This document shows positions 1 through 64,000 of a stretch of 64,000 nt of DNA, piece after piece; within the stretch, counting starts at the first letter, position 1; each line of letters opens with the position of its first letter. Origin of the DNA: a virus (lineage: Duplodnaviria; Caudoviricetes); IMG/VR virus record IMGVR_UViG_3300033463_000005, positions 96,001 to 160,000 of that record. One strand, given 5' to 3'. The notes under the pieces are model-generated. The model made no database searches and was not told the origin of the DNA. It saw only the letters and a program-made list of their open reading frames with translations. The position numbers and the translations under genes were made by a program.

Positions 1-3000
1 ATATCTTTCAGATTACCCAAAGCATCCTGAATTGTATCAGAGAATTCAATTGGAGAATCACCAGAACCGTATAGACCCATTAGCGAGCTGGAAGCAAGGG
101 ATGATGCAGACTTCCGTTCGATTCGTCCAGTTAAAGGATTGGAAACGATCGCCATTCCATTGGATGTACCCAACACGTTCATGTAGTGATTATTGCCTCT
201 CCGTGTTGAGAAATCTGGACCGGAACCAACAACGGTGATTGGATTACTCGGTGATGCCATCGACAATGAACGCTGCGTCACACCACCAGGAGTCAGATTC
301 ATACCAAGTGCTCTTGATGTATTCATGTATCCACGAACTGATGTTCCGTTGGATGCATCATATGCACCAGCGTTTGACATGGATACTGCCAATCGACGTG
401 CATCCAATGTATTACCAGTGCGACGTGCATACGCATCCGTCAATGCCACAGGTCCACATCCACGTTGTGCCATATTCATATATGCACCATAACGTGCCTG
501 TGCACCATCACCAGCATAAATGTCTCCACTTGCAACGATACCATCCATTGGTGAGCCATTCAATTGTGGAATTGTCTTTGATGCTTGAACTTGTTGCTCT
601 TGTTTGTCTTCCTGTTCGACACTACTTTTTCCAGTAATCGCATTACCAAGCATCGTAACAGTTTTACCGAATCCAGATTTCATGGAACCCCAACCAGAAG
701 AAACCATTGATGTTCCCATGCTAATCATGTTCTTGCCGGTTTCATACAGAGAAGGAGCACCAAAGATCTTACCAATGACACCAACAGCTGTTAGAATACC
801 ACCGAGAACAGTTAAGATGAGACCCATACCAACTTGGACAATACCAAGTATGATTTCCAATGTATTCGCAACAGTCTGAAGAATTGGTACAACAACTTCC
901 TTCATGACAGATACCAGTGGAATCATGATCAATTTCACAAGACCAGTGATCAATTCCAGAATCGGTTCCAGCACACTCAACAGCTGTTCAATGATTGGTC
1001 CAATTGCTTCCAGAATTGGTTGAATGATCTTGATGACGGATTCGACAATCTGCACAACATATCCAACAATTTGACGAAGAACCTTTGTGATTGTTGTGAC
1101 AACAGGTTTCAATACTTTGATGATTGCTTGGAAAGCTTTATTCAATGGCTTTAATGATTTCTGTAGAATACCAGTAATCAGTTTTGTCAAAGCTTTAAAT
1201 CCTGACAATGACATGATGACTGTTAAAACGGCTTGACCAATACCCATCAGAATCTTGGAAATACCACCAAGAGTCTTACCAATGTTGAATAGACCACCCT
1301 TCTTATCACCACCACCAGCGGCATCAGTACCACCAGTGTCAGGTGCTTTCAACGATGGCATTTTGACATCAACATCACCATCGCCACTACCAGTCGATTC
1401 ATCACCGCTTGGTTCTGGCGGAGCAACAAATCCTCCACCTTCTTCGGTACTACGATTTTCAACAGCACTCTGTGTAGTGGTTCCTTGTCCTGTGGATGAT
1501 TGTTCCGTTTTGTTCATATCATCAGTGATTTCTTTTGTGGAATCCCTGAAGATTTCACCGATCAACTTGATGCTATCAACAATGGTTGACAGGACGCCAC
1601 CGCCACCGTCTTTGCTCTTCAACAGATCGAGAATCCCAGTTGTTGCCTTATCGGCAGCAGTTTTTGGTGTCAATGTCTTCTTATCGAAAGCAGACATGAA
1701 ACCTTTTCCGAATTCGGATTCTCTGAATTTGTCGCCAATTTTCTCTGCTGCGGCGGATGCTTTTTCTTTGACGGTACCAACAGCATCTTTTGCTTTATCC
1801 AGACCAATACCAGCATACGTCAATCCAGCCAATAGTGTTGCATTTTCTTTTGCCTGTTCGCCAATGGTTCGAGTTTCACCACGTCTGATACGTTTGATCT
1901 GAATCTGATCCATTGCAGCTGAACCAATATTGGATGCGAATTCTCCTAGACCTTTTGAAACATCCACAATATTTCCGGCTAATCCAGTCACACCTTCTTT
2001 GACAGATTGTGCACCAGTCAGTATCTTCATGCCAGATGATTTGAAACTATCGAGAATCTTGTTGAAAATCGTTTTTCCCAATTTACCAACAAAGGAGTCT
2101 CCGAGTTTCTTGGCATAATCAATAATGAATGTTTTTGCTTTTGATAACAATGGGGAGACGTATTTCTTGACCAAACCCAAACCCCACATCAGAATCTTAC
2201 CGATACGAGATTTTGCAGGTTGAACAGAACCAACGCGAGATAATGTATTTTCAACAAGTCCCTGAACACGTGCTCGTAATTCGGGATTCCTGATTTTGGC
2301 AATTTGTGATGATAATGCCCCAAGATCTTCCTTACCATCACCATCCATCGCGGCGGTTTGCATTGCGGCAAGAACAGCTTCAACTGTTGTGCGGTCACTT
2401 TCATCATCCACAGAATTGCCAAGACCCTTTAATGATCGATTGATCATATGTCTGTCATATACATTGGCAAAACCAGACAGCAATCTATCTTTACCATATG
2501 CGATATCGTCTTTGACATTGTTGACCGCAGTTCTAAATGGATTGGATGCAATCTCCCATAAGTCTCCGATAAATGATCCTGTCGGTTGAAAACCGGTTGA
2601 TTGTGAATCATCAGTTCCACCACTGGAAGATGGCTGTGGTGTTGGCGGAGTATTGGTATCAGTTCCGCCGGGTGTATTATTATAAACTTGCGATGTACTG
2701 ATTGCTTTTGTGGAACGTCGTCCACGTGCATGTTGTAATGGATATTTTCCAAACGGTTTATCTCGTTGCACAGAGTAAACATTGATACCACGATTCAAGA
2801 TATAAAAGATGCTTGCAACGTAATCCAAAGTTTGCGTGGACATTTCTTGAACAGAAGCACCAAGACCACCCAACAATTCAGATTGTTTTCTTCGTTCCAA
2901 ACGAGCTTCTTGCGCTTTCTTTGCAGAAGCACGAAGTGTGCGGTCAACATTCTTTGCAACATCTTTGTTCTTGATCTTACCAGCTTGGACTTGTTCATCC

Positions 3001-4595
3001 AATGTACGTTCATCCGTATCTTCGTCAAATGTACCAAGATATTCTCTGATGACGTCATTTTGTAGATTCGTATCCAGGCTACCAATATCAGCGGTATAGT
3101 TTGCACTCTTCGCATAATTGCGAGCGGTTGCATCAGTACCTTGGATGGCTTTATTCAAGGCGCGAGTGAAATTACCACGGGCACGAGAATCAATCTGTAA
3201 AGATGTGATAATCCATTCAACAGCATTCTTCCAATATGTTCGGCCCTTATTCTTTGCACCTGTCAACAATTCAATTGCACGTTGATTTGCATGTGGCAAT
3301 CCACCATTTTCAAACAATGATGAACTATTGATGTTGATTCCTTCGTTCAACGATTCACCAACATAAACAGCGATCAACACACGTTGTGCAATATACAAGT
3401 CTGCTTCATCAATATTCGTTTGGTTTGTGTTTGTTAAACGATGAATTGTACCCGCAGACATACCAGTTTGAATCGCAGCACCGAATACACTCTTAAAATT
3501 ACCTGGTTTATCCGTTGTCAGATATCCTTCATCGGATACATTGTACTCTTTACCTGTCAACGCTTGTGTGATCTTTTTCAGATAACCAGGAATGACATTG
3601 ATAATCGTTGTTCTTGTGATACCGTCAAATGTTGCTTTCTCACGATTGTATTGGTTTTCAACATAAGAACCATAATTCTGATTCGCGGTTCTTTTTGTCA
3701 AATCACCAAAGATATCTTTGAATTTTTCAACATTGAATAATTTTGTCAACAAATCATTTTGTACATTTGCAATTGTTTCATCAATTGTATTTTTCGTACG
3801 ATTATACCAGTTATTTGCAGAGCCGAGTTTCGACCCGTTGGAACCCATCTCCAATATCATCGGAATCAACATACCAGCGGCCATACCAGCCATTTCACCT
3901 TTGGATGTTCCCATGGCACTCATACCACCGACCAAAGATGTTACTGTTGATATCATCGACATTGGCAATGCTAATTTATCCGAAGTAGCGTTCTTCAAGA
4001 AATCAAAAGCATGACCCAATGTCAAATTACCAGATGAATCAAAGATACTGGAATTTCGTATATATGGATCGGATTTCTTTGGAGAACTCAACTCAATCAA
4101 TTTATCTAACCGCTCATTGATACCGGTTAAATTCGTATTGATCTTTGTTAATGAAGATAAGATTTCCGAAGAACGTGTATTTACCGTTGTGATGATTTCA
4201 GAAGTTGTCATTGCGGATGCTTCTGCTTGTTTACCACCAATTTCATACATTGCAGAAACTTGTCCACGCATGATACCTTTCATGGATTCTGTATCCAATA
4301 CTTTCGATGTATTGGAATCATCATCTTCAATACCAAAATTTGTACCAGGATCGAATTCGTCATCATCACCCAATGTAGATGATGATCCGAATTCATCACC
4401 CCGATGAAAGAATGAATCAACTAATTTCTTGAAACCACCATTATTGCGAATTTCACGATATTTACCAGATGCAGTTTTTGCACCACCAATGACAGTATCA
4501 AATATTTCTTTTGATGAAGAAACCAATGATGTGACAGAATCAGGTGCAATGTTCGATACGAATCCTTTCGTGAAATCCAGCATTAGATTCGGCAT
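1..4595 (-). CDS. Very large tail/tape-measure-like virion protein, partial (>1530 aa, runs off window start), with a peptidase C39-like domain at ~100-490
   Basis: Absent from the ORF track, consistent with being open to the edge. ATG at 4595 after an AAGGAGGA RBS. Both ends hand-translate in the same frame (MPNLMLDFTKG... to ...RGCGPVALT...NNHYMNVLG...VSNP). Shadow + ORFs keep one phase throughout; middle not fully hand-checked. Confidence 0.8.
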   Translation of the reverse strand, partial: MPNLMLDFTKGFVSNIAPDSVTSLVSSSKEIFDTVIGGAKTASGKYREIRNNGGFKKLVDSFFHRGDEFGSSSTLGDDDEFDPGTNFGIEDDDSNTSKVLDTESMKGIMRGQVSAMYEIGGKQAEASAMTTSEIITTVNTRSSEILSSLTKINTNLTGINERLDKLIELSSPKKSDPYIRNSSIFDSSGNLTLGHAFDFLKNATSDKLALPMSMISTVTSLVGGMSAMGTSKGEMAGMAAGMLIPMILEMGSNGSKLGSANNWYNRTKNTIDETIANVQNDLLTKLFNVEKFKDIFGDLTKRTANQNYGSYVENQYNREKATFDGITRTTIINVIPGYLKKITQALTGKEYNVSDEGYLTTDKPGNFKSVFGAAIQTGMSAGTIHRLTNTNQTNIDEADLYIAQRVLIAVYVGESLNEGININSSSLFENGGLPHANQRAIELLTGAKNKGRTYWKNAVEWIITSLQIDSRARGNFTRALNKAIQGTDATARNYAKSANYTADIGSLDTNLQNDVIREYLGTFDEDTDERTLDEQVQAGKIKNKDVAKNVDRTLRASAKKAQEARLERRKQSELLGGLGASVQEMSTQTLDYVASIFYILNRGINVYSVQRDKPFGKYPLQHARGRRSTKAISTSQVYNNTPGGTDTNTPPTPQPSSSGGTDDSQSTGFQPTGSFIGDLWEIASNPFRTAVNNVKDDIAYGKDRLLSGFANVYDRHMINRSLKGLGNSVDDESDRTTVEAVLAAMQTAAMDGDGKEDLGALSSQIAKIRNPELRARVQGLVENTLSRVGSVQPAKSRIGKILMWGLGLVKKYVSPLLSKAKTFIIDYAKKLGDSFVGKLGKTIFNKILDSFKSSGMKILTGAQSVKEGVTGLAGNIVDVSKGLGEFASNIGSAAMDQIQIKRIRRGETRTIGEQAKENATLLAGLTYAGIGLDKAKDAVGTVKEKASAAAEKIGDKFRESEFGKGFMSAFDKKTLTPKTAADKATTGILDLLKSKDGGGGVLSTIVDSIKLIGEIFRDSTKEITDDMNKTEQSSTGQGTTTQSAVENRSTEEGGGFVAPPEPSGDESTGSGDGDVDVKMPSLKAPDTGGTDAAGGGDKKGGLFNIGKTLGGISKILMGIGQAVLTVIMSLSGFKALTKLITGILQKSLKPLNKAFQAIIKVLKPVVTTITKVLRQIVGYVVQIVESVIKIIQPILEAIGPIIEQLLSVLEPILELITGLVKLIMIPLVSVMKEVVVPILQTVANTLEIILGIVQVGMGLILTVLGGILTAVGVIGKIFGAPSLYETGKNMISMGTSMVSSGWGSMKSGFGKTVTMLGNAITGKSSVEQEDKQEQQVQASKTIPQLNGSPMDGIVASGDIYAGDGAQARYGAYMNMAQRGCGPVALTDAYARRTGNTLDARRLAVSMSNAGAYDASNGTSVRGYMNTSRALGMNLTPGGVTQRSLSMASPSNPITVVGSGPDFSTRRGNNHYMNVLGTSNGMAIVSNPLTGRIERKSASSLASSSLMGLYGSGDSPIEFSDTIQDALGNLKD

Positions 4596-4628
4596 ATCAT
4601 ATCCTCCTTTCTGTATATAATCAATGAT

Positions 4629-4657
4629 AAAAAGGTGTGGGCCATTGGGCCCACACC
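4629..4657 (-). terminator. Intrinsic terminator
   Basis: GGTGTGGGC/GCCCACACC stem followed by a T-run on the minus strand after 4677..5435. Confidence 0.7.
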
Positions 4658-4676
4658 CATCATCATGTTGTTTTCA

Positions 4677-5435
4677 TCAGAAGAATTGGATCAAATCAAT
4701 TTCATCAAAATGGAATGTGTTTGTCCATTTCTCAACTAATGCATTTCTCGCATCTTCGGCTCCAGACCAGTCGTCGATACGAAGTTGGATTTTCTCAAAT
4801 GCTGAACCAACATTGTTCATGTTTTTCAACATGTTGTACAATGTTCGTTTCACATCCAATGTCGCTAATTCTATAAAGGATTCGCGGCATGAAATCGGAA
4901 TTGTTTCCAGTGATAGATCGTGGTCACATTTCACAATCAGATGTACCAAACATTCCTCCGGAAAATCAAACAGTTGGATCTTATTATAACCCAACCATTT
5001 TGATGTTTGCGGACGACTGGTGACACCAGCATATTTATTAATTGCAGCACCTGTTGATGTTGCATTCAAAATATCCTGTGGATAATATGAACCAAATCCA
5101 ACAAAAGGAGTTCCAACAGTAAATGCATTTGTTGCAGCCTCAGCATTCTGATACTGTGAAGAAGCCATTTCAGCTTCTGCATATTGTACCGGAGTGAGGG
5201 TGAGATTTCCCGGAAGAAGATAGATGTTCATCTTCCGGGATGTCTCATCGGGAGATCTGAGATTCTTGATGGATTCGTATCCTTCACGGATTTGTGGCTT
5301 GAACTGGGAGAAGGTGCGAACCGATATCTTGATGATCTCCTGAAGTACAACTTCAGTTGGTTTATTAAATGGCAATGCGATTGTTTCTAATCCCAATGAC
5401 ATTTTAATATCATTGATCACATCAGAAATATTCAT
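4677..5435 (-). CDS. Putative virion structural protein (possibly neck/head completion)
   Basis: 252-aa ORF with RBS in the structural operon; function from context only. Confidence 0.4.
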   Translation of the reverse strand: MNISDVINDIKMSLGLETIALPFNKPTEVVLQEIIKISVRTFSQFKPQIREGYESIKNLRSPDETSRKMNIYLLPGNLTLTPVQYAEAEMASSQYQNAEAATNAFTVGTPFVGFGSYYPQDILNATSTGAAINKYAGVTSRPQTSKWLGYNKIQLFDFPEECLVHLIVKCDHDLSLETIPISCRESFIELATLDVKRTLYNMLKNMNNVGSAFEKIQLRIDDWSGAEDARNALVEKWTNTFHFDEIDLIQFF

Positions 5436-5452
5436 ATCACACCTTCTTCATA

Positions 5453-5614
5453 TCAGTCATTTTCATCTGTCATCAAAGCAGATGCGATGGTTGGTGGTTC
5501 AGGCATGTTTTCCTGAACGGGTTCAACATGATTCGTTGGAGTCGGAAGTGTCATTTCCGCAAAGCGTTTACATGCTTCACATGCCGCTTGCTCAAATGAA
5601 AAACGTTCGTTCAT
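5453..5614 (-). CDS. Small 53-aa protein with PVQE site
   Basis: Below track cutoff. ATG overlaps the upstream TGA; reads MNERFSFEQAACEACKRF...EPVQENMPEP. Confidence 0.6.
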   Translation of the reverse strand: MNERFSFEQAACEACKRFAEMTLPTPTNHVEPVQENMPEPPTIASALMTDEND

Positions 5615-6393
5615 CACAAGACATCCCTAACTTCTTTCATTTCCTTTTTGTTCATAGTATGTTTGTCAGCTTCTCTTTTCGCGATAATTTCTGCAATCTC
5701 CATATTGTTTGCAGTAACAATCGTGTTCAGTTTGGAGGTTACTTCAAGAACAGAAGTGATTTTGTTGAGTTCCTCGGAATTCAGCTTGGAGAAATCCATT
5801 GTTGCATCGGATTTCTTTTTCTGAAGAACCGTGATCAGTTCCTCCAAAATGTCACCCAACTCATTCAGTTTGCTCTTGTATGTCTCAAACTCCATTGATG
5901 TCGATTTTGTGACTTTCTTCAACTTCGGAATTGTCACAGCGCCATCATTGGATGCTTTATAGAAATTCAAGATTTCTGTAAAGACACGATATGCTTCATC
6001 CGGATCATAATCAAGTTTGACACTGGTCCTATCGCCACTGACTTTTACACGAGTAACACCTTTTGCATTTGCGTAGATGCCATCAGCCAGTGAGATTGTA
6101 CCCTTACCAAGATTTTTGAAGAAATTCTTGATCTTCTTGCAAATGAGTTTGATTCCGTCAATGATCCACTGAAAGGCACGCTTGTACCATTTTTCTTTCT
6201 GCTTATCATCGGCTTCTTTTGGAAGCTCTTCGAGTGCTGTCTCTTCACCAGAAGCAGCCTCCATAATCAACGCAGACTTGATGTATGTTTCACCCATTGC
6301 CATCAGAACATCATATTCAGCGACAAGTGTAGCTTCATCAATCATGTCGATAGAATCAAGAACAGCTTCCTGAATCATAGTTTCATCTCTCAT
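5614..6393 (-). CDS. Internal head protein family member
   Basis: Leader VLDSIDMIDEATLVAEYDVL..YIK..IME, then basic amphipathic helix KWYKRAFQWIIDGIK. Confidence 0.65.
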   Translation of the reverse strand: MRDETMIQEAVLDSIDMIDEATLVAEYDVLMAMGETYIKSALIMEAASGEETALEELPKEADDKQKEKWYKRAFQWIIDGIKLICKKIKNFFKNLGKGTISLADGIYANAKGVTRVKVSGDRTSVKLDYDPDEAYRVFTEILNFYKASNDGAVTIPKLKKVTKSTSMEFETYKSKLNELGDILEELITVLQKKKSDATMDFSKLNSEELNKITSVLEVTSKLNTIVTANNMEIAEIIAKREADKHTMNKKEMKEVRDVL

Positions 6394-6414
6394 GAATGAT
6401 CATACTCCTTTCGG

Positions 6415-7017
6415 TTAATTTGATGATGGGTATGCATCCAGTCTATGAACGACTGGTGTATCCACATTCATAAAGTGCATCCGATTTTGCACAGATGCTT
6501 GTTTGGAATTCGTCTTGGAATTCCGGGTTGCCAACCACAGATACAGATCCATATCATCCCGATATACTTTCGCCAGTTTGTTGAATTGATTGGTTGTCAT
6601 TACAGCAAGCTGTTCAGTTTGGATATCAGGATATTTCTCTTGCATGGATTCCATAACCATTTGTAGATTGTGAGTTCCTGTCAGGAATGATTCCATCACA
6701 GTAGAACGCATATCAGCCAATGTACAAGTTTTCCGATATGGAGAATTCACACCCATATCAGCAAACATGGAATCATAGAAAGACTTTGTTGATTGTAGAA
6801 TCTTTGCATCATATGATTGATCATTCTCATCACGATATGCAACATACCCTTCCAAGAATTCACAGATCTTACCAAAGATCTTACCATAATCCATAGAAGA
6901 ATACATTACATCATCCTTCGGACGGATGTTTGGATATGTGTTTGCAACATCCTCAAACATCGTTCGATATTCGCAAATAATTTCACCAATGTTTTGTGTT
7001 GCCATTATCCTCTCCAC
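6415..7017 (-). CDS. Hypothetical protein
   Basis: 200-aa ORF overlapping the upstream gene in the structural operon. Confidence 0.7.
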   Translation of the reverse strand: MERIMATQNIGEIICEYRTMFEDVANTYPNIRPKDDVMYSSMDYGKIFGKICEFLEGYVAYRDENDQSYDAKILQSTKSFYDSMFADMGVNSPYRKTCTLADMRSTVMESFLTGTHNLQMVMESMQEKYPDIQTEQLAVMTTNQFNKLAKVYRDDMDLYLWLATRNSKTNSKQASVQNRMHFMNVDTPVVHRLDAYPSSN

Positions 7018-8042
7018 CCTTCCGGAAGTGTGACATTTGCACGCCAGACACGATCATTCCGATTTACCGGTTTGATCTTCAGAACTTGTGCCAATAAATT
7101 ATTGAGCTGATTTTGCAATCCTACGAGATATTCCCTCGTATGAGGAACGATATACCGCTCATCTTTCAAATCAATGCAATTTAGATAGAAATCGACCAGA
7201 TCCAATTTTGAACAGATATAACCGGACAACATTGCCTGATCATTTGCATCTTTAATCGCATTCAATTCGATTGTGATATAAGGGATAAGATCTCGCGGAA
7301 TCGGTTTTAGTTTCTTTGGTTTTCTGGAGAAGAATCCTTCCTGGAATGGATCATCCGGATCGTGTGCATATTCTTCATGCACCGTATCACCATCACCCAT
7401 ATCCATGTATTCATAATCGTCATCTGTGATAACGTCATCGTCATCTTCCACAGAATGGATTTCTTCTAACTCATCACCAATATGTGAAGCATCCTCTTTC
7501 AGATCTTCCGGAAGTGAATCATGATCATCCGTACCAAGATAATGATCAACCATATCATCCACAGACTTCTGATTCTTCGGATCCAATTCTTTCATTTGAT
7601 CCATGAACTGTTTTCCGTTCATCATATCAGAAGCACAGATTTCAATCGTTCCATCATCTTTGATACATCCGATGATGCCTGACAAAACAATCTTCAGACG
7701 TTTTGGTTCATATCCATGATGACTCATGGCACGTGTTGGTGTATTTGTCATTGCAACATAAGTTGCATGATTATCCACCTCTTCCGCATCATCAAAGATT
7801 GTACCTTTGGCAATTGCTTCCGAGACACTTTCCATTTGAATCTCACTGACATCCTTTGGATACAATAAATGAATCTCATCATTTTTTGTATACATTCGAA
7901 TGTTTGAACCTTTGTACGAATGAACAATCACATTCTTTTTCCGATCAGGAAAACGAATCTTTGCATATTCGGTGATGGCTTCGAGCTTTCCATTCTTCAG
8001 AAATGCTTTAACCATGTCATGACCAAAACCATTCATTAGCAA
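7005..8042 (-). CDS. Putative head protein with acidic linker and FQE/G site
   Basis: 345 aa; D/E-rich stretch followed by PFQEGFF. Confidence 0.55.
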   Translation of the reverse strand: MLMNGFGHDMVKAFLKNGKLEAITEYAKIRFPDRKKNVIVHSYKGSNIRMYTKNDEIHLLYPKDVSEIQMESVSEAIAKGTIFDDAEEVDNHATYVAMTNTPTRAMSHHGYEPKRLKIVLSGIIGCIKDDGTIEICASDMMNGKQFMDQMKELDPKNQKSVDDMVDHYLGTDDHDSLPEDLKEDASHIGDELEEIHSVEDDDDVITDDDYEYMDMGDGDTVHEEYAHDPDDPFQEGFFSRKPKKLKPIPRDLIPYITIELNAIKDANDQAMLSGYICSKLDLVDFYLNCIDLKDERYIVPHTREYLVGLQNQLNNLLAQVLKIKPVNRNDRVWRANVTLPEGWRG

Positions 8043-8090
8043 ACGTCACCACCTTTCTATTATTTATTTTTATACTGGAGGTATCTTCTT

Positions 8091-8612
8091 ATGACACTTC
8101 ATATTGATCTGAACACACTGTTCATCATTCAAGCAATATCCATTGTACTCATTATCGTACTCGGATGTATCGTTGTCAAACTATTAAAGCTTGTCAAACG
8201 TTTATCCAATCAGATATCAGAGAACAATCGATTGATGTATTTCAATCTGAAAGATTCCAATCAGATGAAATATGATATCAATGATACATTAGATCACATT
8301 GAACAAATCGAAACAAATGTTTCAGAATTGTCAAGATCTCTCAATGTCAAAATACAATATGACATTGCCGAAGCAGAACGAAAAGTATATCCAACTCCAG
8401 AAGTATCTCGCATGATTACAGAAACCATTCAAGAGCAGGTAGAAATCGAAATGATACTATCAAAGAATCTAGCCGCTCCATCAGGTGAATATGTTGATGA
8501 TATCACATATCGTGTTCTGAAAACATATCCCAAAATAGATCCAGATTACATTGCAAGAAAGTGTCTATCAGTAATTGAAGTTGAACTTGCACAATATCGA
8601 AGTACTGAATGA
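8091..8612 (+). CDS. Membrane-anchored coiled-coil protein
   Basis: GGAGGT RBS, N-terminal hydrophobic helix, heptad region; lone + gene in a - operon. Confidence 0.7.
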   Translation: MTLHIDLNTLFIIQAISIVLIIVLGCIVVKLLKLVKRLSNQISENNRLMYFNLKDSNQMKYDINDTLDHIEQIETNVSELSRSLNVKIQYDIAEAERKVYPTPEVSRMITETIQEQVEIEMILSKNLAAPSGEYVDDITYRVLKTYPKIDPDYIARKCLSVIEVELAQYRSTE

Positions 8613-8621
8613 ATATAGAGT

Positions 8622-8647
8622 GATGGCGGGGGAAATCCCCCGCCATC
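8622..8647. terminator. Hairpin terminator between convergent genes, downstream of the major capsid gene
   Basis: GATGGCGGGGG-AAAT-CCCCCGCCATC. Confidence 0.8.
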
Positions 8648-8682
8648 CTCCATCAGGCGTTTGATATTATGCTGCCATCAAA

Positions 8683-10971
8683 TTACTGACCACCGTTGCT
8701 GTCCTTGCTGTAGTACTTGTTAGCCTGGAATGCAGGTGCAACGCCAGTAACAGCGGTGCGCTCGCCTTCCTCGGTATCAGCAACATAGTAGGTGCTGTAC
8801 GTGGTAGCCCAATCAGCAGGCTCGGTCTGAATTGCAGAACCACCGGTTGCAGCAGTGAAGTAGAACTTCGTGGTGTCGAATACCGGAGCAACTGCAGTAA
8901 CAGCAACCATCTCAGTCTGAGCATCGTTCAGCTGATAGTAGGTGTTGTAAGTAGTAGCCCAGTTTGCAGGCTCATTCTCAAGAACCGTATAGCCTTCGGT
9001 CGGATCAACCGGAGTCGGGCCAGGAGGAGTTGTACCACCGACCAGACCAGCGTTGGAATCCGGAACGAGGACAGAGTTCTTGCAGATCACGCGACCCTGG
9101 ATACCCTGGATTGCGATGGTCTTGTACTGGGAAGAAGTGGTGACGATAATTGCTGCACCGCCCGGATTCTGTGCATCAGCATAAGCTGCATTCTCCGGAG
9201 AGTTGGTGAGGTGACGTGCGAAGCGGAGGTGCTTGTAGGAGATGTGGAACTTATCCATCGGATATGCCACGATCTTGAAGAAGTACTCGCGAGAGACGTC
9301 GCCTTCCTGTGCACCCTTCTGGTATGCAGGAATGGTGATGTAAGCATCAACACGGTTGGAAGAAACAACACGAATCGGCACATCAGTATCAGTCAGGACA
9401 CCGAATGCGTGGTTCATGGTCACGCCACCGATCTCAGTGCTCTTCTGAACAGTCCAAGTGGTGAACTTGTTGAGAAGACGTGCTGCCTTCGGGTTCGCAT
9501 AGATGACGAAGCCGAGGTTGTCGAGCTTACCACGATCGCAGAGCTCGTAGATAACGGTTGCGATTGCGTTGTTGATCGCGTTGGTTCTGTACTCCCAAGG
9601 ATCGCCAGCGAAGCTCGGGGAGATAGCAGTCGGATCGAGATCAATGTACTCGGTGCAGGTGTAGGACTCGAGTGCGAAGACATCGGTGTCAACACCATCG
9701 TACTTGTCGAACTCCTCATCGAGGAACTCGAGAATGTACTCATCCTCGAACATCTCCTGTGCGGTGACGAGCTCTTGGACGAGACGGTTGTAGAGGTTGA
9801 AGTTCAGTGAAGCATTAGCCTCAGCAAAGTCCTCAACAGTGAACGGGAGCTGGAAGCGAACGCCGTCAGAGATGAGGAACTTACGGATTTCCGGATACTC
9901 ACGGAAACCGATTGTTCTCAGGTTGGTCTCATTGGAGACGTGACCAGAGACATAGATACCGGTGATGGAACCGCAAGAGGTAGCGGTCACAGTACCCTTG
10001 ATGAAGTCGATGACACCAGAGAGACGATCAGAGACATTGTTGATGACCTCACCGGTTGCCTTGTTCGTGGTCGGATCAACAACAGTCAGCTTCTGACCCT
10101 CGGTGATACCGCCATTGAGGAACACACCACCGGTCTGAATGTCGATCTGAATACCACCGTTCGGGAGCTTCACCTTCTTACCATCGATCTGGACATACTG
10201 GATGCCGAAATCATAGGATAGACGAGTGCGAACGTTCGGAGTGATCGTGGTCGGATCACCATTGTCATCAAGCAGCCAGTTGAACAGAGAGTACTTCTTG
10301 TTCGTAGCAGCCTGAATGGTAGCGAGAGGAAGAACGGTCTTGTCGTTGAGACGGAGGCCCTTACCTGCATTCCACAGTTTCTTCCACAGCGGTTGTCCAT
10401 CCTCATCCTTCTGGAAGTAGATAGCCGGGGTCTCATACTCCTCACCAGTCTGGTTGTTGACCAGATACTTGATGAAGATTCTCTGCTCGATGTTCACAGA
10501 GGAAGCTGTCTGAACAGGAATGATATCTTTACCGAGGAAGCGGATGTACTGCTTAATCAGAGCCGGGAAGTCCAGAGTAGAAAGCGGCAGATAGTTTGCC
10601 ACGTTGTAAGACTCCTGGATCAGGAAGGATTGCTTGGAAGCATCCCATGCATTCTCCAGCTGATCAGCAACCTGCTCGAGGTGAACTCTTTCAGCCTCAG
10701 TAGTAACAGGATACTCACGGATATCCTTCAGAATCGGATCAAGCAAGAGTGTCTTGTACTCAAGCATGACTTCCTTAGAATCCATCATACGCTTTGCATC
10801 ACGCATGACATCAACTTTGGCTCTATCTTTCATGAGACCGACAACATTTTCAAAATGCTCGTCAAAGCCATCACGAAGACCACTCAGCTCAGATGCAGAA
10901 GCAGAGTTGACAAGATTCTGCTGCTCCTGGAACCAGGTGTTATGGGAATCCGACGTACGTCTGAATGCCAT
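8683..10971 (-). CDS. Major capsid protein with cleaved N-terminal region and C-terminal repeat extension
   Basis: 762 aa; strongest C-ending codon bias in the window; FLIQE/SY site followed by FPALIKQYIRFLGKDIIPVQT, resembling the start of mature T4 gp23-type capsid proteins; near the protease. Confidence 0.8.
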   Translation of the reverse strand: MAFRRTSDSHNTWFQEQQNLVNSASASELSGLRDGFDEHFENVVGLMKDRAKVDVMRDAKRMMDSKEVMLEYKTLLLDPILKDIREYPVTTEAERVHLEQVADQLENAWDASKQSFLIQESYNVANYLPLSTLDFPALIKQYIRFLGKDIIPVQTASSVNIEQRIFIKYLVNNQTGEEYETPAIYFQKDEDGQPLWKKLWNAGKGLRLNDKTVLPLATIQAATNKKYSLFNWLLDDNGDPTTITPNVRTRLSYDFGIQYVQIDGKKVKLPNGGIQIDIQTGGVFLNGGITEGQKLTVVDPTTNKATGEVINNVSDRLSGVIDFIKGTVTATSCGSITGIYVSGHVSNETNLRTIGFREYPEIRKFLISDGVRFQLPFTVEDFAEANASLNFNLYNRLVQELVTAQEMFEDEYILEFLDEEFDKYDGVDTDVFALESYTCTEYIDLDPTAISPSFAGDPWEYRTNAINNAIATVIYELCDRGKLDNLGFVIYANPKAARLLNKFTTWTVQKSTEIGGVTMNHAFGVLTDTDVPIRVVSSNRVDAYITIPAYQKGAQEGDVSREYFFKIVAYPMDKFHISYKHLRFARHLTNSPENAAYADAQNPGGAAIIVTTSSQYKTIAIQGIQGRVICKNSVLVPDSNAGLVGGTTPPGPTPVDPTEGYTVLENEPANWATTYNTYYQLNDAQTEMVAVTAVAPVFDTTKFYFTAATGGSAIQTEPADWATTYSTYYVADTEEGERTAVTGVAPAFQANKYYSKDSNGGQ

Positions 10972-11024
10972 AAGAAAACAACTCCTTTATTTTTTGGATT
11001 TTAATGTGAGAGACCTTGTCTCTT

Positions 11025-11612
11025 TCATTCGGAATCTTTTTGAAACTTCTTCAATACCGAATCGATTTCATCTTGCAACAAGGTGTACAAAGTTGTGAGT
11101 TTCTGATAGTATAGCAGATTCTCACCATAGCTCAGATTCACAAACTTGTTCAAGACATAGTCTTGTGCATTTGTGAGAGCACGTCTCAACCGATTGATTG
11201 AATTGTCGTTTAATGCGACAACGTCATACGGAAGTAATGGAATGATAGCTTGAAGGTTTTCCAGAGTCTCTTCAATTTCAGAGTTCTTATCCAACATCTG
11301 TTGATACAACTGCTGATTCAGAACATCGTTTGCTTTTTGAGACAATGTATCAGGTTTCTCTTGACTGTCGTCATTCGATTCACCCTGATCACCACCAATG
11401 TCACCCTCATCACCTCCGGTTCCATCGAAGCTTAAATCCTCCATATCGGTTGGCTCTGGAGGAAGATCGGCTCCCATGTCAGCCGGTGGTTGTTCGCCTG
11501 TTTGACCTTGTTGCTGATCATCTATATTGGGTTCAGGTTCTTCAGTCGGAGCGAAAGGCTCCATCAAATCACCTTCAGCTTCCATTATAGCGTAGAACAA
11601 GTTCTTTTGCAT
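11025..11612 (-). CDS. Acidic, likely scaffold/head protein
   Basis: IME/AE site, acidic disordered N-half, helical C-half, directly upstream of the capsid gene. Confidence 0.5.
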   Translation of the reverse strand: MQKNLFYAIMEAEGDLMEPFAPTEEPEPNIDDQQQGQTGEQPPADMGADLPPEPTDMEDLSFDGTGGDEGDIGGDQGESNDDSQEKPDTLSQKANDVLNQQLYQQMLDKNSEIEETLENLQAIIPLLPYDVVALNDNSINRLRRALTNAQDYVLNKFVNLSYGENLLYYQKLTTLYTLLQDEIDSVLKKFQKDSE

Positions 11613-11636
11613 TCGAAACAATCACCTTCTTTCGTG

Positions 11637-14600
11637 TTAGTAAACCGATTTAGACGTAGCAAATTTCCGTTTTTGAGCATCAGCAGACATTGATACCAAC
11701 TTTGCACGCATGCGCATCAGTTGATACAATTCTTTCTGTTGTTCCGGAGATTGCTTTTCACCATAATAATTATGGGATTTCAGATTTTCAATCTTCTGAT
11801 CAATGATTTGAATCTCGGTTGCAATTTCATCATTCGCTTCTTTGCGCAACCGTTCACGGTCTGCTAATTTCAGACCCTGTACGCCAAGATATGTTGCACC
11901 AAGAAACGGAGAAACGGCAGTAAACAGAGCAAATTTTCCAGTCTTCAATGCAAGTCTCGCAACCTTAAAGAGTGCGGATCTGTATGAAGGATTTTCAACC
12001 AACTCTGCTTTGACACGATCTTCATCTCGTTTGACAAAAGAATCGACCATCTTACGAAGCCATAATTTGGTTCTTCCAATCGGTTTGACAATTGCTCTTG
12101 CGGTATTTCCAACTTTTTGTACACCGCGTTTTGCTTTCTGGTGTAGAGAAAGCATGGCCATGTCAGCATCCTGTAATGTTGTTGACAAAGGTACTGACGG
12201 AGGAGTACCAGCATCCGATTCGACAAATAGGGGCTCTTTAGAATCCAAAAGTGCGAACACTTCCTGAACACTCTTTCCATTGGAAAAAGTATCAGGTGAT
12301 TCCTTAGAATTTGAAGAAGGCCTGGTATTATCATAATTGTTTGATGCTTTATTACGTCCAGCATGATTTGTCCGTTTATTGGACGACAAATCGTTTGTCG
12401 TAACTGTTGTCGTAGTGGTTTTACCAGAGGACAAATCATTTGTGGTGGTTGTGTTGTGGGAGTTTGTATTGTAAGTGATATTGTAAATCACCTGACCCGC
12501 ACCACCATGTGAAGGATTCTTGATGTCACCTTTGTAACCAGAGCCGAGCATATCACCAATCGATTCCGCATCTGGTGTATTCAAACGTGCTTGAATGGAA
12601 TCTGCCAAATCATCGAAATCATTTGTCGGAACATCCGGTGGAAGTTGAACATCAAGCGGAGAAGATGGATCACTGGTAGAATCATTCGATTGATCCGATG
12701 GTTTGTCATCAGACAGATTGATGCGTTCCTTCATATAGGTTGGAATGTCACCAAGTTCTTGCTCTTGAATAGATTCATCTTCTTCAACTTCTTCTGTTTC
12801 AGTGTCTTCTTCAACCGGCTCTTCTTCATCTTCATCTTCATCAGAATCAACCGGATGACCAAACACGGGCTTTCCCTCCCAATCATCCAGATGATCCAAA
12901 AGCATCTCGATATTATTCCAGAAAGGTTTGATATCGGATTTCAGAACATTTTCGATTTCGAATGGATTATCCGAGAACATGATAGAACCGTCATTGACAT
13001 TCAAATACAAACATTTGATTTGCTCTTCAATGTCATCCGGCATATCCATATCAGGATCATCAAACGGATACCATTCTGCAAACATCAGTAATCCGTTCTG
13101 AACCATGACTTTACCGATCTCGGTGTTCTGCAATGCAGCCAACATATCGGCGAATGAGAAAACATTACCAAGCATTCCACCGTTATCACATTTGATCAGT
13201 TTTCCATGCTTCGGTGGATGGTTGATGAACTCGATGAATTCTTTCGGGAGATGTTCGCCAAGTTTCTTTTCGATCTGATTGATCTTCTTCCGTTTAGACT
13301 TCTCTTTCAGCTTTGCAATGAAACCTTCTTGAATCGGCTCATCAAACAATTGATACGATTCACCAATGTATTGATCAATCTTAATTGGGGATGAGCCCTT
13401 GTTATATAGAGCATCACCAATGGAAGCAATGTCCTGGTATACAGCTTCCATGAACGCATCACAATACTTCATGTCGGACAATGACATGTCACCCAACAGT
13501 TTCATCGTATCCAAAGCGTATTCTGTCACCTGATCAGAGGTCTCAACAACATCGGTTGTTTTGGTTTGCTTCTGATACGGGTTGGCAGAACGGGAGTTCT
13601 GATTGATTCTGGCACGAATCTTTTTCACAAATCCATCCTCTGTCGGATAATCTTTTTCCTTCACATCGTCCGGAAGGAGATTATAAAGGATATCAAAATA
13701 GATACGAGAATCGAAAATGTTGAACAATGTCAAAATCGTGTTGTTTGAAATCGTAGCATTCTCTTGATTCGCCAGATTCAATTTCATGAAATCTTCGATG
13801 AAGCGAATGGTTCCCTCTTTATCAATTTTGAATGTTGTGAAAATATCGTAACGTCCGAATCTCTTGGCTCCGTTATTCTTTCGAATAATGGAAGAGTATG
13901 ATTTTGCATAATCCTTGAATGCAGGATGTTGCGTAACTTTGATGTCCCATTTGTTCTTCTTCATTGTGAAGATGTTTGCATAAATGAACGGCATCACATT
14001 ATCCGCAAACATTGTCACATCCGATTCCGGAATAGAAGAAAAATATGATGCAAGATCATCCGTATTATCACATTCACGAAGCTTCTTCAATAATGCATTC
14101 ACCCGGGATTCCAGTTGTCTAGAAATCTTCCATTTCTTTGACTTGGAATCATAAGTAACGTGCTCCGGTTTCTTCTCCGTGAAATAATTCACTGCAGCAG
14201 CTTCCTGAACAGTTTCATCAATGACGATTTCACAATCCTGGAGATCGGTGAAAGATTCGAAACGCTGTTTCTCGGTATCTTCCATCATGTCCTCGGGAAG
14301 TTTGATTTGATCATTTTCGAAGATGGATTGTACATAATCCGCACCATCGAACAGTTTATATTCGCCGGGGAATTTTGCAATGGAATCCAACTCCGGAACA
14401 GGGATCGGTGCGGTGAACAGTTGGATTGCTTCACGATACTTCGATGGAGTTGTGAACAACTCAAATGAATAGATACCGTTCAACAAGTCTTCAAACTGAT
14501 TGAAATTGTTTGCGATATATTGCAGCACTTTGAAGCCGACAAATGCGTGTAGATGATCCTGTGCAACCTGATTGGATCCATTCAGAATTGCAAACCATGG

Positions 14601-15455
14601 ATCATTCTGTGCAACTGATACGAGTTCTTCCGCAGCTTCTTGCACTGGTTCATCTTCCAACTTTCGCAATCCATCATAAATATCATCACAGAATTTATAC
14701 AATACTTCGATACATTTTTCAACTTCTGCTTTAACTGTTGCGATGCCACCTTCGATATTTTCAAAATATGTTTCTTTATCCTCGGCGACACTCTGATCCA
14801 TCCATTTTGAGAATCTATTTTGAAATTCATTCAAAGATGTGGATGCTTCATCATAAATATTGGGGAATCTCTTGTACAGCGGAGACTGAACTTTGATACA
14901 ATCATCAATCCGTTTACAGAGTTCCTTCAGATAATCGATAAAATCAAACAGAACTGACCCGGCACCCAATTCAAAGTTTTCCGGATCCCATTGATCATCA
15001 AACGAATCGTCGGTCTTTCCATCGAATCGTGCAGCAAACCAACCAACACCCGTATCAAGTAAATCAAATAATTTTTGATCTGCCGGAGTGTTCTTTTCAT
15101 ACTTACGATTTTTGATATGCTGTCTGATACCGCTGACAATGTTTGCCAATGCAAATAGTGCCGCCGTGATGCCCATCGCGGCCCCAATAACACCTTCCTG
15201 TTGCACTTCGGGTTTTTCACCAATTGTTTCACGAAGACCATTCAATGCATCCATCGCTTTTTGCGGATTATCAACCCATTCTGGTTCGATATTATCCAAC
15301 CATGAAATTGTACGAGAGATAATCCGATCCAATTGAAATTCATCATTCACAACCGGAAATGCTTTTGTCTTGAAACTGGATGCAAAAAATTTGTTCATCG
15401 CATCAATTGCAACTTTGATATTGTCAAAGTATGTCTTCTTAATGACAATTTGCAT
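11637..15455 (-). CDS. Large multi-segment internal head protein with many xQE sites and an embedded SMI1/KNR4 (SUKH)-like domain
   Basis: Sites QQEGV, VQEAA x2, IQEGF, IQEQE, VQEVF; segment IEKKLGEHLPKEFIEF...LYLNVNDGSI. Confidence 0.65.
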   Translation of the reverse strand: MQIVIKKTYFDNIKVAIDAMNKFFASSFKTKAFPVVNDEFQLDRIISRTISWLDNIEPEWVDNPQKAMDALNGLRETIGEKPEVQQEGVIGAAMGITAALFALANIVSGIRQHIKNRKYEKNTPADQKLFDLLDTGVGWFAARFDGKTDDSFDDQWDPENFELGAGSVLFDFIDYLKELCKRIDDCIKVQSPLYKRFPNIYDEASTSLNEFQNRFSKWMDQSVAEDKETYFENIEGGIATVKAEVEKCIEVLYKFCDDIYDGLRKLEDEPVQEAAEELVSVAQNDPWFAILNGSNQVAQDHLHAFVGFKVLQYIANNFNQFEDLLNGIYSFELFTTPSKYREAIQLFTAPIPVPELDSIAKFPGEYKLFDGADYVQSIFENDQIKLPEDMMEDTEKQRFESFTDLQDCEIVIDETVQEAAAVNYFTEKKPEHVTYDSKSKKWKISRQLESRVNALLKKLRECDNTDDLASYFSSIPESDVTMFADNVMPFIYANIFTMKKNKWDIKVTQHPAFKDYAKSYSSIIRKNNGAKRFGRYDIFTTFKIDKEGTIRFIEDFMKLNLANQENATISNNTILTLFNIFDSRIYFDILYNLLPDDVKEKDYPTEDGFVKKIRARINQNSRSANPYQKQTKTTDVVETSDQVTEYALDTMKLLGDMSLSDMKYCDAFMEAVYQDIASIGDALYNKGSSPIKIDQYIGESYQLFDEPIQEGFIAKLKEKSKRKKINQIEKKLGEHLPKEFIEFINHPPKHGKLIKCDNGGMLGNVFSFADMLAALQNTEIGKVMVQNGLLMFAEWYPFDDPDMDMPDDIEEQIKCLYLNVNDGSIMFSDNPFEIENVLKSDIKPFWNNIEMLLDHLDDWEGKPVFGHPVDSDEDEDEEEPVEEDTETEEVEEDESIQEQELGDIPTYMKERINLSDDKPSDQSNDSTSDPSSPLDVQLPPDVPTNDFDDLADSIQARLNTPDAESIGDMLGSGYKGDIKNPSHGGAGQVIYNITYNTNSHNTTTTNDLSSGKTTTTTVTTNDLSSNKRTNHAGRNKASNNYDNTRPSSNSKESPDTFSNGKSVQEVFALLDSKEPLFVESDAGTPPSVPLSTTLQDADMAMLSLHQKAKRGVQKVGNTARAIVKPIGRTKLWLRKMVDSFVKRDEDRVKAELVENPSYRSALFKVARLALKTGKFALFTAVSPFLGATYLGVQGLKLADRERLRKEANDEIATEIQIIDQKIENLKSHNYYGEKQSPEQQKELYQLMRMRAKLVSMSADAQKRKFATSKSVY

Positions 15456-15501
15456 ATGGGAAACTCCTTTCAATTATTTTACCTGAACAATATGAATGAA
15501 G

Positions 15502-15525
15502 TATGGGGCGCATATGCGCCCCATA
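15502..15525. repeat. Perfect palindrome, GCATATGC-core family (terminator-like)
   Basis: TATGGGGCGCATATGCGCCCCATA. Confidence 0.85.
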
Positions 15526-15565
15526 ATCATATTCATAATTCATGGTTAATCTTCTGTCGAATTAT

Positions 15566-16672
15566 TTATGCATTCAACACGTCGCGTTTGATTTCTTTCA
15601 TTGTATCTTTTCTCATAGCCTTTTTCACTTCATCAACAGAATCTGCAATTTTATCAACTGCGGTACTGAACATGCCGACATGTCTTGCTAACTCAAGCAT
15701 TGTGTTGGAAAATGTTTCAATGTCAAAATCAAAACCGGTGTGGTTCATCTTTTTCTGCAATTCTTGTTGTGCAGCCAAATCTTTCACACGATTTTTGTAC
15801 AGATCTTCGGAGAATTTTCCATAAGCCACGCGTTCACCTTGCTTTGCTGAAATAGATAACCAGAAATGTGATCCACCCATAGAACGAATCGATTCCATGT
15901 TACTTTTTATATCATTGAGACGGTCTGTAATACCGCCACTCGGGTTTACGAAACGCCATACTTCATTCAACTGCAATTGCATTCTTCGACCCACATGGCC
16001 GTCAATTTCTTTCATTTTTTCATATGTTTTCTTTATTGTATTATTGATGTTATCAACACCGGATTTCATATTCATGTCCAAATATGAATGCATTTGCGTA
16101 ATTGTACTCAACAATGTATATGCGACACGAGAAAGTTCATCAATCCATTTTTCAAAATCTGGTTCTGTGAAGAAACTCGTGCCATCTTTATCGGATTGAT
16201 AGCAATACACGTCATACAGACTAACCGATATAATATAATAATTGTTATTATCCGGGTCACTCGCAATATCAAAAGATAAATCCGAAGCATATACTCCACC
16301 CGGTGTGATATTTTTTGCTTTTAGAAAATCTTCAGCTTCTTTCCGATTGTTAAATCGTGCAGACCGCAATTCTTTTTCTAGATATTTGGAATCAGTGTCA
16401 CGAAGACGTTTTCTTTTAAATTGTGTAACAATTCTTACGATCATTCTGATAATCTTTGCAATTAATCTTGGAATGAACATTGCGATCTTTTCAAGAATAG
16501 ATTCTCCTTCTTTTCCTTTGATTGGTGCATTTATTTCATCCATGAATCCTTCTTGGATTAACTGTGCTTCTTTCATGTATACATTCATAAGAGAAGTCAT
16601 CACATCCAATTCGGATGATTCTGTAATAACATCAATATTATCAATCATACACAACAAATCCATGCAACCCAT
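15566..16672 (-). CDS. Internal head protein family member
   Basis: LLCMIDNIDVITESSELDVM..YMK..IQE/G, then GESILEKIAMFIPRL. Confidence 0.7.
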   Translation of the reverse strand: MGCMDLLCMIDNIDVITESSELDVMTSLMNVYMKEAQLIQEGFMDEINAPIKGKEGESILEKIAMFIPRLIAKIIRMIVRIVTQFKRKRLRDTDSKYLEKELRSARFNNRKEAEDFLKAKNITPGGVYASDLSFDIASDPDNNNYYIISVSLYDVYCYQSDKDGTSFFTEPDFEKWIDELSRVAYTLLSTITQMHSYLDMNMKSGVDNINNTIKKTYEKMKEIDGHVGRRMQLQLNEVWRFVNPSGGITDRLNDIKSNMESIRSMGGSHFWLSISAKQGERVAYGKFSEDLYKNRVKDLAAQQELQKKMNHTGFDFDIETFSNTMLELARHVGMFSTAVDKIADSVDEVKKAMRKDTMKEIKRDVLNA

Positions 16673-16673
16673 A

Positions 16674-17693
16674 TTACCACCTCAAATCATTTTCGTCAGC
16701 AACCTTGTAATCAACGACATCAACAATCTTGTTTGATTCACATTGTTTCACATAGTATTCCAAAGCATCGAACCACACTACATGTGACTTGATACTTGTC
16801 GAGATGTATTTCAACAAATCATTTCCGAATGATTTGAGAGATCCCATATCATATGTGATCAGATTAATGTATTCAGAAGCATGATCTCCATACAATGCAT
16901 TTCGTTTATGTTTTGAAGCACCTCTTCGACGAACAACATCCATGATTGCATTTGATGCAGTTGAAAACAAAGTTGATGCACGTGCAATATTTTTATTTGA
17001 TGTCGACAATATTTTCAGATAATGATCCAAAGCGATATCATTGCATTCATATTTACAATATTTAGAAATGAATCTCTGTAGATCGGTATCGCTTTGAATC
17101 TTATCAAATTCGGTTTTTGTAAAGTGTTTTTCAAATGATTTCATTCTATTTGCTATTTGATCAAATGTTGATTTCGTTGGGGTTTGTTGTTTCAGATACG
17201 TATCAGATGCCAATCGTGTTGATGTATCCAATGCAAGATCCAAAATTGATTTCGCCAATTCATTCATATTCTCTTTTTCAGATTTAATATCTCGGAATAT
17301 GCACGGAATATGATCCGAAATCTTTCGACCGAATTTATCAACAACGTCATTCTTTCGAAGCATCTGCACAATTTTACGTGATGAAAATTTAAATGCGATT
17401 CTTCTGATTAAATCTGCGATACGTTTAAAAATGTTTTTGATCAATTCAACCATATTGATGATGAATGAAACCGGACGTGAATTCTTGACCATTGTTTTTA
17501 TGTCTGGATCAATCCCATCACTGATTTTTCCTTCTTGAATAATCAGGTCGGTTGTATCATCAAGATCATATTGCTCGGAAATCGTATCATACTTGATGTA
17601 TGTATCAAGAAGAGATGTCAATACATCCAATTCAGAGAATATACTCTGCTCTTGTACAACGTCAATATATTGCAATAATTCATTTTGATACAT
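16674..17693 (-). CDS. Internal head protein family member
   Basis: LLQYIDVVQEQSIFSELDVL..YIK..IIQE/G, then amphipathic helix. Confidence 0.7.
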   Translation of the reverse strand: MYQNELLQYIDVVQEQSIFSELDVLTSLLDTYIKYDTISEQYDLDDTTDLIIQEGKISDGIDPDIKTMVKNSRPVSFIINMVELIKNIFKRIADLIRRIAFKFSSRKIVQMLRKNDVVDKFGRKISDHIPCIFRDIKSEKENMNELAKSILDLALDTSTRLASDTYLKQQTPTKSTFDQIANRMKSFEKHFTKTEFDKIQSDTDLQRFISKYCKYECNDIALDHYLKILSTSNKNIARASTLFSTASNAIMDVVRRRGASKHKRNALYGDHASEYINLITYDMGSLKSFGNDLLKYISTSIKSHVVWFDALEYYVKQCESNKIVDVVDYKVADENDLRW

Positions 17694-17710
17694 CAGCTGT
17701 CACCAACCTT

Positions 17711-18616
17711 TTAAACTTCAGCTCTATTATCATCCGCTTCACCATGCTTGAAAACACTCATGTATTTCTCGGTGATTTTTGAAATAATCTGTGTTATTTG
17801 TGATAGATTCACAGATACAATCATTGCGTCGTTATTGATGCTGTCAGTTTTTTGTTTCAAATATTCATCAATGTCAACATCTTGTTCCATCGGTGCTTTT
17901 TTCAAAAACTCACCAGCATCTTTTTGCATCTCATTGGCTTGATACGTGACATTTTCCGCGATCTTCATACAGCTTTTAAGGTTTTCTTTACCTCGCTGAA
18001 TCACTCGAGCAAGTCTATGTTTTTCATTACCTGGATATGTTCTCGCAGTGAATATTGCATTGAAGCCCTCTTTATTTTCCCTATATTTATCAAGAGCGTT
18101 TTTTAGATCTCCAGTTTTTTCACTCATAGTAGAAAAATATGTCAAGAATTGAGCTGGTGTCGGTTGCTCATCTAATTCCATATAACGTAGGTTAATATAC
18201 AGAGTCCCTATAAAGTTATCAAATTCGTCATAATCAATCGGCAGTGATTCTCGAAAGAGCTCCGAATCCAATATATCGGGATCGTAAATTCCAGCCGTCA
18301 AATTGAGCATTGTACTGATTAATTTTACAATGATTCTCATGAATTTCATAATTAATCTCGGAATAAACATGAGAATCTTTTTAATTTTAGATTCGCCATA
18401 TTGACCTTTCAAAGGAGCATTTAAATCGTTAAAAATTTTTCCTTCTTGGAAGATGTCAAATGATGAAAGATCGGACGATTCATCAGCTTCTTGCAAAATA
18501 ACAACTGATTTTGAATAAGCGTTTAATAAGTCATTAATGACAGATAATTCAGACAATGTTGTTTGTTCCTGAATCTTGTCGACGTATTGCAATAACGATT
18601 CTTGCATGCATATCAC
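17711..18616 (-). CDS. Internal head protein family member
   Basis: LLQYVDKIQEQTTLSELSVI..YSK..IFQE/G, then GESKIKKILMFIPRL. Confidence 0.7.
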   Translation of the reverse strand: MICMQESLLQYVDKIQEQTTLSELSVINDLLNAYSKSVVILQEADESSDLSSFDIFQEGKIFNDLNAPLKGQYGESKIKKILMFIPRLIMKFMRIIVKLISTMLNLTAGIYDPDILDSELFRESLPIDYDEFDNFIGTLYINLRYMELDEQPTPAQFLTYFSTMSEKTGDLKNALDKYRENKEGFNAIFTARTYPGNEKHRLARVIQRGKENLKSCMKIAENVTYQANEMQKDAGEFLKKAPMEQDVDIDEYLKQKTDSINNDAMIVSVNLSQITQIISKITEKYMSVFKHGEADDNRAEV

Positions 18617-19467
18617 CTGCCATTCAGAAGAATATCAAGTGCCTCACGACGAATCTCACCACGAAGCGGAATGTGCATTCTGGAACCATCACACTGTTCA
18701 ACAATGATAGATTCATTTTGAATTCCCATCAATTCTTCTGGTGAAATCTGGAATGATTCGCAAACAACACGAAGATCTTCTGACTTCTCGGCACAATACT
18801 TTGCCAGTTCTTTCAGAAATACAACGGTACCTTCCTGATGAACTGTCGGCTGAATATCACCATCTGCATTTTCATGAGACGGGAAATCGACCATATCATA
18901 TGTGATAACTTTTGAAACACGCATATTCGGTTGGCCCATCGGAGCGGTCGGAATCATAGTTCCCAAGAGACGAACCGAGAATGATGGGACAGAGCCCATA
19001 TCGATGATTTCAACAGCTGCACCACGGCCAGTTTCGAATGCTGGGTCAGTTGTGATAATCGCACGATACCGGTCACCCTCCAAACGATTCTTTCGAATCA
19101 TATGAGAAGTGCGTGTTTGCTCCGGAATGTACATACGAATTTCGGACAAACGTTCACCGGCAATATCCGCATTCGGGTGGTTCAATTCACCACGCCATTT
19201 GTTCTGACAAATCAATGTTTGAATTCTTTCATCACCATCAATGACAGAAACAAGATTCATCGGATCATAACGACGTTTCATGCGGTTATAACAATTGAAT
19301 GTTTGAAGTGTTGCATCAAACTCAACATATGGTGCACCATTCGACGCACGGAACATTTTGTATCCACGTGGATCTACTTTGAATGATGGGATCTCTGCGT
19401 CTTGTGGTGCTTCTTGAACAAAACAAGCAGTTTCATACTTGTTTGTCTGTGTGCTTTTTAACGGCAT
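18613..19467 (-). CDS. Prohead (capsid maturation) protease, T4 gp21/phiKZ gp175-like
   Basis: GELNHP, SH, PSFSVR and VITYDMVDFPSH motifs; own FVQE/A and VHQE/G sites; start moved to the ATG after AAAGGAG. Confidence 0.85.
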   Translation of the reverse strand: MPLKSTQTNKYETACFVQEAPQDAEIPSFKVDPRGYKMFRASNGAPYVEFDATLQTFNCYNRMKRRYDPMNLVSVIDGDERIQTLICQNKWRGELNHPNADIAGERLSEIRMYIPEQTRTSHMIRKNRLEGDRYRAIITTDPAFETGRGAAVEIIDMGSVPSFSVRLLGTMIPTAPMGQPNMRVSKVITYDMVDFPSHENADGDIQPTVHQEGTVVFLKELAKYCAEKSEDLRVVCESFQISPEELMGIQNESIIVEQCDGSRMHIPLRGEIRREALDILLNGR

Positions 19468-19486
19468 ACAATTCATACTCCTTTCA

Positions 19487-19981
19487 TTATGTATTATCAT
19501 ATCGATTCCAATGGATCTTTGTGTACAATTGATTGAGTTGGTCAAATGTGATGCCAATAATAGCAACAGGTTTATCAACGCCATACACGAGTCGATCAGT
19601 TCCCGTGACTTTCACAACCATCGCATTTGTTCCATCGGAAGTTTTGTCGAAATAGACATCAACATCAATACCGGTAAATTCCAACCGGTTGAGTTGTTCA
19701 TTCAATTTACTCTGAATGGATAATGGGATCTTATCATCATCTGTATATTCGTGCAAATATTGTTCAATATCGATCCCCAATTCGGGGATCGATGGATATT
19801 GTCCTGGTTTCATTTTTAACAAAACCAGAATAGAATTTACACACATTTCAAATGTTGATATGATCTTTGGTTTATACATGGAATCAGTATCCATGAGAAC
19901 ATCGTACCCGAGAAGCTGAAAACTTCTCGGGTACTGTTTCTCAACTTCAGCAAGAGTGATTCCTTTTTCATCTAATGGCAT
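19487..19981 (-). CDS. gp25-like baseplate protein
   Basis: LLKMKPGQYPSIPELGIDIEQYL resembles the gp25 motif; 164 aa. Confidence 0.65.
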   Translation of the reverse strand: MPLDEKGITLAEVEKQYPRSFQLLGYDVLMDTDSMYKPKIISTFEMCVNSILVLLKMKPGQYPSIPELGIDIEQYLHEYTDDDKIPLSIQSKLNEQLNRLEFTGIDVDVYFDKTSDGTNAMVVKVTGTDRLVYGVDKPVAIIGITFDQLNQLYTKIHWNRYDNT

Positions 19982-20008
19982 GGAATCATTCCTTTCATAA
20001 CGGAAAAA

Positions 20009-20704
20009 TTATTCCTCCGTCGATTCAGTTTTCTGTTCAGTCTCTGCAGGAGCCTCTGTTGTTTCATCAGTCTTTTTGGTTTTGGCTTTGCTAGCAGAAG
20101 GTTTGTTCTTCTCTGCAACATCGATAACCTTCTCGGACAGCTTAAAGAACTTCTCGAGTTGTGCGGAGAAATCGGAAGTATCATCCTGTTTCTTTGCACG
20201 ACGTTTGATTACTTTCTGATCGCGCATAATGTCATGGGCAATACCAACAAACTCAGCAACAGTACGCTCATCATCAGATGAATAATATTTTCTCTTAACG
20301 CTGTTCATTGCAGGTGTTAGATAATCGAATGTTTTGAAGCAAAGTGCAGAGATAGCACTCAACGCTTTCTTCAGTTTGCGGAAATTCTTGACACCCATCT
20401 TTCCATCAGTGTTACCAGATTCATCTCTCACAAGATTAGCAACCTTCACAATCTCTTTACCGAGAGATTCACTGAACTTATTCAGATAATGTCTTTCTGT
20501 CAATCTTCTGGCGATATTAGCAGCAATACCAATCAGCGGTGCGGCAATCAGCAATTCAAGCAGTGTAAACTCTTGAACGATTTCATCATTATCATTCATC
20601 TCAGTATGCTTGTCATAATATTCGAGAATTGCATCCTCGACATCCAAAGACGACTGCATCACGTTAGTATCGATCGCGTTAATACTATTCATCAATTCAT
20701 TCAT
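20009..20704 (-). CDS. Internal head protein family member
   Basis: NELMNSINAIDTNVMQSSLDV..YYDK..IVQE/F, then hydrophobic helix. Confidence 0.65.
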   Translation of the reverse strand: MNELMNSINAIDTNVMQSSLDVEDAILEYYDKHTEMNDNDEIVQEFTLLELLIAAPLIGIAANIARRLTERHYLNKFSESLGKEIVKVANLVRDESGNTDGKMGVKNFRKLKKALSAISALCFKTFDYLTPAMNSVKRKYYSSDDERTVAEFVGIAHDIMRDQKVIKRRAKKQDDTSDFSAQLEKFFKLSEKVIDVAEKNKPSASKAKTKKTDETTEAPAETEQKTESTEE

Positions 20705-20724
20705 AATAAACAACTCCTTATATG

Positions 20725-21699
20725 TTATTTGGTTTTCTTACCAACCGCTTTTGCACGGGCTTTCGCATCATCCGTCGAAATCTTTTTCGCTGTTTTGAAA
20801 TCTCCCTGCTCTTTGGCACGTTCGATCTTCTTTCCAATAACAGCCTGATGATTGGATGACGTAACCTTGCGTTGTCCACCTTTCTGGACACGATCTGTTT
20901 CTTGTAACTGTTTTGCACTTGCACCAGAAACTTTACCGAGCAATCCTGTTAATCCAGAGATAATGCCATTCAACCGTTGTTCTGTTCCAGGAGGAGCATT
21001 CTCAACCTTACCTTTTCTGACAGCATTTCTTTGTTTGACAGCTTTACTCTTCAGCGTTTGTAACATTTCCGGAACAGATGCAACCGTGTCAAGACCTTTA
21101 TTGATTGCTTCGCCAGCTGTAGACATTGTCATCTTAACAGCTTTGCTTTCTTTGATCGTTCTGACCGCTTTGTCAGCAACTTCAGTTGCACCAGCAATCA
21201 CATTCTCTATTCTACTGATAGAAGAGTCCGACAAATCGAGATCCAATTTGTCAAAACGTTTCTTGACTTCCGTCATGAGTTTTGAGACAGTATCATAGTC
21301 ATATGCGAATGTGACATCACCACCTGACTGTACTGCAGCTTTTCCACCCATTGCACGTTCCAATGATTCAATTCGAGCATTCTGTGAATCAAGTTGATAT
21401 CTCAATTTATCATTCTCTTTTCGCAATTCAGCAATCTTATATCTGGAAAATAGATTCTTGAATTTGCGAGAAAAGAAATCACAAATAATAGGAAGCTTGT
21501 CTGTCAAGAATGAAGCGGCACCGATCACACCTTCTTGGACAAAATCATCTTCGGTGGTTTCGCAACATCCTTCCTGGATCATTTGCTGACGTTTTGAGAA
21601 ATATTCGCATTGTGATTCTGCAACGGATGTAATTGCATCGATTTCATTTTGTTCAATGTTATCGATGCATTGTAACAAAGAACCATACTCATCAAACAT
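20725..21699 (-). CDS. Internal head protein family member
   Basis: LLQCIDNIEQ..YFSK..MIQE/G..FVQE/GVIGAA; start moved to MFDEYG. Confidence 0.65.
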   Translation of the reverse strand: MFDEYGSLLQCIDNIEQNEIDAITSVAESQCEYFSKRQQMIQEGCCETTEDDFVQEGVIGAASFLTDKLPIICDFFSRKFKNLFSRYKIAELRKENDKLRYQLDSQNARIESLERAMGGKAAVQSGGDVTFAYDYDTVSKLMTEVKKRFDKLDLDLSDSSISRIENVIAGATEVADKAVRTIKESKAVKMTMSTAGEAINKGLDTVASVPEMLQTLKSKAVKQRNAVRKGKVENAPPGTEQRLNGIISGLTGLLGKVSGASAKQLQETDRVQKGGQRKVTSSNHQAVIGKKIERAKEQGDFKTAKKISTDDAKARAKAVGKKTK

Positions 21700-21718
21700 C
21701 TCATCATCACCTTCTTCA

Positions 21719-22951
21719 TTAAGATTGTAATACATCATTGATTCGCAGCAATATATATGTTGCAACGAAACAAATGTATGCTTTGACAATACTTCCATCA
21801 AATTCATATTTTTCAGTCATTGGAAGTATAACGGGTTTTCCTGCGATAGCACGATCAATCGCAGTTGGGAATTTGGTAATTCTACCAATGTACTTTGATG
21901 AATTGATATCGGTTTCATCATTGCCTTCTTTTGTAATGAATACATACAAAATGAGATCAATGATATTTCCAATATCTTTTTTCTCAACCTTTTGTGCAAG
22001 CTCATACAATGTATCAACTTTCACATTCTTACGACTGGCGATCCCTTTGTATACATTATTCATCTTTGTATACAAAGTATCTCCTGCAGAAATCTTTCGC
22101 AACAAATTGTCACGAATTTGGATCAATTGTTTCTTTTCCACATACGGTTCATCTTCATCCGTGATATCATTTCCAACACTATTCTTATCTTCCATATCTT
22201 TGAAGTATCGTGTACCCAAAGAACGAAGATCCTGGCGGAATGAATTACGAATTCGATTCAAAACATCCGCAACAACTTTTGGAGAAATGTACAATGACAT
22301 CTTTGTTCGATAGAATGCATATCCTGTTTCGACACGATCACCAATCCAGTTGATCATGTTTTCACAACGGACGAGATTCCAGGAACGATCCAAATGTTGA
22401 TATGTATACGCCATGATGTTTTCTTGTGGATGTGGAAAATGAAATTGATATTCCAATGAAGCTGCATAGATCGTCAGACCCAACTGTTGTCGGGCAGAAT
22501 CACGAAGATTGTTTCGGTCCGATTTTGTTTGTTTCGGGATATTGGTCAACATATCACAATAGACCAGTGTGCATACGTGAATGACATTGGTTGGATATGA
22601 TACGATTGTATAGAATTCTGATTGATTCACATATTTCTGCAATAAATCACGAATGGTTTTCTTTGCAGATTGAACCGTGAATCCAAACAATTCCAAAACA
22701 TTATCCACGTATTTACGTGGATATCTCACACGTTCTGTTGGATATGGTTTCGTTAACATTTCCGCATTCGCTTCAATGAATTGATTACCATATTCAACAT
22801 ATTCTTTCATCTTTTTCGGATCGGATAATGTATTAATAACGGGATCCATGAATTCTTCACGGAACTGAATGACTGCGGGATCATTGACTCCTTCTTGAAT
22901 CCAATGATAAACCTCTTGCTCCGTCAAGAATTGTTGTTCCATGAAGAACAT
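21719..22951 (-). CDS. Hypothetical virion-associated protein
   Basis: 410 aa with an N-terminal WIQE/G site. Confidence 0.6.
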   Translation of the reverse strand: MFFMEQQFLTEQEVYHWIQEGVNDPAVIQFREEFMDPVINTLSDPKKMKEYVEYGNQFIEANAEMLTKPYPTERVRYPRKYVDNVLELFGFTVQSAKKTIRDLLQKYVNQSEFYTIVSYPTNVIHVCTLVYCDMLTNIPKQTKSDRNNLRDSARQQLGLTIYAASLEYQFHFPHPQENIMAYTYQHLDRSWNLVRCENMINWIGDRVETGYAFYRTKMSLYISPKVVADVLNRIRNSFRQDLRSLGTRYFKDMEDKNSVGNDITDEDEPYVEKKQLIQIRDNLLRKISAGDTLYTKMNNVYKGIASRKNVKVDTLYELAQKVEKKDIGNIIDLILYVFITKEGNDETDINSSKYIGRITKFPTAIDRAIAGKPVILPMTEKYEFDGSIVKAYICFVATYILLRINDVLQS

Positions 22952-22962
22952 CTGAGTTCACC

Positions 22963-23481
22963 TCAATTGAACGATTTCTTTTTGTTGCGATTTCTTTTAT
23001 TGTGATACTGATTCACCGGTTTCTCTTCTGCGACAGGTTCTTCGGTCGTTTCAGTTGAAACCTCTTCTGTTACAGCATCAACAACTTCTTCAACCACATC
23101 GATCGGAGTTTCCACAACTTCAACTTCCGTAAGTTCAAGCACAGAAATCTCTTTTGGAACTTCGACCTCAACTTCCACAGGTTCTTCAACAACCGGGGTT
23201 TCTTCCACAACAGATTTTGCGATTTCGACAACAGGTGGTTCGGGTGTTGGTTGTGTTTCAACCACCGGAGTTTTGACAACTTCTGGCTTCTTTTCAACAG
23301 GAGCCTCTTTCTTTTCGGAAAGAGTTTTCTTCGTGATGATCATGCCAGTTGTTGCATCAAACACGCGAACACCTTTGAAATTCAAAACACGATGAATCTG
23401 AAGTTCGGACATTTCAACATTGTATACTGGCAGGAGACCCAGGCCACCAATGTATCCCTTTCCGGAAACGTTGACTTTCAT
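22963..23481 (-). CDS. Low-complexity E/V/P-rich protein
   Basis: Small N-domain, long acidic linker, basic C-terminal tip. Confidence 0.7.
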   Translation of the reverse strand: MKVNVSGKGYIGGLGLLPVYNVEMSELQIHRVLNFKGVRVFDATTGMIITKKTLSEKKEAPVEKKPEVVKTPVVETQPTPEPPVVEIAKSVVEETPVVEEPVEVEVEVPKEISVLELTEVEVVETPIDVVEEVVDAVTEEVSTETTEEPVAEEKPVNQYHNKRNRNKKKSFN

Positions 23482-23501
23482 TCGATCACAATCCTTTCTT
23501 G

Positions 23502-24266
23502 TTATCTGGATTCTTTATTAATATCTTTCATTGCAGAATGCAATTTTTCGATACTATAATAAGATTCTGAAATAATATCAGTTTTGATTCCCATCGCTTT
23601 CAGGAATAGATCCGTTTGAAGCAATGTGGGTTTGTCATATACACCGGTTTTAATATCACTCAATTTGACGTTGCCAGAACGAGAAATCTCATCCAGCATA
23701 TTATCATACTCCGTGACATTATCACCACGAGCACCTGAAATTTCAGACAGGATATCATCAGCACCAATACCAGCAAGCAACTCGTTTTCAACACCCGTTG
23801 TGGTACCACCCTTGGATTCGCCTTTCACAGCACCAGTGTTTTCATCACGATCCGTGTCACTCAAAGCCAGGCCCGTCTTCTTCATGACCATCTGCTGCGG
23901 ACGTTTGATATTGAGATATCCAACCAGAACAGGTTGTCTGGTTCTTACAGGTCGGTTTGGATTTGATGAGATGTGCGGTAAGTAAACATATTCGAATAAT
24001 TTGATTCCAAGTTTATCTGCCGCTTTCTCCATATTTTCAAACATCATCTTTCTGGAGTTATCTCCAAACTCTTCGATGTCAACACGGAAATTACTTTTTG
24101 GATCTTGCAAGAATTTTGTGATCCATTGTGTGAATTGATCATCTGACATTACTTGAAACATGTTTCGATATTTCTCTGCATTGGTTCCAGATGGATCCAT
24201 GATTTTTAAAATATCATTGACCAATGTTTCGACCTGTTTTCTCTTGTCATTCATGCATGAACACAA
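23502..24266 (-). CDS. Phage multisubunit RNA polymerase, beta C-terminal fragment (probably virion RNAP)
   Basis: PVLVGYLNIKRPQQMVMKK...SKGG..TGVENELL aligns by eye with RpoB VTVGYMYMLKLHHLVDDK...GGQRFGEMEVWAL. Confidence 0.75.
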   Translation of the reverse strand: MCSCMNDKRKQVETLVNDILKIMDPSGTNAEKYRNMFQVMSDDQFTQWITKFLQDPKSNFRVDIEEFGDNSRKMMFENMEKAADKLGIKLFEYVYLPHISSNPNRPVRTRQPVLVGYLNIKRPQQMVMKKTGLALSDTDRDENTGAVKGESKGGTTTGVENELLAGIGADDILSEISGARGDNVTEYDNMLDEISRSGNVKLSDIKTGVYDKPTLLQTDLFLKAMGIKTDIISESYYSIEKLHSAMKDINKESR

Positions 24267-24283
24267 CTCCTTTCTGGATTGAA

Positions 24284-24298
24284 GTTACAGAAACGTTT
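24284..24298 (-). promoter_or_regulatory. Late-type promoter motif AAAC-N7-TAA
   Basis: AAAC-GTTTCTG-TAAC just upstream of the long - structural operon. Confidence 0.55.
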
Positions 24299-24312
24299 CT
24301 TATATAGTATAT

Positions 24313-24335
24313 ATGTGGGGATTGAATCCCCACAT
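24313..24335. repeat. Inverted repeat between divergent genes
   Basis: ATGTGGGGATT-G-AATCCCCACAT. Confidence 0.8.
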
Positions 24336-24387
24336 GCAATTTATAATAGTATAAAACAATAATTTTATCAAGAATGTATTCATTGAA

Positions 24388-24402
24388 AAACTCGATGTTA
24401 AA
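24388..24402 (+). promoter_or_regulatory. Late-type promoter motif
   Basis: AAAC-TCGATGT-TAAA upstream of 24454. Confidence 0.45.
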
Positions 24403-24453
24403 CCTCTGAGATATGAGGATTTTAAATATTTTCAATGTAAAGGAGTATGAACT

Positions 24454-26901
24454 ATGGCTGAGAATCTGAAAACGACAACAGACGTTGATATGAATAGACC
24501 TGATGGTTCAAAAGATATCAAATTCAGTGGTCAGTTTATGCAGAACTTTGATGATGCTATCACAAATTATGACCGCACGCTGAATTATTTGGATCAGTTG
24601 ATCAAGGGTCATAATTTCACAGATGACTATGGTGTATGCAATTGCAAATATCAGATGGTATACATCACACCACATGACATTGCATCCTACATTTCATATG
24701 TGTTGAAAGCAATTTCAAAACGATTGGTTGAATGTGACATCCCTGATATGGAGAAATTGAGTGTCGAATTGGCAAAGCGTTTCATCAAAGACAATTCTGG
24801 ATTTGATTTCGAACGTGATAATCTGTTCGCTAATTCAACGTATTCCGATCCACGTACACAGACAATGATGGACATGCTTGTTCAGATGCAGAACTCATTC
24901 TTTGATCGTGGTGTGTATTCAAAGTATGAGATGGAGCAACGCGCAAAATCGTTGAAACCGGATTATGATACTATTAATGGTATGCATTTCGGTCGAGCAA
25001 TGAAAGCGGTTGTGAATGCGCTTCCACAAACGATCAAAGATTCCATGAAGGATTCGACCGAAGATGGGTTTGTGTGCTGTAATTGCGAACTGGTCATGTT
25101 CTACATCGAAACATTCATCCTGTTTGTGTGCTCGTTGAACACTTGTACGGTTGAACAGATGATTGGTTATGCGCAACCGCGTTCCACATTCATCAGAAAA
25201 GAGATCTCCAAGTACAAAACCGAATCCTATGCCGAAACTGCATTCAATGGTTTTGTGACAGAATGCTCTATCATTAAAACAAATGATATGAATATTCGTG
25301 CAAGAATCCCGTTTGATTGCAATATGCGGAATATTGTGCTGCAGGATGTCACACCAGATTTCAAAGATTCCAAGAGCGCTTTGCATTTCATGCTGAAAGA
25401 CTCCCGTTCACCAATTCATGCATTGTTGATCAAATATGCGACGGATAAACAAATTGCGGGTCGTCCAGATTGTGTTCCGGCAATGACATTGTTCGAACCA
25501 TATTTCCATATGCATGAATGCAATGCAATTCAAATGGAATTGGATAAGGCTGGATTCATGACAGATGTGAATTGGCTGGATAAGATTGCATATGGTAATC
25601 AATTCATGGATGGTAATTATCGTCTGGATGCGATGGGTAATGAAAACAAGCATCCACTGGTGATGACATTGGAAACGCTTCATAAGATGTATTGTGGTTG
25701 TAATCTAAAAACCAATGAGGAATTGGCAAATCAGATTCTGAAGATTGCTGGTTTGATGCATGAAGTGATTATCCGCAATTGGTGCACATTGAACCGTCAA
25801 CTCACAACTGACATTTTGTGTGTGCTTGGTGATTGCTTCACACGTTGTGTTCTGAAGCTGTATAACAACAACTGTGTTGTGATTGTTGCTTCTGATGACA
25901 TGAAAGACACAATGGCGCCGGGATATACATATTGCGAACAGTTCGTTTATGAAGCTGATGCAAAACCGGGTGTTCAAGTTCAGACAACCAATACAACTGG
26001 TACAACAGCGCCAAATCAAACCGGTTTGTCGAAATTGGTATCCATGATTCGCCAATTTGCAAAATGGATTGCATCGAAACTGGCACAATTCTTCCGCTTG
26101 TTCCTATTGACAAACGAAGCAAAGATCAAGTATATCAATTCACATGCGGAGCAAAATAAGAAGATTGGTGAATCTTTGGGTAAAGATATGAACGTCAATA
26201 TGGCAAATCTTCCAAAGTATAACATTCCGTACAGTGCAATCCATTCGAAGGTTGAGCAAACAAAACAGCATCTTGATATGGTTAATCAATATCTGAAGGA
26301 TGGCCAGATCAGTGATGAAGAGATGACCAAACTGAAGATAGCATTGTATCCGGGTGATGATAATACTGCACGACGCATCGTCGACACAACCGACAAGAAT
26401 CAACGTCAGCAGTTGATCAAGAATTATGTGCTCTTTGGTAAACTTGAACCGACAGAACAAGAGCTGAAGATGAATGGTAGTATGACCAAAGAAATTTGGG
26501 ATGATATTATCAAAACACTCACGGGTTCACCAAAACTGATTGATGAGTTGACAAAAGATTTCAATAAGATGCTCACGAATGAAGTGAAACTCTTGGATCA
26601 AAAAGCTAAAGATGAAGAGCGTGCAGCACAGCAATCTGCAAATAATCAGAATGGTCAACAGCAGCAACAACCAACCGGAGTTGCACAGACATTATACAAT
26701 CTATTCCAAGAAGTATTAAGTGATTATCAAATGAATACACTGAATACACTTGCAAAGACAATGTTTGGAACATATTATGACGTGTACAAGAAAGTGTATG
26801 ATGCTTACCAGGCACAAATGAGAAATCAAACAAATCAAACGAATCAAACAAATCAACAAAACGCTCCATCTCAACAACAAATGGTCCCCGCAACAAAATA
26901 A
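24454..26901 (+). CDS. Large virion/head protein, Cys-rich N-half and Q-rich C-terminus
   Basis: 815 aa; FVYE/AD site followed by amphipathic LSKLVSMIRQFAKWIASKLAQFF; QTN repeats at the end. Confidence 0.6.
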   Translation: MAENLKTTTDVDMNRPDGSKDIKFSGQFMQNFDDAITNYDRTLNYLDQLIKGHNFTDDYGVCNCKYQMVYITPHDIASYISYVLKAISKRLVECDIPDMEKLSVELAKRFIKDNSGFDFERDNLFANSTYSDPRTQTMMDMLVQMQNSFFDRGVYSKYEMEQRAKSLKPDYDTINGMHFGRAMKAVVNALPQTIKDSMKDSTEDGFVCCNCELVMFYIETFILFVCSLNTCTVEQMIGYAQPRSTFIRKEISKYKTESYAETAFNGFVTECSIIKTNDMNIRARIPFDCNMRNIVLQDVTPDFKDSKSALHFMLKDSRSPIHALLIKYATDKQIAGRPDCVPAMTLFEPYFHMHECNAIQMELDKAGFMTDVNWLDKIAYGNQFMDGNYRLDAMGNENKHPLVMTLETLHKMYCGCNLKTNEELANQILKIAGLMHEVIIRNWCTLNRQLTTDILCVLGDCFTRCVLKLYNNNCVVIVASDDMKDTMAPGYTYCEQFVYEADAKPGVQVQTTNTTGTTAPNQTGLSKLVSMIRQFAKWIASKLAQFFRLFLLTNEAKIKYINSHAEQNKKIGESLGKDMNVNMANLPKYNIPYSAIHSKVEQTKQHLDMVNQYLKDGQISDEEMTKLKIALYPGDDNTARRIVDTTDKNQRQQLIKNYVLFGKLEPTEQELKMNGSMTKEIWDDIIKTLTGSPKLIDELTKDFNKMLTNEVKLLDQKAKDEERAAQQSANNQNGQQQQQPTGVAQTLYNLFQEVLSDYQMNTLNTLAKTMFGTYYDVYKKVYDAYQAQMRNQTNQTNQTNQQNAPSQQQMVPATK

Positions 26902-26919
26902 TCAGGGAGGTCAACAGTT

Positions 26920-29103
26920 ATGAAGAATCAAACATTCAAGGAATCGGTTGAAAATAAAATCAAACAATCTCCATCATTGATTGCTGCATTGGAATCCGTT
27001 GCAGCAATGTATGGTATTCCTGCGGAGAATATCGTGGTGGATGATCGTTTGAATTCTATCCAGGTGCAAGGTGATACGATCCTTGCACCTGATAAACCGA
27101 ATCCGTCACAAAACACACAATCAATCGTGTGTGCAATTGGTGCGGTTCTCGATTACATTTCCCAGAGAATCGATAAGAAGCTGGATGCTTATCAGGCAGA
27201 CAATATTGCGAAAGCGCAGGAACCAGTTCAGCCTCCTGTTCCAGCACCTTCTCCTGCGGATGTGCCGATTGAACCGGATGCAACATCATCCACATACTTC
27301 ACCGATGAAGATGATGTCATGAAGAATGTTCCAACACAAGTTGACATCAAACAAGCATTGGCACAGGCCGAGAATAATATTCCAGCTCAAATCAATGAGT
27401 CTGCTTTGATGGTAGATCTGGTTGATCGTTTCCATGGTACAACAACACTCGGTTATGATTTGCTTCAGCATCAAGGATTCGATTTTGTACAGCCGACAAA
27501 CAAAATCGTTCAGGAAGCTGACGAAGGTGAATCTTCCGAAGCATCCGGTTCAATGAAACAAATTCAACATATGAAATTTGATAACTCCAAGATTTTGGAT
27601 GCTATCAAATTATTCAATGATGCATATGTTGAATCATTGAAGGATGGTCCCATTGACGAAGATGAAAATGAAAAACCAAAACCGAAACCGGAAGAAAAGA
27701 AACCCGAGCCAGATTCATCAGATAATAAATCCGATGATAAAACGGATGATAAAACGGATGATAAAAAGGGTGCTGCCGGTAATAGTGGTTCTAACGAGAA
27801 ACCTTCAAGAGTTAAAGTCTCCAGAATGATGAAAACTCCTGAGTGGAAAATGGGTGTCAAACGTCTGGAAGAACAGTTTGATTGTAAACTGAAAATCAAT
27901 TATGACCCTGAACACGAGACAAACATGTACACGATGATCAATGAAAACCAAAGACGTGAGAAATTGATCATCTCTAAAAGTAAGGGCTTCCAACTCAGTG
28001 GTATGAGAATTAATATCACAATTGCTGGACGCATGATGGACACATTCATCAAATATCGTGACAAGCAATTATTTGGTCAATCAATGGTGTCTGTTTTCCT
28101 TCACGAAATCTTCCACAACATTGTCCAAATGATTGCGCAGTTTGATTTTGATTTCATCACGTCGATGTCATCTACGATGATGATTGCAACTTCAACAAAA
28201 AGTGTGAAAGCACGTCGTGCAATCTTTTCAAACTATGTAAAATCAATTCGTTCAATTGACGGAAAGAAACTTGGTTTGTTTGAACGAAAGAAAATGATTC
28301 GTCAATTGCTTTACATCTCGGCAGCACAATACGATGCCAATATGATCAATGAATTGAAAAAGCAGATTGATTCTGGTGAAGCTTCAAAAGATACAATCGA
28401 CAAATATATCAAAGCCATGGAAAAGTCGATTGAAAAAGAGAAGAAGTGGAGAGAACGCAGAGACAAGCCTCTTATCAAAGTTCTGAATGCAATCATGGTC
28501 ATCGGTGGATTGTTGACAGTATTTATCGGCGTTGGTTTCATCATCCTGTTCGCATGGTCAATGTTGCCGATTTCCGGCATGAAACAATCCGACTATGAGA
28601 AATGGTTGAAAGAATACTTGAATAATCCAAACAAAGAAGAATACTACTGTGATCTATTTGCCGGTATTTACAATTTACCAGTCACATTCTTACTCGGTAG
28701 CGTATCTCTGACCGGTGGTAAAACGGCATCGAGAATTGATGATCCGCGTTTAAAGAAACTTGCTTCTTTAGAAAAAGAAATTTCACAAATGATTTTCTCA
28801 ACATATCCGACATTGGAAGAAAGATGCTATGCTTCCGTTAAGATTGCGAAGAAAGCATTGGAAGACAATCCGGATATGGATCCGTCACTAAAGGAATATC
28901 TCCAGTGGATTATTGACAATTATAAGAATCTGGAAGATATTGGTATTGAGGATGATTACAATGCCGGTGCATTCAATCCAAAAGAAGCAGATGATTTGGA
29001 TGAACACATTCAGAGAATCATCGACCATGGTGATGTGACTGTCACGGAATCTGCAAAGCCATTTCAGAAGAAATCAAAGATCGGTCGATTTTCAAACAAT
29101 TGA
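26920..29103 (+). CDS. Putative virion membrane zinc metallopeptidase (M48-like)
   Basis: HEIFH, hydrophobic segment, EEYYCDLFA, STYPTLEER; IVQE/A site. Confidence 0.6.
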   Translation: MKNQTFKESVENKIKQSPSLIAALESVAAMYGIPAENIVVDDRLNSIQVQGDTILAPDKPNPSQNTQSIVCAIGAVLDYISQRIDKKLDAYQADNIAKAQEPVQPPVPAPSPADVPIEPDATSSTYFTDEDDVMKNVPTQVDIKQALAQAENNIPAQINESALMVDLVDRFHGTTTLGYDLLQHQGFDFVQPTNKIVQEADEGESSEASGSMKQIQHMKFDNSKILDAIKLFNDAYVESLKDGPIDEDENEKPKPKPEEKKPEPDSSDNKSDDKTDDKTDDKKGAAGNSGSNEKPSRVKVSRMMKTPEWKMGVKRLEEQFDCKLKINYDPEHETNMYTMINENQRREKLIISKSKGFQLSGMRINITIAGRMMDTFIKYRDKQLFGQSMVSVFLHEIFHNIVQMIAQFDFDFITSMSSTMMIATSTKSVKARRAIFSNYVKSIRSIDGKKLGLFERKKMIRQLLYISAAQYDANMINELKKQIDSGEASKDTIDKYIKAMEKSIEKEKKWRERRDKPLIKVLNAIMVIGGLLTVFIGVGFIILFAWSMLPISGMKQSDYEKWLKEYLNNPNKEEYYCDLFAGIYNLPVTFLLGSVSLTGGKTASRIDDPRLKKLASLEKEISQMIFSTYPTLEERCYASVKIAKKALEDNPDMDPSLKEYLQWIIDNYKNLEDIGIEDDYNAGAFNPKEADDLDEHIQRIIDHGDVTVTESAKPFQKKSKIGRFSNN

Positions 29104-29116
29104 GGTGATATGAACC

Positions 29117-29860
29117 ATGCGACGAACGAAATGCATGTTCTGTCCAAAGATATTTGATGATAAACATAAGTATTGTCATCATGTCGCATCTCAGCATAAT
29201 GATCAGATCCCAGAAGATCAGGAACCATTAGAATTTGCATATTCGTTGTTGGTCCATAAACCAACTGGAAGATCGTGTGTGATTTGTCGCAAGAATCCGG
29301 TCAACTTCAATCAACAAACGTTGAAGTATGACCGGATTTGCGATAATCCGCAGTGTAAAGAAGAATATGTGAAATTAATGAAAGCGCGAATGGTTCGTGT
29401 ACATGGACAAGAACATTTGTTGAATGATGCGGATATGCAACGAAAGATGTTGTATAACAATCACAATGCACGTGATTTCATTTGGGATGCGGATCATAAG
29501 TTCCGTGTGATCGGTACATATGAAGAAGACTTCCTAAAGAAACTGCGTTCGATCGGTTGGAGTCCAAATGATGTGATTGCGCCATCACCAAACAATTATT
29601 GGTATAAATGGAAAGATGGAACGTTGCATCTTTACATACCCGATTTCTACATTCCATCATTGTCATTGGAAGTTGAAATCAAAGAATCCGATAACAAACA
29701 CCCAAGAATGGAACATGAACGCGAAATGGAAGCATTGAAAGATAAACGATTACATGATGAAGAAAAGAAAACCAATATTCATTACATCAAAATCGTTGAT
29801 AAGAACTACGATGAATTCATTCGCGATTATGTGAAGTCTGATGAAAATAAACCAGAATAA
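29117..29860 (+). CDS. Zinc-finger protein with PD-(D/E)xK endonuclease domain
   Basis: C2H2-like CMFC..HVASQH; CVIC..CDNPQC; YIPDFYIPSLSLEVEIK. Confidence 0.7.
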   Translation: MRRTKCMFCPKIFDDKHKYCHHVASQHNDQIPEDQEPLEFAYSLLVHKPTGRSCVICRKNPVNFNQQTLKYDRICDNPQCKEEYVKLMKARMVRVHGQEHLLNDADMQRKMLYNNHNARDFIWDADHKFRVIGTYEEDFLKKLRSIGWSPNDVIAPSPNNYWYKWKDGTLHLYIPDFYIPSLSLEVEIKESDNKHPRMEHEREMEALKDKRLHDEEKKTNIHYIKIVDKNYDEFIRDYVKSDENKPE

Positions 29861-29876
29861 CAAAGGAGGATTTATT

Positions 29877-30050
29877 ATGCCAAAAAAGAATACGATTTTT
29901 TCTTCTTCTACAGAAAAGAAGGAGACAAAGACAAGAAAAAAGAAAACTGAAGTCAAAGAAGAAGAATCATTGGAACTTTCTGCTGAAATGGATGAAGAAC
30001 TCTCCAATGGTCTCGGTGATGATGAAGAGGAAGATGGTGAATCTGTATGA
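29877..30050 (+). CDS. Small protein, basic N-half and acidic C-half
   Basis: AGGAGG RBS; overlaps the next start codon. Confidence 0.6.
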   Translation: MPKKNTIFSSSTEKKETKTRKKKTEVKEEESLELSAEMDEELSNGLGDDEEEDGESV

Positions 30051-31051
30051 ATGAATTATTAACATATATTGATCAAATCGATACTGCATCATGTATTGCA
30101 GAAATGGAAACACTGAATGCATTATGTGATTCCTATATAAAAGCATCGATGATTATTGAAGCTGTCGATGAATCTACAGACACATCATCGTTTAGTATTT
30201 TCCAAGAACTAAATACTGATACACTTAAAGATGCATTTAGAAATTTCATGTATACCGATGGAACTATGCCGCATGGAAAACCCGGAGAAAGTGTTGTAAA
30301 AAAGATACTATTATTCATTCCGAGATTGTTTTTGATGTTTTTACGACAGCTAATGAAGCTTGTCGTCTTCATAGTAGGTCATTTAGTGGATGACATAATA
30401 TCTATAAAAGATGATAAATATCGGTATCTCCCGATTGATCCAGAGGTATTTCGATCCGATATACTTAATCAGATTGATAATTTAATTAGTCTATTTAAAG
30501 ATGTGCATGAACATGTACCGAATAACTGTGACTCACCAGCGAAATATTATTCGATATTAGTCTCGACGGTTATTGATCTGACTAATGGGTTCGAAATACC
30601 AACAGTGAATGGCAAAATGAAAAATGCTACAATGGAAATTGCATTAGACGAGTTCGCTAAATATTTAAAGCAGTATGACGATGGAGGTTCAAAACACAAA
30701 AAACTGTTTAAAGAAACCAAAGAAAATTCACCACAGTCACAGGAATATACCTCTAAGCTAATGAAAAAATCATATCACAATACAGTTAGAGAATTGAAAA
30801 ATCTCATAAAAAGACTTAATTATGTGAATAAAAATTTCAAACAACAATATGAACAAGATGAAGCTATGGGTGATGCATATCGTGCAGTAAATAAAATGCG
30901 ATCTAACCTAGCATATATTCTTCAATTTTTGGCAAAGATTTCTACTACGTGTACAGAATATTCCAATAAACATAAATTGAATGAATATAAAGATTCATAT
31001 CGCTATGATTCTGCTGAATTTGATGATGACTACAACGAGGAGGAATCTTAA
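30047..31051 (+). CDS. Internal head protein family member
   Basis: NELLTYIDQIDTASCIAEMETL..YIK..SIFQE, then GESVVKKILLFIPRL. Confidence 0.7.
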   Translation: MNELLTYIDQIDTASCIAEMETLNALCDSYIKASMIIEAVDESTDTSSFSIFQELNTDTLKDAFRNFMYTDGTMPHGKPGESVVKKILLFIPRLFLMFLRQLMKLVVFIVGHLVDDIISIKDDKYRYLPIDPEVFRSDILNQIDNLISLFKDVHEHVPNNCDSPAKYYSILVSTVIDLTNGFEIPTVNGKMKNATMEIALDEFAKYLKQYDDGGSKHKKLFKETKENSPQSQEYTSKLMKKSYHNTVRELKNLIKRLNYVNKNFKQQYEQDEAMGDAYRAVNKMRSNLAYILQFLAKISTTCTEYSNKHKLNEYKDSYRYDSAEFDDDYNEEES

Positions 31052-33117
31052 TGGCCAATTATACAAATTCTCCATTGGTTGAATACACACATATTTCTCC
31101 ATACAGAAATTCTCCACGTAATCAACCAATCACAAAAATTACATGGCATCACACTGCAGGTGTGTGTTCATTGGAACAGTTCGATGAAATTGTTCATCGT
31201 CCCGGAAGAAACATGTCTTCCAATTACATGGTCGACAAAGATGCTCGCGTTGGACTCTTCTGCCCAGAGTCTGATCGTTGCTGGTGTTCGTCATCTTCGT
31301 GGAATGATAACAGAGCGGTTGTATTGGAAATATCCAACTCCAAGAGTGGTGGAGATTGGCCTATCTCTGATAAAGTATATCAGAAGTGTATTGAACTGAC
31401 CGTGGATATCTGCAAACGAAATGGAATTAAAAAATTAACATTTACCGGTGACAAGAATGGATCTTTGACATTCCATCGTTTTTACGCCGCAACTGGATGT
31501 GTTCCCACTACAACAACAGAACTGCTCACACCGACAGGTTGGAAATCCATTGGGGATATCCAAGTTGGTGACACTATTATGACAGTTGATCCAAAAACAT
31601 TGGATATGAAATTTGATACTGTCGAGAATTTGACAAATAAACACATTGATGATGTTTACACTGTCAGGGGAATGTCAGTCACAAAGGAACATCGTGTGTT
31701 ATGTCATACATCCGATGATATGACAACCATTGGATATCAATTCAAATCATTTGATGAGTTGAAAGATAAGTCATATCGAATTCCTGTTGCTGGATATACA
31801 ACCAATGCCGGAATTGAAATGACATCTTCTGAAATGGTATTTCTGTTGAGATATCAATGGCATGGTACATTGTTAGATGACGGAACTGTTTCATTTGTAT
31901 TCGTAAATGAAAATCAACTTGGATACATGCGTACATTATTGACAAACATTGGATACAAATTCGATACAGAACGCGATGATCTCGGTCCAGTTCATGTATA
32001 TGTCAGAGACAAACGTGCAAATGAATTGATCAATAAATACATGGTGGGTGATACCAAAGAATTCAATTGGGAATGGTTGACCATGTCACCAACACAATTC
32101 TCATATTTCATCTACAAGGTGACTTGTCATGAGGATGGAACTTGGAGACGTATCTATGGTTCTTCATCAAAACAAAATCGTGATGTTGTTCAAGCATTGT
32201 GTGCATTGAATGAACGCGGTACAAAATGTTTGGATAAAGATGGATTGATCTACGTATCTGATCCAATTCGCACAATTGAATTTGGCAAGAGCGAGATTGT
32301 TGAATCCAAGAATGAAGAAGTCATGTGTGTCACTGTTAAGAGTGGCGCATTCTTAATGCGTCAAAATGGTTATACAACCATCACCGGAAATTGCCCTGGT
32401 GAGTATATCTATTCTCGTGCACAACAAATCTGTGATGAAGTCAATGCCAAATTGAATCCTCCTGAACCACAACCGACACCAACACCGACTGTTGAAATTA
32501 AAGCTGGTGATTTGGTTAAGATTGCAGCCGGTGCTGTCTATTATGGTACTTCCAAGAAGATTCCACAATCTGTCTATGATCAGAATTGGTATGTGGATTC
32601 TGTATCTGGTACACGTGCTGTATTGGGTAAGAATGAAAAGGGAGATATGAATATCAACTCCGCCGTTGATACAAAATATCTGACTGTGGTAAAAGAGGCA
32701 CCAAAGGAAACACCAAAACCTGTTGAACCTGTACAACCAAAGCAGAAATGTCCATATGTCACGAAACTTGCAAAAGGTTCATCTGTATATACAATCAATG
32801 GATCATCTGCAATGTTCGCATCTTCCATTACCGTTGAAGGTATGTATACGATCATTGAAGAAAAGACAATCAAGAATGGTGTGTATGGAAAACTGAAAAG
32901 CGGTGCAGGTTGGGTGTATCTGCGAAGAAGTGAACAAAAAATTTCTGTTGGAGACTATGTGAAAGTCTTGAAGGCTGTTACATATGATGGCAAACCGTTC
33001 AAAGTGTATCTTGCAAAATACAAAGTTTTGCAAGTGAATGGTGACCGGATTGTGATTTCGTCCGATGGAAAGAAAGTCACTGCGGCTGTCAAAGCATCCA
33101 ATCTTCAGAAACTATAA
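31051..33117 (+). CDS. N-acetylmuramoyl-L-alanine amidase (Amidase_2) endolysin with intein and SH3-like wall-binding domains
   Basis: ITWHHTAG, SSNY, LEI, HRFYAATG/CPG after intein removal; GKLKSGAGW and two further SH3-like repeats. Confidence 0.9.
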   Translation: MANYTNSPLVEYTHISPYRNSPRNQPITKITWHHTAGVCSLEQFDEIVHRPGRNMSSNYMVDKDARVGLFCPESDRCWCSSSSWNDNRAVVLEISNSKSGGDWPISDKVYQKCIELTVDICKRNGIKKLTFTGDKNGSLTFHRFYAATGCVPTTTTELLTPTGWKSIGDIQVGDTIMTVDPKTLDMKFDTVENLTNKHIDDVYTVRGMSVTKEHRVLCHTSDDMTTIGYQFKSFDELKDKSYRIPVAGYTTNAGIEMTSSEMVFLLRYQWHGTLLDDGTVSFVFVNENQLGYMRTLLTNIGYKFDTERDDLGPVHVYVRDKRANELINKYMVGDTKEFNWEWLTMSPTQFSYFIYKVTCHEDGTWRRIYGSSSKQNRDVVQALCALNERGTKCLDKDGLIYVSDPIRTIEFGKSEIVESKNEEVMCVTVKSGAFLMRQNGYTTITGNCPGEYIYSRAQQICDEVNAKLNPPEPQPTPTPTVEIKAGDLVKIAAGAVYYGTSKKIPQSVYDQNWYVDSVSGTRAVLGKNEKGDMNINSAVDTKYLTVVKEAPKETPKPVEPVQPKQKCPYVTKLAKGSSVYTINGSSAMFASSITVEGMYTIIEEKTIKNGVYGKLKSGAGWVYLRRSEQKISVGDYVKVLKAVTYDGKPFKVYLAKYKVLQVNGDRIVISSDGKKVTAAVKASNLQKL
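31498..32391 (+). mobile_element. Intein (298 aa) with degenerate LAGLIDADG-like core
   Basis: Block A CVPTTTTELLTPTGWKSIGDIQVGD, block B VTKEHRV, block F/G VMCVTVKSGAF..ITGN followed by Cys+1. Confidence 0.9.
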
Positions 33118-33124
33118 AAAAGAA

Positions 33125-33148
33125 ATGGGGGCGCATATGCGCCCCCAT
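33125..33148. terminator. Perfect palindrome (GCATATGC family) between convergent genes
   Basis: ATGGGGGCGCATATGCGCCCCCAT. Confidence 0.8.
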
Positions 33149-33217
33149 ATATTTCAAACCGTATCGCCAAGAGCCTCGATCCTTTCTGGTGACAGTTGGA
33201 TCGTCCACTCAAGACGA

Positions 33218-33526
33218 TTAAACTTTTGACCATTGCGCAACCGTGTATGCATTGATAACACGGTTGAGAAATGTTGCAAGATTCATATGCGGTGGCACAT
33301 TAATCCTGCTTATTGCGGGGTTACGCATTTCATCGTATGTAAATACGACAATCGGCACCCGCTTTCTGTCACTTATCAATATTTGCGTTTCATTGTGATC
33401 CATTGCAACAATGAAATGCTCAGAACTGAACAACGTCCAATTCTTTCGAATTTCACCGAAACGATCTTCCGGTGTAAATTCGGATTTGAGTGTTTCAAAG
33501 AGATCAGACATTTCCATCAAGATCAC
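33218..33526 (-). CDS. Hypothetical early protein
   Basis: ~100 aa, overlapping the upstream gene. Confidence 0.65.
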   Translation of the reverse strand: MILMEMSDLFETLKSEFTPEDRFGEIRKNWTLFSSEHFIVAMDHNETQILISDRKRVPIVVFTYDEMRNPAISRINVPPHMNLATFLNRVINAYTVAQWSKV

Positions 33527-33842
33527 CTTCTTTAAGATTATTAAGGGAGCAGATCATGTTCAATATGCCGATCAACTCCTGTGCTTTGGTATACAAAGCA
33601 GCGATCTTCTCGGAATTCGATACCATCTTATCATAGAGATTGACTGTATCGTTCATTGCGAATTCGATCCGACCATCGTCATCTGTCGGATCCTCTTCTT
33701 TGAGTTTTGCGATTTCTGCTGCACGAGAATCAGCCAGTGTCTGCAGTAACTGACCATAGTGGTCTCGACGCTGCATTTCTTTGAGAACGATATCAAGTAC
33801 CGCTCTCAGATCATCGATTTGCTCTTTTAGTTTTGCTTCCAT
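33504..33842 (-). CDS. Hypothetical helical early protein
   Basis: Start MEAKLKEQ after GGAGGT RBS, below an early motif. Confidence 0.7.
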   Translation of the reverse strand: MEAKLKEQIDDLRAVLDIVLKEMQRRDHYGQLLQTLADSRAAEIAKLKEEDPTDDDGRIEFAMNDTVNLYDKMVSNSEKIAALYTKAQELIGILNMICSLNNLKEGDLDGNV

Positions 33843-33871
33843 ATTGATGTACCTCCAACAAATTTGAATGT

Positions 33872-33911
33872 GAATAGGTGATTGATTCCTATTCCAGATT
33901 AATAATATATA
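33872..33911 (-). promoter_or_regulatory. Early-type promoter motif plus hairpin
   Basis: TATATATTATT-AATCTG-GAATAGG..CCTATTC. Confidence 0.6.
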
Positions 33912-33999
33912 TGTTAAAATAAGAAATGTTCGGACATATATTATTCCACTGGAATCCCGGGAACAAACTAACAATCTTGTTTGCATGGAGGGTACGTAC

Positions 34000-35841
34000 A
34001 TGGAAGAAAAGAAACTACAATCCAAAGAACCAAAGCCATTGAATTACACTGCTGGTAGTGTGTTATTCGATGTACGATATTATCGAAAACCAGAATGTTT
34101 TGAAGTCATCACATGGAATCCGATTACACGACAACATGAGGTGAATTATGAAGAACCAATCATTGATATCTGGTTTGTAAAACCTGAATTTCGTATTCAC
34201 AATTATCAGGAATCACAAATTGAAATGGATAAGTGTTATCCATTCTATTGTAAACCATCTCAAGTTGCAAAAGTCATTGCACAAGAGATTGGTGGTGAGT
34301 GGGCTGAATGGTATCAAGCAAATTTGGATGCAGAAAATTACAATGACATCACACGACATATGTGTGAATGTCCATGGGTATATGCAGCAGATTTTGAACC
34401 AACCGTATATTTTCGATTGAGATGGTTCGATCAATACGGAAAAGATATTGATTTAACAAAGATTACAAATTCATATTTGGATATTGAGATTGATACAATT
34501 GACCGTGCCATTGATGCAAAGAATATCAATGATTCACCAAATCCAATCAATGCAGTTACATTGATATTGGACAATGTCAAGATATGTGCAGTATTCATCC
34601 TTGGACCTCGACCCAAACATAAAATTGATCAAAAGTTTTGGGGTTTATTGGAGAAGCAGGAAAAAGAGTACAAATGGTTATTACAACATCAAGACGAATT
34701 CAAACGAATGATTCGAGAAGATGATGAAGATAACAAAAAATATCTGGAAGGATATGAGATCCGATTACACATATATGAATTCCAGGATGAGATCAAACTG
34801 ATCAAAACGATATATGATTATATCAACAAATATCGTCCATCATTTGTTGAATCATGGAATGCAAAATTTGACCATCCGAGATTGTGGCATCGAATTGAAT
34901 ATCTTGGATATGATGCAAAGGAAATCATGATTCCAAAAGAATTTAAAACAGACAGAATCTATTATCAGGAAGATATGTCTGGTAACTTCCAGATGAAGAA
35001 TTCTCGTGATTGGTTCCACATATCTTCTTATTCGGTATGGATTTGTCAATTACGAAAATTTGCTGCAATCAGAAAATCACAACAAGAAAGACGTTCATAC
35101 TCTTTGGAATCGGTTGGTTCCGATATGTGCGGTATTCATAAATTAACAGAGTCTAAATCTGGATCATTTCGTCAATTCCCATATACGGATTTTCTGAAGT
35201 TTATTTTGTACAATGTGCGTGATGTGGTTGTACAAAAAGCAATTGGAGATGTGACGGGTGATTCTCGCACATTGGTATCCCGTTCATTCAAGTTTGCAAC
35301 TGTATATTCAAAATGTTTCCAGGAAACACATATCGTGCGAAATGCACGTGAATATTATTATCGGAAATTCTCTCATAAAGTACAAGCATGTCGTTTGCTT
35401 GTGGATAAAAGCGTTGATTCATCTTTCAAAGGTGCTTATGTGGCACCGCCAGAAAAGAATGCTCCAACTGGTTTGGTTTTGAATGGAAAACGACATCACA
35501 ATATCATATATGGTTCTTTGGATGCGGATGCAGAATCATACTATCCGTCGACAAAGATGGGTATGAATATGGACCCGATGTCGTTATTATATAAATGCAT
35601 TATCAAAAATGAAGTGTTCAAAAATGGAACATCAACGAATCGTTCACTGTGTCAAGAGTATGATTGGTATGATGCGAAGAATCGTGCACATGCTGAAGAT
35701 TTGACTGGTCCGCTCATCAATGCATACAAAAATAGAAACATATTCTCATTAATGTATAACTGGTTTAATCTACCTTCCGTATCTGAATATTTCAAATATT
35801 TGGATATGTGTTTTGGTAAATCAATAAACGGAGGAAATTGA
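34000..35841 (+). CDS. Family B DNA polymerase, N-terminal subunit (3'-5' exonuclease plus region II; split enzyme)
   Basis: YLDIE, WNAKFD, YNVRD, FKGAYV, DAESYYPS; region III and the catalytic DTDS motif are absent. Confidence 0.85.
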   Translation: MEEKKLQSKEPKPLNYTAGSVLFDVRYYRKPECFEVITWNPITRQHEVNYEEPIIDIWFVKPEFRIHNYQESQIEMDKCYPFYCKPSQVAKVIAQEIGGEWAEWYQANLDAENYNDITRHMCECPWVYAADFEPTVYFRLRWFDQYGKDIDLTKITNSYLDIEIDTIDRAIDAKNINDSPNPINAVTLILDNVKICAVFILGPRPKHKIDQKFWGLLEKQEKEYKWLLQHQDEFKRMIREDDEDNKKYLEGYEIRLHIYEFQDEIKLIKTIYDYINKYRPSFVESWNAKFDHPRLWHRIEYLGYDAKEIMIPKEFKTDRIYYQEDMSGNFQMKNSRDWFHISSYSVWICQLRKFAAIRKSQQERRSYSLESVGSDMCGIHKLTESKSGSFRQFPYTDFLKFILYNVRDVVVQKAIGDVTGDSRTLVSRSFKFATVYSKCFQETHIVRNAREYYYRKFSHKVQACRLLVDKSVDSSFKGAYVAPPEKNAPTGLVLNGKRHHNIIYGSLDADAESYYPSTKMGMNMDPMSLLYKCIIKNEVFKNGTSTNRSLCQEYDWYDAKNRAHAEDLTGPLINAYKNRNIFSLMYNWFNLPSVSEYFKYLDMCFGKSINGGN

Positions 35842-38114
35842 TTATGTCATTTGAGGAACAGATGCCAACACTGGAATTGGGTGATGTATCAAAACGATAC
35901 ATGCAATTATACGGTGTGAATATCGTGTTGCAACGTGCCATTCCAATGTTGGTTGACGGATTGAAGCCGATCCATCGACGTATCATGTATGCAATGTATC
36001 GTGTTGCACGTGGTAACATGATGAAGGTTGCAACGATTTCTGGTGAAACAATGAAGTTCTCCCCGCATTCCGACCTGGGTACAAGATACATTGTTGCCGG
36101 TTTAGCACAACCGTTTTCAAACAATGTTCCATTCTTGACTCCGAATGGAAACTGTGGTACTGCAACACATGGTGATGATGTTGCTGCAGCACGTTATTGG
36201 GACGCATCATTATCCAAATTTGCACTGGATGTATTCTTCTCTGAATTTGATGGTAAGGTCAATATGAAAGAGAATTACGATGGCGAATTGATGGAGCCAA
36301 TCACATTACCAGCAAAATTCCCAACGATTCTGTTGAATGGTTCTCATGGTATTGGATATACGATGTCGTCGGATATTCTTCCGTATAATCTGAATGAAGT
36401 TGCGGATGCAACCATCAAACTTCTTAAGAATCCAAAAGCCGATGTTCATTTGATTCCAGATTCACCGACTGGATGTGACATTATCAAACGTGATGATCAG
36501 ACATTTGTAATGCAATCATCATTTGAAATCGATAATGTGAATTACATCATCACGATCAAGAATACACCATTTGGAGAATATCTATGTGATATCGATAAAC
36601 GGTTATGTGAAATTCAGGACGGACCGAATCCAATTAAAGAGATTCTGAATGCAGATAATGAATCAGAATTGTCAGAGAACAAAATCCGATATGTGATTCG
36701 TTGTAAACCATGCAATCTGTATCAGGTAATCAATCAACTGTTCAAACGTGTTGCTGGATTCCGCATTACATTATCAACAAGAAATTGTGTTGTGGTTGAT
36801 GCAAATAACAGAACGCAAAAATATAATGAACGACAAATTCTGATGGCATGGATTACAAACAGACTGAAAGAAAAGCGTTCATTCTTCTTGAGAGAATTGG
36901 TCGCAAAGACGACGGAGTATAACATGTTGAATGGTAAGAAGTTCATGTTATCTCCGCAGAATCTGACAAAGACAATCAAAGTCTTCCGTTCCTGTAATAA
37001 GAAAGATGAAATCATTCCAGCATTGGTAAAAGCTTATGATGGCAAAGTCACAACATCACAAGCGAATTATATCTCCGGGTTATATGTATATCAATTGACA
37101 GAAGGTGAATATCAAAAGACCCTCGAGATGATTGACAAAATCACAAAGGAAATCCAATATCTAAAATCAGTTGTGGAAGATCCCGAAAAAGTCAGAGATG
37201 TTATCATTGATGATATCAAGACAATTAAATCAAAATATGGAAACCCCCGTCGTTCCAAAATACTGAATGCAAACGGCGGGGAACAAACAAACATCGGGAT
37301 CTGTCAAATTCTAACGGATGGATCCATCCTATTTTCGGAAACAGAGAATCCGGACCATTTCGCATCCGATGTGACACCAATCGATGGTGATGAAGTATGT
37401 CTGATTGATCAGTACGGAAAATCATTATGGGTGCAACTGGATAAAGTACCACATGACAAACCTCTGACATTAACATCAATTGGTAGAGAACCAATGGGTG
37501 AATGTTTGGCAGTTGTATCAAATTCAGATCGTTCCATCGTGATGTTGACCAATAAAGGTCGTATCAAATTAATGCCGATTAATAAGATACCCTCCAATCA
37601 ATCCAGAAAAGCGTTGATTCCATTGCAGGATGATGAACGCATTGTATCCATATTGGAAGTGTCTAACACGTCAGATGATTTGTTAATGTATACTTCGGAT
37701 GGATATGGCAAACGATTCTCCGTATCAGATTTGAATTCAGTTAATTCACCGGATGCACAGGGACAATTCATTGTCAAAGAGAATTGTGATGCCGCTGGAT
37801 TATTTATGGTGAATTCGAAAAAGCCGCTAATTTTCTATGTTACACGACTGGGTAGAGTCAGGGTGAATCATTCCAAGTTCTTGGTATCCGGAAAGAAGTT
37901 TGCCGGTTTGAAGCCAATCATCAAACTGTCACCACAAGATGATTTAATCGCAGTATTCTGTACAACAAACGACCGAACAGTAACATTATATCATGCGGAC
38001 GGACGTGTATCTTCTGTGAATGTGAATTCGTTGGATCCGGTGACGATGAATACACCTCCACAGAAACCAAGACATGTTCCTGGTGTGAAGGTGATTCGTG
38101 CAACAATCTCATGA
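35838..38114 (+). CDS. Type IIA topoisomerase subunit A (GyrA/ParC-like)
   Basis: RAIP..DGLKPIHRRI, PHSD, AAARY with catalytic Tyr, NGSHGIG, pinwheel-like C-terminal repeats. Confidence 0.92.
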   Translation: MIMSFEEQMPTLELGDVSKRYMQLYGVNIVLQRAIPMLVDGLKPIHRRIMYAMYRVARGNMMKVATISGETMKFSPHSDLGTRYIVAGLAQPFSNNVPFLTPNGNCGTATHGDDVAAARYWDASLSKFALDVFFSEFDGKVNMKENYDGELMEPITLPAKFPTILLNGSHGIGYTMSSDILPYNLNEVADATIKLLKNPKADVHLIPDSPTGCDIIKRDDQTFVMQSSFEIDNVNYIITIKNTPFGEYLCDIDKRLCEIQDGPNPIKEILNADNESELSENKIRYVIRCKPCNLYQVINQLFKRVAGFRITLSTRNCVVVDANNRTQKYNERQILMAWITNRLKEKRSFFLRELVAKTTEYNMLNGKKFMLSPQNLTKTIKVFRSCNKKDEIIPALVKAYDGKVTTSQANYISGLYVYQLTEGEYQKTLEMIDKITKEIQYLKSVVEDPEKVRDVIIDDIKTIKSKYGNPRRSKILNANGGEQTNIGICQILTDGSILFSETENPDHFASDVTPIDGDEVCLIDQYGKSLWVQLDKVPHDKPLTLTSIGREPMGECLAVVSNSDRSIVMLTNKGRIKLMPINKIPSNQSRKALIPLQDDERIVSILEVSNTSDDLLMYTSDGYGKRFSVSDLNSVNSPDAQGQFIVKENCDAAGLFMVNSKKPLIFYVTRLGRVRVNHSKFLVSGKKFAGLKPIIKLSPQDDLIAVFCTTNDRTVTLYHADGRVSSVNVNSLDPVTMNTPPQKPRHVPGVKVIRATIS

Positions 38115-38131
38115 AAGGATGTGCATGAAGG

Positions 38132-38356
38132 ATGTTCAAAAAGGATAAAGTGCTACACAAAAAGACAGTTGTATCAGAAATCAATGGAGATAGAGTGTTG
38201 ACAAAAACCGAACATTTCAGATTATATATCATCATGGGAAAAGACAAACATTCAGAAGATGAGATACTCGGAACAACTCTATTGACAGAAGCACAAGCAA
38301 CTGTATTGAATGATACCTGCAATTGTAGAGGCATCAAATTCATTCGTAAATTGTGA
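38132..38356 (+). CDS. Hypothetical protein
   Basis: 74-aa ORF within the operon. Confidence 0.6.
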   Translation: MFKKDKVLHKKTVVSEINGDRVLTKTEHFRLYIIMGKDKHSEDEILGTTLLTEAQATVLNDTCNCRGIKFIRKL

Positions 38357-38365
38357 GGAGAGCAT

Positions 38366-39874
38366 ATGTTCAAAGTCACAGTACGAGCAACAAGCATCCT
38401 GGTAACACCGGGCCAGGATGCTCTATTGCCGTTGAAGAAATTATTGGATATGCATGAATACGAGGATGAATATCAAGAAACGACCAATATCCTCGGATAT
38501 ATGTATGATGAAGAACATGATGTGTTGTACATGCACAAAGGTATTGATATTGAATATCTGAGACTATTGCTTGGTGATGTAGAAATCAAATACAACCTGT
38601 ACGACGCATTTCAAGAAATGCATTACGAATTTGAAGAAGTGATTCCGCCACGTGATGAAGATCAAATATCGGCAATTCATTTTATCACGGGAGAAAAAGA
38701 GTACGCGTCCAATATCAATGATTCTCAAATATTCCTTGTCCTAGATACTGGAAAAGGAAAGACATTCTGTACTGGATATGGGATTGGTGTATATGGTGTG
38801 AAGACATTGATTATCATGCATCGTGATAATCTTCGAACACAGTGGGTAAAATCATTACGTGATTTAAATGGATATACATCATCCGAATTATATGAATTGA
38901 CATCTTCATCAGAATTGGAAGCAATTGCAAATGGAACATTGAAACTTGATTATGATGTATATCTTATGACACATGCAACATTCCGTGCTGCATGTAATCG
39001 CATCCGTGATTGTGAGAAGATTCGTAATATCGCAAAGAATTTACGGATTGGATTTAAAGTCATTGACGAAGCGCATCTGGAATTTCGTGATACATTATTG
39101 ATCGACTTCCTGTTTAATATAAAACGAAATCTATATTTAACCGCAACGGACGGTCGTTCATCAAAAGATGAGAATGCAATCTTCAAACATGTATTTTCCA
39201 ATACAACATTCTATCGAAAGATTACAACAAGTTCGACACATCCAGACAAATGGGTTGAATACATCACAATCGATATCAATACACATTGTAATCCAAACAT
39301 CTATCGATTCCGTGTGAATGGTGGACGTGGTATGTCCGCAATCACATATGGTAAATGGGTGATTCAACATGATAAAAAACACACGCATTTCAAAGTGTGC
39401 AAAGAAATCATCAAACAAATCTACGAGGATGAACCGAATGCAAAAGTGATTGTATTCATGCCATTAATTGATTTATGTACGGAATGTGCATATTTCTTAA
39501 ATATGGAATTGAATAATGATGAATCGTTTGAATATTCACTTGATGTAAAAACAGTAAATTCTCATAATTCAAAATCAGAAAATGAAATGAATAAAAAGGC
39601 TGATGTAATTGTTACAACCATACAATCGCTTGGAACTGGTTCGGATATCAAGGGCATTACAGATATCATAAATTGCTCTCCGATCGTTTCAAAAATTGTC
39701 GTAAAGCAAGTACTCGGTCGAATCCGATATATTCCATTACAATGTCACTACTATGACATCGTGGATCAATCGGTTCCAGCAGATTGTTACTGGTGGAAAT
39801 CTCGTTCTCGGACATTAAAGTCATTGACAACAAAATACACACATCTATCATGGCAAGAGGAGGAAACAACATGA
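38366..39874 (+). CDS. SF2 DExH helicase (UvsW-like)
   Basis: TGKGKT, IDEAH, TAT, QVLGRIR. Confidence 0.88.
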   Translation: MFKVTVRATSILVTPGQDALLPLKKLLDMHEYEDEYQETTNILGYMYDEEHDVLYMHKGIDIEYLRLLLGDVEIKYNLYDAFQEMHYEFEEVIPPRDEDQISAIHFITGEKEYASNINDSQIFLVLDTGKGKTFCTGYGIGVYGVKTLIIMHRDNLRTQWVKSLRDLNGYTSSELYELTSSSELEAIANGTLKLDYDVYLMTHATFRAACNRIRDCEKIRNIAKNLRIGFKVIDEAHLEFRDTLLIDFLFNIKRNLYLTATDGRSSKDENAIFKHVFSNTTFYRKITTSSTHPDKWVEYITIDINTHCNPNIYRFRVNGGRGMSAITYGKWVIQHDKKHTHFKVCKEIIKQIYEDEPNAKVIVFMPLIDLCTECAYFLNMELNNDESFEYSLDVKTVNSHNSKSENEMNKKADVIVTTIQSLGTGSDIKGITDIINCSPIVSKIVVKQVLGRIRYIPLQCHYYDIVDQSVPADCYWWKSRSRTLKSLTTKYTHLSWQEEETT

Positions 39875-40233
39875 TCCCATCCAAATTTATCAAAAATATC
39901 ATCCGTGGAAAAAATCGTTTTCGGTATCTGACCATCATCATTCTTGTTGCCATCTTTGTTACGGCAACAATGATTCATGATTGGAATCAGTTATCCGAAA
40001 ATCTGTATTACTACGGTATCGTCGGATCAATCATTGTCATTGCAATCGTTGTCTTAGGAATCATCGCCAAATCATTGGATTCACACTGGTATGGAAAGAT
40101 CAATGATCAGATTGATCGCGAAGCAGAGGAACTGGTCGAATTAATTCACAATAAGAAATTATTTGCACATACTGAAATTCGTCCTGTTATTGATGCTTTG
40201 ATTGTTCATTATGGAAAAGAGAAAGATGAATAG
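39871..40233 (+). CDS. Two-TM membrane protein
   Basis: Start MIPSK after GAGGAGG; two hydrophobic helices. Confidence 0.7.
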   Translation: MIPSKFIKNIIRGKNRFRYLTIIILVAIFVTATMIHDWNQLSENLYYYGIVGSIIVIAIVVLGIIAKSLDSHWYGKINDQIDREAEELVELIHNKKLFAHTEIRPVIDALIVHYGKEKDE

Positions 40234-40237
40234 GATA

Positions 40238-40259
40238 TGGAGGGGCGAAAGCCCCTCCA
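40238..40259. terminator. Terminator hairpin with GAAA loop between convergent genes
   Basis: TGGAGGGGC-GAAA-GCCCCTCCA. Confidence 0.8.
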
Positions 40260-40271
40260 ATTATTTTATCA

Positions 40272-40685
40272 TTATGATTTTGGAATATCTAAACCATCGT
40301 CACCAAATACTTCAGGTGGATCTGACAAATGTGGAAACTCAACAGATGGATCCATTTCATGGATTTTATTTTCCAACCAGGAACGATATCGATGATCATC
40401 CCCCATAATCCATTTCATCAGTGATATGATCTTCTTGTTCAGAATATCAACCCGTTGTTCTAGGATCTTATTCGATTCTCTGACTTCGGAAATTTCTGTT
40501 TTCAATTTTTCATGCAATTCAATCAATGATTGTTTCACATATTCCATTTCTGTTCGCTCGTTTTGAATACGGAGTGCTTCTGCTTCAGCACGAAACTTTT
40601 TGTACTGAAATAGAACTGTTAGCACTGCGGCGAGTCCAGCACCTCCACCAATAGCACCAAGAATCGCGACAATTACCGTTCCCAT
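40272..40685 (-). CDS. N-terminal TM plus coiled-coil protein (holin/lysis-associated-like)
   Basis: VIVAILGAIGGGAGLAAVLTVLF followed by coiled coil. Confidence 0.55.
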   Translation of the reverse strand: MGTVIVAILGAIGGGAGLAAVLTVLFQYKKFRAEAEALRIQNERTEMEYVKQSLIELHEKLKTEISEVRESNKILEQRVDILNKKIISLMKWIMGDDHRYRSWLENKIHEMDPSVEFPHLSDPPEVFGDDGLDIPKS

Positions 40686-40947
40686 GATTCATACCTCATT
40701 TCTTCAATATTATGTCATCATAATAGACAAGCACTATTATTACAAATCTGTGATCATATAAATTTACAGGATGAACCATATGATATTGATAGTTGTGCAA
40801 GAGCTATCAATATTCTATCTATCACTTCTGTAAATTCTGCCCATTTCCAACATTTGAACTGATGTGACATAGGTTCAATCTCATGAATCATGCAATCATA
40901 TTCTACGATTCATGATGGAGAAACGAAAACAAAGGAGAAAGTGTAAA

Positions 40948-41928
40948 ATGAAAAGATTTACAGTAATTGAGACCCTTCGTAAGAAAATGTCTACGATGCG
41001 AGCGAAACACACAATTGTTACATCGTCACTAATTGTGATCGCTGTATCAGCTGTGTTTGTTGCATCGGCATTTTCAAATCAACCCATGACAAAAGTGAAT
41101 GCCCCCGTTGTCAATGCCGAAGTTGTTGTAGAGACTACAGAAACAACGACAGAAGAAACAACAACTGCGACAGAAACAGAGACCGAGGAAACAACTGTCA
41201 CAACGACAACAGAAGAAACCACGACAACTACTGCTGAAGAAATGACGACAGAAACATCAGCAGAAACAACAACGGCATCTCAAGCAAAGACGGCAGTTGT
41301 TCAAGCAAACAATGCAACAACAAAACGGACAACTGTTACGACAACACAGACAACAACATCCGAAACAGTATCAACCACAACAACCGAAGTGAAGATTGTG
41401 TATAAACCCTCCACACATTATTTCCACCTCACTTCATGCAAATGGTTTGATAAAACATGTGTATTCGATTATGACATTAATGAGATAGAAGGGCGAATCT
41501 GTTCAAAATGTCATCCCGATGTAACACTTGTAAAAGAATACAAACCTCCGGTAAAAGAAACACAGGTGTCTACATCGAGTGGTCCTTACACTATGGAGAA
41601 TCTTCCGGTTACACAAGCAGAATTCTACATGCTTGCAAATCTGGTTGCACATGAATATGGCGCTGACTGGGTATCATTACCGGAAAAAGCCAAAGTGGTT
41701 ATGACAGTCATGAATAGAGTCCGCGATTCCAGATTTCCGAATTCCATTCGTGCAGTAATTCTTCAACGGAATCAGTTCTGTTGGGTACCTGATTCCTATT
41801 ACTGGAGAAGAACTTCACAGAGTTGCAAAGATGCTGTATTGTATTATTTCAATCATCAGTCCTCATTCAGCACACGTCTCAACAGCTTTTACGGCGACGG
41901 TTGGCGTAATCACTTTTACGCCGCGTAA
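40948..41928 (+). CDS. Membrane-anchored cell-wall hydrolase (SleB/Hydrolase_2) with Thr-rich stalk and small Cys/His domain
   Basis: LANLVAHE..VVMTVMNRVRDSRFPNSIRAVILQRNQF..NHF; T/E-rich linker; FHLTSC..ICSKC. Confidence 0.85.
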   Translation: MKRFTVIETLRKKMSTMRAKHTIVTSSLIVIAVSAVFVASAFSNQPMTKVNAPVVNAEVVVETTETTTEETTTATETETEETTVTTTTEETTTTTAEEMTTETSAETTTASQAKTAVVQANNATTKRTTVTTTQTTTSETVSTTTTEVKIVYKPSTHYFHLTSCKWFDKTCVFDYDINEIEGRICSKCHPDVTLVKEYKPPVKETQVSTSSGPYTMENLPVTQAEFYMLANLVAHEYGADWVSLPEKAKVVMTVMNRVRDSRFPNSIRAVILQRNQFCWVPDSYYWRRTSQSCKDAVLYYFNHQSSFSTRLNSFYGDGWRNHFYAA

Positions 41929-41952
41929 TATTTAACCACTCGGAGGTTTATC

Positions 41953-42192
41953 ATGAAAAAAGGGACACAGATTTTATCCGTTACATTTACAAAAGATGGT
42001 CGTGTAAAAGCGGAAGCACGTTTAAAAACATTGACCATCGATCTTGCATTGACTCGCAACCAGCGAAATCTATTCCGACATTACCGTGACCACGATTTCT
42101 TGGATCAAATTGCTACAGAGTTTGGCAATGCTTCCATATTGAGCGATGACTTCTTCATCAAAATCAATGATGAAATCGTGTACAGAAAGTGA
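41953..42192 (+). CDS. Hypothetical protein
   Basis: GGAGGT RBS, 79 aa. Confidence 0.65.
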   Translation: MKKGTQILSVTFTKDGRVKAEARLKTLTIDLALTRNQRNLFRHYRDHDFLDQIATEFGNASILSDDFFIKINDEIVYRK

Positions 42193-42204
42193 TAGAATAA
42201 GAGT

Positions 42205-42230
42205 TATACGGGGGCGAAAGCCCCCGTATA
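42205..42230. terminator. Terminator hairpin with GAAA loop between convergent genes
   Basis: TATACGGGGGC-GAAA-GCCCCCGTATA. Confidence 0.8.
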
Positions 42231-42236
42231 TTCTCA

Positions 42237-42587
42237 TCATTTTTCCTCGTCATCTTCTTCAAACACTTCGTCAGATTCGACCTCAACGTCCTCAAATGCT
42301 TCGGGCGGGAGTTGTTCTGGTTGAAGTTGTTTGTAAATCTGATGACAACCTGTTGCGGCTGCTCCAGCACTGATACCAATAAAGATTGCTTCAATGATGT
42401 TATTACCCATCTCAACATTCGGAATATAAAATCCGGAAATACCAAGAATAATTCCGAATACGATGGAACAAATCGGAATGAATTTATTCACATCCTTTCC
42501 AAGTGTTGATGCAATCTTTTTCACAACCTCATTTAAAATACCAACAAATGCAGAGATTGTAACGATTGAAAATTCCATAAAATTCAT
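42237..42587 (-). CDS. Holin
   Basis: Three hydrophobic segments, NKFIP..GIILG and GAAATGCHQIYKQ, acidic tail. Confidence 0.8.
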   Translation of the reverse strand: MNFMEFSIVTISAFVGILNEVVKKIASTLGKDVNKFIPICSIVFGIILGISGFYIPNVEMGNNIIEAIFIGISAGAAATGCHQIYKQLQPEQLPPEAFEDVEVESDEVFEEDDEEK

Positions 42588-42597
42588 CTCCCTTATA

Positions 42598-42649
42598 AAT
42601 ATATTATTTCACAGAATACTGAAGAATATACAGTATTACAAAAACGTTT
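42598..42649. promoter_or_regulatory. Overlapping early (+) and late (-) promoter motifs
   Basis: AATATATTATT with AATACTG/CAGTATT hairpin on +; AAAC-GTTTTTG-TAAT on - (42635-42649). Confidence 0.55.
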
Positions 42650-42662
42650 AGGAGGTAATCAT

Positions 42663-42833
42663 ATGTTCAAGTTCTTCAAGAAGCGTAACCGACAGACGGA
42701 TGATGCCATCATTGTTGAAGATGAAAACAAGAATGATGTTATCATCAAAGGTGAAAACACCGCGATCAAGGATATTGCCAGAACAGGTAGATTCCCGAAA
42801 ATCAAACGGAGGAAAGCAGATAATGATGAATGA
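42663..42833 (+). CDS. Small 56-aa early protein
   Basis: AGGAGGT RBS; MFKFFKKRNRQTDD...; below track cutoff. Confidence 0.65.
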   Translation: MFKFFKKRNRQTDDAIIVEDENKNDVIIKGENTAIKDIARTGRFPKIKRRKADNDE

Positions 42834-43350
42834 TCACATGACTGACGTAACCAATGAACATGATGTATCAGATGAAGTCATGGTACATGATGAGAGTGTA
42901 ATCCCATCTATCAATGAAGACGATGTTGACATGTCGAATTCAATGAGATTTGTATCCATGGATACAAACACATACCTGATGGATAAATCTATCATCAATT
43001 GGGAAGAGACATTGAAGAACAAACGGAACATCGAAGAAAACTTGTTCTTCGTTCGAAAGGTTCTGAATGAACTAATCTTCCAACATAAAGAAGAACACAA
43101 TTCTGGCATTGATGAAGCTTTTGGTCCGGTATTAGATTTCATCAAAGAATTTGGATTCGATCCAACAAAGAGTTATGCAAAGATGTACCCGGATGCAAAC
43201 GATTTCGATTTTGCATTGATGTATTGTATTGATGCAATTGAAATCATGAACGTCTTGTTACAGGAAATTGCATCATATGAGGGTGCAAAGAATGCAATCG
43301 GTTCCATTATGGAAACAATGAACAATATTGGAGGAATGAATAATGAGTGA
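42823..43350 (+). CDS. Hypothetical protein, INWEE paralogue 1
   Basis: IINWEETL; start after GGAGG. Confidence 0.7.
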   Translation: MMNDHMTDVTNEHDVSDEVMVHDESVIPSINEDDVDMSNSMRFVSMDTNTYLMDKSIINWEETLKNKRNIEENLFFVRKVLNELIFQHKEEHNSGIDEAFGPVLDFIKEFGFDPTKSYAKMYPDANDFDFALMYCIDAIEIMNVLLQEIASYEGAKNAIGSIMETMNNIGGMNNE

Positions 43351-43888
43351 AGAGCTGAAGAATCCGTCTAATGGTGAAAATGATGAGAGAATATATTATC
43401 ATCTTCTGAATGGTAATGTGATTTACTCTGATGCGAAGTCTATTAACTGGGAAGAAAACATTAAGTCAATCGGTGTAATTTCCGAGATGGCAGACAATTG
43501 CCGTGCAATGATTGCACGACTCATGACTGGTGAACCTGTAAAAATCACAGATGAAAATGGATACGAAAAAGAGGTTCCAATCATTGAACATGCAAAAACA
43601 GAATGTGAAAAATTCTTTGAGACAAATCATATTAAAATTGATTACTCCATGTTTGATAATGCGGATATTACAGAACGTGAAAAGTTAATTGCGCGTCTGA
43701 TTGATATACTGACAATCCATAATGAACTGATTATGGTGTCTGCTATTCTGAATGCTAGCGCAACAACACGTCATTATTATGAAACCATCATTCAGAATAT
43801 GAGCAATACAAATAACAATGAATCGGAGGAACATAACAATGAAAATCAAGAGAATCAGAATGGTACCGAAGTTCATCACGCTGAGTGA
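43343..43888 (+). CDS. Hypothetical protein, INWEE paralogue 2
   Basis: SINWEENI. Confidence 0.7.
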   Translation: MSEELKNPSNGENDERIYYHLLNGNVIYSDAKSINWEENIKSIGVISEMADNCRAMIARLMTGEPVKITDENGYEKEVPIIEHAKTECEKFFETNHIKIDYSMFDNADITEREKLIARLIDILTIHNELIMVSAILNASATTRHYYETIIQNMSNTNNNESEEHNNENQENQNGTEVHHAE

Positions 43889-44741
43889 TGTAACTGCAAT
43901 CACCGCGCACTTCAACCTGATTGATCGTCGTGATCAGAATATCATCACTGCCATTTTATCCACCGACACTGTTGATGTGGATGATATTGTGATGGTAGAT
44001 CTGGATGTAACAGATACATCTGATATTAACATCACATCCCAAGAATTTGCGAATGATATTATGCAACTTCTTACTGCAATGAATGATGATGATGTTCTGG
44101 GCTTCGGTGTTACATCGAGTGCATTGGAGACATATCACGCATGCATCGATAATGTATTCAATGAATTGGATGCGCTGTTCCATGTAAATGTCCCGGAACC
44201 TGATGCAGATCAGAATGCGGGGTTTGATCCGAAGAGAATTTATTTCCCGCTTGTAACAGGTGAAATTTTCGATGTTGAAATCGACAAGGTAAACTGGGAT
44301 GATACACTGGAACATATCAACGACATATTGACAAAGCTGAATTCATTCCGCGGCATTGCATATAATATGCTGCGTGGTGATGTTGAAACCGACCAGGGCT
44401 TGATGAATGGTGCAGAAGAAATTATCACCAGCGCATATGAAGCATTGGGCATGAATCCGAATTATAACGGACTCAACTTTGAAGGAAATCGGAAACTGGA
44501 GATTCTGACAAAGTTGTTTGATCTGTGCACGGTATACAATGAGTTTGTCACGTATATCAACATTTATGCAATCCGGACAAATACTGTCAAAGAATTGTTT
44601 GCAGTCATCAAACGTTTGCAAGGTCAGACTGACAAAGAATCTTCAACTGATACAACAGAAGAAGTGGTCGAAGAAGTCGGTGAAGATTCCTCATCGACAG
44701 AAGAAATTGCCGATAATATTACATTTTCATATGGAGGGTGA
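43839..44741 (+). CDS. Hypothetical protein, INWEE paralogue 3 with extra N-domain
   Basis: KVNWDDTL; start after GGAGGA. Confidence 0.7.
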   Translation: MKIKRIRMVPKFITLSDVTAITAHFNLIDRRDQNIITAILSTDTVDVDDIVMVDLDVTDTSDINITSQEFANDIMQLLTAMNDDDVLGFGVTSSALETYHACIDNVFNELDALFHVNVPEPDADQNAGFDPKRIYFPLVTGEIFDVEIDKVNWDDTLEHINDILTKLNSFRGIAYNMLRGDVETDQGLMNGAEEIITSAYEALGMNPNYNGLNFEGNRKLEILTKLFDLCTVYNEFVTYINIYAIRTNTVKELFAVIKRLQGQTDKESSTDTTEEVVEEVGEDSSSTEEIADNITFSYGG

Positions 44742-44747
44742 AGAATC

Positions 44748-44945
44748 ATGAAACAATTTCTCAAATTATTAATTGCATTCTTGGCAGGTTTTGCTGTTCG
44801 GACATTGATTGATTCCATCGAAATCGTGAACGATGAAGATTGTGAACATTGCAAATGTCATGAACACCGTGATGACGATTGTTTAGAACCTGCACAACGT
44901 GAGGAGGCTATTGAGGATGACACCGATTTTGATTCACCACAATGA
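44748..44945 (+). CDS. Small membrane-anchored protein
   Basis: N-terminal hydrophobic helix, CEHCKC, acidic tail. Confidence 0.6.
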   Translation: MKQFLKLLIAFLAGFAVRTLIDSIEIVNDEDCEHCKCHEHRDDDCLEPAQREEAIEDDTDFDSPQ

Positions 44946-45909
44946 TGACGATGGACGCTGTGCCGGCGCAGTTGTTGTTCGCGAATTATGTGATGTGTGG
45001 AATCGTCCGACAATGGATACCGTGTTTGAATACAAACACGGTTATTCATTGATCGTTCCAACTGATGTGATTGAGAACACCGATTCCATTTACATTGTTG
45101 ATGTTGCGATTGATAATCAGATTCTGAATTTCGTGAAATTGGTACATGATATCCGCGGTGATAACATGCCGAAAATTGTGTTTATCGATCATCACCAAAC
45201 ATCCAAAGAAATTCTGGACAAAGGCATGCAGGATGAACGTTTTGAATTGTTCATGATCTATGTCAAAACATTTGTCAAAATGGGAATCTCTGGAACATTG
45301 TTAACATGGATTTACGCATGCATGACGGAAGAAGAACGGAATGGGGAACCGAACTTTGATTTTACTGAAAAACGGACACATATTGGTTTTTATCCGGAAC
45401 AGAAAAATGAACGAATCATCAAGATTCCGCTCGCAGTTCGTTTGATTGATGATTGGGATGTTTGGAACCATGACATTTCCGACACAAAATATTTCAATCT
45501 TGGATTCTCACTTGTACCGGATAAACATCCGCTGAATGAAATTTGGGACATTGTCATTTACGGTGATGATCGTTGGTTGTCCCAAACGTATATCGACAAA
45601 GGTCGTATCATTTATGATTACCAGACGAAAGTGAATGAACGCGCCATGAGTCGTGCATTTGAATCCGAGATCGATGGTGTCAAATGTTTATGTCTGAACC
45701 AGACCGGAAATAGTATGGTATTCGGTGATAAGATCAAAGAATATCCAATGGTATGTCTGTACTATTATGACGGAAAGATCAAACAATGGAAATATTCCTT
45801 GTATTCAGATGAAACAACTGGTGTTGATGTTTCTGTGATTTGCCAAAACCATGGTGGAGGTGGACACATTCACGCTAGCGGTTTCAACATTCCGGAATTA
45901 ATTGTATAA
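44917..45909 (+). CDS. DHH/DHHA1 phosphoesterase (NrnB-like)
   Basis: HNDDDG, IVD, IDHH, GGGGHIHASGF. Confidence 0.88.
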   Translation: MTPILIHHNDDDGRCAGAVVVRELCDVWNRPTMDTVFEYKHGYSLIVPTDVIENTDSIYIVDVAIDNQILNFVKLVHDIRGDNMPKIVFIDHHQTSKEILDKGMQDERFELFMIYVKTFVKMGISGTLLTWIYACMTEEERNGEPNFDFTEKRTHIGFYPEQKNERIIKIPLAVRLIDDWDVWNHDISDTKYFNLGFSLVPDKHPLNEIWDIVIYGDDRWLSQTYIDKGRIIYDYQTKVNERAMSRAFESEIDGVKCLCLNQTGNSMVFGDKIKEYPMVCLYYYDGKIKQWKYSLYSDETTGVDVSVICQNHGGGGHIHASGFNIPELIV

Positions 45910-45917
45910 ACAGATTT

Positions 45918-45949
45918 GTATATGTGGGGGCATATGCCCCCACATATAC
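45918..45949. terminator. 32-bp perfect palindrome (GCATATGC family)
   Basis: GTATATGTGGGGGCATATGCCCCCACATATAC. Confidence 0.8.
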
Positions 45950-46274
45950 GCTTTGACATTACCGCCGATCATCATACGACGGGACCGATAACAGACCCGA
46001 GCGAAGAATCTATTATCGAATTTATATAAAATTACACAATATATACTTTTTGACCATGTTGAAATTGTTCCATACCAATCATACATATCAGGAGGTGGGT
46101 TGATATGCATAATTGGGTGACGTCAATGGATTCACGTATGTTCATGATATGTATAACACCGAATCATTCTTTTTTATTCACATAACCTGTGTAAGCTCAT
46201 TCCTGTTATACATCATTCACATTTGTTACAATCTCTTCATGAAAGCATATATCATGTAATCAGCGCAAGGATGA

Positions 46275-48197
46275 TCAAGCTTTAATGACTTTTTCCAATG
46301 GTGTTTGTGTTGGTGGAATGCCACGGATTGTGTGTGATAAACCAACTGTAATTGCAGTTGAAATATCTTGGAATAGCAATCCTTGTAGAATGCCAGCACG
46401 TTGTACAGCAACACGGAATGGTTCTTTGTCATATGACATCGGATCAACATCTGATTTACCATACACGGATGCAAATGATTTATTCCCGTGTCGGCAAACA
46501 CGTCGTGCTAACATTTCATATGTGATGGAAGGACCATTCAGATCAATACCATTCAATTCCAAACAACGGAACATCAACTCTGTCATTAGATTATATGGTA
46601 ATTGTGGAGATTTACTATGTAAATATATTTGATTGATATAAAATTCAATATTTGCAACGGATTGTTGCATTGCAACTGAACACACTTGATCTCCTGCGTC
46701 ATATTGAATGATGTAATAATCTGGATCTTCCTGAATATCATCATAGATGTTGAATCGCAATGTTGCCGGAATTGTCATCAGAGTTGACAATAACACAGAA
46801 CCGTCTTCTTTGTAAAATTTTACAGGTAATACACCAAAGCTTTCACATACGGTTGCTTCAATGGAGAATCCAGAAAATTCTTCAAACAATTTTGGCACAA
46901 ATACTTTCATGATGGTTTTTGGAACAATGCATCCTTCATGAATATCATAATATGAATTTGCATCATTGAATATATACTTCTTATCGATGATGGATGCTTT
47001 TTGCGACAAGTCATGTTTTGATTTCAGTTTCTTATTCAACAATGCTTGTGTGATCGATGTGACAAGTAAACCGACATTTTGAACACCCAGATTATGGAAC
47101 ACTCTACCACCGCATTTACCACAGATTGATTCGTGGATGCAACACTGTGGAGAATACAATTCAACCGTTTTACCGACATAAGAACCAATGTTTTCCAAAG
47201 TGGTCAATACTTTCTGACCACCATCATTGATATACCGATATAATACATACTGTTTGTTTTTATCTGTGATTGTGAGTGGAATTGTTTTTGTTGTACCACA
47301 ATCGGAATTCGGATCCGCATCAATATGTTCTGACTGTAATAATGCGAGAATAATTTTTGCCATGTAACCAGAATCCGCAGTACCAACTGCAGAAGGATAT
47401 GCACCTGCAACAATAGAATTTGCAAATGCCGGAATATCCTTTTTCTTCACACCATCCATCAGTGAGGAATCGACGATATCAAATCTACCGGTAATGTTAT
47501 TAAACACAGCGCCACGCATAACATTGATCGTTTTATAGTTATTATCTAGATTACCATCGCCGGATGCATACATGTCATAGCCAGTATCACCTTTCAGATT
47601 CTGACGAACCATTTCCATCAATTCTTTTTCAATTTTATTCATTGCGAGAATTTGCTTGGTTGGATCTTTGGAATAAATATCATCGTGGTATTTTTCCATC
47701 AATTCCATTTTCCGTTGATTCACATTATGCATCGGACGAATCAATCCGGCGGAAATTGAAGTAGACAGAAATGCAGTTGCTTGGAATCCCAGTTGGTCAC
47801 GGCGGTCAACGAATTTTGCATTTGTATATGTATCAATTTGATCCGTAATAATCAAATTGTTGACAGCAACATTTAATGCACCAAGACCTTTTTTGTCTAG
47901 TGTTCGATTCCAATACCCAATAAATTGAATGACGCCAGTATATTCCAACAGGAATCGATTCATGAATAATAATCCAAGTGTTGTTTCGACAGAATCTTTC
48001 ACATATTGATATTCAGCATGAGACAGTGTGATTTTATCTGTTGGATTGAATGGTGCCTGTTTTGCTTGGTTGGTTTCTTTATCATAATATGCTGCAAACA
48101 AAGATTCCAGGAAATCCTTGTTAAATTCAGAAATATCTGCAGATAGAATTCGTTGCTTTCCAATGGTTGCATTGGATACTTGTTTCTCTATTGCCAT
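46275..48197 (-). CDS. Phage multisubunit RNA polymerase, beta-prime C-terminal part (probably virion RNAP)
   Basis: TTLG, MRG, SSLMDG, bridge-helix TADSGY, DCGT, Zn site SPQCC..ICGKC; no DFDGD, so the subunit is split. Confidence 0.85.
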   Translation of the reverse strand: MAIEKQVSNATIGKQRILSADISEFNKDFLESLFAAYYDKETNQAKQAPFNPTDKITLSHAEYQYVKDSVETTLGLLFMNRFLLEYTGVIQFIGYWNRTLDKKGLGALNVAVNNLIITDQIDTYTNAKFVDRRDQLGFQATAFLSTSISAGLIRPMHNVNQRKMELMEKYHDDIYSKDPTKQILAMNKIEKELMEMVRQNLKGDTGYDMYASGDGNLDNNYKTINVMRGAVFNNITGRFDIVDSSLMDGVKKKDIPAFANSIVAGAYPSAVGTADSGYMAKIILALLQSEHIDADPNSDCGTTKTIPLTITDKNKQYVLYRYINDGGQKVLTTLENIGSYVGKTVELYSPQCCIHESICGKCGGRVFHNLGVQNVGLLVTSITQALLNKKLKSKHDLSQKASIIDKKYIFNDANSYYDIHEGCIVPKTIMKVFVPKLFEEFSGFSIEATVCESFGVLPVKFYKEDGSVLLSTLMTIPATLRFNIYDDIQEDPDYYIIQYDAGDQVCSVAMQQSVANIEFYINQIYLHSKSPQLPYNLMTELMFRCLELNGIDLNGPSITYEMLARRVCRHGNKSFASVYGKSDVDPMSYDKEPFRVAVQRAGILQGLLFQDISTAITVGLSHTIRGIPPTQTPLEKVIKA

Positions 48198-48224
48198 GAT
48201 ATGATTCCTCCTTATCGTGAACGA

Positions 48225-48239
48225 ATTACTGTTCGGTTT
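48225..48239 (-). promoter_or_regulatory. Late-type promoter motif
   Basis: AAAC-CGAACAG-TAAT upstream of the RNAP subunit. Confidence 0.5.
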
Positions 48240-48265
48240 ATTATACTTTATAATTTTTTATTATA

Positions 48266-48306
48266 TATATATTATTTATATGGATAGAATATGATGGTTC
48301 TATCCA
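48266..48306 (+). promoter_or_regulatory. Early-type promoter motif plus hairpin
   Basis: TATATATTATT-TATA-TGGATAGAA..TTCTATCCA. Confidence 0.6.
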
Positions 48307-48327
48307 TTCAAAATATTTTGAAAGGAC

Positions 48328-49317
48328 TTGATTATGATGATGGATCTGGCAAAGTTTAACCGAATACTGATGAATCACCGAACGGGAGTATCAAAGGATA
48401 TTCCAATGAGAACTGTTCTCGGTATGCTAAAAGATACGCTGTATGTGTCAGATGATACATACCACAAAGATCTACCATACGACGAGAAGGTGAAGTTCTA
48501 TAACAAGAACATGAGCAATATTTTCAATGAAAGCGGAGACCGGCTTCCAATACCCACAGATTCTATGCGACTTGCATTGATACAACGAAATGAACGATTC
48601 TATGATGTCGTGAAATACATGCTTGTCAATTTCAATGTGGACGCAATTACGTACTACATGATTGCAAGTGGCGAATTAACAGATTCCGTTACACGGGCCA
48701 TCGAACGAAGTAGACTATGGCTGCCTCATGAAAAACGTTCTGCATATTTCGTCACAGAATATTATTACTATATGATCAAACGCGCGTTGGTACTGTCCGT
48801 ATTCGGAAAAAGATTCGAATGCGAAGTGGATTCGTTTATCAAAGACTTTGAATTCACAATGGACAACTATGTGTCGTTAATAAACTATGACGACAGGATT
48901 GAGGTGTATGGTCGAAAAGAGTATGCATACAGAGATGAACAAACCATCTGTGTTGATTATCCAAAGCAGCTTTTAATCCCAATCAATCTATTATCCGTGA
49001 ATGCGGATATCATTCATGCGGATGATATATTCGTAATCGCCGCATTTGGAGATGTGATTGTTTTGTGGAAAAACGGTGATGAATATATGGATGAGAATAA
49101 ACTCGTTTCCCCATATCGCGAATTGCTGCTTCCGGATAATGTCGACCCATACGTTCCGTTTAAGTTTGATTATGACAACGGAAAAATCATTGTCACAACG
49201 CAAAAGCATATCGTCGAGATTATTATTCACAATCTCGACTGGTCAATCGATGGTCGTGCATCCAAGACCACACGGCGTAAGGATTTCAATGTTATTAAAA
49301 GACCAGAAACTGAATGA
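48328..49317 (+). CDS. Hypothetical early protein
   Basis: 329-aa ORF between promoter motif and terminator; no motif recognised. Confidence 0.75.
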   Translation: MIMMMDLAKFNRILMNHRTGVSKDIPMRTVLGMLKDTLYVSDDTYHKDLPYDEKVKFYNKNMSNIFNESGDRLPIPTDSMRLALIQRNERFYDVVKYMLVNFNVDAITYYMIASGELTDSVTRAIERSRLWLPHEKRSAYFVTEYYYYMIKRALVLSVFGKRFECEVDSFIKDFEFTMDNYVSLINYDDRIEVYGRKEYAYRDEQTICVDYPKQLLIPINLLSVNADIIHADDIFVIAAFGDVIVLWKNGDEYMDENKLVSPYRELLLPDNVDPYVPFKFDYDNGKIIVTTQKHIVEIIIHNLDWSIDGRASKTTRRKDFNVIKRPETE

Positions 49318-49321
49318 TTGA

Positions 49322-49360
49322 AATGGGGTGCCAATGGCACCCCATTCTATTTTTTATTTT
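49322..49360 (+). terminator. Intrinsic terminator
   Basis: AATGGGGTGCCA/TGGCACCCCATT followed by T-runs. Confidence 0.8.
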
Positions 49361-49366
49361 TTCATA

Positions 49367-49411
49367 TATATATTATTAATATGAATAGAGAGGAATGGCA
49401 GCCCTCTATTC
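49367..49411 (+). promoter_or_regulatory. Early-type promoter motif plus hairpin
   Basis: TATATATTATT-AATAT-GAATAGAG..CTCTATTC. Confidence 0.6.
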
Positions 49412-49949
49412 TACATCTAATTTCTCCTTAAGGGTCCCACCAACCCGGGATCGAAGAGATCCCTCTGGTCGCAGGCTTGCCAGGAAATACTTTGGTAAAA
49501 GCCTGAATAGTTGCCGGTCTATAAAACCGGAGTAATCGGTATCCTGCTAGAAATAATTCCAATAGCAGGACTCATAAGTCAGTCGCTCGTGGGATTGACA
49601 TGAGATAGGGCACACTACCTAAAACCGAACAAAGAAGCACCGCGCGCACGGCGGTGTGAGTGGTCACGAGAATCCGTTTCCATTGGTGGTGGAATTGCAA
49701 GTGCTCATTGTTGGGATGGTTTGAAACGGCCATGCCCGACCGGGTCGATTTACCCGTAAAACTGTAGGTTGAGATCTACAGTAAAGAGCCTGAGGAGCTG
49801 CTCAACCCCATATGGGGGACCTCACCATGTAAGTTGTGGTGAATGCAAATACAGGGAACGTGCACGCATGAAGTGCATTGTGAACTGTGACAACTTGGAA
49901 AGAATGTATGGGAATGGTGGTGTGGCCAATTCTCATACATTCTTTTTTT
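49383..49949 (+). ncRNA. Large structured non-coding RNA candidate (~560 nt), class unknown
   Basis: No credible ORF; GC higher than flanks; 14 or more hairpins with G-U pairs favouring +; flanked by promoter motif and terminator. Confidence 0.75.
49899..49949 (+). terminator. Terminator of the ncRNA
   Basis: AAAGAATGTATGGGAAT/ATTCTCATACATTCTTT with T-run. Confidence 0.75.
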
Positions 49950-49969
49950 AATTTATTTAAAATATATAA

Positions 49970-49995
49970 AAAGGAGCGCCATCAGGCGCTCCTTT
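49970..49995 (-). terminator. Terminator for the - operon
   Basis: AAAGGAGCGCC-ATCA-GGCGCTCCTTT. Confidence 0.75.
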
Positions 49996-50007
49996 ACAAT
50001 TTATTTT

Positions 50008-50262
50008 TTATTCACGAACCTTTTCGCGTCGAATAATCAACACATCTTTGTGTCCGGATTTCGCAATACCATTCATCCACTCGATATTTTGTTCATGCCT
50101 AATATTATTATTCTCGATACTGGAATAATGTTTCATTAACCATTGATCTAGTGAGGCTTGGGAATCAAATATTTTGATTCGAAGATTTGGATTCTCCAAT
50201 GATGAAGAGTCACGTCCATCACGATTTACAACAAGAATATGAACCGAACGTTCAAAAGCCAT
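50008..50262 (-). CDS. Hypothetical protein
   Basis: Start MAFERSV after GGAG. Confidence 0.6.
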   Translation of the reverse strand: MAFERSVHILVVNRDGRDSSSLENPNLRIKIFDSQASLDQWLMKHYSSIENNNIRHEQNIEWMNGIAKSGHKDVLIIRREKVRE

Positions 50263-50263
50263 A

Positions 50264-50713
50264 TCATTTTCTCCATTTCTGAAATATAAAATGATACATT
50301 GAATGCGATTCATCAAATAGCATAGATCGGATGACGTCATCCAATAAGATTGCAATCGCACTCAATGGAATCCAATATAGCAAAGTATGATGTAAACACA
50401 CTTGTCCATATAGATTTAAAAATCGGTTAGAATAATCCCAAATATTCAAACCTAACTGAATATTTAGTATATATCCGGATATAAATTCTAATGCAGTTAT
50501 GACACATCCACCAATGAGTGTTTGTACTTCAAATAGCATATCTTCTGTATACCATTCATTGATTAATCCAATTATGATGAAACATAATCCACCAACAATA
50601 CCCATGGTCCAATGTGTAAATCCACGAACGGTTGTTTCGATATACATGTATATCAAACCACCAATGATTCCGAGAATGAATTCACGAATTAAGAATCGGA
50701 TTATCTTCACCAT
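50264..50713 (-). CDS. Membrane protein, putative ABC-transporter type IV (CmpB-like) family
   Basis: GGLIY..IE..RG.THWTM..GG; TALEF..G..LN..WDYS..NL.GQVC. Confidence 0.75.
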   Translation of the reverse strand: MVKIIRFLIREFILGIIGGLIYMYIETTVRGFTHWTMGIVGGLCFIIIGLINEWYTEDMLFEVQTLIGGCVITALEFISGYILNIQLGLNIWDYSNRFLNLYGQVCLHHTLLYWIPLSAIAILLDDVIRSMLFDESHSMYHFIFQKWRK

Positions 50714-50806
50714 TCGATGATTGGAAGTCTCCGTCATCATCACTTTGTTCATCTTCGTCTGGTAATGTTTCCGGTTCAATTGGGTCATCTCCAGTCATTT
50801 ACATTG

Positions 50807-51394
50807 TTACATATTATTCCATATTGCATCAATTGCATCACCATCCAAAACAGTAAAAGATGCATCAAGATCATCAACATAATTTGTTATTGCCTGATTC
50901 TCAACTGGATTTGTTGATGATTTTGATACGGATGAATCAACTGTAATAGATTGCGGGGTTTCACAATACAGATCTGTTGATGTATTATTGATCGTGATTG
51001 TTCCCAATTTTGTTCCAGATAATAATGTCGGGGAGAATGAGACAATTGATTTTGAAGCAGCCAAATCATATGCTTGTTTTACAGCAGATGGAGTTGCCGC
51101 TTCTGTTGTTGATGTGGAATTTATAGCTTGTGATAATGGCAAAACTTGGGGTTTGATCGTAATTGTTCCTTCCGGATTTTCTTGTGATGACGGTGTATAT
51201 GTGTACGTTTGTAAATACCATGAATAGATCTTTGCCAATTCCAATGCGGTATTGGTTTTGCCAGATGGATCTAAATTATCCAATAAATGAACAACTTGCT
51301 GATCAATTGTTTTTCGTTTTTGTGGATTATCTAAATCGGTCAGAAACTCAAAGAATACTTGTACGTCGGGGAATCCACGTGCCACATATATCAC
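50807..51394 (-). CDS. Tail fibre-related protein
   Basis: Fibre repeat LSQAINSTSTTEAATPSAVKQAYDLA; STNPVEN motif. Confidence 0.75.
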   Translation of the reverse strand: MIYVARGFPDVQVFFEFLTDLDNPQKRKTIDQQVVHLLDNLDPSGKTNTALELAKIYSWYLQTYTYTPSSQENPEGTITIKPQVLPLSQAINSTSTTEAATPSAVKQAYDLAASKSIVSFSPTLLSGTKLGTITINNTSTDLYCETPQSITVDSSVSKSSTNPVENQAITNYVDDLDASFTVLDGDAIDAIWNNM

Positions 51395-51414
51395 CTCCTT
51401 GTATAAATAGTATA

Positions 51415-52188
51415 TTAATCAAAGAATATACGTGACATCAAACAACAATAATATTCATGATCGCCAACTGTAACAATTGATCCAGTATTGGTTAATTGGT
51501 CAACACATGATGCCATGAATACATGTGGCATATATTTAATATCATTTTGAGAATTATTCCAAACTGGTAGATTGGATAACATTGTTTGCCTTATAGCAGG
51601 TGCCTGTACACTTGTTGATGACGCGCCTTCATTAAAACTTATATCAACAACTCGGTATTGTGCAGATGTTGTATCACCATCTTTTGTTAAAGTAGCTAAT
51701 GAACCTGGATAAATGCTAAATGAGGAATTATACACCGCTCCTTTGTTATAAAATGCACAAACTTCTCCATGATTATCAGTTGTAATAATCATGACATTTG
51801 TTGTGAGTATACAACCACTGGCAACTGCTGTTGGCCAATAAATTACAGCAATACAATTATCAGAACATACAATTCTGAAATTTGCATTGTGATTAGTACC
51901 ACTATAATAGTCTAATATTTGAGACAGATATTGTGAATTAGTAAATGATGTAATGTTAAGATAACATGGGGAAGTATAGTTATATCTGACCTGGAAATCT
52001 ATTCGACCATTATTTGATATGGCGGTATATAAATTAAATACTAAAAACCACCAGGTACCATTAGTTGTATCCGCATATACATTGACACTAGATAATGATT
52101 CTGGTTTATTTGCATTTATAAATGTACTCATATCTTCGACTTGCTGTGTGTTCGTAATATTTAAAAATTCACGTGTCACAAATGCCAT
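51415..52188 (-). CDS. Hypothetical tail-cluster protein
   Basis: 257 aa, AT-rich, GGAGGT RBS. Confidence 0.65.
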   Translation of the reverse strand: MAFVTREFLNITNTQQVEDMSTFINANKPESLSSVNVYADTTNGTWWFLVFNLYTAISNNGRIDFQVRYNYTSPCYLNITSFTNSQYLSQILDYYSGTNHNANFRIVCSDNCIAVIYWPTAVASGCILTTNVMIITTDNHGEVCAFYNKGAVYNSSFSIYPGSLATLTKDGDTTSAQYRVVDISFNEGASSTSVQAPAIRQTMLSNLPVWNNSQNDIKYMPHVFMASCVDQLTNTGSIVTVGDHEYYCCLMSRIFFD

Positions 52189-52203
52189 ATTATTTCACCT
52201 CCA

Positions 52204-53355
52204 TTATGATGATGGGATTGTCATATGACCCATTACATTTGTTACAATGCCATTTTCATACAATGGAATCGTATGTCCAATCGGTTGTGTTAATTCGGGT
52301 TCTGGTGGTGTTGGTGGATCCACCATTGGATTATTATTGCACAGAAACCATATCTGACCTAATGCAGCAAATGGATCGATATCATATGAAAATTCATTTT
52401 TGGTCACAGTTATTGCACCAGGTGTTTCTTCTGATAATTGAACATCAGTTACACCACTGGCACCAACAGATTTCCATGTTCCATCAGATGCAAGAAATGT
52501 ATCAACATCTTCAGTTGTTGGTGCAGGGACCAAACCACGTACACCGTCTTCTTCACCATCTGTACCAACAAAATCATCATAATTTTCTAATGATGCAAGC
52601 TTCGTCTTTTCTTCCGTTGTATAAGATGCCGTGGTTGCATCCAACACAACAATGTTGTCATGTTTATGCGCCCAATCCACAACAGGTTGCGTGACCTGAT
52701 CTAATACTGCTTTATTCGTATGCGTATGTACATCATCCACAACTTCTTGGGTGACTTGATCCAATACTGCTTTATTGGAATGCGTATGGGAATCATCCAC
52801 CACAGATTGTGTGACTTGGTTTAATACATTCATATTGGAATGCGTATGTGCAACTGATTCCAATGATTGTAATCGTGGATATACTTCGGACTTTTTACAA
52901 TATTCCGATAAGTCGACATCTACAATTCCAGTGACACAAATCCATTTATTCCCATTCCATAAATATGTAAATGGATCATCACCATCAGGATTTCGAACAA
53001 ATCGAACATCACCCTGTGAGTTTCCTGTGGAAGGTAATGTTTCTTTGGATGGATATTCATTAATAGATTTAATGGACATATAATCCAAATTTTTGATGAT
53101 TTGATCAATTTCTTGTTTGGTATAATAATTGGATAAATCTCCACCATCACCACCGACATATGGTAATTGTGAATAGTATTTATTTCCTTCACCGATTTTC
53201 AATTTGGTTTTGTAATCGGTTGTTAATTCAATACACAAACAACCACGTGGAACAATCCAGTTGGCAATTGCACGGTCATTCCATTGTGCTGTTGTTTTTA
53301 CAATATGCATATGGGAATCGGGTGCTGGATTGACTGCTTGTGACATATGATACAC
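52204..53355 (-). CDS. Tail fibre with Mtd_N/hyaluronidase-like N-domain and HxH repeats
   Basis: TTAQW..G..CIE..KLKIGEG..YSQLPY; four HxHxN..VL repeats; GLVPAP. Confidence 0.75.
   Translation of the reverse strand: MYHMSQAVNPAPDSHMHIVKTTAQWNDRAIANWIVPRGCLCIELTTDYKTKLKIGEGNKYYSQLPYVGGDGGDLSNYYTKQEIDQIIKNLDYMSIKSINEYPSKETLPSTGNSQGDVRFVRNPDGDDPFTYLWNGNKWICVTGIVDVDLSEYCKKSEVYPRLQSLESVAHTHSNMNVLNQVTQSVVDDSHTHSNKAVLDQVTQEVVDDVHTHTNKAVLDQVTQPVVDWAHKHDNIVVLDATTASYTTEEKTKLASLENYDDFVGTDGEEDGVRGLVPAPTTEDVDTFLASDGTWKSVGASGVTDVQLSEETPGAITVTKNEFSYDIDPFAALGQIWFLCNNNPMVDPPTPPEPELTQPIGHTIPLYENGIVTNVMGHMTIPSS
52631..52850 (-). repeat. 60-bp coding tandem repeat (~3.7 units)
   Basis: GTGAC(T/C)TG..AATAC..ATGCGTATG recurs every 60 nt, encoding units such as HTHSNKAVLDQVTQEVVDDV. 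Confidence 0.9.
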
Positions 53356-53370
53356 CTCCTTCTACACCAA

Positions 53371-53449
53371 GTTACAAAACCGTTTTCATTGTGGGGCATA
53401 TGCCCCACTTTCTATAATTTTAAAATTTAAGATTTATATTATTAATATG
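53371..53449. promoter_or_regulatory. Divergent late (-) and early (+) motifs separated by a GCATATGC palindrome
   Basis: AAAC-GGTTTTG-TAAC (-, 53371-53385); GTGGGGCATATGCCCCAC (53391-53408); TTTATATTATTAATATG (+, 53433-53449). Confidence 0.6.
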
Positions 53450-53506
53450 AACTAAACATACGATATTATTTGTGTATCTCATGGCAAATGATATTGTCTT
53501 TTTAAC

Positions 53507-53956
53507 ATGAGAAGAAACCTGGAGGGATCTATGATGATCATCAGAGACCTTTATATCACCCCGTCAATTGAGGAAAATGGTGATATCGATATCACTATCG
53601 AAAAAACCAAAGCAAGAGGAGAAGATTGTCCGCCTTCTTCCTGGATCGTTCATCTTGAATGGACGGTGAATTCTACATCATATGATGTTGAGTTCTTTAT
53701 CGGCAATTGGAAAATTGCCTGGGTATCGCCAGAAGATGACGATACCGACATAAGTATGGCTGTTGGCATCCACAACACTTATGTTGATATGCTCGAATTA
53801 ATCGGGCGTGAAATCAAGGACCATATGAATTGGTTGTCCCCATTGACAGGTGGGGACAAGATTGGTGATGTTATTATTGATCACAACAATAATTATATCC
53901 CGACCATGATTGCTAATGAGGCAATCAAAAGACTCCATGAATATGGGGTCTTGTAA
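53507..53956 (+). CDS. Hypothetical early protein
   Basis: Isolated + ORF below an early motif; true start probably ~53531. Confidence 0.7.
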   Translation: MRRNLEGSMMIIRDLYITPSIEENGDIDITIEKTKARGEDCPPSSWIVHLEWTVNSTSYDVEFFIGNWKIAWVSPEDDDTDISMAVGIHNTYVDMLELIGREIKDHMNWLSPLTGGDKIGDVIIDHNNNYIPTMIANEAIKRLHEYGVL

Positions 53957-53965
53957 TGAATATGG

Positions 53966-54001
53966 GAATGGGGCGCTTAATGCGCCCCATTCATTTTTTT
54001 T
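53966..54001. terminator. Terminator between convergent genes
   Basis: GAATGGGGCGC-TTAAT-GCGCCCCATTC with T-run on +. Confidence 0.8.
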
Positions 54002-54046
54002 GTTAAATTGGTTTTGATGTCAAACTTTGATGGATGATATTGTGGC

Positions 54047-57000
54047 TCACTTATAAACAGGGGAGGCGCCGATGTGCCAAGCCGAGAGGGACGCCGCGGT
54101 ATACACATTAACATACCGCAAGCCGGAGTAAGCATCGTTGTCACAGTAACCACCGCGAATGGCGACGCGAACACCAGATTGATTCTGATAGAAATAATCA
54201 CAATAGTATGTCGATTGTGTGCCACCAACAACCGTCGGCAAACTTCCAAACTGTGTAGATACTTCTGTCTTGATGTAGTTGTTCGATGTCGGTGATTGCG
54301 CAACAGATGTACTGATTGCGGTATATCCTTCTCCGGTAAGATTGTACGCGGGATGCTCTTTGATCTTATAGATACCGGCATCAAGAATAAGACCAAGCTC
54401 TATATCCCATCTTTCAGCCCAGAGTGCTTCCATGCCGAAGCACTTGACTTGTGAAGTGGTGGTGGAATATCCAAAGAACTTGCCCTTGTCATTGAGCGTT
54501 CCACAGTTAAGGAAATCAGATGCAGAATTTCCGCCGGTAGAATGCCCTTGACCGAACTTGCCTTGCGTGTCAAGGCTCTTGCTGATAAGCGTGAGCAGGT
54601 CACAAAGCATTTCTTTCGACGTGTAGTCCCAAATCTGCCAACCTGTTCCAAGTGCGGACGCGGCATCGACTTCCTGCTGCGCGGTTGTGCCTGATTGTGG
54701 TTTCACTCCAGATATAGACCGCAGTTTGCCATCAACCATTGACCCTTTGTAGATCGGCAGATAAATATACGGCTTCACAACACCGTTTGCGTCCTCGTGT
54801 GCATAAGCATGGAAATCACTATCAAGCTGTCTGTCTGAAATCTCGATGTAGTTGTAGCTGCCATCGTCTGTGCGCTTTATCCACACGGTCGGGAACGCGA
54901 TCATGGCGTTCATTGATTTCGTGGAATCGGCAATATCAGACGCGGTTCCATCGAGTTTCTTTGAGTAATCGTTCGGGTCAATGTCATATGCTTCCGTGCC
55001 GTCGAAATTGAGCATGACAGGACGAGCGTTCTTGATAAACCAGACATTTTCCCAAGAACCGTAGTCGAACACACCGTTTGCGAAATCCATTCCTGCCGGT
55101 GTCATTGTTACAGCATCATGCGTATAGATGACTGCATTAGACGGATCAGAAACAGACTTGTCGATCTTGAAGCCGAAATGGACAGGTTTCGCGTGTACTT
55201 TTACAGTCATAGAAGACGGCGCTATCGTTGTTCCCACAGAAATTGTCGTTGTTCCGTCATTAGTCGGCAAAGTAACACCCGCCTGCTCGCTTGTGAGCGT
55301 GTCCACATAGCTGCCGATTTTCATCAATGGCTCGTTGACTATGCCGGTCTGCTCGTTTGCTAGGACGTACCAGACGGTGACGGGCGTGCCGGCGGCGTAT
55401 TGACTTGCAAGATATGTTTTCCACGCGTCCGTTGTCTGAACAGTTCCAGTAGAAAATGCAAGCCATTTCTGCGTCGATGCAACGCCAACGCCTACAAATA
55501 AACCGTCGTAAATAACATTAAACGGTTTCGATTCATAGTGGGTAGATATTGCTTCCCCACCAACAAGAATATCACTTGCTACGATATAGAATGATTTACC
55601 CGAGGTTCCAAGTTCAGACCAGCTCTCCGTCCCATACAGCACCAACTTCTTAATCCTTCTCGTCGTCTGCACTCTGCCAAGATAGACATTCTGCGTCTGT
55701 CCGGCGGATGTGAGGGAGATTTTATATCCATCGGTTAAAACCACATCGCCGATGGTGCAGACGAAAACAATATTGGCATCGCAGAAAATCACTGACGCAT
55801 AGACTTCTTCGGAGCCATTGTACGATGTACGCCAGACGCCATCTGATGTAATCGTTACAGATGTGCCGGGTACAATCTGATTTCCAGAAACTCTTCGGAA
55901 GCAGATTCTGAATTTTCCGTTTGAGTAAAGCCCCGCAGAGCCATTACTAACTTTTACCTGGAAATACGTCGTTTTGTATGTTGGAATCTCATCTGTCAAA
56001 TTAAATGCAAGGTAGTTTGTTCCGGTTGATAATGTAGATTCTACGGAAAAAGTTCCGTCAGAATTTTCTGTAACAGTGAAAACAGGGCTGTTTTGTCTCC
56101 ATCCGCCAGACCATCCGTTTATTTCATCCCCACACCCGTCCACCGAAACCGGCGCATCCTGTGCAGGTGTGCCGGACTGAACTGCGTTGCCGTCAATAGA
56201 CCAGCTCTTAACCGGCAAGCCATATCCTCTCACAGAGATAGACGATGTTCCGGTGAAGGTGTCAGCTCTGCCCCATGCGATTGCATAAGCTCCTGTGTCA
56301 AGAGAATATGTGCCGCCTTGTTCGGGGGTTCCGTTTGCGGTAGGATAGATGGGGTTTGTCGGGGATGGTGTTCCGGTTTGAGTTAGGAAACCTTCGACTG
56401 TGCCTGTGAGGTTTGAGGGGACTGTGATTGTTTCTGTGGTGGGGGTGGCTAGGACGTACCAGACGGTGACGGGCGTGCCGGCGGCGTATTGGTCGGCAAG
56501 GTAGGTTTTAAAAGCGTCTGCTGTCGAAAATACTGTGTCTTTGAACCTAAGACCGCTACCGCCATCAGATGTGTGCCATGACAAAAATTCTGAATACTGT
56601 CCTCCGTGTTGCGCCCATTCCGCATTTGAAATTGACACAAAATGCGAGCAGCACCAGAAAATGTCTGATGTTTCCGGTAGCGTCATCGGTTGTGTCAGGA
56701 TTAGTTTAAACGGTGCAGACGATCCGAGTTGATATGTCACCGTTTCCTGCCCCGTCAGTACCAGCTTCTTAATCTTTCTCGTCAACCCACCACTAGACAA
56801 ATCCAGTGTATCCTTATATGTGCTGATTCCACACAGTGGGTTTGTGAGACCGTGGAGGATGACTCTGGTTTTTGCTTCCCATGCTTCTTTGGTGATGCGG
56901 TAAGGAACGTATTGTGATGGTGCTATAGATCCTTCAACAACCATCATTGTATCAATGCATTGTTGAATCTCTTCCGCAGTATTTGAATCTGTTCCAGCAT

Positions 57001-57727
57001 GCTTCGCATAATATACGACAATATATGCACTATCTGCAGCAGATGTAGTTGTAATAGAATATGCGTCGGAATCAAAAACTGCACCAGATACAACCTGATC
57101 TTTATACAGAGGAAAACTGTCGACAAATCCAACAGTGAACCGGTGCAGAATAACCTGTCGTGATACGGTATATATTGTATTTGGTTTACATGGTAGCACG
57201 AACATATCACAATTTACTGATGCAACAACTTTTGTTGTGATGTACCAGTCTCCACCACTGACAATATTATTCTTATCGAACAAATTTTCTGTCCGTGCTT
57301 TTACATAAACATGATCCAGTGGCTTCTCAATACGGTATGGTTCATAAGGTAATGCTGTAGTTCCTGTATTAATCATTAACTGAAAATCATCATCTAGCTC
57401 AGGCATAGAACCGTCTGAACGCTTAATTACAACTGCAATATATGGTGATGTTCCTTGATATGAAGTAACCCATGATGTATATTCTTTTGTATATAATTGA
57501 TTTGAATCAAAGAAGCACAAGAACACGTTGAAATTAGAATTAATTGTTAAACTAAATTCACCGTTTGTTTTTATCAAGTATATACTTCTTAAACGCGTTG
57601 TGCCAGGTGTATCTTTTTTCAATTGTTCGTATGTGGCACCAACAGCTGTAGCCTGTTCTGCAACAGTTCCACGCTCTATACTTTTTTCATCAAATAGATT
57701 ATTTGTTCTTGCCCATAAATGAGACAT
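54047..57727 (-). CDS. Mosaic receptor-binding/tail fibre protein with C-terminal CLec-like DGR-target-type domain
   Basis: Repeated NLFD..Y.PY and YAAGTPVTVWYVLA modules; ends VAIRGGYCDNDAYSGLRYVNVYTAASLSAWHIGAS. Confidence 0.8.
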   Translation of the reverse strand: MSHLWARTNNLFDEKSIERGTVAEQATAVGATYEQLKKDTPGTTRLRSIYLIKTNGEFSLTINSNFNVFLCFFDSNQLYTKEYTSWVTSYQGTSPYIAVVIKRSDGSMPELDDDFQLMINTGTTALPYEPYRIEKPLDHVYVKARTENLFDKNNIVSGGDWYITTKVVASVNCDMFVLPCKPNTIYTVSRQVILHRFTVGFVDSFPLYKDQVVSGAVFDSDAYSITTTSAADSAYIVVYYAKHAGTDSNTAEEIQQCIDTMMVVEGSIAPSQYVPYRITKEAWEAKTRVILHGLTNPLCGISTYKDTLDLSSGGLTRKIKKLVLTGQETVTYQLGSSAPFKLILTQPMTLPETSDIFWCCSHFVSISNAEWAQHGGQYSEFLSWHTSDGGSGLRFKDTVFSTADAFKTYLADQYAAGTPVTVWYVLATPTTETITVPSNLTGTVEGFLTQTGTPSPTNPIYPTANGTPEQGGTYSLDTGAYAIAWGRADTFTGTSSISVRGYGLPVKSWSIDGNAVQSGTPAQDAPVSVDGCGDEINGWSGGWRQNSPVFTVTENSDGTFSVESTLSTGTNYLAFNLTDEIPTYKTTYFQVKVSNGSAGLYSNGKFRICFRRVSGNQIVPGTSVTITSDGVWRTSYNGSEEVYASVIFCDANIVFVCTIGDVVLTDGYKISLTSAGQTQNVYLGRVQTTRRIKKLVLYGTESWSELGTSGKSFYIVASDILVGGEAISTHYESKPFNVIYDGLFVGVGVASTQKWLAFSTGTVQTTDAWKTYLASQYAAGTPVTVWYVLANEQTGIVNEPLMKIGSYVDTLTSEQAGVTLPTNDGTTTISVGTTIAPSSMTVKVHAKPVHFGFKIDKSVSDPSNAVIYTHDAVTMTPAGMDFANGVFDYGSWENVWFIKNARPVMLNFDGTEAYDIDPNDYSKKLDGTASDIADSTKSMNAMIAFPTVWIKRTDDGSYNYIEISDRQLDSDFHAYAHEDANGVVKPYIYLPIYKGSMVDGKLRSISGVKPQSGTTAQQEVDAASALGTGWQIWDYTSKEMLCDLLTLISKSLDTQGKFGQGHSTGGNSASDFLNCGTLNDKGKFFGYSTTTSQVKCFGMEALWAERWDIELGLILDAGIYKIKEHPAYNLTGEGYTAISTSVAQSPTSNNYIKTEVSTQFGSLPTVVGGTQSTYYCDYFYQNQSGVRVAIRGGYCDNDAYSGLRYVNVYTAASLSAWHIGASPVYK
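55359..55402. repeat. 44-bp perfect direct repeat, copy 1
   Basis: GCTAGGACGTACCAGACGGTGACGGGCGTGCCGGCGGCGTATTG. Confidence 0.9.
56448..56491. repeat. 44-bp perfect direct repeat, copy 2
   Basis: Identical to 55359-55402. Confidence 0.9.
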
Positions 57728-57740
57728 TGATGTTCACCTC

Positions 57741-58055
57741 TCAATCATAGGTAAAGTAGACGTCTGCAGTTTTCGTTGCAAGTTGTGAATATGCGGTTTC
57801 AGACATAATTTCACCAACAATCGTTGTTTTCAAATTACCACTGGCATCTGTTGTCAAACCATCGCCGACTTTCACACCCACAACATTACTTGCGAGACTA
57901 ATTGCAGTTCCGGTAGTTAATGCATCTTGTTTTCCGTTTACAACGGTCTGTATATTTGATATGGCATTTGATTGGGTTTCCAGCTCATCTTTCGTAATCC
58001 CAATCAATGTTTTAATAGCATCTTCTGATACTACTTTTTTATCAGGAAATTGCAT
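57741..58055 (-). CDS. Short fibre adaptor-like protein
   Basis: Start MQFPDKK after GAGGT; KQDALT.G, VGDGL, YSQLATK motifs. Confidence 0.65.
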   Translation of the reverse strand: MQFPDKKVVSEDAIKTLIGITKDELETQSNAISNIQTVVNGKQDALTTGTAISLASNVVGVKVGDGLTTDASGNLKTTIVGEIMSETAYSQLATKTADVYFTYD

Positions 58056-58101
58056 AATACATACCTCTCTTTCAAGATTTTCGTGCATGATATGTTGCAC
58101 G

Positions 58102-58140
58102 GTTATTGAAACGTTTTGTGCATGTACAAACATTTCTATA
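58102..58140. promoter_or_regulatory. Back-to-back late-type motifs for the fibre genes (-) and the DGR RNA/RT (+)
   Basis: AAAC-GTTTCAA-TAAC (-, 58102-58116); AAAC-ATTTCTA-TA (+, 58128-58140). Confidence 0.5.
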
Positions 58141-58300
58141 GCACTAATCGTGTGAATCGGATCAGATGCTATAATAGCAACCATCATATATCCGTTGGTT
58201 TGAATGGATTTTCGTATATCCATACCGAACGTGGTCCATATCGCATTTATATTAAATATTTTATTTTATGAACAAGGGACATTTTTACACAAATAAAAAA

Positions 58301-58414
58301 ATGTCACCCTGCTGAGTGGCAATTGGAATAATGCTAGTAATGCAGGATTGATGTATTGGAATGTGAATAATACCACGTCGAATCGGAATCGGAATATCAG
58401 TACCCACCAATGTT
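58301..58414 (+). ncRNA. DGR template repeat (TR)
   Basis: 114 nt, AAT-rich, gaplessly matches the reverse complement of 59849-59962 with differences only at A. Confidence 0.95.
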
Positions 58415-58529
58415 GTGAAATTTATATGTGTACGTTCCAAACCACACCTCTTGGTGAAATACATAACATGTGATAATCCGTATTGGTAACGAAAGTGAAG
58501 ATTCGGTAATACCACAACACAAAGGATGA

Positions 58530-59639
58530 ATGTATAAAATGAAACGTGAATTATATGCCCCCGGGAAACCCGGGGTCACATTATTTGATGACATTATTTC
58601 CATGGATAATCTAAGAGAGGCACATAAACATGCAAGAATGAATAAAACATGGTATAAGGAAGTACAAATGGTCGATTCTGATCCAGATTATTATTTACAA
58701 CGAATTCATGATGCATTATACAGCCATACATTTCATACATCAAACTATGATATATTTGAACGCCAAGAATTTAATAAAACCCGCGTAATATATAAATTAC
58801 CATATTATCCAGATAGAATTGTTCAGTGGGCAATCATATTAAAAATTCGACACATATTGGAACGGACATTTATTTCAACAACATATTCATCTATTCCAAA
58901 TAGAGGACCTTTGCGATGTATGATAAAAGTTCACAAAGATATGTGTCATGATTATTATGGAACAATGTGGTGTCTAAAATTGGATATTCACCATTATTAT
59001 CCATCGATTGATCACATGATTTTGAAACAAATGTATCGACGATTATTCAAAGACGATGAATTATTATGGTTAATAGATGATATAATTGATTCAGTTCCAA
59101 ACGATAAAGGGGTTCCAATTGGAAATTTCTTATCACAGTATTCCGGGAATTTATATTTAACATGGTTTGATCATTGGGTCAAAGAAGTTTTACATGTTAA
59201 ATATTATTATCGATACATGGATGATATGGTATTTTTATTTGGTGATCCAAAAGTAGCATGGAGTGTATTTTCTAAAGTGACTGAATATCTGAATATAATG
59301 CTGCGCTTAAGTCTAAAAGAAAATTATCAGTTATACCATGTCGATACAGATGGCATTGATTTTGTTGGATTCAGAATTTACCATGATCATGTTTTGATAC
59401 GGAATCGAATTAAAAAGAATTATATTCGAAAAGTGAAAAAATATAGATTCAGAAAAATGACACCATCAATATTATCATCATATTCGTCATATATGGGATT
59501 TCTACAACATGCGAATACATACAATTTGCAAAAATTACATTCACGCGAAATTGATTTAAATTGGGGATTAAAACGAGATATCAAGACAATAAGAAATCAA
59601 CCATATTTCAGATTGTTTAAAACAAATAAACAAAAATGA
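58530..59639 (+). CDS. DGR reverse transcriptase
   Basis: PYYPDRIVQWAI, KLDIHHYYPSIDH, GVPIGNFLSQ (DGR-type GxxxSQ), RYMDD, GIDFVGF. Confidence 0.95.
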   Translation: MYKMKRELYAPGKPGVTLFDDIISMDNLREAHKHARMNKTWYKEVQMVDSDPDYYLQRIHDALYSHTFHTSNYDIFERQEFNKTRVIYKLPYYPDRIVQWAIILKIRHILERTFISTTYSSIPNRGPLRCMIKVHKDMCHDYYGTMWCLKLDIHHYYPSIDHMILKQMYRRLFKDDELLWLIDDIIDSVPNDKGVPIGNFLSQYSGNLYLTWFDHWVKEVLHVKYYYRYMDDMVFLFGDPKVAWSVFSKVTEYLNIMLRLSLKENYQLYHVDTDGIDFVGFRIYHDHVLIRNRIKKNYIRKVKKYRFRKMTPSILSSYSSYMGFLQHANTYNLQKLHSREIDLNWGLKRDIKTIRNQPYFRLFKTNKQK

Positions 59640-59671
59640 ATTCGGTTTTATTCATATAACAATAAAGATGA

Positions 59672-59695
59672 ATGGGGGCGCATATGCGCCCCCAT
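59672..59695. terminator. Perfect palindrome between convergent RT and target genes
   Basis: ATGGGGGCGCATATGCGCCCCCAT, identical to 33125-33148. Confidence 0.8.
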
Positions 59696-59831
59696 GGTGT
59701 ATATAGTATAAAAATCGCATACATCGGCGGCAAGTATATAAAGTTGCCGCCATTGTTTATACTAGATTCTATATTGATTACATTGCGGGCGGTATTTTTA
59801 AATGATACCTTTGCGACATTTTGTGTTCACA

Positions 59832-61670
59832 TTATGTTTGAGGATAGTAACACAGGCGGGCACCGATATACCGAGCCCGAGCCGACGCGGCATTATACAC
59901 AATCCAATACATCAATCCCGCATAACCAGCATAATACCAACGGCCACCCAGCAGGGCGACATACCAGCCATTGGAAGTATTGTGATAATTGTAATCTCCA
60001 ATAACTCCATTTGCAGATCCAGACGAATATTCAGATCCAATGAATACCCAGTCGGTATCTGAATTCCCATAACCGAATGCGGTGACATAATTGTTTGTTG
60101 TTGGTGACTTGAATCCAACATCTGTAAATCCAGTAGAAGTTCCTTCTGTGAAGGTGAAATCATTACACACAAAGAATGATACTGCTGATGATGCCGTTTG
60201 GGCATTCAGACCCATTGCAAAAGTCCATATATTACCCCAGGCATTTTCTTTACCGCGATATGACACAGCAAGTTTATTTGCTGCTGTTTGGTCGGTTCCT
60301 TGCCAATCCTTTGTAATTGTAGCATTGCCAGAAGCATTACCGAGCGATGATGTAGAACCAGTGTACGATGAACAGTTCTTTGATGAATCAGGATCAGAAC
60401 CGAATGCAACACCATTTCCGAGTGACAACTGTGAATTGGCAGAAGCATACTCAATAATGAATAACATCTGATCCACCGATGCCACTTTGAATGTTTCAGA
60501 GTGCCACCCAGCACCACGGTTTTGCGCAAGTTTCTCCGAATTTGCCCGCGTCAAATTATTAGATGTTGTTTCACCGGACATTGCACGCACATTTGCAATA
60601 GATGAAAGTTTATCTTCGTCGACATTCATAACCTGTGAATCATCAGTAATGTATGCAGATGCAGATGTATCATACAGGCATCCTTCATATGCACTAATGA
60701 GAACATAATCAACAACATTACCAGCTTCATTGATAAATGCAGGATGGAGTTTGAATCCAGGAATTGGATAATCGGAAAGATAATAATTACAAGTTCTAAT
60801 ATGGTAACCACCCAATGGGTTTGCATCCTTTGTTACTGGTTCCACCTTGTAATAGAACTTCGGTTGATAAACCATTACCTGTCCCATTGAGCCATCTTCT
60901 GCAAAGTTTGCGTCACCATACCACGATGTGATAGTACCATCATCAGCAACAGTACAGCGCTTTCTATCTTTATAAGCATGGAAAGCAGATGGAATACCAG
61001 CAACGATTCGGCAGTTCGATGCATTCTGGTAATCAATATATGTCTGAACATATGTGTTGTAATCCCACATTGCAGTGATATCTGCTGCTGTAATTGGGAC
61101 AATCGCATTATATGAATTCGTAATAGAGGAATAGATACCGGATGACTTAACTGGATTTGTGGAAGATTGTAATGGTTCATTATCAAATGTCAACCCATCA
61201 ATATCAGTGATTTGTATTTTTACGATAATAATGTATCCGCTACCATTCAAACCGGTTGCACTATATACATCCAACGTATTATTTGCAAATGCATTGATAC
61301 CGTATCCGGTGAACTCTTGAACACCGGATTCTGCAGTCTTTCTCAAAATGATATGATGCTTATAACCATTGATTGTTGGCGTAAACAGAATCTCTGAATA
61401 ATCACCATTTCTCATGCTTTGAAGTTTTGCCACATCTGCAGATGTTGGTTCAAATCTCCATGTAACAGAACCAGTTGATGTTGCTGTTCCAGTAATTTCG
61501 GGAACATTCGCAAGATTCGACAGTTTCGTTTGAAACGCGGTTGTGAAATCGTTCGTGGACAAACCTTTTCCACTCTCGGTATCTACCTTCAAATCAAGTG
61601 CTTGTTGCACCAATTTTATCAGTTCTTCAACACCTGAACGATTCACAAATTCTTTTGTTTCGAATGGCAT
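59832..61670 (-). CDS. DGR target: fibre/receptor-binding protein with C-terminal CLec-like domain
   Basis: KVD..GKGLSTNDFT N-motif; VMVYQPKFYY, GFKLHPAF, YRGKENAWGNIW; VR at the 3' end. Confidence 0.9.
   Translation of the reverse strand: MPFETKEFVNRSGVEELIKLVQQALDLKVDTESGKGLSTNDFTTAFQTKLSNLANVPEITGTATSTGSVTWRFEPTSADVAKLQSMRNGDYSEILFTPTINGYKHHIILRKTAESGVQEFTGYGINAFANNTLDVYSATGLNGSGYIIIVKIQITDIDGLTFDNEPLQSSTNPVKSSGIYSSITNSYNAIVPITAADITAMWDYNTYVQTYIDYQNASNCRIVAGIPSAFHAYKDRKRCTVADDGTITSWYGDANFAEDGSMGQVMVYQPKFYYKVEPVTKDANPLGGYHIRTCNYYLSDYPIPGFKLHPAFINEAGNVVDYVLISAYEGCLYDTSASAYITDDSQVMNVDEDKLSSIANVRAMSGETTSNNLTRANSEKLAQNRGAGWHSETFKVASVDQMLFIIEYASANSQLSLGNGVAFGSDPDSSKNCSSYTGSTSSLGNASGNATITKDWQGTDQTAANKLAVSYRGKENAWGNIWTFAMGLNAQTASSAVSFFVCNDFTFTEGTSTGFTDVGFKSPTTNNYVTAFGYGNSDTDWVFIGSEYSSGSANGVIGDYNYHNTSNGWYVALLGGRWYYAGYAGLMYWIVYNAASARARYIGARLCYYPQT
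59849..59962 (-). repeat. DGR variable repeat (VR)
   Basis: 23 substitutions versus TR, all at TR adenines. Confidence 0.95.
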
Positions 61671-61688
61671 ATCTTATAACACCTCCTG

Positions 61689-62372
61689 TTATGAGTTGGA
61701 TGTATCATTCCAGATTGTATCAATTGTCGTAGATGAAATTGGAGAGAATGAACCATCCAGACTATCGATTGTACCAGTAATGATTTTGTTCTGAACTGGA
61801 TTTTCTGATTCCAATGACATGACTGCATCAACAGTCATTGTGGTTGTACCGATGTACTCCCAGTTGTTATCGAGTGTATATGTATACTCTTCGAATTCTG
61901 TTGCAGTTGTCAAACCAACGAGATACACCCAACCTGGTTGTGGATCTTGAACATTTGCCAAATCTGCAACGGTATCAACACGACCCTTCATCATCATTGG
62001 ATTCTGAATTGATGCAAGTTTTTGTTTTTCTTGTGCCGTGTAATCTTCTTCGGACAATCCATATCCTTCGATCTTATTTACTTTTTCATTCAACAATGCA
62101 TCGGTTTGTGCTTTGGTGTATGCATCTACAGCTCCACCGCCACCGCCAGGAGCCATATCAGGGAAATAATCATAAAAGTTTGTTCCATCAATTGGCGTAC
62201 CATCTTCATCCGTAATGAAGTATTTCGAAATCTGAATCAGATCCCATACTTCTTGACCTGTTGCGGAATATCCTGTAACAGGATTCGGTTGGTTGATTAC
62301 TGCAATATTGATTGCGCGCAATGGTGGTACGGATCGATCAACGACATTAATCGTGACAGTCGTATCTGCCAT
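61689..62372 (-). CDS. Fibre/adaptor protein, shared anchor domain copy 1
   Basis: INVVDRSV.PL..NIAVINQPNPV; GLSEEDYT; SENPVQNKII. Confidence 0.75.
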   Translation of the reverse strand: MADTTVTINVVDRSVPPLRAINIAVINQPNPVTGYSATGQEVWDLIQISKYFITDEDGTPIDGTNFYDYFPDMAPGGGGGAVDAYTKAQTDALLNEKVNKIEGYGLSEEDYTAQEKQKLASIQNPMMMKGRVDTVADLANVQDPQPGWVYLVGLTTATEFEEYTYTLDNNWEYIGTTTMTVDAVMSLESENPVQNKIITGTIDSLDGSFSPISSTTIDTIWNDTSNS

Positions 62373-62393
62373 GTGATTTCACACCTTTCTATT

Positions 62394-63488
62394 TCAATTA
62401 GTATTATTACCGGTATTAACATCATTAACATCAGATCCAATCAGTGATTGCCATGATGAATTGACCTTTAAGAATGTATCGATGACTTCATCATCATATT
62501 GCCCTGCAATGAAAGATACAGTTCCTTGATTTGGATAAAATACATCATTGACAATATCATACATACCAATCGCATTATCAGAATCACGTTCTGCTGGAAC
62601 AAAATGACGAACCAATGTTCCATTATCCCATTGCTTACAATAATAGATTCTGAAGTTATTGATAGAACTGATATCACCACCACGAGCAAACAAATACAGT
62701 GGTGTTCCAACAGATATACCACTCCAGTTACCAGTTTGCTTTACGGATCCATCGACACTGATACCATTTTCATCAACAACAAATGTGTGAATATCAGTAT
62801 CATTTGCTTGAATCGCACCGCCACTAACAATGTATCCTTCAAACCTGTTATTTTGGAAACCGAGAATTGGTGATCCCTTACTTCCAGAGAATGCCCCATA
62901 GAACCATGTATTATGGTTGGGAGTACCAACCAACTGTGCTGAAATTTCACAAGAGATATTTGAAGAACTTGTTAATCCGGTATCGATATATGCTCCAACT
63001 GTTGATCCCGTTTGAATATATGATAATGCGGTATATCCGGTTGGGAGATCGGCATTATCAATATATCGCACATATATATCTCCATTGTTTCCGATCGCAT
63101 CTGATGGTACTGATGATCCCGCTAATACAGTCGCGCTTTTTATAATAGATGGAACATCCACAACTACTGTAGAATATCCATCCGCATCATCATCTATTGC
63201 AGAATACTCTCCATTTTCAGTAATTGTTTTATCAATCAAAATGGCGGATCCACCACCGCCTCCACCACCACCAGATTTCGGAAAGTATTTATAATAATTC
63301 AAACCAGATACTTGTTCACCGTTTTCATCCGTGATAAAATAATTCGGAATTTGAATCAACTTTGCAACTTCATCTGCAGTTGCCGTATATCCTTCAACTG
63401 GATTTGGTTGATTGATGACCGCAATATTCACATGGTTTAATGGTGCAACCGAACGGTCCACAACATTAATTACCAATGTATTTGCCAT
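62394..63488 (-). CDS. Fibre protein, shared anchor domain copy 2, with lectin/ConA-like C-domain
   Basis: Same N-domain plus Gly linker; LP.GYT.L.YI..YIDTG..LVRHFVPA..GMYDIV. Confidence 0.75.
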   Translation of the reverse strand: MANTLVINVVDRSVAPLNHVNIAVINQPNPVEGYTATADEVAKLIQIPNYFITDENGEQVSGLNYYKYFPKSGGGGGGGGSAILIDKTITENGEYSAIDDDADGYSTVVVDVPSIIKSATVLAGSSVPSDAIGNNGDIYVRYIDNADLPTGYTALSYIQTGSTVGAYIDTGLTSSSNISCEISAQLVGTPNHNTWFYGAFSGSKGSPILGFQNNRFEGYIVSGGAIQANDTDIHTFVVDENGISVDGSVKQTGNWSGISVGTPLYLFARGGDISSINNFRIYYCKQWDNGTLVRHFVPAERDSDNAIGMYDIVNDVFYPNQGTVSFIAGQYDDEVIDTFLKVNSSWQSLIGSDVNDVNTGNNTN

Positions 63489-63518
63489 GCGATTTCACAC
63501 CTTTCTATTTCAAATAAA

Positions 63519-63550
63519 AACATATGCGGGGGTAGATCCCCGCATATGTT
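63519..63550 (-). terminator. Intrinsic terminator
   Basis: AACATATGCGGGG/CCCCGCATATGTT with T-run on -. Confidence 0.75.
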
Positions 63551-63560
63551 CATATACACA

Positions 63561-64000
63561 TTATTGCGTGTTTGTAACCGGGATCAGTTTACCAGTTGCA
63601 ATATCATTCTGGAATGCTTCTGCAACTGTAACAGATTCATCATCGGTTGTCGTATAATCTTCATTGACTTGATACAGAATACCCTTTGTGATCCATGTCA
63701 ATGCACCTTCATGATAGAAGGTTGCTTTCTTATACTCTTCCGATGTATAATACATATTGTTGATATCTGCACGGAGCGTTGCAATCTGTTCTGTCATCAA
63801 TGCAACTGTTGCTTTGAGATCTTCAACTTCCTTCACAAGTTTATCCACAATTTCTTGTGTTGGTTCATACAAAGCTTTGTATACACCAAATGCGTCACCT
63901 GCAGCAATTGTATTTGACATAAATGCAACAAATGAAATCTTCAACCGTGTTGTGACATTCAATTGAACTGCCATGCCATGGTTGATATCCACGGATGCAA
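63561..64000 (-). CDS. 3' part of a tail-cluster gene, probably truncated by the window end
   Basis: Frame open to the edge; coiled coil followed by a small C-terminal domain. Confidence 0.6.
   Translation of the reverse strand, partial: ASVDINHGMAVQLNVTTRLKISFVAFMSNTIAAGDAFGVYKALYEPTQEIVDKLVKEVEDLKATVALMTEQIATLRADINNMYYTSEEYKKATFYHEGALTWITKGILYQVNEDYTTTDDESVTVAEAFQNDIATGKLIPVTNTQ

Follow-up and report, generated by a model that had tools for sequence, protein, structure and literature searches.

To our knowledge, natural RNAs that combine large size with a complex conserved fold are rare. Most of those that are understood have proved to be ribozymes or machines. The closest described system is ROOL (Rfam RF03087; average 581 nt; many helices, pseudoknots), which was first found in cow rumen, occurs in phages and prophages, frequently next to tRNA islands, is non-essential and has no known protein partner (PMC5737381; PMC12286853). 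ROOL and GOLLD form homo-oligomeric RNA-only cages, the purpose of which is unknown; GOLLD is a distinct family, the members of which are often longer than 800 nt (PMC12286853). In a jumbo-phage review of 2026 non-coding RNAs are touched on just briefly.

The RNA described below (567 nt; about 690 nt in a second lineage) is like ROOL in that it is large, pseudoknotted, phage-borne, non-essential and, in the copy of the related phage G002, placed beside a tRNA island; it differs in that no sequence or structure match to ROOL was obtained, and in that it is found in two lineages, here in an AR9-like jumbo phage and under a virion-RNAP promoter. With GOLLD it shares phage origin, nearness to tRNAs and the joining of a conserved part to a variable one; the greater length of many GOLLD members and the lack of any Rfam match here set the two apart. 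ROOL and GOLLD cages are held by kissing loops and A-minor contacts, of which the only hint here is a palindrome in the loop of one hairpin (P6), seen in three sequence types. In its genomic behaviour the unit is similar to early "moron"-type cassettes (promoter, gene and terminator; presence or absence; alternative cassettes at one slot), the difference being that here a large structured RNA is carried in place of a protein. The locus probably encodes a stand-alone structured non-coding RNA, presumably acting in trans, that belongs to an uncatalogued family and is borne by an AR9/PBS1-like jumbo phage.

Setting and architecture of the transcription unit

The window, i.e., the whole stretch of 64,000 nt analysed, comprises bases 96001–160000 of a 258.5-kb IMG/VR virus record (G000; 96% complete; genome-wide GC 0.39). 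A 640-aa gene adjoining the RNA (46275–48197, − strand) is about 33% identical to RNA polymerase pieces of AR9, PBS1 and Staphylococcus jumbo phages; in AR9 the corresponding gene, g264, carries the annotation virion RNAP subunit, and RNAP genes are split into pieces in some relatives. On the strength of this g264-like neighbour the record was assigned to an uncultured AR9-like jumbo phage. The contig name of one relative was taken by us to denote a ruminant gastrointestinal metagenome series. Upstream of the RNA lies the gene of a 329-aa early protein (48328–49317, +), and a convergent 84-aa gene (50008–50262, −; product on record in the 84-aa form) follows, which is abutted by the gene of a CmpB-like membrane protein (50264–50788); a 117-aa ORF (50008–50361, −) is an over-extended call of the 84-aa gene.

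The RNA locus is the largest gap without ORFs of at least 90 aa in the genome, the tRNA island excepted; it is located at 145 kb of G000, and the phage's own tRNA island is far off, at 232–248 kb. In this island 12 tRNA calls were made by ARAGORN, two of them with odd anticodon loops (234843–235025), and ORF-free gaps of 0.6–1 kb (231804–232735, 233834–234473, 246837–247889) contain one tRNA each; there may be room in them for further RNA genes. A second copy of the RNA was not detected in these gaps with a covariance model built on both lineages (R2). Two GC islands (G000 17852–18933, 0.61; 10985–12013, 0.58) are crossed by long ORFs and may represent recently acquired genes; the former is situated directly downstream of an early promoter at 18931 (−).

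Early promoters of AR9, read by the injected virion RNAP, have the experimentally defined consensus AAATATATATTAT-(6N)-G+1 (Lavysh et al., PMC5312081). The sequence ATATATATATTAT at 49364–49376 (+) fits this consensus in 12 of the 13 positions, which bears out the early-type promoter claimed in the first-pass annotation, and is followed by the 6-nt spacer TAATAT (promoter as a whole, 49364–49382) and by G49383; from the AR9 spacing the latter is the predicted +1, exactly the start that had been given there. The motif ATATATATTATTNATATGNATAGA was found at 48265 and 49366, i.e., twice in the window vs 0.01 expected, and the core TATATTATT about 20 times in the genome, mostly with a hairpin after it. 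From the promoter class we infer that the RNA would be made by the virion RNAP at the onset of infection; a homologue of a subunit of this enzyme (AR9 g264 type) is encoded beside it. Some 20 AR9-type early promoters have a hairpin at +1 to about +25, its pairing kept and its sequence varied (window: 48265–48306, 49366–49411; G000: 34995, 171572, 235088 and 236111 on +, 18931, 129909 and 190833 on −); the same arrangement is met in relatives (L002:5906–5950), and the hairpin could serve as a 5'-end protecting or promoter-clearance element. The 5' hairpin of the RNA itself (GAAUAGAGAGG...CCCUCUAUUC, 49383–49411, +; MFE fold) is retained, with changes, in three near copies (L028–L030).

The unit ends in an intrinsic terminator (49899–49949, +; MFE and alifold), a 21-bp bulged hairpin followed by U7, that is conserved in L028–L030 with one G.U → A-U change; it was missed by a simple terminator scan because the hairpin is bulged. 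A second, bidirectional terminator (49970–49995) belongs to the convergent 84-aa gene. A stand-alone RNA unit at 49383–49949 (+; about 520–567 nt), as originally proposed, was thus found with its own promoter, its own terminator and no credible ORF, and every stem listed for it was present on refolding. No gene lies downstream on the strand of the RNA in either of its two genomic contexts; hence it is not a cis leader.

The longest ORF in the stretch is of 60 aa (49769–49951, +), and one of 54 aa is present on the opposite strand (49776–49940, −). A protein-coding or dual-function locus, in which one such short ORF (46–60 aa) is expressed as protein and the base-pairing is a by-product, would account for the presence of ORFs on both strands and for the antisense ORFs called by gene callers in L030 and L028; it is scarcely credible in view of the following. 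No ORF is preserved: the indels among the near copies are of 1, 2 and 4 nt and shift the frames, the antisense product is altered by a frameshift between the window and L030, and the ORFs of the G002 copy differ, none being shared with the window copy. None of eight ORF translations from the stretch occurs in a collection of 15 billion proteins, fishing for homologues via the spurious ORF products gave no candidates, and the products are not on record save for a singleton 178-aa call; the substitutions track base-pairing, not codons.

Homologues in two lineages and the conserved fold

Five homologues were found, three near copies and two copies of a diverged lineage. The near copies occupy the same site (L030, 95%; L029, 93%; L028, 87% identity) and were reached via the contigs of the flanking 329-aa and 84-aa protein clusters (small 90% clusters); their contigs presumably come from a ruminant-type metagenome. 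For the diverged lineage, a covariance model of the 157-nt core (49536–49692) was built from the window type alone (R1), and five related phages were searched with it; one of the five was matched (G002:85912–86092, 40.5 bits, E = 4e-9). G002 is a related 278-kb phage, the RNA of which is GC-rich, about 690 nt long (fold z = −6.7) and equipped at its locus (L032) with the same promoter type, a +1 at L032:1314, a 5' hairpin and a terminator. It stands directly after five tRNA genes; its neighbours are the tRNAs and an unrelated 184-aa gene, and the 329-aa protein is absent. The second copy of this lineage, 97% identical, is contained in a 278.9-kb ENA contig.

Folding of the + strand gave an MFE of −220.3 kcal/mol vs −169.1 ± 6.7 for shuffled sequences (z = −7.7); for the − strand z = −4.5. 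The GC content of the RNA body is 0.47–0.49 vs 0.32–0.40 in the flanks, and the alifold consensus of the window type comprises 162 pairs. In the 5' domain several helices meet at a junction, which is locked by one pseudoknot at least and probably by two; the 3' multi-hairpin domain is more variable.

After the 5' hairpin, CCACCA (49437–49442, +) pairs over a long range with UGGUGG at 49684–49689 and supplies the 5' strand of the resulting helix, pseudoknot 2; in L028 both sides are changed (CCAUCA with UGAUGG), and this double change supports the pairing of 49437–49442 with the loop of the UUCCA/UGGAA hairpin. Domain I (49443–49535, +; MFE and alifold) consists of the hairpins P2 (GGGAUC/GAUCCC), P3 (CAGGCUU/AAGCCUG) and P4 (CCGGU/ACCGG), for which positional analogues of different sequence are present in G002 (GGACGAUCCC/GGGAUUGUCC, ACUAGGCU/AGCCUAGU and ACAGC/GCUGU). 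A possible H-type pseudoknot around P4 (AUAG/CUAU; in G002 CAGUU/AACUG) is broken in L028.

The junction (49536–49628, +) is closed by UCGGU/ACCGA and holds P5a (UCCUGCUA/UAGCAGGA), P5b (CUCAU-GUCAGUC/GAUUGAC-AUGAG) and P5c (GGG/CCU); it is unvaried across the four near copies, and its helices are kept in G002 via compensatory changes. The loop of P5b, CUCGUG (49586–49591, +), is the 5' strand of pseudoknot 1. Downstream of the junction there follow a single-stranded joiner CGAACAAAGAAG (49626–49637, +), identical in both lineages; the hairpin P6 (GCACCGC/GCGGUGU, 49637–49657, +), in which five of the seven pairs are changed on both sides in G002; and the conserved UGAGUGGUCA with CACGAG (49665–49670), the 3' strand of pseudoknot 1 (segment 49657–49670, +). 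The loop of P6 contains a short palindrome, GCGC in the window, and across the three sequence types GCGC, UCGA and GUCGAC; speculatively, this may be a kissing loop. The hairpin P7 (UUCCA/UGGAA, 49678–49694, +) carries in its loop UUGGUGG the 3' strand of pseudoknot 2, and its G002 analogue is ACAUCC/GGAUGU with the loop GUGGUG. A local hairpin at 49659–49687, suggested by single-sequence folding, was rejected: it is not kept in G002, and pseudoknot 1 takes its place. A reading of CCUUAAG/UAUGG as an 11-nt receptor was likewise dropped, the strand order being wrong by inspection.

Domain II (49698–49897, +; alifold) is made up of seven hairpins closed by CAAGU/ACUUG, with the stems P8 (GUUGGGAUGGUU/GGCCAU-CCCGAC), P9 (CGGGU/ACCCG) and P10 (ACUGUAG/CUACAGU), and further GAGC/GCUC, CCCC/GGGG, UCACCAUG/UGUGGUGA and ACAG-GUGCAC/GUGCAU-CUGU. 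The 3' third differs between the two lineages; P2, P3, P4, P7, P8, P9 and P10 have G002 analogues in the same order and of different sequence, and a model of P8–P10 (R3) aligned the G002 hairpins in order with a weak score of only 4.1 bits. A perfect 12-bp long-range complement was observed in G002 between L032:1510–1521 (CCUAUCCGCAAU) and L032:1873–1884 (AUUGCGGAUAGG); it competes with the conserved-core helix P5a, is unchanged in L085, and might reflect a second conformer or else a contact of tertiary or intermolecular kind.

The fold is conserved by compensatory changes across two lineages and is under selection. In the core alignment (five sequences, 41 pairs, 99% paired) 16 of 41 pairs are changed on both sides; this number was reached in 0/500 shuffles, and slid controls gave 0–2. 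With no more than two lineages (six sequences) found, most of the covariation stems from a single deep split. Fitting of the alignment to the nested helices favours these; pseudoknot 1 lies outside the model. Of sequence CUCGUG/CACGAG in the window and CCUCUG/CAGAGG in G002, this pseudoknot has six pairs, 100% paired, of which three adjacent ones are changed on both sides, so that the pairing originally proposed for it holds. A second long-range pairing proposed at the same time, GGTCCC (49433) with GGGACC (49816), found no support: in L028 and L029 its U-A pair is replaced by C.A, uncompensated. Among the near copies, three double compensatory changes were found in the 162 alifold pairs (P8, G-C → A-U; P10, a U-A > U.G > C-G series; the UCACCAUG stem, A-U → G-C), together with single-sided compatible changes in about sixteen pairs; 13 of 18 variable pairs stay canonical, and variable columns of the RNA body number 24/268 when paired vs 41/198 when unpaired. 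On the opposite strand the G.U intermediates would read as A.C mismatches, hence the + strand is the functional one; the preference of G-U pairs for this strand had been noticed at first reading, and the U-A > U.G > C-G series is sensible on + only. By the identities in L028 (RNA, 89%; 84-aa gene, 95.7%; CmpB-like gene, 91%), conservation of the RNA does not exceed that of the genes beside it.

These data also bear on the idea that the stretch acts as DNA (as an origin, or as a site of packaging or recombination) or is a structured spacer devoid of RNA function. The recombination-prone, hypervariable slot and the dispensability of the stretch (see below) would suit this idea. It is nevertheless very improbable: the unit is bounded exactly by promoter and terminator, RNA is indicated both by the difference in fold between the strands and by the G.U intermediates, and the homologue has other genomic surroundings and the same type of promoter.

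Comparison with catalogued RNA families

The whole window was searched by cmscan with all 4227 families of Rfam 15 at gathering thresholds, and no match was obtained, GOLLD, OLE, HEARO and raiA included; the further families named for this check in the first-pass annotation (ROOL, tmRNA, RNase P) were also without a match. At E ≤ 10 the segment 49250–50050 gave terminator-type chance matches at its edges only, and the G002 locus (L032) at E ≤ 1 gave no match in the RNA. No tRNA or tmRNA was found in the window by ARAGORN, and none of the Rfam models of RNase P and tmRNA matched in it; this agrees with the early remark that hallmarks of RNase P, tmRNA and introns are missing.

The suggestion of an RNA of ROOL/GOLLD scale, possibly of a new class, is in keeping with the size and with the negative Rfam 15 search. 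A highly diverged ROOL or GOLLD member, and not a new family, would share with this RNA the size class, the phage origin, the ruminant-type source, the pseudoknots and, for the G002 copy, the position beside a tRNA island; still, none of the 4227 families matched the body at E ≤ 10 (window) or E ≤ 1 (G002), and a direct search of G000 and G002 with RF03087 (gathering score 99.1 bits) was empty at E ≤ 10, the control genomes being equally silent. Membership in either family is accordingly regarded as improbable, and an uncatalogued family is preferred.

AR9-like phages are rich in group I introns, and the pseudoknotted multi-helix core might bring to mind a free-standing or degenerate ribozyme derived from a group I (or group II) intron. 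There is very little probability in this origin: the models Intron_gpI and group II gave no match even at E ≤ 10, RF01998 (group-II-D1D4-1) none in G000 or G002; the unit is intergenic, and having its own +1 and terminator and no exons, it is not an intron. By inspection, the helix order is unlike P3-P4-P5-P6-P7-P3'-P8-P7': three hairpins precede the junction, and the hairpin loop of the junction pairs beyond a further downstream hairpin. A structured RNA gene of a family of its own remains the preferred reading.

Cassette behaviour, distribution and possible role

Promoter, RNA and terminator form a presence/absence cassette (49357–49942), the borders of which lie in T-rich microhomology. Contigs 94–97% identical to the window differ at the RNA site: in L019 and L020 the cassette is absent, 49372 joins 49943, and the terminator of the 329-aa gene runs straight into 49943; in L018 and L027 the segment 49356–50003 is absent, a different border; in L021 and L022 (contig tails) there is instead another early-promoter cassette, with a small protein gene and its own terminator; in L028 the RNA is accompanied by the extra 178-aa ORF call mentioned above. 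The slot as a whole (49318–50007) is hypervariable among these near-identical phages (L018–L022, L027–L030). The two deletion borders imply that the RNA was lost at least twice, and as a losable, self-contained cassette in a hypervariable early slot it is accessory and dispensable; judged from the contigs compared, it is one among several alternative early cassettes in this slot.

A partnership of the RNA with the adjacent 329-aa protein had been suggested, with synteny to 48328–49317 as a check. The two occur apart: the protein is present without the RNA in the near-identical phages L018–L020 and L027, and the RNA without the protein in G002, so the suggestion found no support. For the 329-aa protein no Pfam or PHROG family was found, and the only relatives obtained were the members of its 90% cluster (six sequences).

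The model R2 was applied to 33 related jumbo-phage records, and the RNA was found in two of them (G000, G002), that is, in 2/8 of the records at least 90% complete. Matches in G010 and G028 (17–19 bits) were rejected, the junction being absent. The same model found none in AR9, S6, LPJP1 and BpSp; scans for exact and degenerate motifs in IMG/VR, in JGI metagenomes and among 185,579 prokaryote genomes brought up G002 and otherwise just chance matches that fail the model; BLAST of either lineage vs GenBank phages and whole relatives gave nothing. In six relatives with 61–73% RNAP identity the RNA is absent from the corresponding slot, which in L002 contains a 198-aa gene under the same promoter type. 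From the model and motif scans it follows that the RNA family is rare and patchy.

The following course of events may be envisaged. Straight after DNA entry the virion RNAP would transcribe the RNA from the AR9-type promoter, from G49383 to the terminator at 49899–49949; the product would fold into the pseudoknot-locked 5' junction domain and the variable 3' multi-hairpin domain; the promoter-RNA-terminator cassette would be carried, and could be lost, in the hypervariable early slot; and a particle of the folded RNA, alone or in company with proteins, might then take part in host takeover or counter-defence, much as has been proposed for ROOL and GOLLD. That the RNA plays an accessory part in host takeover or counter-defence is put forward tentatively, from the behaviour of the cassette and the nature of its slot, and is somewhat less probable than its opposite. 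Self-assembly of the RNA, as in the ROOL/GOLLD cages, would be by analogy of size, pseudoknots, a variable 3' part, a tRNA-island neighbourhood (one lineage) and P6-loop palindromes, and is considered unlikely. Equally doubtful is the furthest-reaching version, in which a new class of large ornate RNA would be fired early by the virion polymerase, would pass between phages as a mobile RNA-only cassette and, by self-assembly into a particle or as a ribozyme, would disable host defence or capture tRNAs or ribosomes.

The locus is a real structured RNA gene, and its family a new, small one. It provides an independent large-RNA case with clear genetics (defined promoter class, +1 and terminator), natural phages with no other difference than the cassette, a pseudoknot supported by covariation and a compact conserved core of 157 nt for structural work; owing to these clear genetics, the use that phages make of large ornate RNAs becomes testable by comparison of cassette-plus and cassette-minus phages. 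It also suggests that RNA genes, and not just protein genes, should be looked for in the early variable regions of such phages. Were the RNA indeed a mobile particle or ribozyme of this kind, it would do as RNA what protein anti-defence genes do, and ROOL/GOLLD-type biology would have gained a third, independent example.

Follow-up and report, generated by a model that had tools for sequence, protein, structure and literature searches.

A probable orphaned DGR variable region on a phage tail fibre, with templates of its family in two other phages

The 1226-aa tail fibre of a large phage ends in a variable region, VR2, that was produced by a DGR lineage other than the one resident beside it. 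Templates of the cognate family adjoin related fibre genes in two other phages, one a sister and one temperate, whereas the phage studied here has no such template, no reverse transcriptase of that lineage and no GC hairpin behind VR2. We consider it probable, at roughly 0.7, that VR2 is the tip of a receptor-binding module that this phage took up without the retroelement, and that it is now static.

The analysed DNA, referred to as the window, is 64,000 nt long and is taken from one virus record of 258,509 bp, of which it covers bases 96001-160000. This record is linear, has 38.8% GC and no terminal repeats, and is estimated to be 96% complete. A second assembly (258,521 bp) carries identical P0001 and P0002 and is therefore uninformative on the dynamics of the variable regions. 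The features of interest, in window coordinates, are the following.

54014-54049 (-): 3' junction of the fibre gene, in which the stop codon is followed by GCCACAATATCATCC..., lacking both GC hairpin and template (TR-less junction)
54047-57727 (-): fibre gene P0001, 1226-aa ORF
54047-56917 (-): GC-richer, foreign part of the fibre gene, codons 271-1226
54050-55210 (-): C-terminal receptor-binding domain, aa 840-1226, from phrog_5302 and fold matches
54058-54172 (-): VR2, orphaned DGR variable region, 115 nt, fibre codons 1186-1223
56918-57727 (-): native AT-rich N-terminal part of the fibre gene, codons 1-270
57741-58223 (-): 160-aa ORF
58301-58414 (+): TR1, template of the local DGR, found by sensitive self-comparison and not cognate to VR2
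58530-59639 (+): RT1, reverse transcriptase (Pfam RVT_1), the sole RT of the genome
59832-61670 (-): P0002, 612-aa ORF, target of the local DGR
59849-59962 (-): VR1, true adjacent target of TR1, at the 3' end of the P0002 gene

The fibre gene and the resident DGR

An earlier note on this DNA had described the 1226-aa ORF as ending in a domain paralogous to the local DGR target, and this is borne out: the C-termini of P0001 and P0002 are 27% identical over ~300 aa (BLASTP, E 6e-10), within a common domain of ~390 aa. Both proteins match phrog_5302, a ‘tail protein’ family (E 3e-79 for P0001 and 1e-83 for P0002). An AlphaFold model of P0001 aa 880-1226 has a pLDDT of 94, and its best PDB match in Foldseek is TaqVP (5vf4; E 1.6e-11, TM 0.51), followed by Mtd (1yu0-1yu4), formylglycine-generating enzymes (FGE) and TvpA. 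As modelled, the domain has the C-type-lectin/FGE-like fold of DGR variable proteins.

The segment at 54.0-56.9 kb, noted before as more GC-rich than its flanks, is delimited by a real compositional step with a boundary near 56917. Codons 1-270 of the fibre gene have 35.9% GC (GC3 23%) and codons 271-1226 have 46-51% (GC3 47-52%), while the gene start and the region upstream of it are 94-96% identical to two other phage contigs (L021 and L056). The gene also contains an internal in-frame repeat (55359-55436 and 56448-56525, 1089 nt apart), the copies of which share 86% identity over 78 nt and do not differ in their first 44 nt. Homology to the modules of other phages begins just 3' of the copy at 55359-55436, at ~55400.

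The resident DGR behaves as expected towards its adjacent target. TR1 and VR1 differ at 23 positions, every one a TR1 adenine, and a relative of P0002 (P0168) differs from it at 4/566 backbone residues (0.7%) but at 12/40 VR1 residues. A second site cognate to TR1 lies in the same genome outside the window (G000:C1:243170-243283, +), 89 kb from the template and 87 kb beyond the end of the DGR, with 19 adenine and 3 non-adenine mismatches to TR1. It is internal to a 746-codon open frame (241687-243927), in which ~210 further codons follow the site. Non-adjacent targets of phage-associated DGRs reportedly lie mostly within 50 kb (PMC5758913); that TR1 reaches a site 89 kb away indicates that remote targeting is possible in this phage.

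The surroundings of the resident DGR differ in two related contigs. A single 454-aa gene in L021 and L049 fuses a segment similar to P0002 (aa 42-161, 79% identity) to the end of the 160-aa ORF, of which it retains the last 61 aa (93%). The ~3.3 kb between these parts in the window (57926-61190) hold RT1, TR1, the lectin domain of P0002 including VR1, and codons 1-99 of the 160-aa ORF, so that this tract resembles a DGR cassette that has entered a structural gene, or one precisely lost in L021 and L049.

The relation of VR2 to TR1 is of a different kind. The tail of the fibre gene is indeed colinear with VR1 and TR1, as had been stated, and aligns without gaps (62.7% over 102 nt, E 2e-5). The many non-adenine differences from TR1 reported earlier are also present: over 114 nt there are 24 mismatches at adenines and 30 elsewhere, including ATTCGC for CTGCTG. 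In a survey of 372 DGRs, no target had more than 11 non-adenine differences (PMC5758913), and against this maximum TR1 cannot have written VR2. A target of the resident DGR would differ from TR1 at adenines only, with minor exceptions, and VR2 does not.

The codon argument of the earlier note, that variable positions end in C or T as expected from AAC or AAT templates, stands in part. At the ten AAT codons of TR1, VR2 has TAC, GAC, AAC, TAC, AAT, TAT, ACC, CTC, GCT and CAC, all ending in C or T; the first GCT and the TCC that had been listed are not at AAY positions of the template. Codons with these endings also make up 20/27 of the other VR2 codons and 60% of codons across the domain, so the signal within VR2, taken alone, is suggestive but weak (p about 0.006 to 0.05).

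VR2 and its cognate template family

That the tail belongs to another DGR is shown by the cognate template family, which we found in two phages. L052 is a 51.7-kb contig (48% GC) of a temperate phage with an integrase, and one of its proteins, P0160, shares 76% identity with P0001 667-1226. Behind the target gene follow, in order, a GC hairpin, a 115-nt template (TR2, 12223-12337) and an RT. The L052 variable region differs from its TR2 at 19 adenines and at no other base, and the translation of TR2 is an N-rich version of the fibre tip. VR2 is 84% identical to this TR2 over 115 nt, with 12 adenine and 7 non-adenine mismatches. The L052 RT has 25-29% identity to RT1, and identity as low as 25% marks TR2 and RT2 as a second DGR lineage.

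L056, a 12,130-bp contig, comes from a sister of the window phage and is 96.2% identical to it over 61693-57717, which covers P0002, RT1, TR1 and the 160-aa ORF. Its 788-aa fibre ends in a variable region of the VR2 family, behind which there is a GC hairpin as in L052 and, ~100 nt on, a TR2 that is cut by the contig end (12046-12130, 85 nt). The L056 variable region differs from this template at 16 adenines and nowhere else; VR2, compared over the 85 nt, has 8 adenine and 5 non-adenine mismatches to it. Both templates are thus close to VR2, but neither is an exact one for it, as each is for the variable region of its own phage. No avd gene is seen between target and RT in the TR2-type cassettes of L052 and L056. 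The segment L056:5638-12130 places two DGR lineages side by side, TR1/RT1/VR1 on the one hand and fibre variable region, hairpin and TR2 on the other; with the contig ending inside TR2, no RT2 is seen in it.

Adjoining templates are also present in more distant homologues (L005, L007 and L048; 34-58% identity), with RTs in L005 and L007. The 58%-identical relative in L048 (4151-4523) has its template 90 nt behind the variable region, with 10 adenine and 5 clustered non-adenine mismatches, and the following 8 kb contain no called RT. A separate arrangement was seen in a 244-kb phage (G005, 99% complete, one RT at 4224-4742), where tandem arrays with a unit of ~150-165 nt occur at three distant loci (L008:8020-8960, L009:7700-8645 and L010:7845-8385). 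The unit (~50-55 aa) resembles the last 55 residues of the fibre domain, and its copies are 63-75% identical.

Variation among relatives follows the template. An exhaustive profile-free search returned 2795 representatives of the fibre-domain family at E <= 1e-3, including a close clade with 74-98% identity over the last 87 residues, in which 17 proteins have 16 different tips. With the 16 distinct variable regions mapped on the L052 template, the 14 codons that have A at position 1 or 2 show a mean of 6.9 different residues, against 2.1 at the 24 other codons of the variable region and 1.9 at 39 upstream positions. In a seven-sequence codon alignment, variable sites in the last 45 codons are distributed 22/19/11 over the three codon positions, often with three or four different bases, whereas in the 75 codons before the tip the distribution is 12/10/31, mostly third positions. 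First- and second-position variation in the tip, set against third-position variation upstream, is the pattern of a DGR and not that of ordinary divergence. The earlier note would have abandoned its reading had there been no cognate TR anywhere and had homologues been conserved at the variable positions; templates of the family exist, and the homologues vary there, on the adenine codons of the template. VR2 is a true variable region of the second DGR lineage (TR2/RT2).

Synonymous divergence in the clade falls from ~5 to ~1 per 20 codons in the ~120 nt that precede VR2 (54172-54289). Homogenisation driven by the template is insufficient as an explanation of this low divergence, since 54172-54289 lies outside the L052 TR2.

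Absence of the retroelement, apparent stasis and module exchange

The earlier note proposed a search of the full genome for a match to VR2 that differs only at A. This was run on both strands, with mismatches tolerated where the genome has A, and no VR2 template was found in the 258,509 bases; the best candidate of the scan is TR1 itself, with 28 non-adenine mismatches over the 110-nt query. The TR region of L052 matches only VR2 in the window genome. A second RT is likewise absent from the genome, which gives a single RVT_1 match, and the L052 RT finds RT1 only.

Wider searches were similarly empty. Scans of viral contigs with short motifs returned only the variable region of G001, a phage described below, and one chance match (L045); neither a TR2-like motif nor a relative of the module was found in 185,579 species genomes, and blastn against 50,697 GenBank phages gave no match. 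Short pseudo-ORFs encoded by TRs, looked for in a protein database, yielded only one fragment of a variable region.

The cis elements behind VR2 are reduced as well. The GC-rich start of the IMH is kept at the 3' end of VR2 (GGCGCCTCCCCTG, 13 nt), the sequence departs from the L052/L056 version of the IMH 8 nt after this start, and no GC hairpin lies within ~60 nt downstream, before the terminator. A GC hairpin stands behind the variable region in 5/5 loci with a template in cis (L052, L056, L048, L005 and L007). The position that TR2 and the hairpin occupy in L056 and L052 is fully assembled in the window genome and holds unrelated sequence. A complete DGR comprises a cognate TR, an RT of its lineage and an IMH followed by a GC-rich inverted repeat, and this set is missing for VR2; what is present is an adenine-mutagenised variable region with no adjoining TR or RT, which is how a partial DGR or orphaned target is recognised. 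BPP-1 cannot do without its IMH, and its homing is efficient only with the inverted repeat (summary in PMC5758913). By analogy, VR2 would be a poor or incompetent cDNA acceptor, because the hairpin is missing and the IMH is changed.

The same TR-less junction occurs in L018, L019, L049, L050, L051, L053 and L054, although the contigs of most relatives are partial and may have distant templates. The fibre gene of L049 is split by in-frame stops in a loop of the lectin domain (TGA AGA TGA, L049:7440-7480) into parts of 975 and 167 aa, so that the orphaned fibre is decaying or the contig is misassembled at this point.

Stasis of VR2 is seen relative to G001, a phage known from a 198.5-kb record that is 86% complete and has no RT and no TR2. 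Its module is 87% identical to that of the window over 1361 nt, and the last ~200 nt are identical; the fibres differ at 39/399 residues outside the variable region and at 0/41 within it. Since the ~200 identical nucleotides include synonymous sites and the module is otherwise 6-13% diverged, this identity points to a recent tract transfer rather than to long vertical stasis. A common variable region is also found in P0003 (596 aa) and P0171 (1080 aa), which are different fibres. Among the fibre relatives no pair with identical backbone but different VR2 was found, whereas such pairs exist for VR1.

The module itself appears to be mobile. The last 1.36 kb of the fibre gene are 81-91% identical to modules of 48%-GC temperate and 35%-GC large phages, and the module GC of 46-51% fits the 48%-GC contigs (L052, L018, L019 and L051) and stands out in large phages of 35-39% GC. 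The module tree, which gives neither the number nor the direction of captures, is star-like with low support, and phages of 35% and 48% GC are intermixed in it. Together with the pairwise identities of 81-91%, taken over the part outside the variable region, this intermixing of phage types indicates that the module is exchanged repeatedly, and its composition points to transfer from the 48%-GC temperate lineage. The eight TR-less loci share one 3' junction and have eight different variable regions, which would follow either from repeated recombination near the 3' end with DGR-linked alleles or from homing from a template elsewhere. Recombination near the 3' end does seem to occur, as the window phage and G001 have the same variable region with different junctions.

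These observations can be joined in the following model. The second DGR lineage, with TR2 and RT2, rewrites the fibre-module family at template adenines, and the module circulates by recombination between temperate phages of ~48% GC and large phages of 35-39% GC. The window phage probably received a module that stops at the stop codon, minus the hairpin, TR2 and RT2 seen in the L056 and L052 cassettes. Its resident TR1/RT1, of another lineage, serves VR1 and one remote site but not VR2. The current VR2 would then be one past output of mutagenic retrohoming, inherited as a fixed receptor-binding tip and changing only via point mutation or module exchange. We infer that VR2 is at present not rewritable.

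The earlier note had left open whether the module was captured and frozen or is diversified in trans. The core common to both options, a variable region of another DGR lineage, is now established, and the frozen option is favoured because TR2, RT2 and the GC hairpin are missing and because the variable region is identical in the ~10% diverged G001 module. Ongoing diversification in trans, by TR2 and RT2 on a co-infecting L056-like phage or an L052-like prophage, is in our view unlikely, though it has several observations on its side. The GC-rich start of the IMH is retained in VR2, with full flanking homology to the TR2 family; TR2 is carried by a sister phage of 96% identity, which likely has hosts in common with the window phage; the eight TR-less alleles all have different variable regions behind one junction; and non-adjacent targets are documented (PMC5758913), the local DGR using one at 89 kb. 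Such homing would have to proceed, however, without the downstream hairpin and with the distal IMH replaced after 8 nt. It would also have to leave VR2 identical in G001 despite ~10% backbone divergence, and no pair of identical backbone and different VR2 was found, in contrast to VR1. The 5-7 non-adenine differences between VR2 and the known TR2s, and the lack of a TR2-like motif or module relative in the 185,579 species genomes, weigh in the same direction. The broader proposal, in which the TR-less fibre alleles, VR2 among them, are rewritten during co-infection or in lysogens by the TR2/RT2 of another phage, is somewhat more doubtful still. If true, it would mean that the retroelement of one phage diversifies the receptor-binding tip of a different phage, and it would explain the different variable regions of eight alleles with one TR-less junction.

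A cognate TR2, with or without RT2, in the ~4% of the genome outside the record is improbable. A linear record without terminal repeats and at an estimated 96% completeness leaves room for it, but the L056 and L052 templates lie directly behind the fibre gene, where this genome is assembled and unrelated, and the 258,521-bp assembly carries the same genes. The chance that the VR2 tail is no DGR product at all, and merely a paralogous lectin-fold tip under ordinary diversifying selection, is smaller again. The weakness of the NNY-codon signal within VR2 (p about 0.006 to 0.05) would fit such selection, which nevertheless fails to account for variation among relatives that maps to the adenine codons of an independently found template, for perfect adenine-only TR/VR pairs in two relatives (L052 and L056), or for a tract with low synonymous change in which 14 codons are saturated. 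Finally, low-fidelity writing of VR2 by TR1/RT1 is scarcely credible, even with VR2 only 4 kb away and one fold in both targets: the 30 non-adenine mismatches in 114 nt compare with 0 at VR1 and 3 at the remote site, and a single homing event would turn VR2 TR1-like. The account of a module captured without its retroelement and now static is accordingly the one that we carry forward.

Implications and relation to known systems

These results indicate how the target of a DGR can part from the retroelement, and that a hypervariable receptor-binding module moves among phages by recombination, with or without template and RT. Live and fossil variable regions can coexist in one phage, and a VR-like tail beside a working DGR is not necessarily a target of that DGR, which is a warning for annotation. 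Nature provides a matched pair in the window phage and L056, without and with TR2 and hairpin, in which the needs of cDNA acceptance could be studied; the practical use is modest.

The DGR of Bordetella phage BPP-1 is the prototype of these systems, with the mtd variable region, IMH, hairpin, TR and brt. Like VR2, its variable region is C-terminal on a lectin-fold receptor-binding tail fibre, and Mtd is among the fold matches of the domain studied here. The VR2 family further resembles BPP-1 in having AAY template codons that become NNY and a variable region whose 3' end carries the GC-rich start of an IMH. What BPP-1 has and VR2 lacks is a cognate TR, an RT of that lineage and a GC inverted repeat downstream. 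TaqVP, the DGR variable protein of Thermus aquaticus (5vf4), is the best structural match, yet has 15-16% sequence identity and is a cellular protein, whereas VR2 is carried by a phage fibre.

Remote DGR targets are common and are defined by adenine-only differences from a resident TR (Wu et al. 2018, PMC5758913). As in Treponema denticola, VR2 sits in a second target-like gene kilobases from the RT, but unlike remote targets it is separated from the resident TR by 30 non-adenine mismatches. The closest parallel in gene content is given by the partial DGRs of Nanoarchaeota DUSEL4, which comprise a target, VR and cis elements with no RT or TR (Paul et al. 2015, PMC4372165) and which were read as fossils or as targets served from elsewhere (PMC4372165). 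In them, as in VR2, past adenine mutagenesis is plainly visible in a variable region that has neither template nor RT next to it. VR2 differs from them in its setting, the lectin-fold tail fibre of a 258-kb phage, in that the cis hairpin is also gone, and in that the donor-type cassette has been identified elsewhere, complete in a temperate phage and, as far as its contig reaches, in a sister phage. VR2 is a new instance of an orphaned DGR target, in a giant phage, for which the cassette, up to TR2, is found in a sister phage.

Follow-up and report, generated by a model that had tools for sequence, protein, structure and literature searches.

The window, the whole 64,000-nucleotide stretch of viral DNA analysed here, carries a DGR which we read, with a probability of roughly 0.78, as an active, accessory-free element of the TR-RT class in a virulent-type, RNAP-encoding jumbo phage. 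The cassette itself is ordinary, loss of Avd and a flipped target both being known variations, and its only unusual part is a second target. What is new here is a second variable repeat (VR2) located 89 kb away in a non-tail protein, together with a covarying RNA duplex that brackets the template repeat (TR).

The source is an uncultured giant (jumbo) phage genome of 258,509 bp (CheckV completeness 96%, with a 129-nt overlap between the contig ends). It has an RNAP beta-like gene at 46275-48197 (phrog_2962, 4.9e-58), in line with the initial annotation, and no integrase was found in it. DGR-type lectin domains were found in none of 224 isolate jumbo phages surveyed (PMC7824862); the present genome documents a DGR in a jumbo phage of virulent type.

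Cassette anatomy and the tail-fibre target

The TR (58301-58414, plus strand) contains 36 adenines, 33 of them at codon positions 1-2 of the VR reading frame, and ten AAT codons. Variable repeat 1 (VR1, 59849-59962, minus strand) ends 17 nt ahead of the stop of a 612-aa ORF. Aligned without gaps over 114 columns, the TR and the reverse complement of VR1 differ at 23 of the 36 adenines (13 to G, 7 to T, 3 to C) and at none of the 78 other positions, exactly as the initial annotation had reported. A scan of the whole window returned no other full match to the TR, so chance is excluded for this pair. Five TR adenines lying under scaffold codons are G in all VR copies examined, hence the 'mutagenesis' pattern is in part a fixed one. 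In its last 16 nt the TR/VR pair differs by fixed A>G changes, through which the VR end is GC-rich in every copy examined, and homology ends 4-5 nt further on.

The reverse transcriptase (RT) gene (58530-59639, plus strand) encodes a basic protein of 369 aa (pI 9.4) that matches Pfam RVT_1 (1.3e-11) and phrog_1423 (1.2e-102). Its IGNFLSQ and YMDD motifs, invariant in a 33-sequence alignment (A2), agree with the [I/L]GxxxSQ of motif 4 and the YxDD catalytic motif of DGR-clade enzymes, while scores against group II intron, retron and Drt models fall far under the cut-offs. The best solved relative, matched over its full length, is the 328-aa RT chain 8ub7_A (E 1.4e-23), which we take to be bRT. 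A DGR-type RT next to adenine-only TR/VR differences identifies a genuine DGR.

As first described, the target is inverted: TR and RT lie on the plus strand, VR1 and its gene on the minus strand, and the RT and target genes converge across a perfect, GC-rich 12+12 palindrome (59672-59695) that is terminator-like on the minus strand. A second hairpin follows at 59721-59756. These hairpins, the nearest to VR1, lie ~93 and ~154 nt past it; directly after VR1 or VR2 there is no hairpin, nor is there a long GC-rich IMH. Of the DGRs surveyed earlier, only 34% have a GC-rich inverted repeat after the VR (Wu et al. 2018, PMC5758913). The inversion cannot be counted as a novelty, DGR components on different strands having been recorded in the same survey (Wu et al. 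2018, PMC5758913). It is conserved in the jumbo-phage subclade, whose common layout is TR-RT followed by an inverted target, while ~60 other clade members present the order VR, ~80-100 nt, TR, ~130-200 nt, RT. The clade members were found by an alignment-based locus scan; a related-locus search with the single RT protein as query found nothing, and the locus had no megablast match in the phage collection.

Target gene 1 (59832-61670, minus strand) is the 612-aa ORF, a tail-fibre protein (phrog_5302 'tail protein', 9.6e-84) with a C-terminal DGR-type C-type lectin domain. The AF2 model of residues 380-612 (pLDDT 80, pTM 0.80) superimposes on the Thermus DGR variable protein TaqVP (PDB 5vf4) with Z 10.6 and an rmsd of 3.8 A over 181 residues, and on Mtd with Z about 3.5. 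The modelling thus predicts that VR1 is displayed on a C-type lectin fold. Although the C-terminal 230 residues model onto TaqVP, the identity is only 16%, and TaqVP is bacterial whereas the domain here caps a phage tail fibre.

Beyond the cassette, a paralogous tail protein of 1226 aa (54047-57727, minus strand; phrog_5302, 3.4e-79) ends in a VR-like segment (54055-54168) which equals the TR at 48 of the 78 non-adenine positions. By BLASTP it is 27% identical to target 1, VR-equivalent residues included. From this sequence comparison, the segment appears to be a decayed VR that no longer matches the TR.

Transfer of template changes into both variable repeats

Comparison with a sister strain (loci L003 and L092, from one sample) bears directly on whether the element works. 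The TR of the two strains differs by 4 substitutions and is otherwise invariant. The TR changes 58335 T>C, 58401 T>C and 58347 A>G reappear in the VR1 and VR2 of the sister strain; apart from these, the VRs differ almost exclusively at adenine sites. In the VR1 region there are 19 differences, against about 3.8% locus-wide, 16 of them at TR-adenine sites in the 114-nt register. Because the sister strain's own non-adenine TR changes have been copied into both VRs, the element is active by this comparison, with directional transfer from TR to VR at both sites.

An inactive relic with a purely historical TR/VR pattern could account for the lack of a canonical long IMH and of an adjacent cruciform, and the decayed VR of the 1226-aa paralogue shows that targets can be abandoned. 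However, the RT reading frame is unbroken and keeps its catalytic motifs, and so many VR1-region differences separate strains that are only about 4% diverged. Given that TR-specific changes, non-adenine ones included, reached both VRs after the strains split, we reject the relic as extremely improbable.

Accessory genes and the structured RNA around the TR

No Avd-like ORF lies beside the cassette, as had been noted at the outset, and the flanking genes are only tail genes on the opposite strand. The initial annotation had called for a search of the whole genome: across all six frames of the 258.5 kb, the two Avd profiles (PF05635, TIGR02436), HRDC (PF00570) and MutS-I (PF01624) gave zero matches at E <= 10. 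The search covered these four profiles, there being no public one for CH1. Similarly, no Avd was present within 10 kb of the DGR loci of the relatives, those in jumbo phages included. A TR-RT core with avd, HRDC and MutS-I absent corresponds to Architecture A, and the avd that marks the BPP-1 type (Architecture B) was found neither in the cassette nor in the genome. The RT belongs to an extensive clade whose compact cassettes, in the order target-TR-RT, leave no room for avd, and this clade is Avd-less throughout.

The absence of Avd, put forward as a novelty, therefore belongs to a known class. Architecture A accounts for 75 of 372 DGRs, and Lineage 3 lacks avd (Wu et al. 2018, NAR 46:11, PMC5758913). 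The present element shares with that group the TR immediately before the RT, the lack of an avd, HRDC or MSL gene, phage tail-fibre targets, an extra non-adjacent target and no remote avd by profile search. It differs in its target, which follows the RT in convergent orientation instead of preceding it in the same one, in its 258-kb virulent-type host genome, and in the 89-kb distance to the second target, whereas non-adjacent phage targets are mostly found within 50 kb (Wu et al. 2018, PMC5758913). Roux et al. 2021 contains no text on Avd or lifestyle. Accessory-free and mixed-strand cassettes being already catalogued, DGR biology is not overturned.

On the other hand, an accessory protein might still be needed and be supplied by a divergent small phage protein elsewhere in the genome or by the Avd of a host DGR. 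Without Avd, the BPP-1 enzyme bRT shows no activity (Handa et al., 10.1101/2023.10.23.563531). The present genome is rich in small ORFs of unassigned function, and since Avd genes are poorly conserved (Wu et al. 2018, PMC5758913), HMM searches could miss a small accessory that has diverged very far. Moreover, the contig of one relative was binned with a Parabacteroides MAG, and gut Bacteroidales are described as rich in DGRs (10.1101/2024.11.15.621889). Against this stand the empty profile searches and the fact that no small gene is kept beside the cassette across the clade. A remote avd for Avd-less DGRs was likewise not found by Wu et al. 2018 (PMC5758913), and a phage that could switch tropism only with the help of a host gene would be in a precarious position. 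We consider a need for such an accessory protein unlikely. The conserved 81-86-aa ORF that follows the RT in relatives from Firmicutes phages was rejected as an accessory candidate for this phage: it is acidic, has no homologue in the present genome, and its neighbours are tail and lysis genes.

What does surround the TR is a conserved RNA. A segment upstream of the TR (58196-58206, plus strand) is predicted to pair with the start of the spacer (58433-58444, plus strand) through 11 bp with one bulge (-10.7 kcal/mol), immediately 5' of hairpin P1. With 58433-58444 as the anchor, the locus's own upstream region pairs best and that of no other locus equals it. The duplex is kept with differing sequences in 45 non-redundant loci (own -15.9 vs cross -9.3 kcal/mol, Mann-Whitney p = 1e-22), the own duplex ranking within the best 5% in 34 of the 45. 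Only this anchored test is informative; when RNAduplex was left free to pair the entire upstream region with the entire spacer, the duplexes were loose and did not reach significance. Folded as a single sequence, the spacer does no better than shuffles (z = 0.77).

The spacer RNA (58440-58522, plus strand), with P1 at 58445-58456 followed by an A-rich tract, is a putative divergent member of Rfam RT-17 (RF03020), and the bracketing element would correspond to the 5' part of that family. The match covers the full model length at 36.3 bits (E 1e-4), under the gathering score of 40.4. At the corresponding place, seven of 14 relatives score over the threshold (42-70 bits, up to 70.3), while the three jumbo-phage loci in the search (L003, L004, L006) did not reach it. 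RF03020 shares with the present RNA its place between TR and RT, the P1 hairpin and the conserved UGGUA and GAA blocks, but its model leaves the 5' nucleotides unpaired and omits their long-range partner upstream of the TR.

This arrangement, in which a covarying long-range duplex brackets the TR and is followed by a hairpin and adenosines, is a predicted RNA layout resembling the cPRT Stop of BPP-1 (10.1101/2023.10.23.563531), where an upstream:spacer duplex also precedes a short stem-loop and adenosines. With the BPP-1 RNP (10.1101/2023.10.23.563531) it further shares an RT homologous over its full length to 8ub7_A, and with the BPP-1 DGR as a whole (mtd-avd-TR-brt) adenine mutagenesis, an AAY-rich TR and a tail-fibre C-type-lectin target. 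In contrast to BPP-1, Avd is absent here, the upstream duplex strand is non-coding instead of lying inside avd, the spacer measures 115 nt vs 140, the RT is extended at its C-terminus by about 35 basic residues, the 14-bp GC IMH and the adjacent cruciform are missing, and the target is on the opposite strand.

As to the suggestion that the accessory function was replaced by RNA, a conserved structured RNA is indeed present, but elements of this kind are also found in Avd-containing DGRs, and its presence is thus not evidence of replacement.

Mechanistically, the transcript would start upstream of 58196 and cover, in this order, TR, structured spacer and RT gene. Its upstream segment would pair with the spacer, leaving the TR looped out between the long-range duplex, the short hairpin and the A-rich tract. 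The basic RT, presumably primed in cis, would copy the TR into cDNA while misreading adenines, and the cDNA would replace the homologous VR at two sites, the C-type-lectin tip of the tail fibre and a 37-residue segment in the middle of the 746-aa second target (P0004), probably independently of any accessory protein. The system is compact and evidently active, combining a 369-aa RT with about 330 nt of RNA on a covariation-supported scaffold, and it makes Avd-independent working, relevant to a quarter of DGRs, directly testable.

As to how this transcript arises, a pattern search located an AACA-N6-TA site at 58129-58140 (plus strand), 160 nt ahead of the TR, which could serve the TR-RT transcript as a late promoter of the AR9 type. 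Its position upstream of the duplex strand at 58196 is compatible with a promoter. Late transcription as originally proposed keeps this one site before the TR in its favour, but the motif is low-information and rarer in the window (20 sites) than the ~50 (49.8) expected from shuffles; genome-wide, 22 of 105 sites fall in the 10% of non-coding DNA, an about two-fold enrichment. The site may be the promoter of the TR-RT transcript. The ~160-nt non-coding leader described earlier holds as a distance from site to TR, but a minus-strand 160-aa ORF (57741-58223) formally overlaps it unless its start is further in. Met57 (58055) is the likely start: a GAGAGG Shine-Dalgarno precedes it at a distance of 8 nt, and the resulting N-terminus resembles that of the target. 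With this start, 58056-58300 would be intergenic, and the ORF would reduce to a small tail-fibre-like gene (57741-58055, minus strand), which in the minus-strand late operon comes after the cassette.

A second, remote target

The initial annotation was incomplete in that it missed a second target. VR2 (positions 7170-7279 of locus L002) lies in the middle of P0004, a 746-aa non-tail protein, and over 110 nt differs from the TR at 19 of 36 adenines and at none of 74 other positions. The likeness of P0004 to the tail targets is confined to the VR residues (37-39 residues; 39 columns by hhalign): phrog_5302 matches only at residues 480-532, and this VR-sized hit was the sole match to Pfam, PHROGs and NCBIfam. 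The C-terminal domain of P0004 is very abundant, with thousands of relatives, and bears no family name. The ESM Atlas look-up was uninformative, and the AF2 model of residues 440-746 (pLDDT about 60) was too poor in its VR part to interpret and gave no Foldseek matches.

In three close homologues of P0004 the flanks of VR2 are near-identical while VR2 itself is hypervariable. In a distant relative whose RT is 52% identical, the second-target family is also present, at about 24-28% identity, with the segment at the same position; its VR equals that phage's own TR at every non-adenine site over about 96 nt. The arrangement of a remote second VR in a non-tail protein is thus conserved in this distant relative.

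VR2 could instead be non-functional, having arisen by an ectopic cDNA insertion that is tolerated, or as a scar of gene conversion in an unrelated gene. Such an origin would suit a likeness limited to exactly the 39 columns covered by the TR, a mid-protein instead of C-terminal position, and a segment for which no C-type lectin fold could be modelled. Yet the segment is in frame within the 746-aa ORF, is kept in the distant homologue in agreement with that phage's TR, varies among close strains between conserved flanks, and tracks the TR changes of the sister strain. Long retention and continued homing argue for selection, and we regard a scar as quite unlikely.

Tentatively, and against the odds at present, the DGR of this clade may diversify both the receptor-binding tail tip and a 37-residue graft in a non-C-type-lectin scaffold, the latter with a function unrelated to adsorption. 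If so, hypervariation of P0004 might serve, for example, to recognise a variable host or rival-element factor, and the VR cassette would be transplantable into a new protein context by cDNA capture. Homing across 89 kb to an atypical target could widen the range of proteins diversified by DGRs.

As a side observation, a period-5 scan to confirm the phage's putative VIPR guide-RNA array gave no discrimination; P0004 adjoins this array.

The DGR and its inverted tail target

The DGR in the window is real and active. Ungapped alignment of the template repeat (TR, 58301-58414, +) with the reverse complement of variable repeat 1 (VR1, 59849-59962, -) gave exactly the substitution counts of the initial annotation: 23 of the 36 TR adenines are altered in VR1 (13 to G, 7 to T and 3 to C), against none of the 78 non-adenine positions. 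A scan of the whole window with the template yielded no further full match. Template adenines fall at codon position 1 or 2 in 33 of 36 cases, and ten AAT codons are present. The RT ORF (58530-59639, +) matches RVT_1 at 1.3e-11 and phrog_1423 at 1.2e-102, and its DGR hallmarks, IGNFLSQ and YMDD, do not vary across 33 aligned relatives. Its nearest solved structure is the 328-aa RT chain 8ub7_A (E 1.4e-23, full length), which we take, from chain length and entry series, to be the Bordetella phage bRT. Compared with this chain, the RT (pI 9.4) has ~35 additional, very basic C-terminal residues; that they compensate for Avd, the usual DGR helper protein, is speculation. Separately, a perfect GC-rich hairpin (58560-58577, +; 7+7, loop of 4) lies in RT codons 11-16, where it overlies the conserved PGxPG residues and may reflect coding constraint alone.

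Activity was assessed by comparison with a sister strain. The RT most similar to this one (P0005, 98% identity) is found on the 12-kb contig L003, whose locus is 96% identical to ours. The two strains show 19 differences in the VR1 region, compared with ~3.8% across the locus, with 16 VR1 differences at template-adenine sites in the 114-nt TR/VR register. The sister template itself differs at 58335 (T>C), 58401 (T>C) and 58347 (A>G), only the last of these being a change at an adenine. Since all three are mirrored in the VR1 of the same strain, the comparison shows TR-to-VR transfer after the strains separated. One non-adenine VR difference, at 58371, is unaccounted for.

Target gene 1 (59832-61670, -) is a 612-aa ORF matching phrog_5302 'tail protein' at 9.6e-84, with VR1 corresponding to its last 38 codons but five. 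It runs convergently to the RT on the plus strand, as the initial annotation had stated in describing an inverted target. The model of residues 380-612 (pLDDT 80, pTM 0.80) matches the Thermus DGR variable protein 5vf4 (Z 10.6, 181 residues, 3.8 A) and, weakly, Mtd; the tail target is therefore predicted to have the expected C-type lectin fold. Between RT and target lie a perfect GC-rich palindrome (12+12, 59672-59695) that resembles a minus-strand terminator, and another hairpin (59721-59756).

The TR-RT unit sits antisense within a minus-strand block of tail genes made up of 62394-63488 (-), 61689-62372 (-), the target, 57741-58055 (-) and a 1226-aa tail paralogue (54047-57727, -; phrog_5302 3.4e-79). 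The paralogue is 27% identical to the target, VR-equivalent residues included. Its C-terminal DNA (54055-54168, -) keeps the GG...AAS...IGA scaffold residues and, because 48 of the 78 non-A template positions still match, is a decayed VR, an abandoned former DGR target beside the active one. The leader upstream of the TR had been called non-coding. Formally, a 160-aa ORF (57741-58223, -) overlaps it; the probable start of this ORF, judged from a good Shine-Dalgarno sequence and a target-like N-terminus, is Met57 at 58055, which makes the 245 nt that precede the TR most likely non-coding.

The source IMG/VR record (258,509 bp, GC 38.8%), of which the window covers bases 96001-160000, is 96% complete by CheckV estimate. 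Its ends (genome 1-129 and 258381-258509) repeat each other over 129 nt at 98% identity, and the assembly probably closes on itself, though the record is labelled linear. The window codes for an RNAP beta-like protein, DNA polymerase, topoisomerase II and helicase, as well as tape measure protein, major head protein and endolysin. The genome has a single RT, and no tyrosine or serine recombinase was found in it. These findings support the description as an RNAP-encoding, virulent-type jumbo phage.

Absence of Avd and the RNA bracketing the template

Six-frame searches of the whole genome at permissive thresholds with models for Avd (PF05635 and TIGR02436), HRDC and MutS-I gave zero matches, while the controls matched in reference genomes. 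The absence of Avd, initially noted only next to the cassette, hence holds genome-wide. Relatives on 217-250-kb contigs have a common layout of TR, RT and then inverted target, and the 10 kb around their cassettes contain no Avd; the Firmicutes-phage relatives are arranged target-TR-RT on a single strand. In ~60 loci of the clade from IMG/VR, only ~80-100 nt separate the end of the VR from the TR that follows it, and ~130-200 nt the end of the TR from the RT, gaps so short that they leave no room for a gene. Judging from these layouts, Avd absence is a property of the whole lineage. The Firmicutes-phage relatives also have a conserved acidic 81-86-aa ORF directly 3' of the RT (L009:7017-7271, L010:7086-7346 and L011:7087-7332), with no homologue in the present genome.

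The initial annotation set an inverted DGR without Avd apart from model DGRs. However, Wu et al. 2018 (PMC5758913) describe Architecture A (TR-RT, without accessory gene; 75 of 372 DGRs), a Lineage 3 without avd and DGRs with components on different strands; their profile searches gave no remote avd, and they conclude in favour of an Avd-independent mechanism. Because both features are described there, neither is new, and the window DGR belongs to a known accessory-free class.

The 115-nt spacer between TR and RT aligns along the entire Rfam RT-17 model (RF03020) at 36.3 bits, under its gathering score of 40.4; the threshold is exceeded at the same place in 7 of 14 relatives. Spacer alignment pointed to 12 nt directly 5' of the RT-17 hairpin P1 as pairing with a segment upstream of the TR. 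In the window, the spacer strand (58433-58444, +) pairs with 58196-58206 (+) and is followed by P1 (58445-58456, +) and an A-rich tract. In 45 non-redundant loci, we compared each locus's own pairing with its pairing to the upstream regions of other loci: mean energies were -15.9 and -9.3 kcal/mol, respectively (Mann-Whitney p = 1e-22), and own pairing was among the best 5% of cross pairings in 34 of the 45. Many fully compensated variants of the duplex occur.

This arrangement has the architecture of the 'cPRT Stop' in the Bordetella phage RNP, where a duplex between the upstream and downstream TR flanks precedes a short stem-loop and adenosines, and which Handa et al. looked for only among the 278 Avd-containing DGRs (10.1101/2023.10.23.563531). 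By analogy, it suggests that the Avd-less lineage would use the same mechanism, a looped template with cis-primed reverse transcription. The RNA is no evidence that the accessory function has been replaced by RNA, because Avd-containing elements carry this kind of element too. A covarying RNA duplex bracketing the TR in an Avd-less lineage is worth follow-up.

The candidate late promoter (58129-58140, +) has the form AACA-N6-TA, the AR9 late-promoter consensus, and lies 5' of the duplex strand 58196-58206, where a promoter would have to be. The window has only 20 copies of the motif against 49.8 +/- 7 in shuffles, a strong depletion that would fit with a functional signal being avoided outside promoters. 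Of the 105 copies in the genome, 22 fall within the 10% of DNA that is non-coding.

A second, remote target

A genome-wide scan with the template revealed a third copy (VR2) at genome 243170-243279 (+; L002:7170-7279), 89 kb from the TR, with 19 of 36 adenines changed and zero other differences over 110 nt. VR2 codes for residues 495-531 of P0004, a 746-aa ORF outside the window (L002:5687-7927, genome 241687-243927), and 215 more residues follow. The phrog_5302 match in P0004 is restricted to residues 480-532, Pfam and NCBIfam gave no match, and profile-profile alignment of its family with that of the tail target joins exactly 39 columns, the VR itself. These comparisons are evidence that P0004 is no tail-fibre relative, and this remote, atypical target is worth follow-up.

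In the family alignment (A1), the close homologues P0125 and P0126 (84% and 77% identical to P0004) have near-identical VR2 flanks on both sides and a hypervariable interior; VR2 of P0126, from the same sample as L003, bears the same three sister-strain template changes. In a distantly related jumbo phage (L007/G001, RT only 52% identical), a homologue of 474 aa (24% identical in A1, 28% in the search match) has a VR at the same position, and this VR matches that phage's own template at every non-A site over ~96 nt. Because of this hypervariability, mirroring and shared position, VR2 is an old, maintained and actively rewritten target and no accident. The related jumbo phage also has a further VR (L006/L007:3127-3211, +), carried by a 397-aa gene that lies 6.6 kb 5' of its TR, and clade members therefore carry two or three targets.

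The P0004 C-terminus (~645-712; L002:7620-7822) is a small, very abundant domain: at E <= 1e-3 it is shared by 8,353 representative proteins, mostly of 100-400 aa. It corresponds to no family in Pfam or PHROGs. Its AF2 model has three strands and two helices at pLDDT above 90. In the model of residues 440-746 only this domain is confident, the VR part having pLDDT 58-71, and Foldseek with that model gave zero matches.

Five template adenines (58306, 58315, 58399, 58402 and 58406) lie under scaffold codons: one for Ala, one for Gly and, within the conserved IGAR motif, those for Gly-Ala-Arg. All VR copies examined, from two targets in each of two strains, have G at these positions. At two of them the template of a relative behaves alike, encoding Thr-His where the VR encodes Ala-Arg. 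The fixed G could mean that folding is under strong selection here, or that there is a short IMH / IMH* distinction with the last positions never transferred; transfer extends at least to 58401, because the change there is mirrored in the VR.
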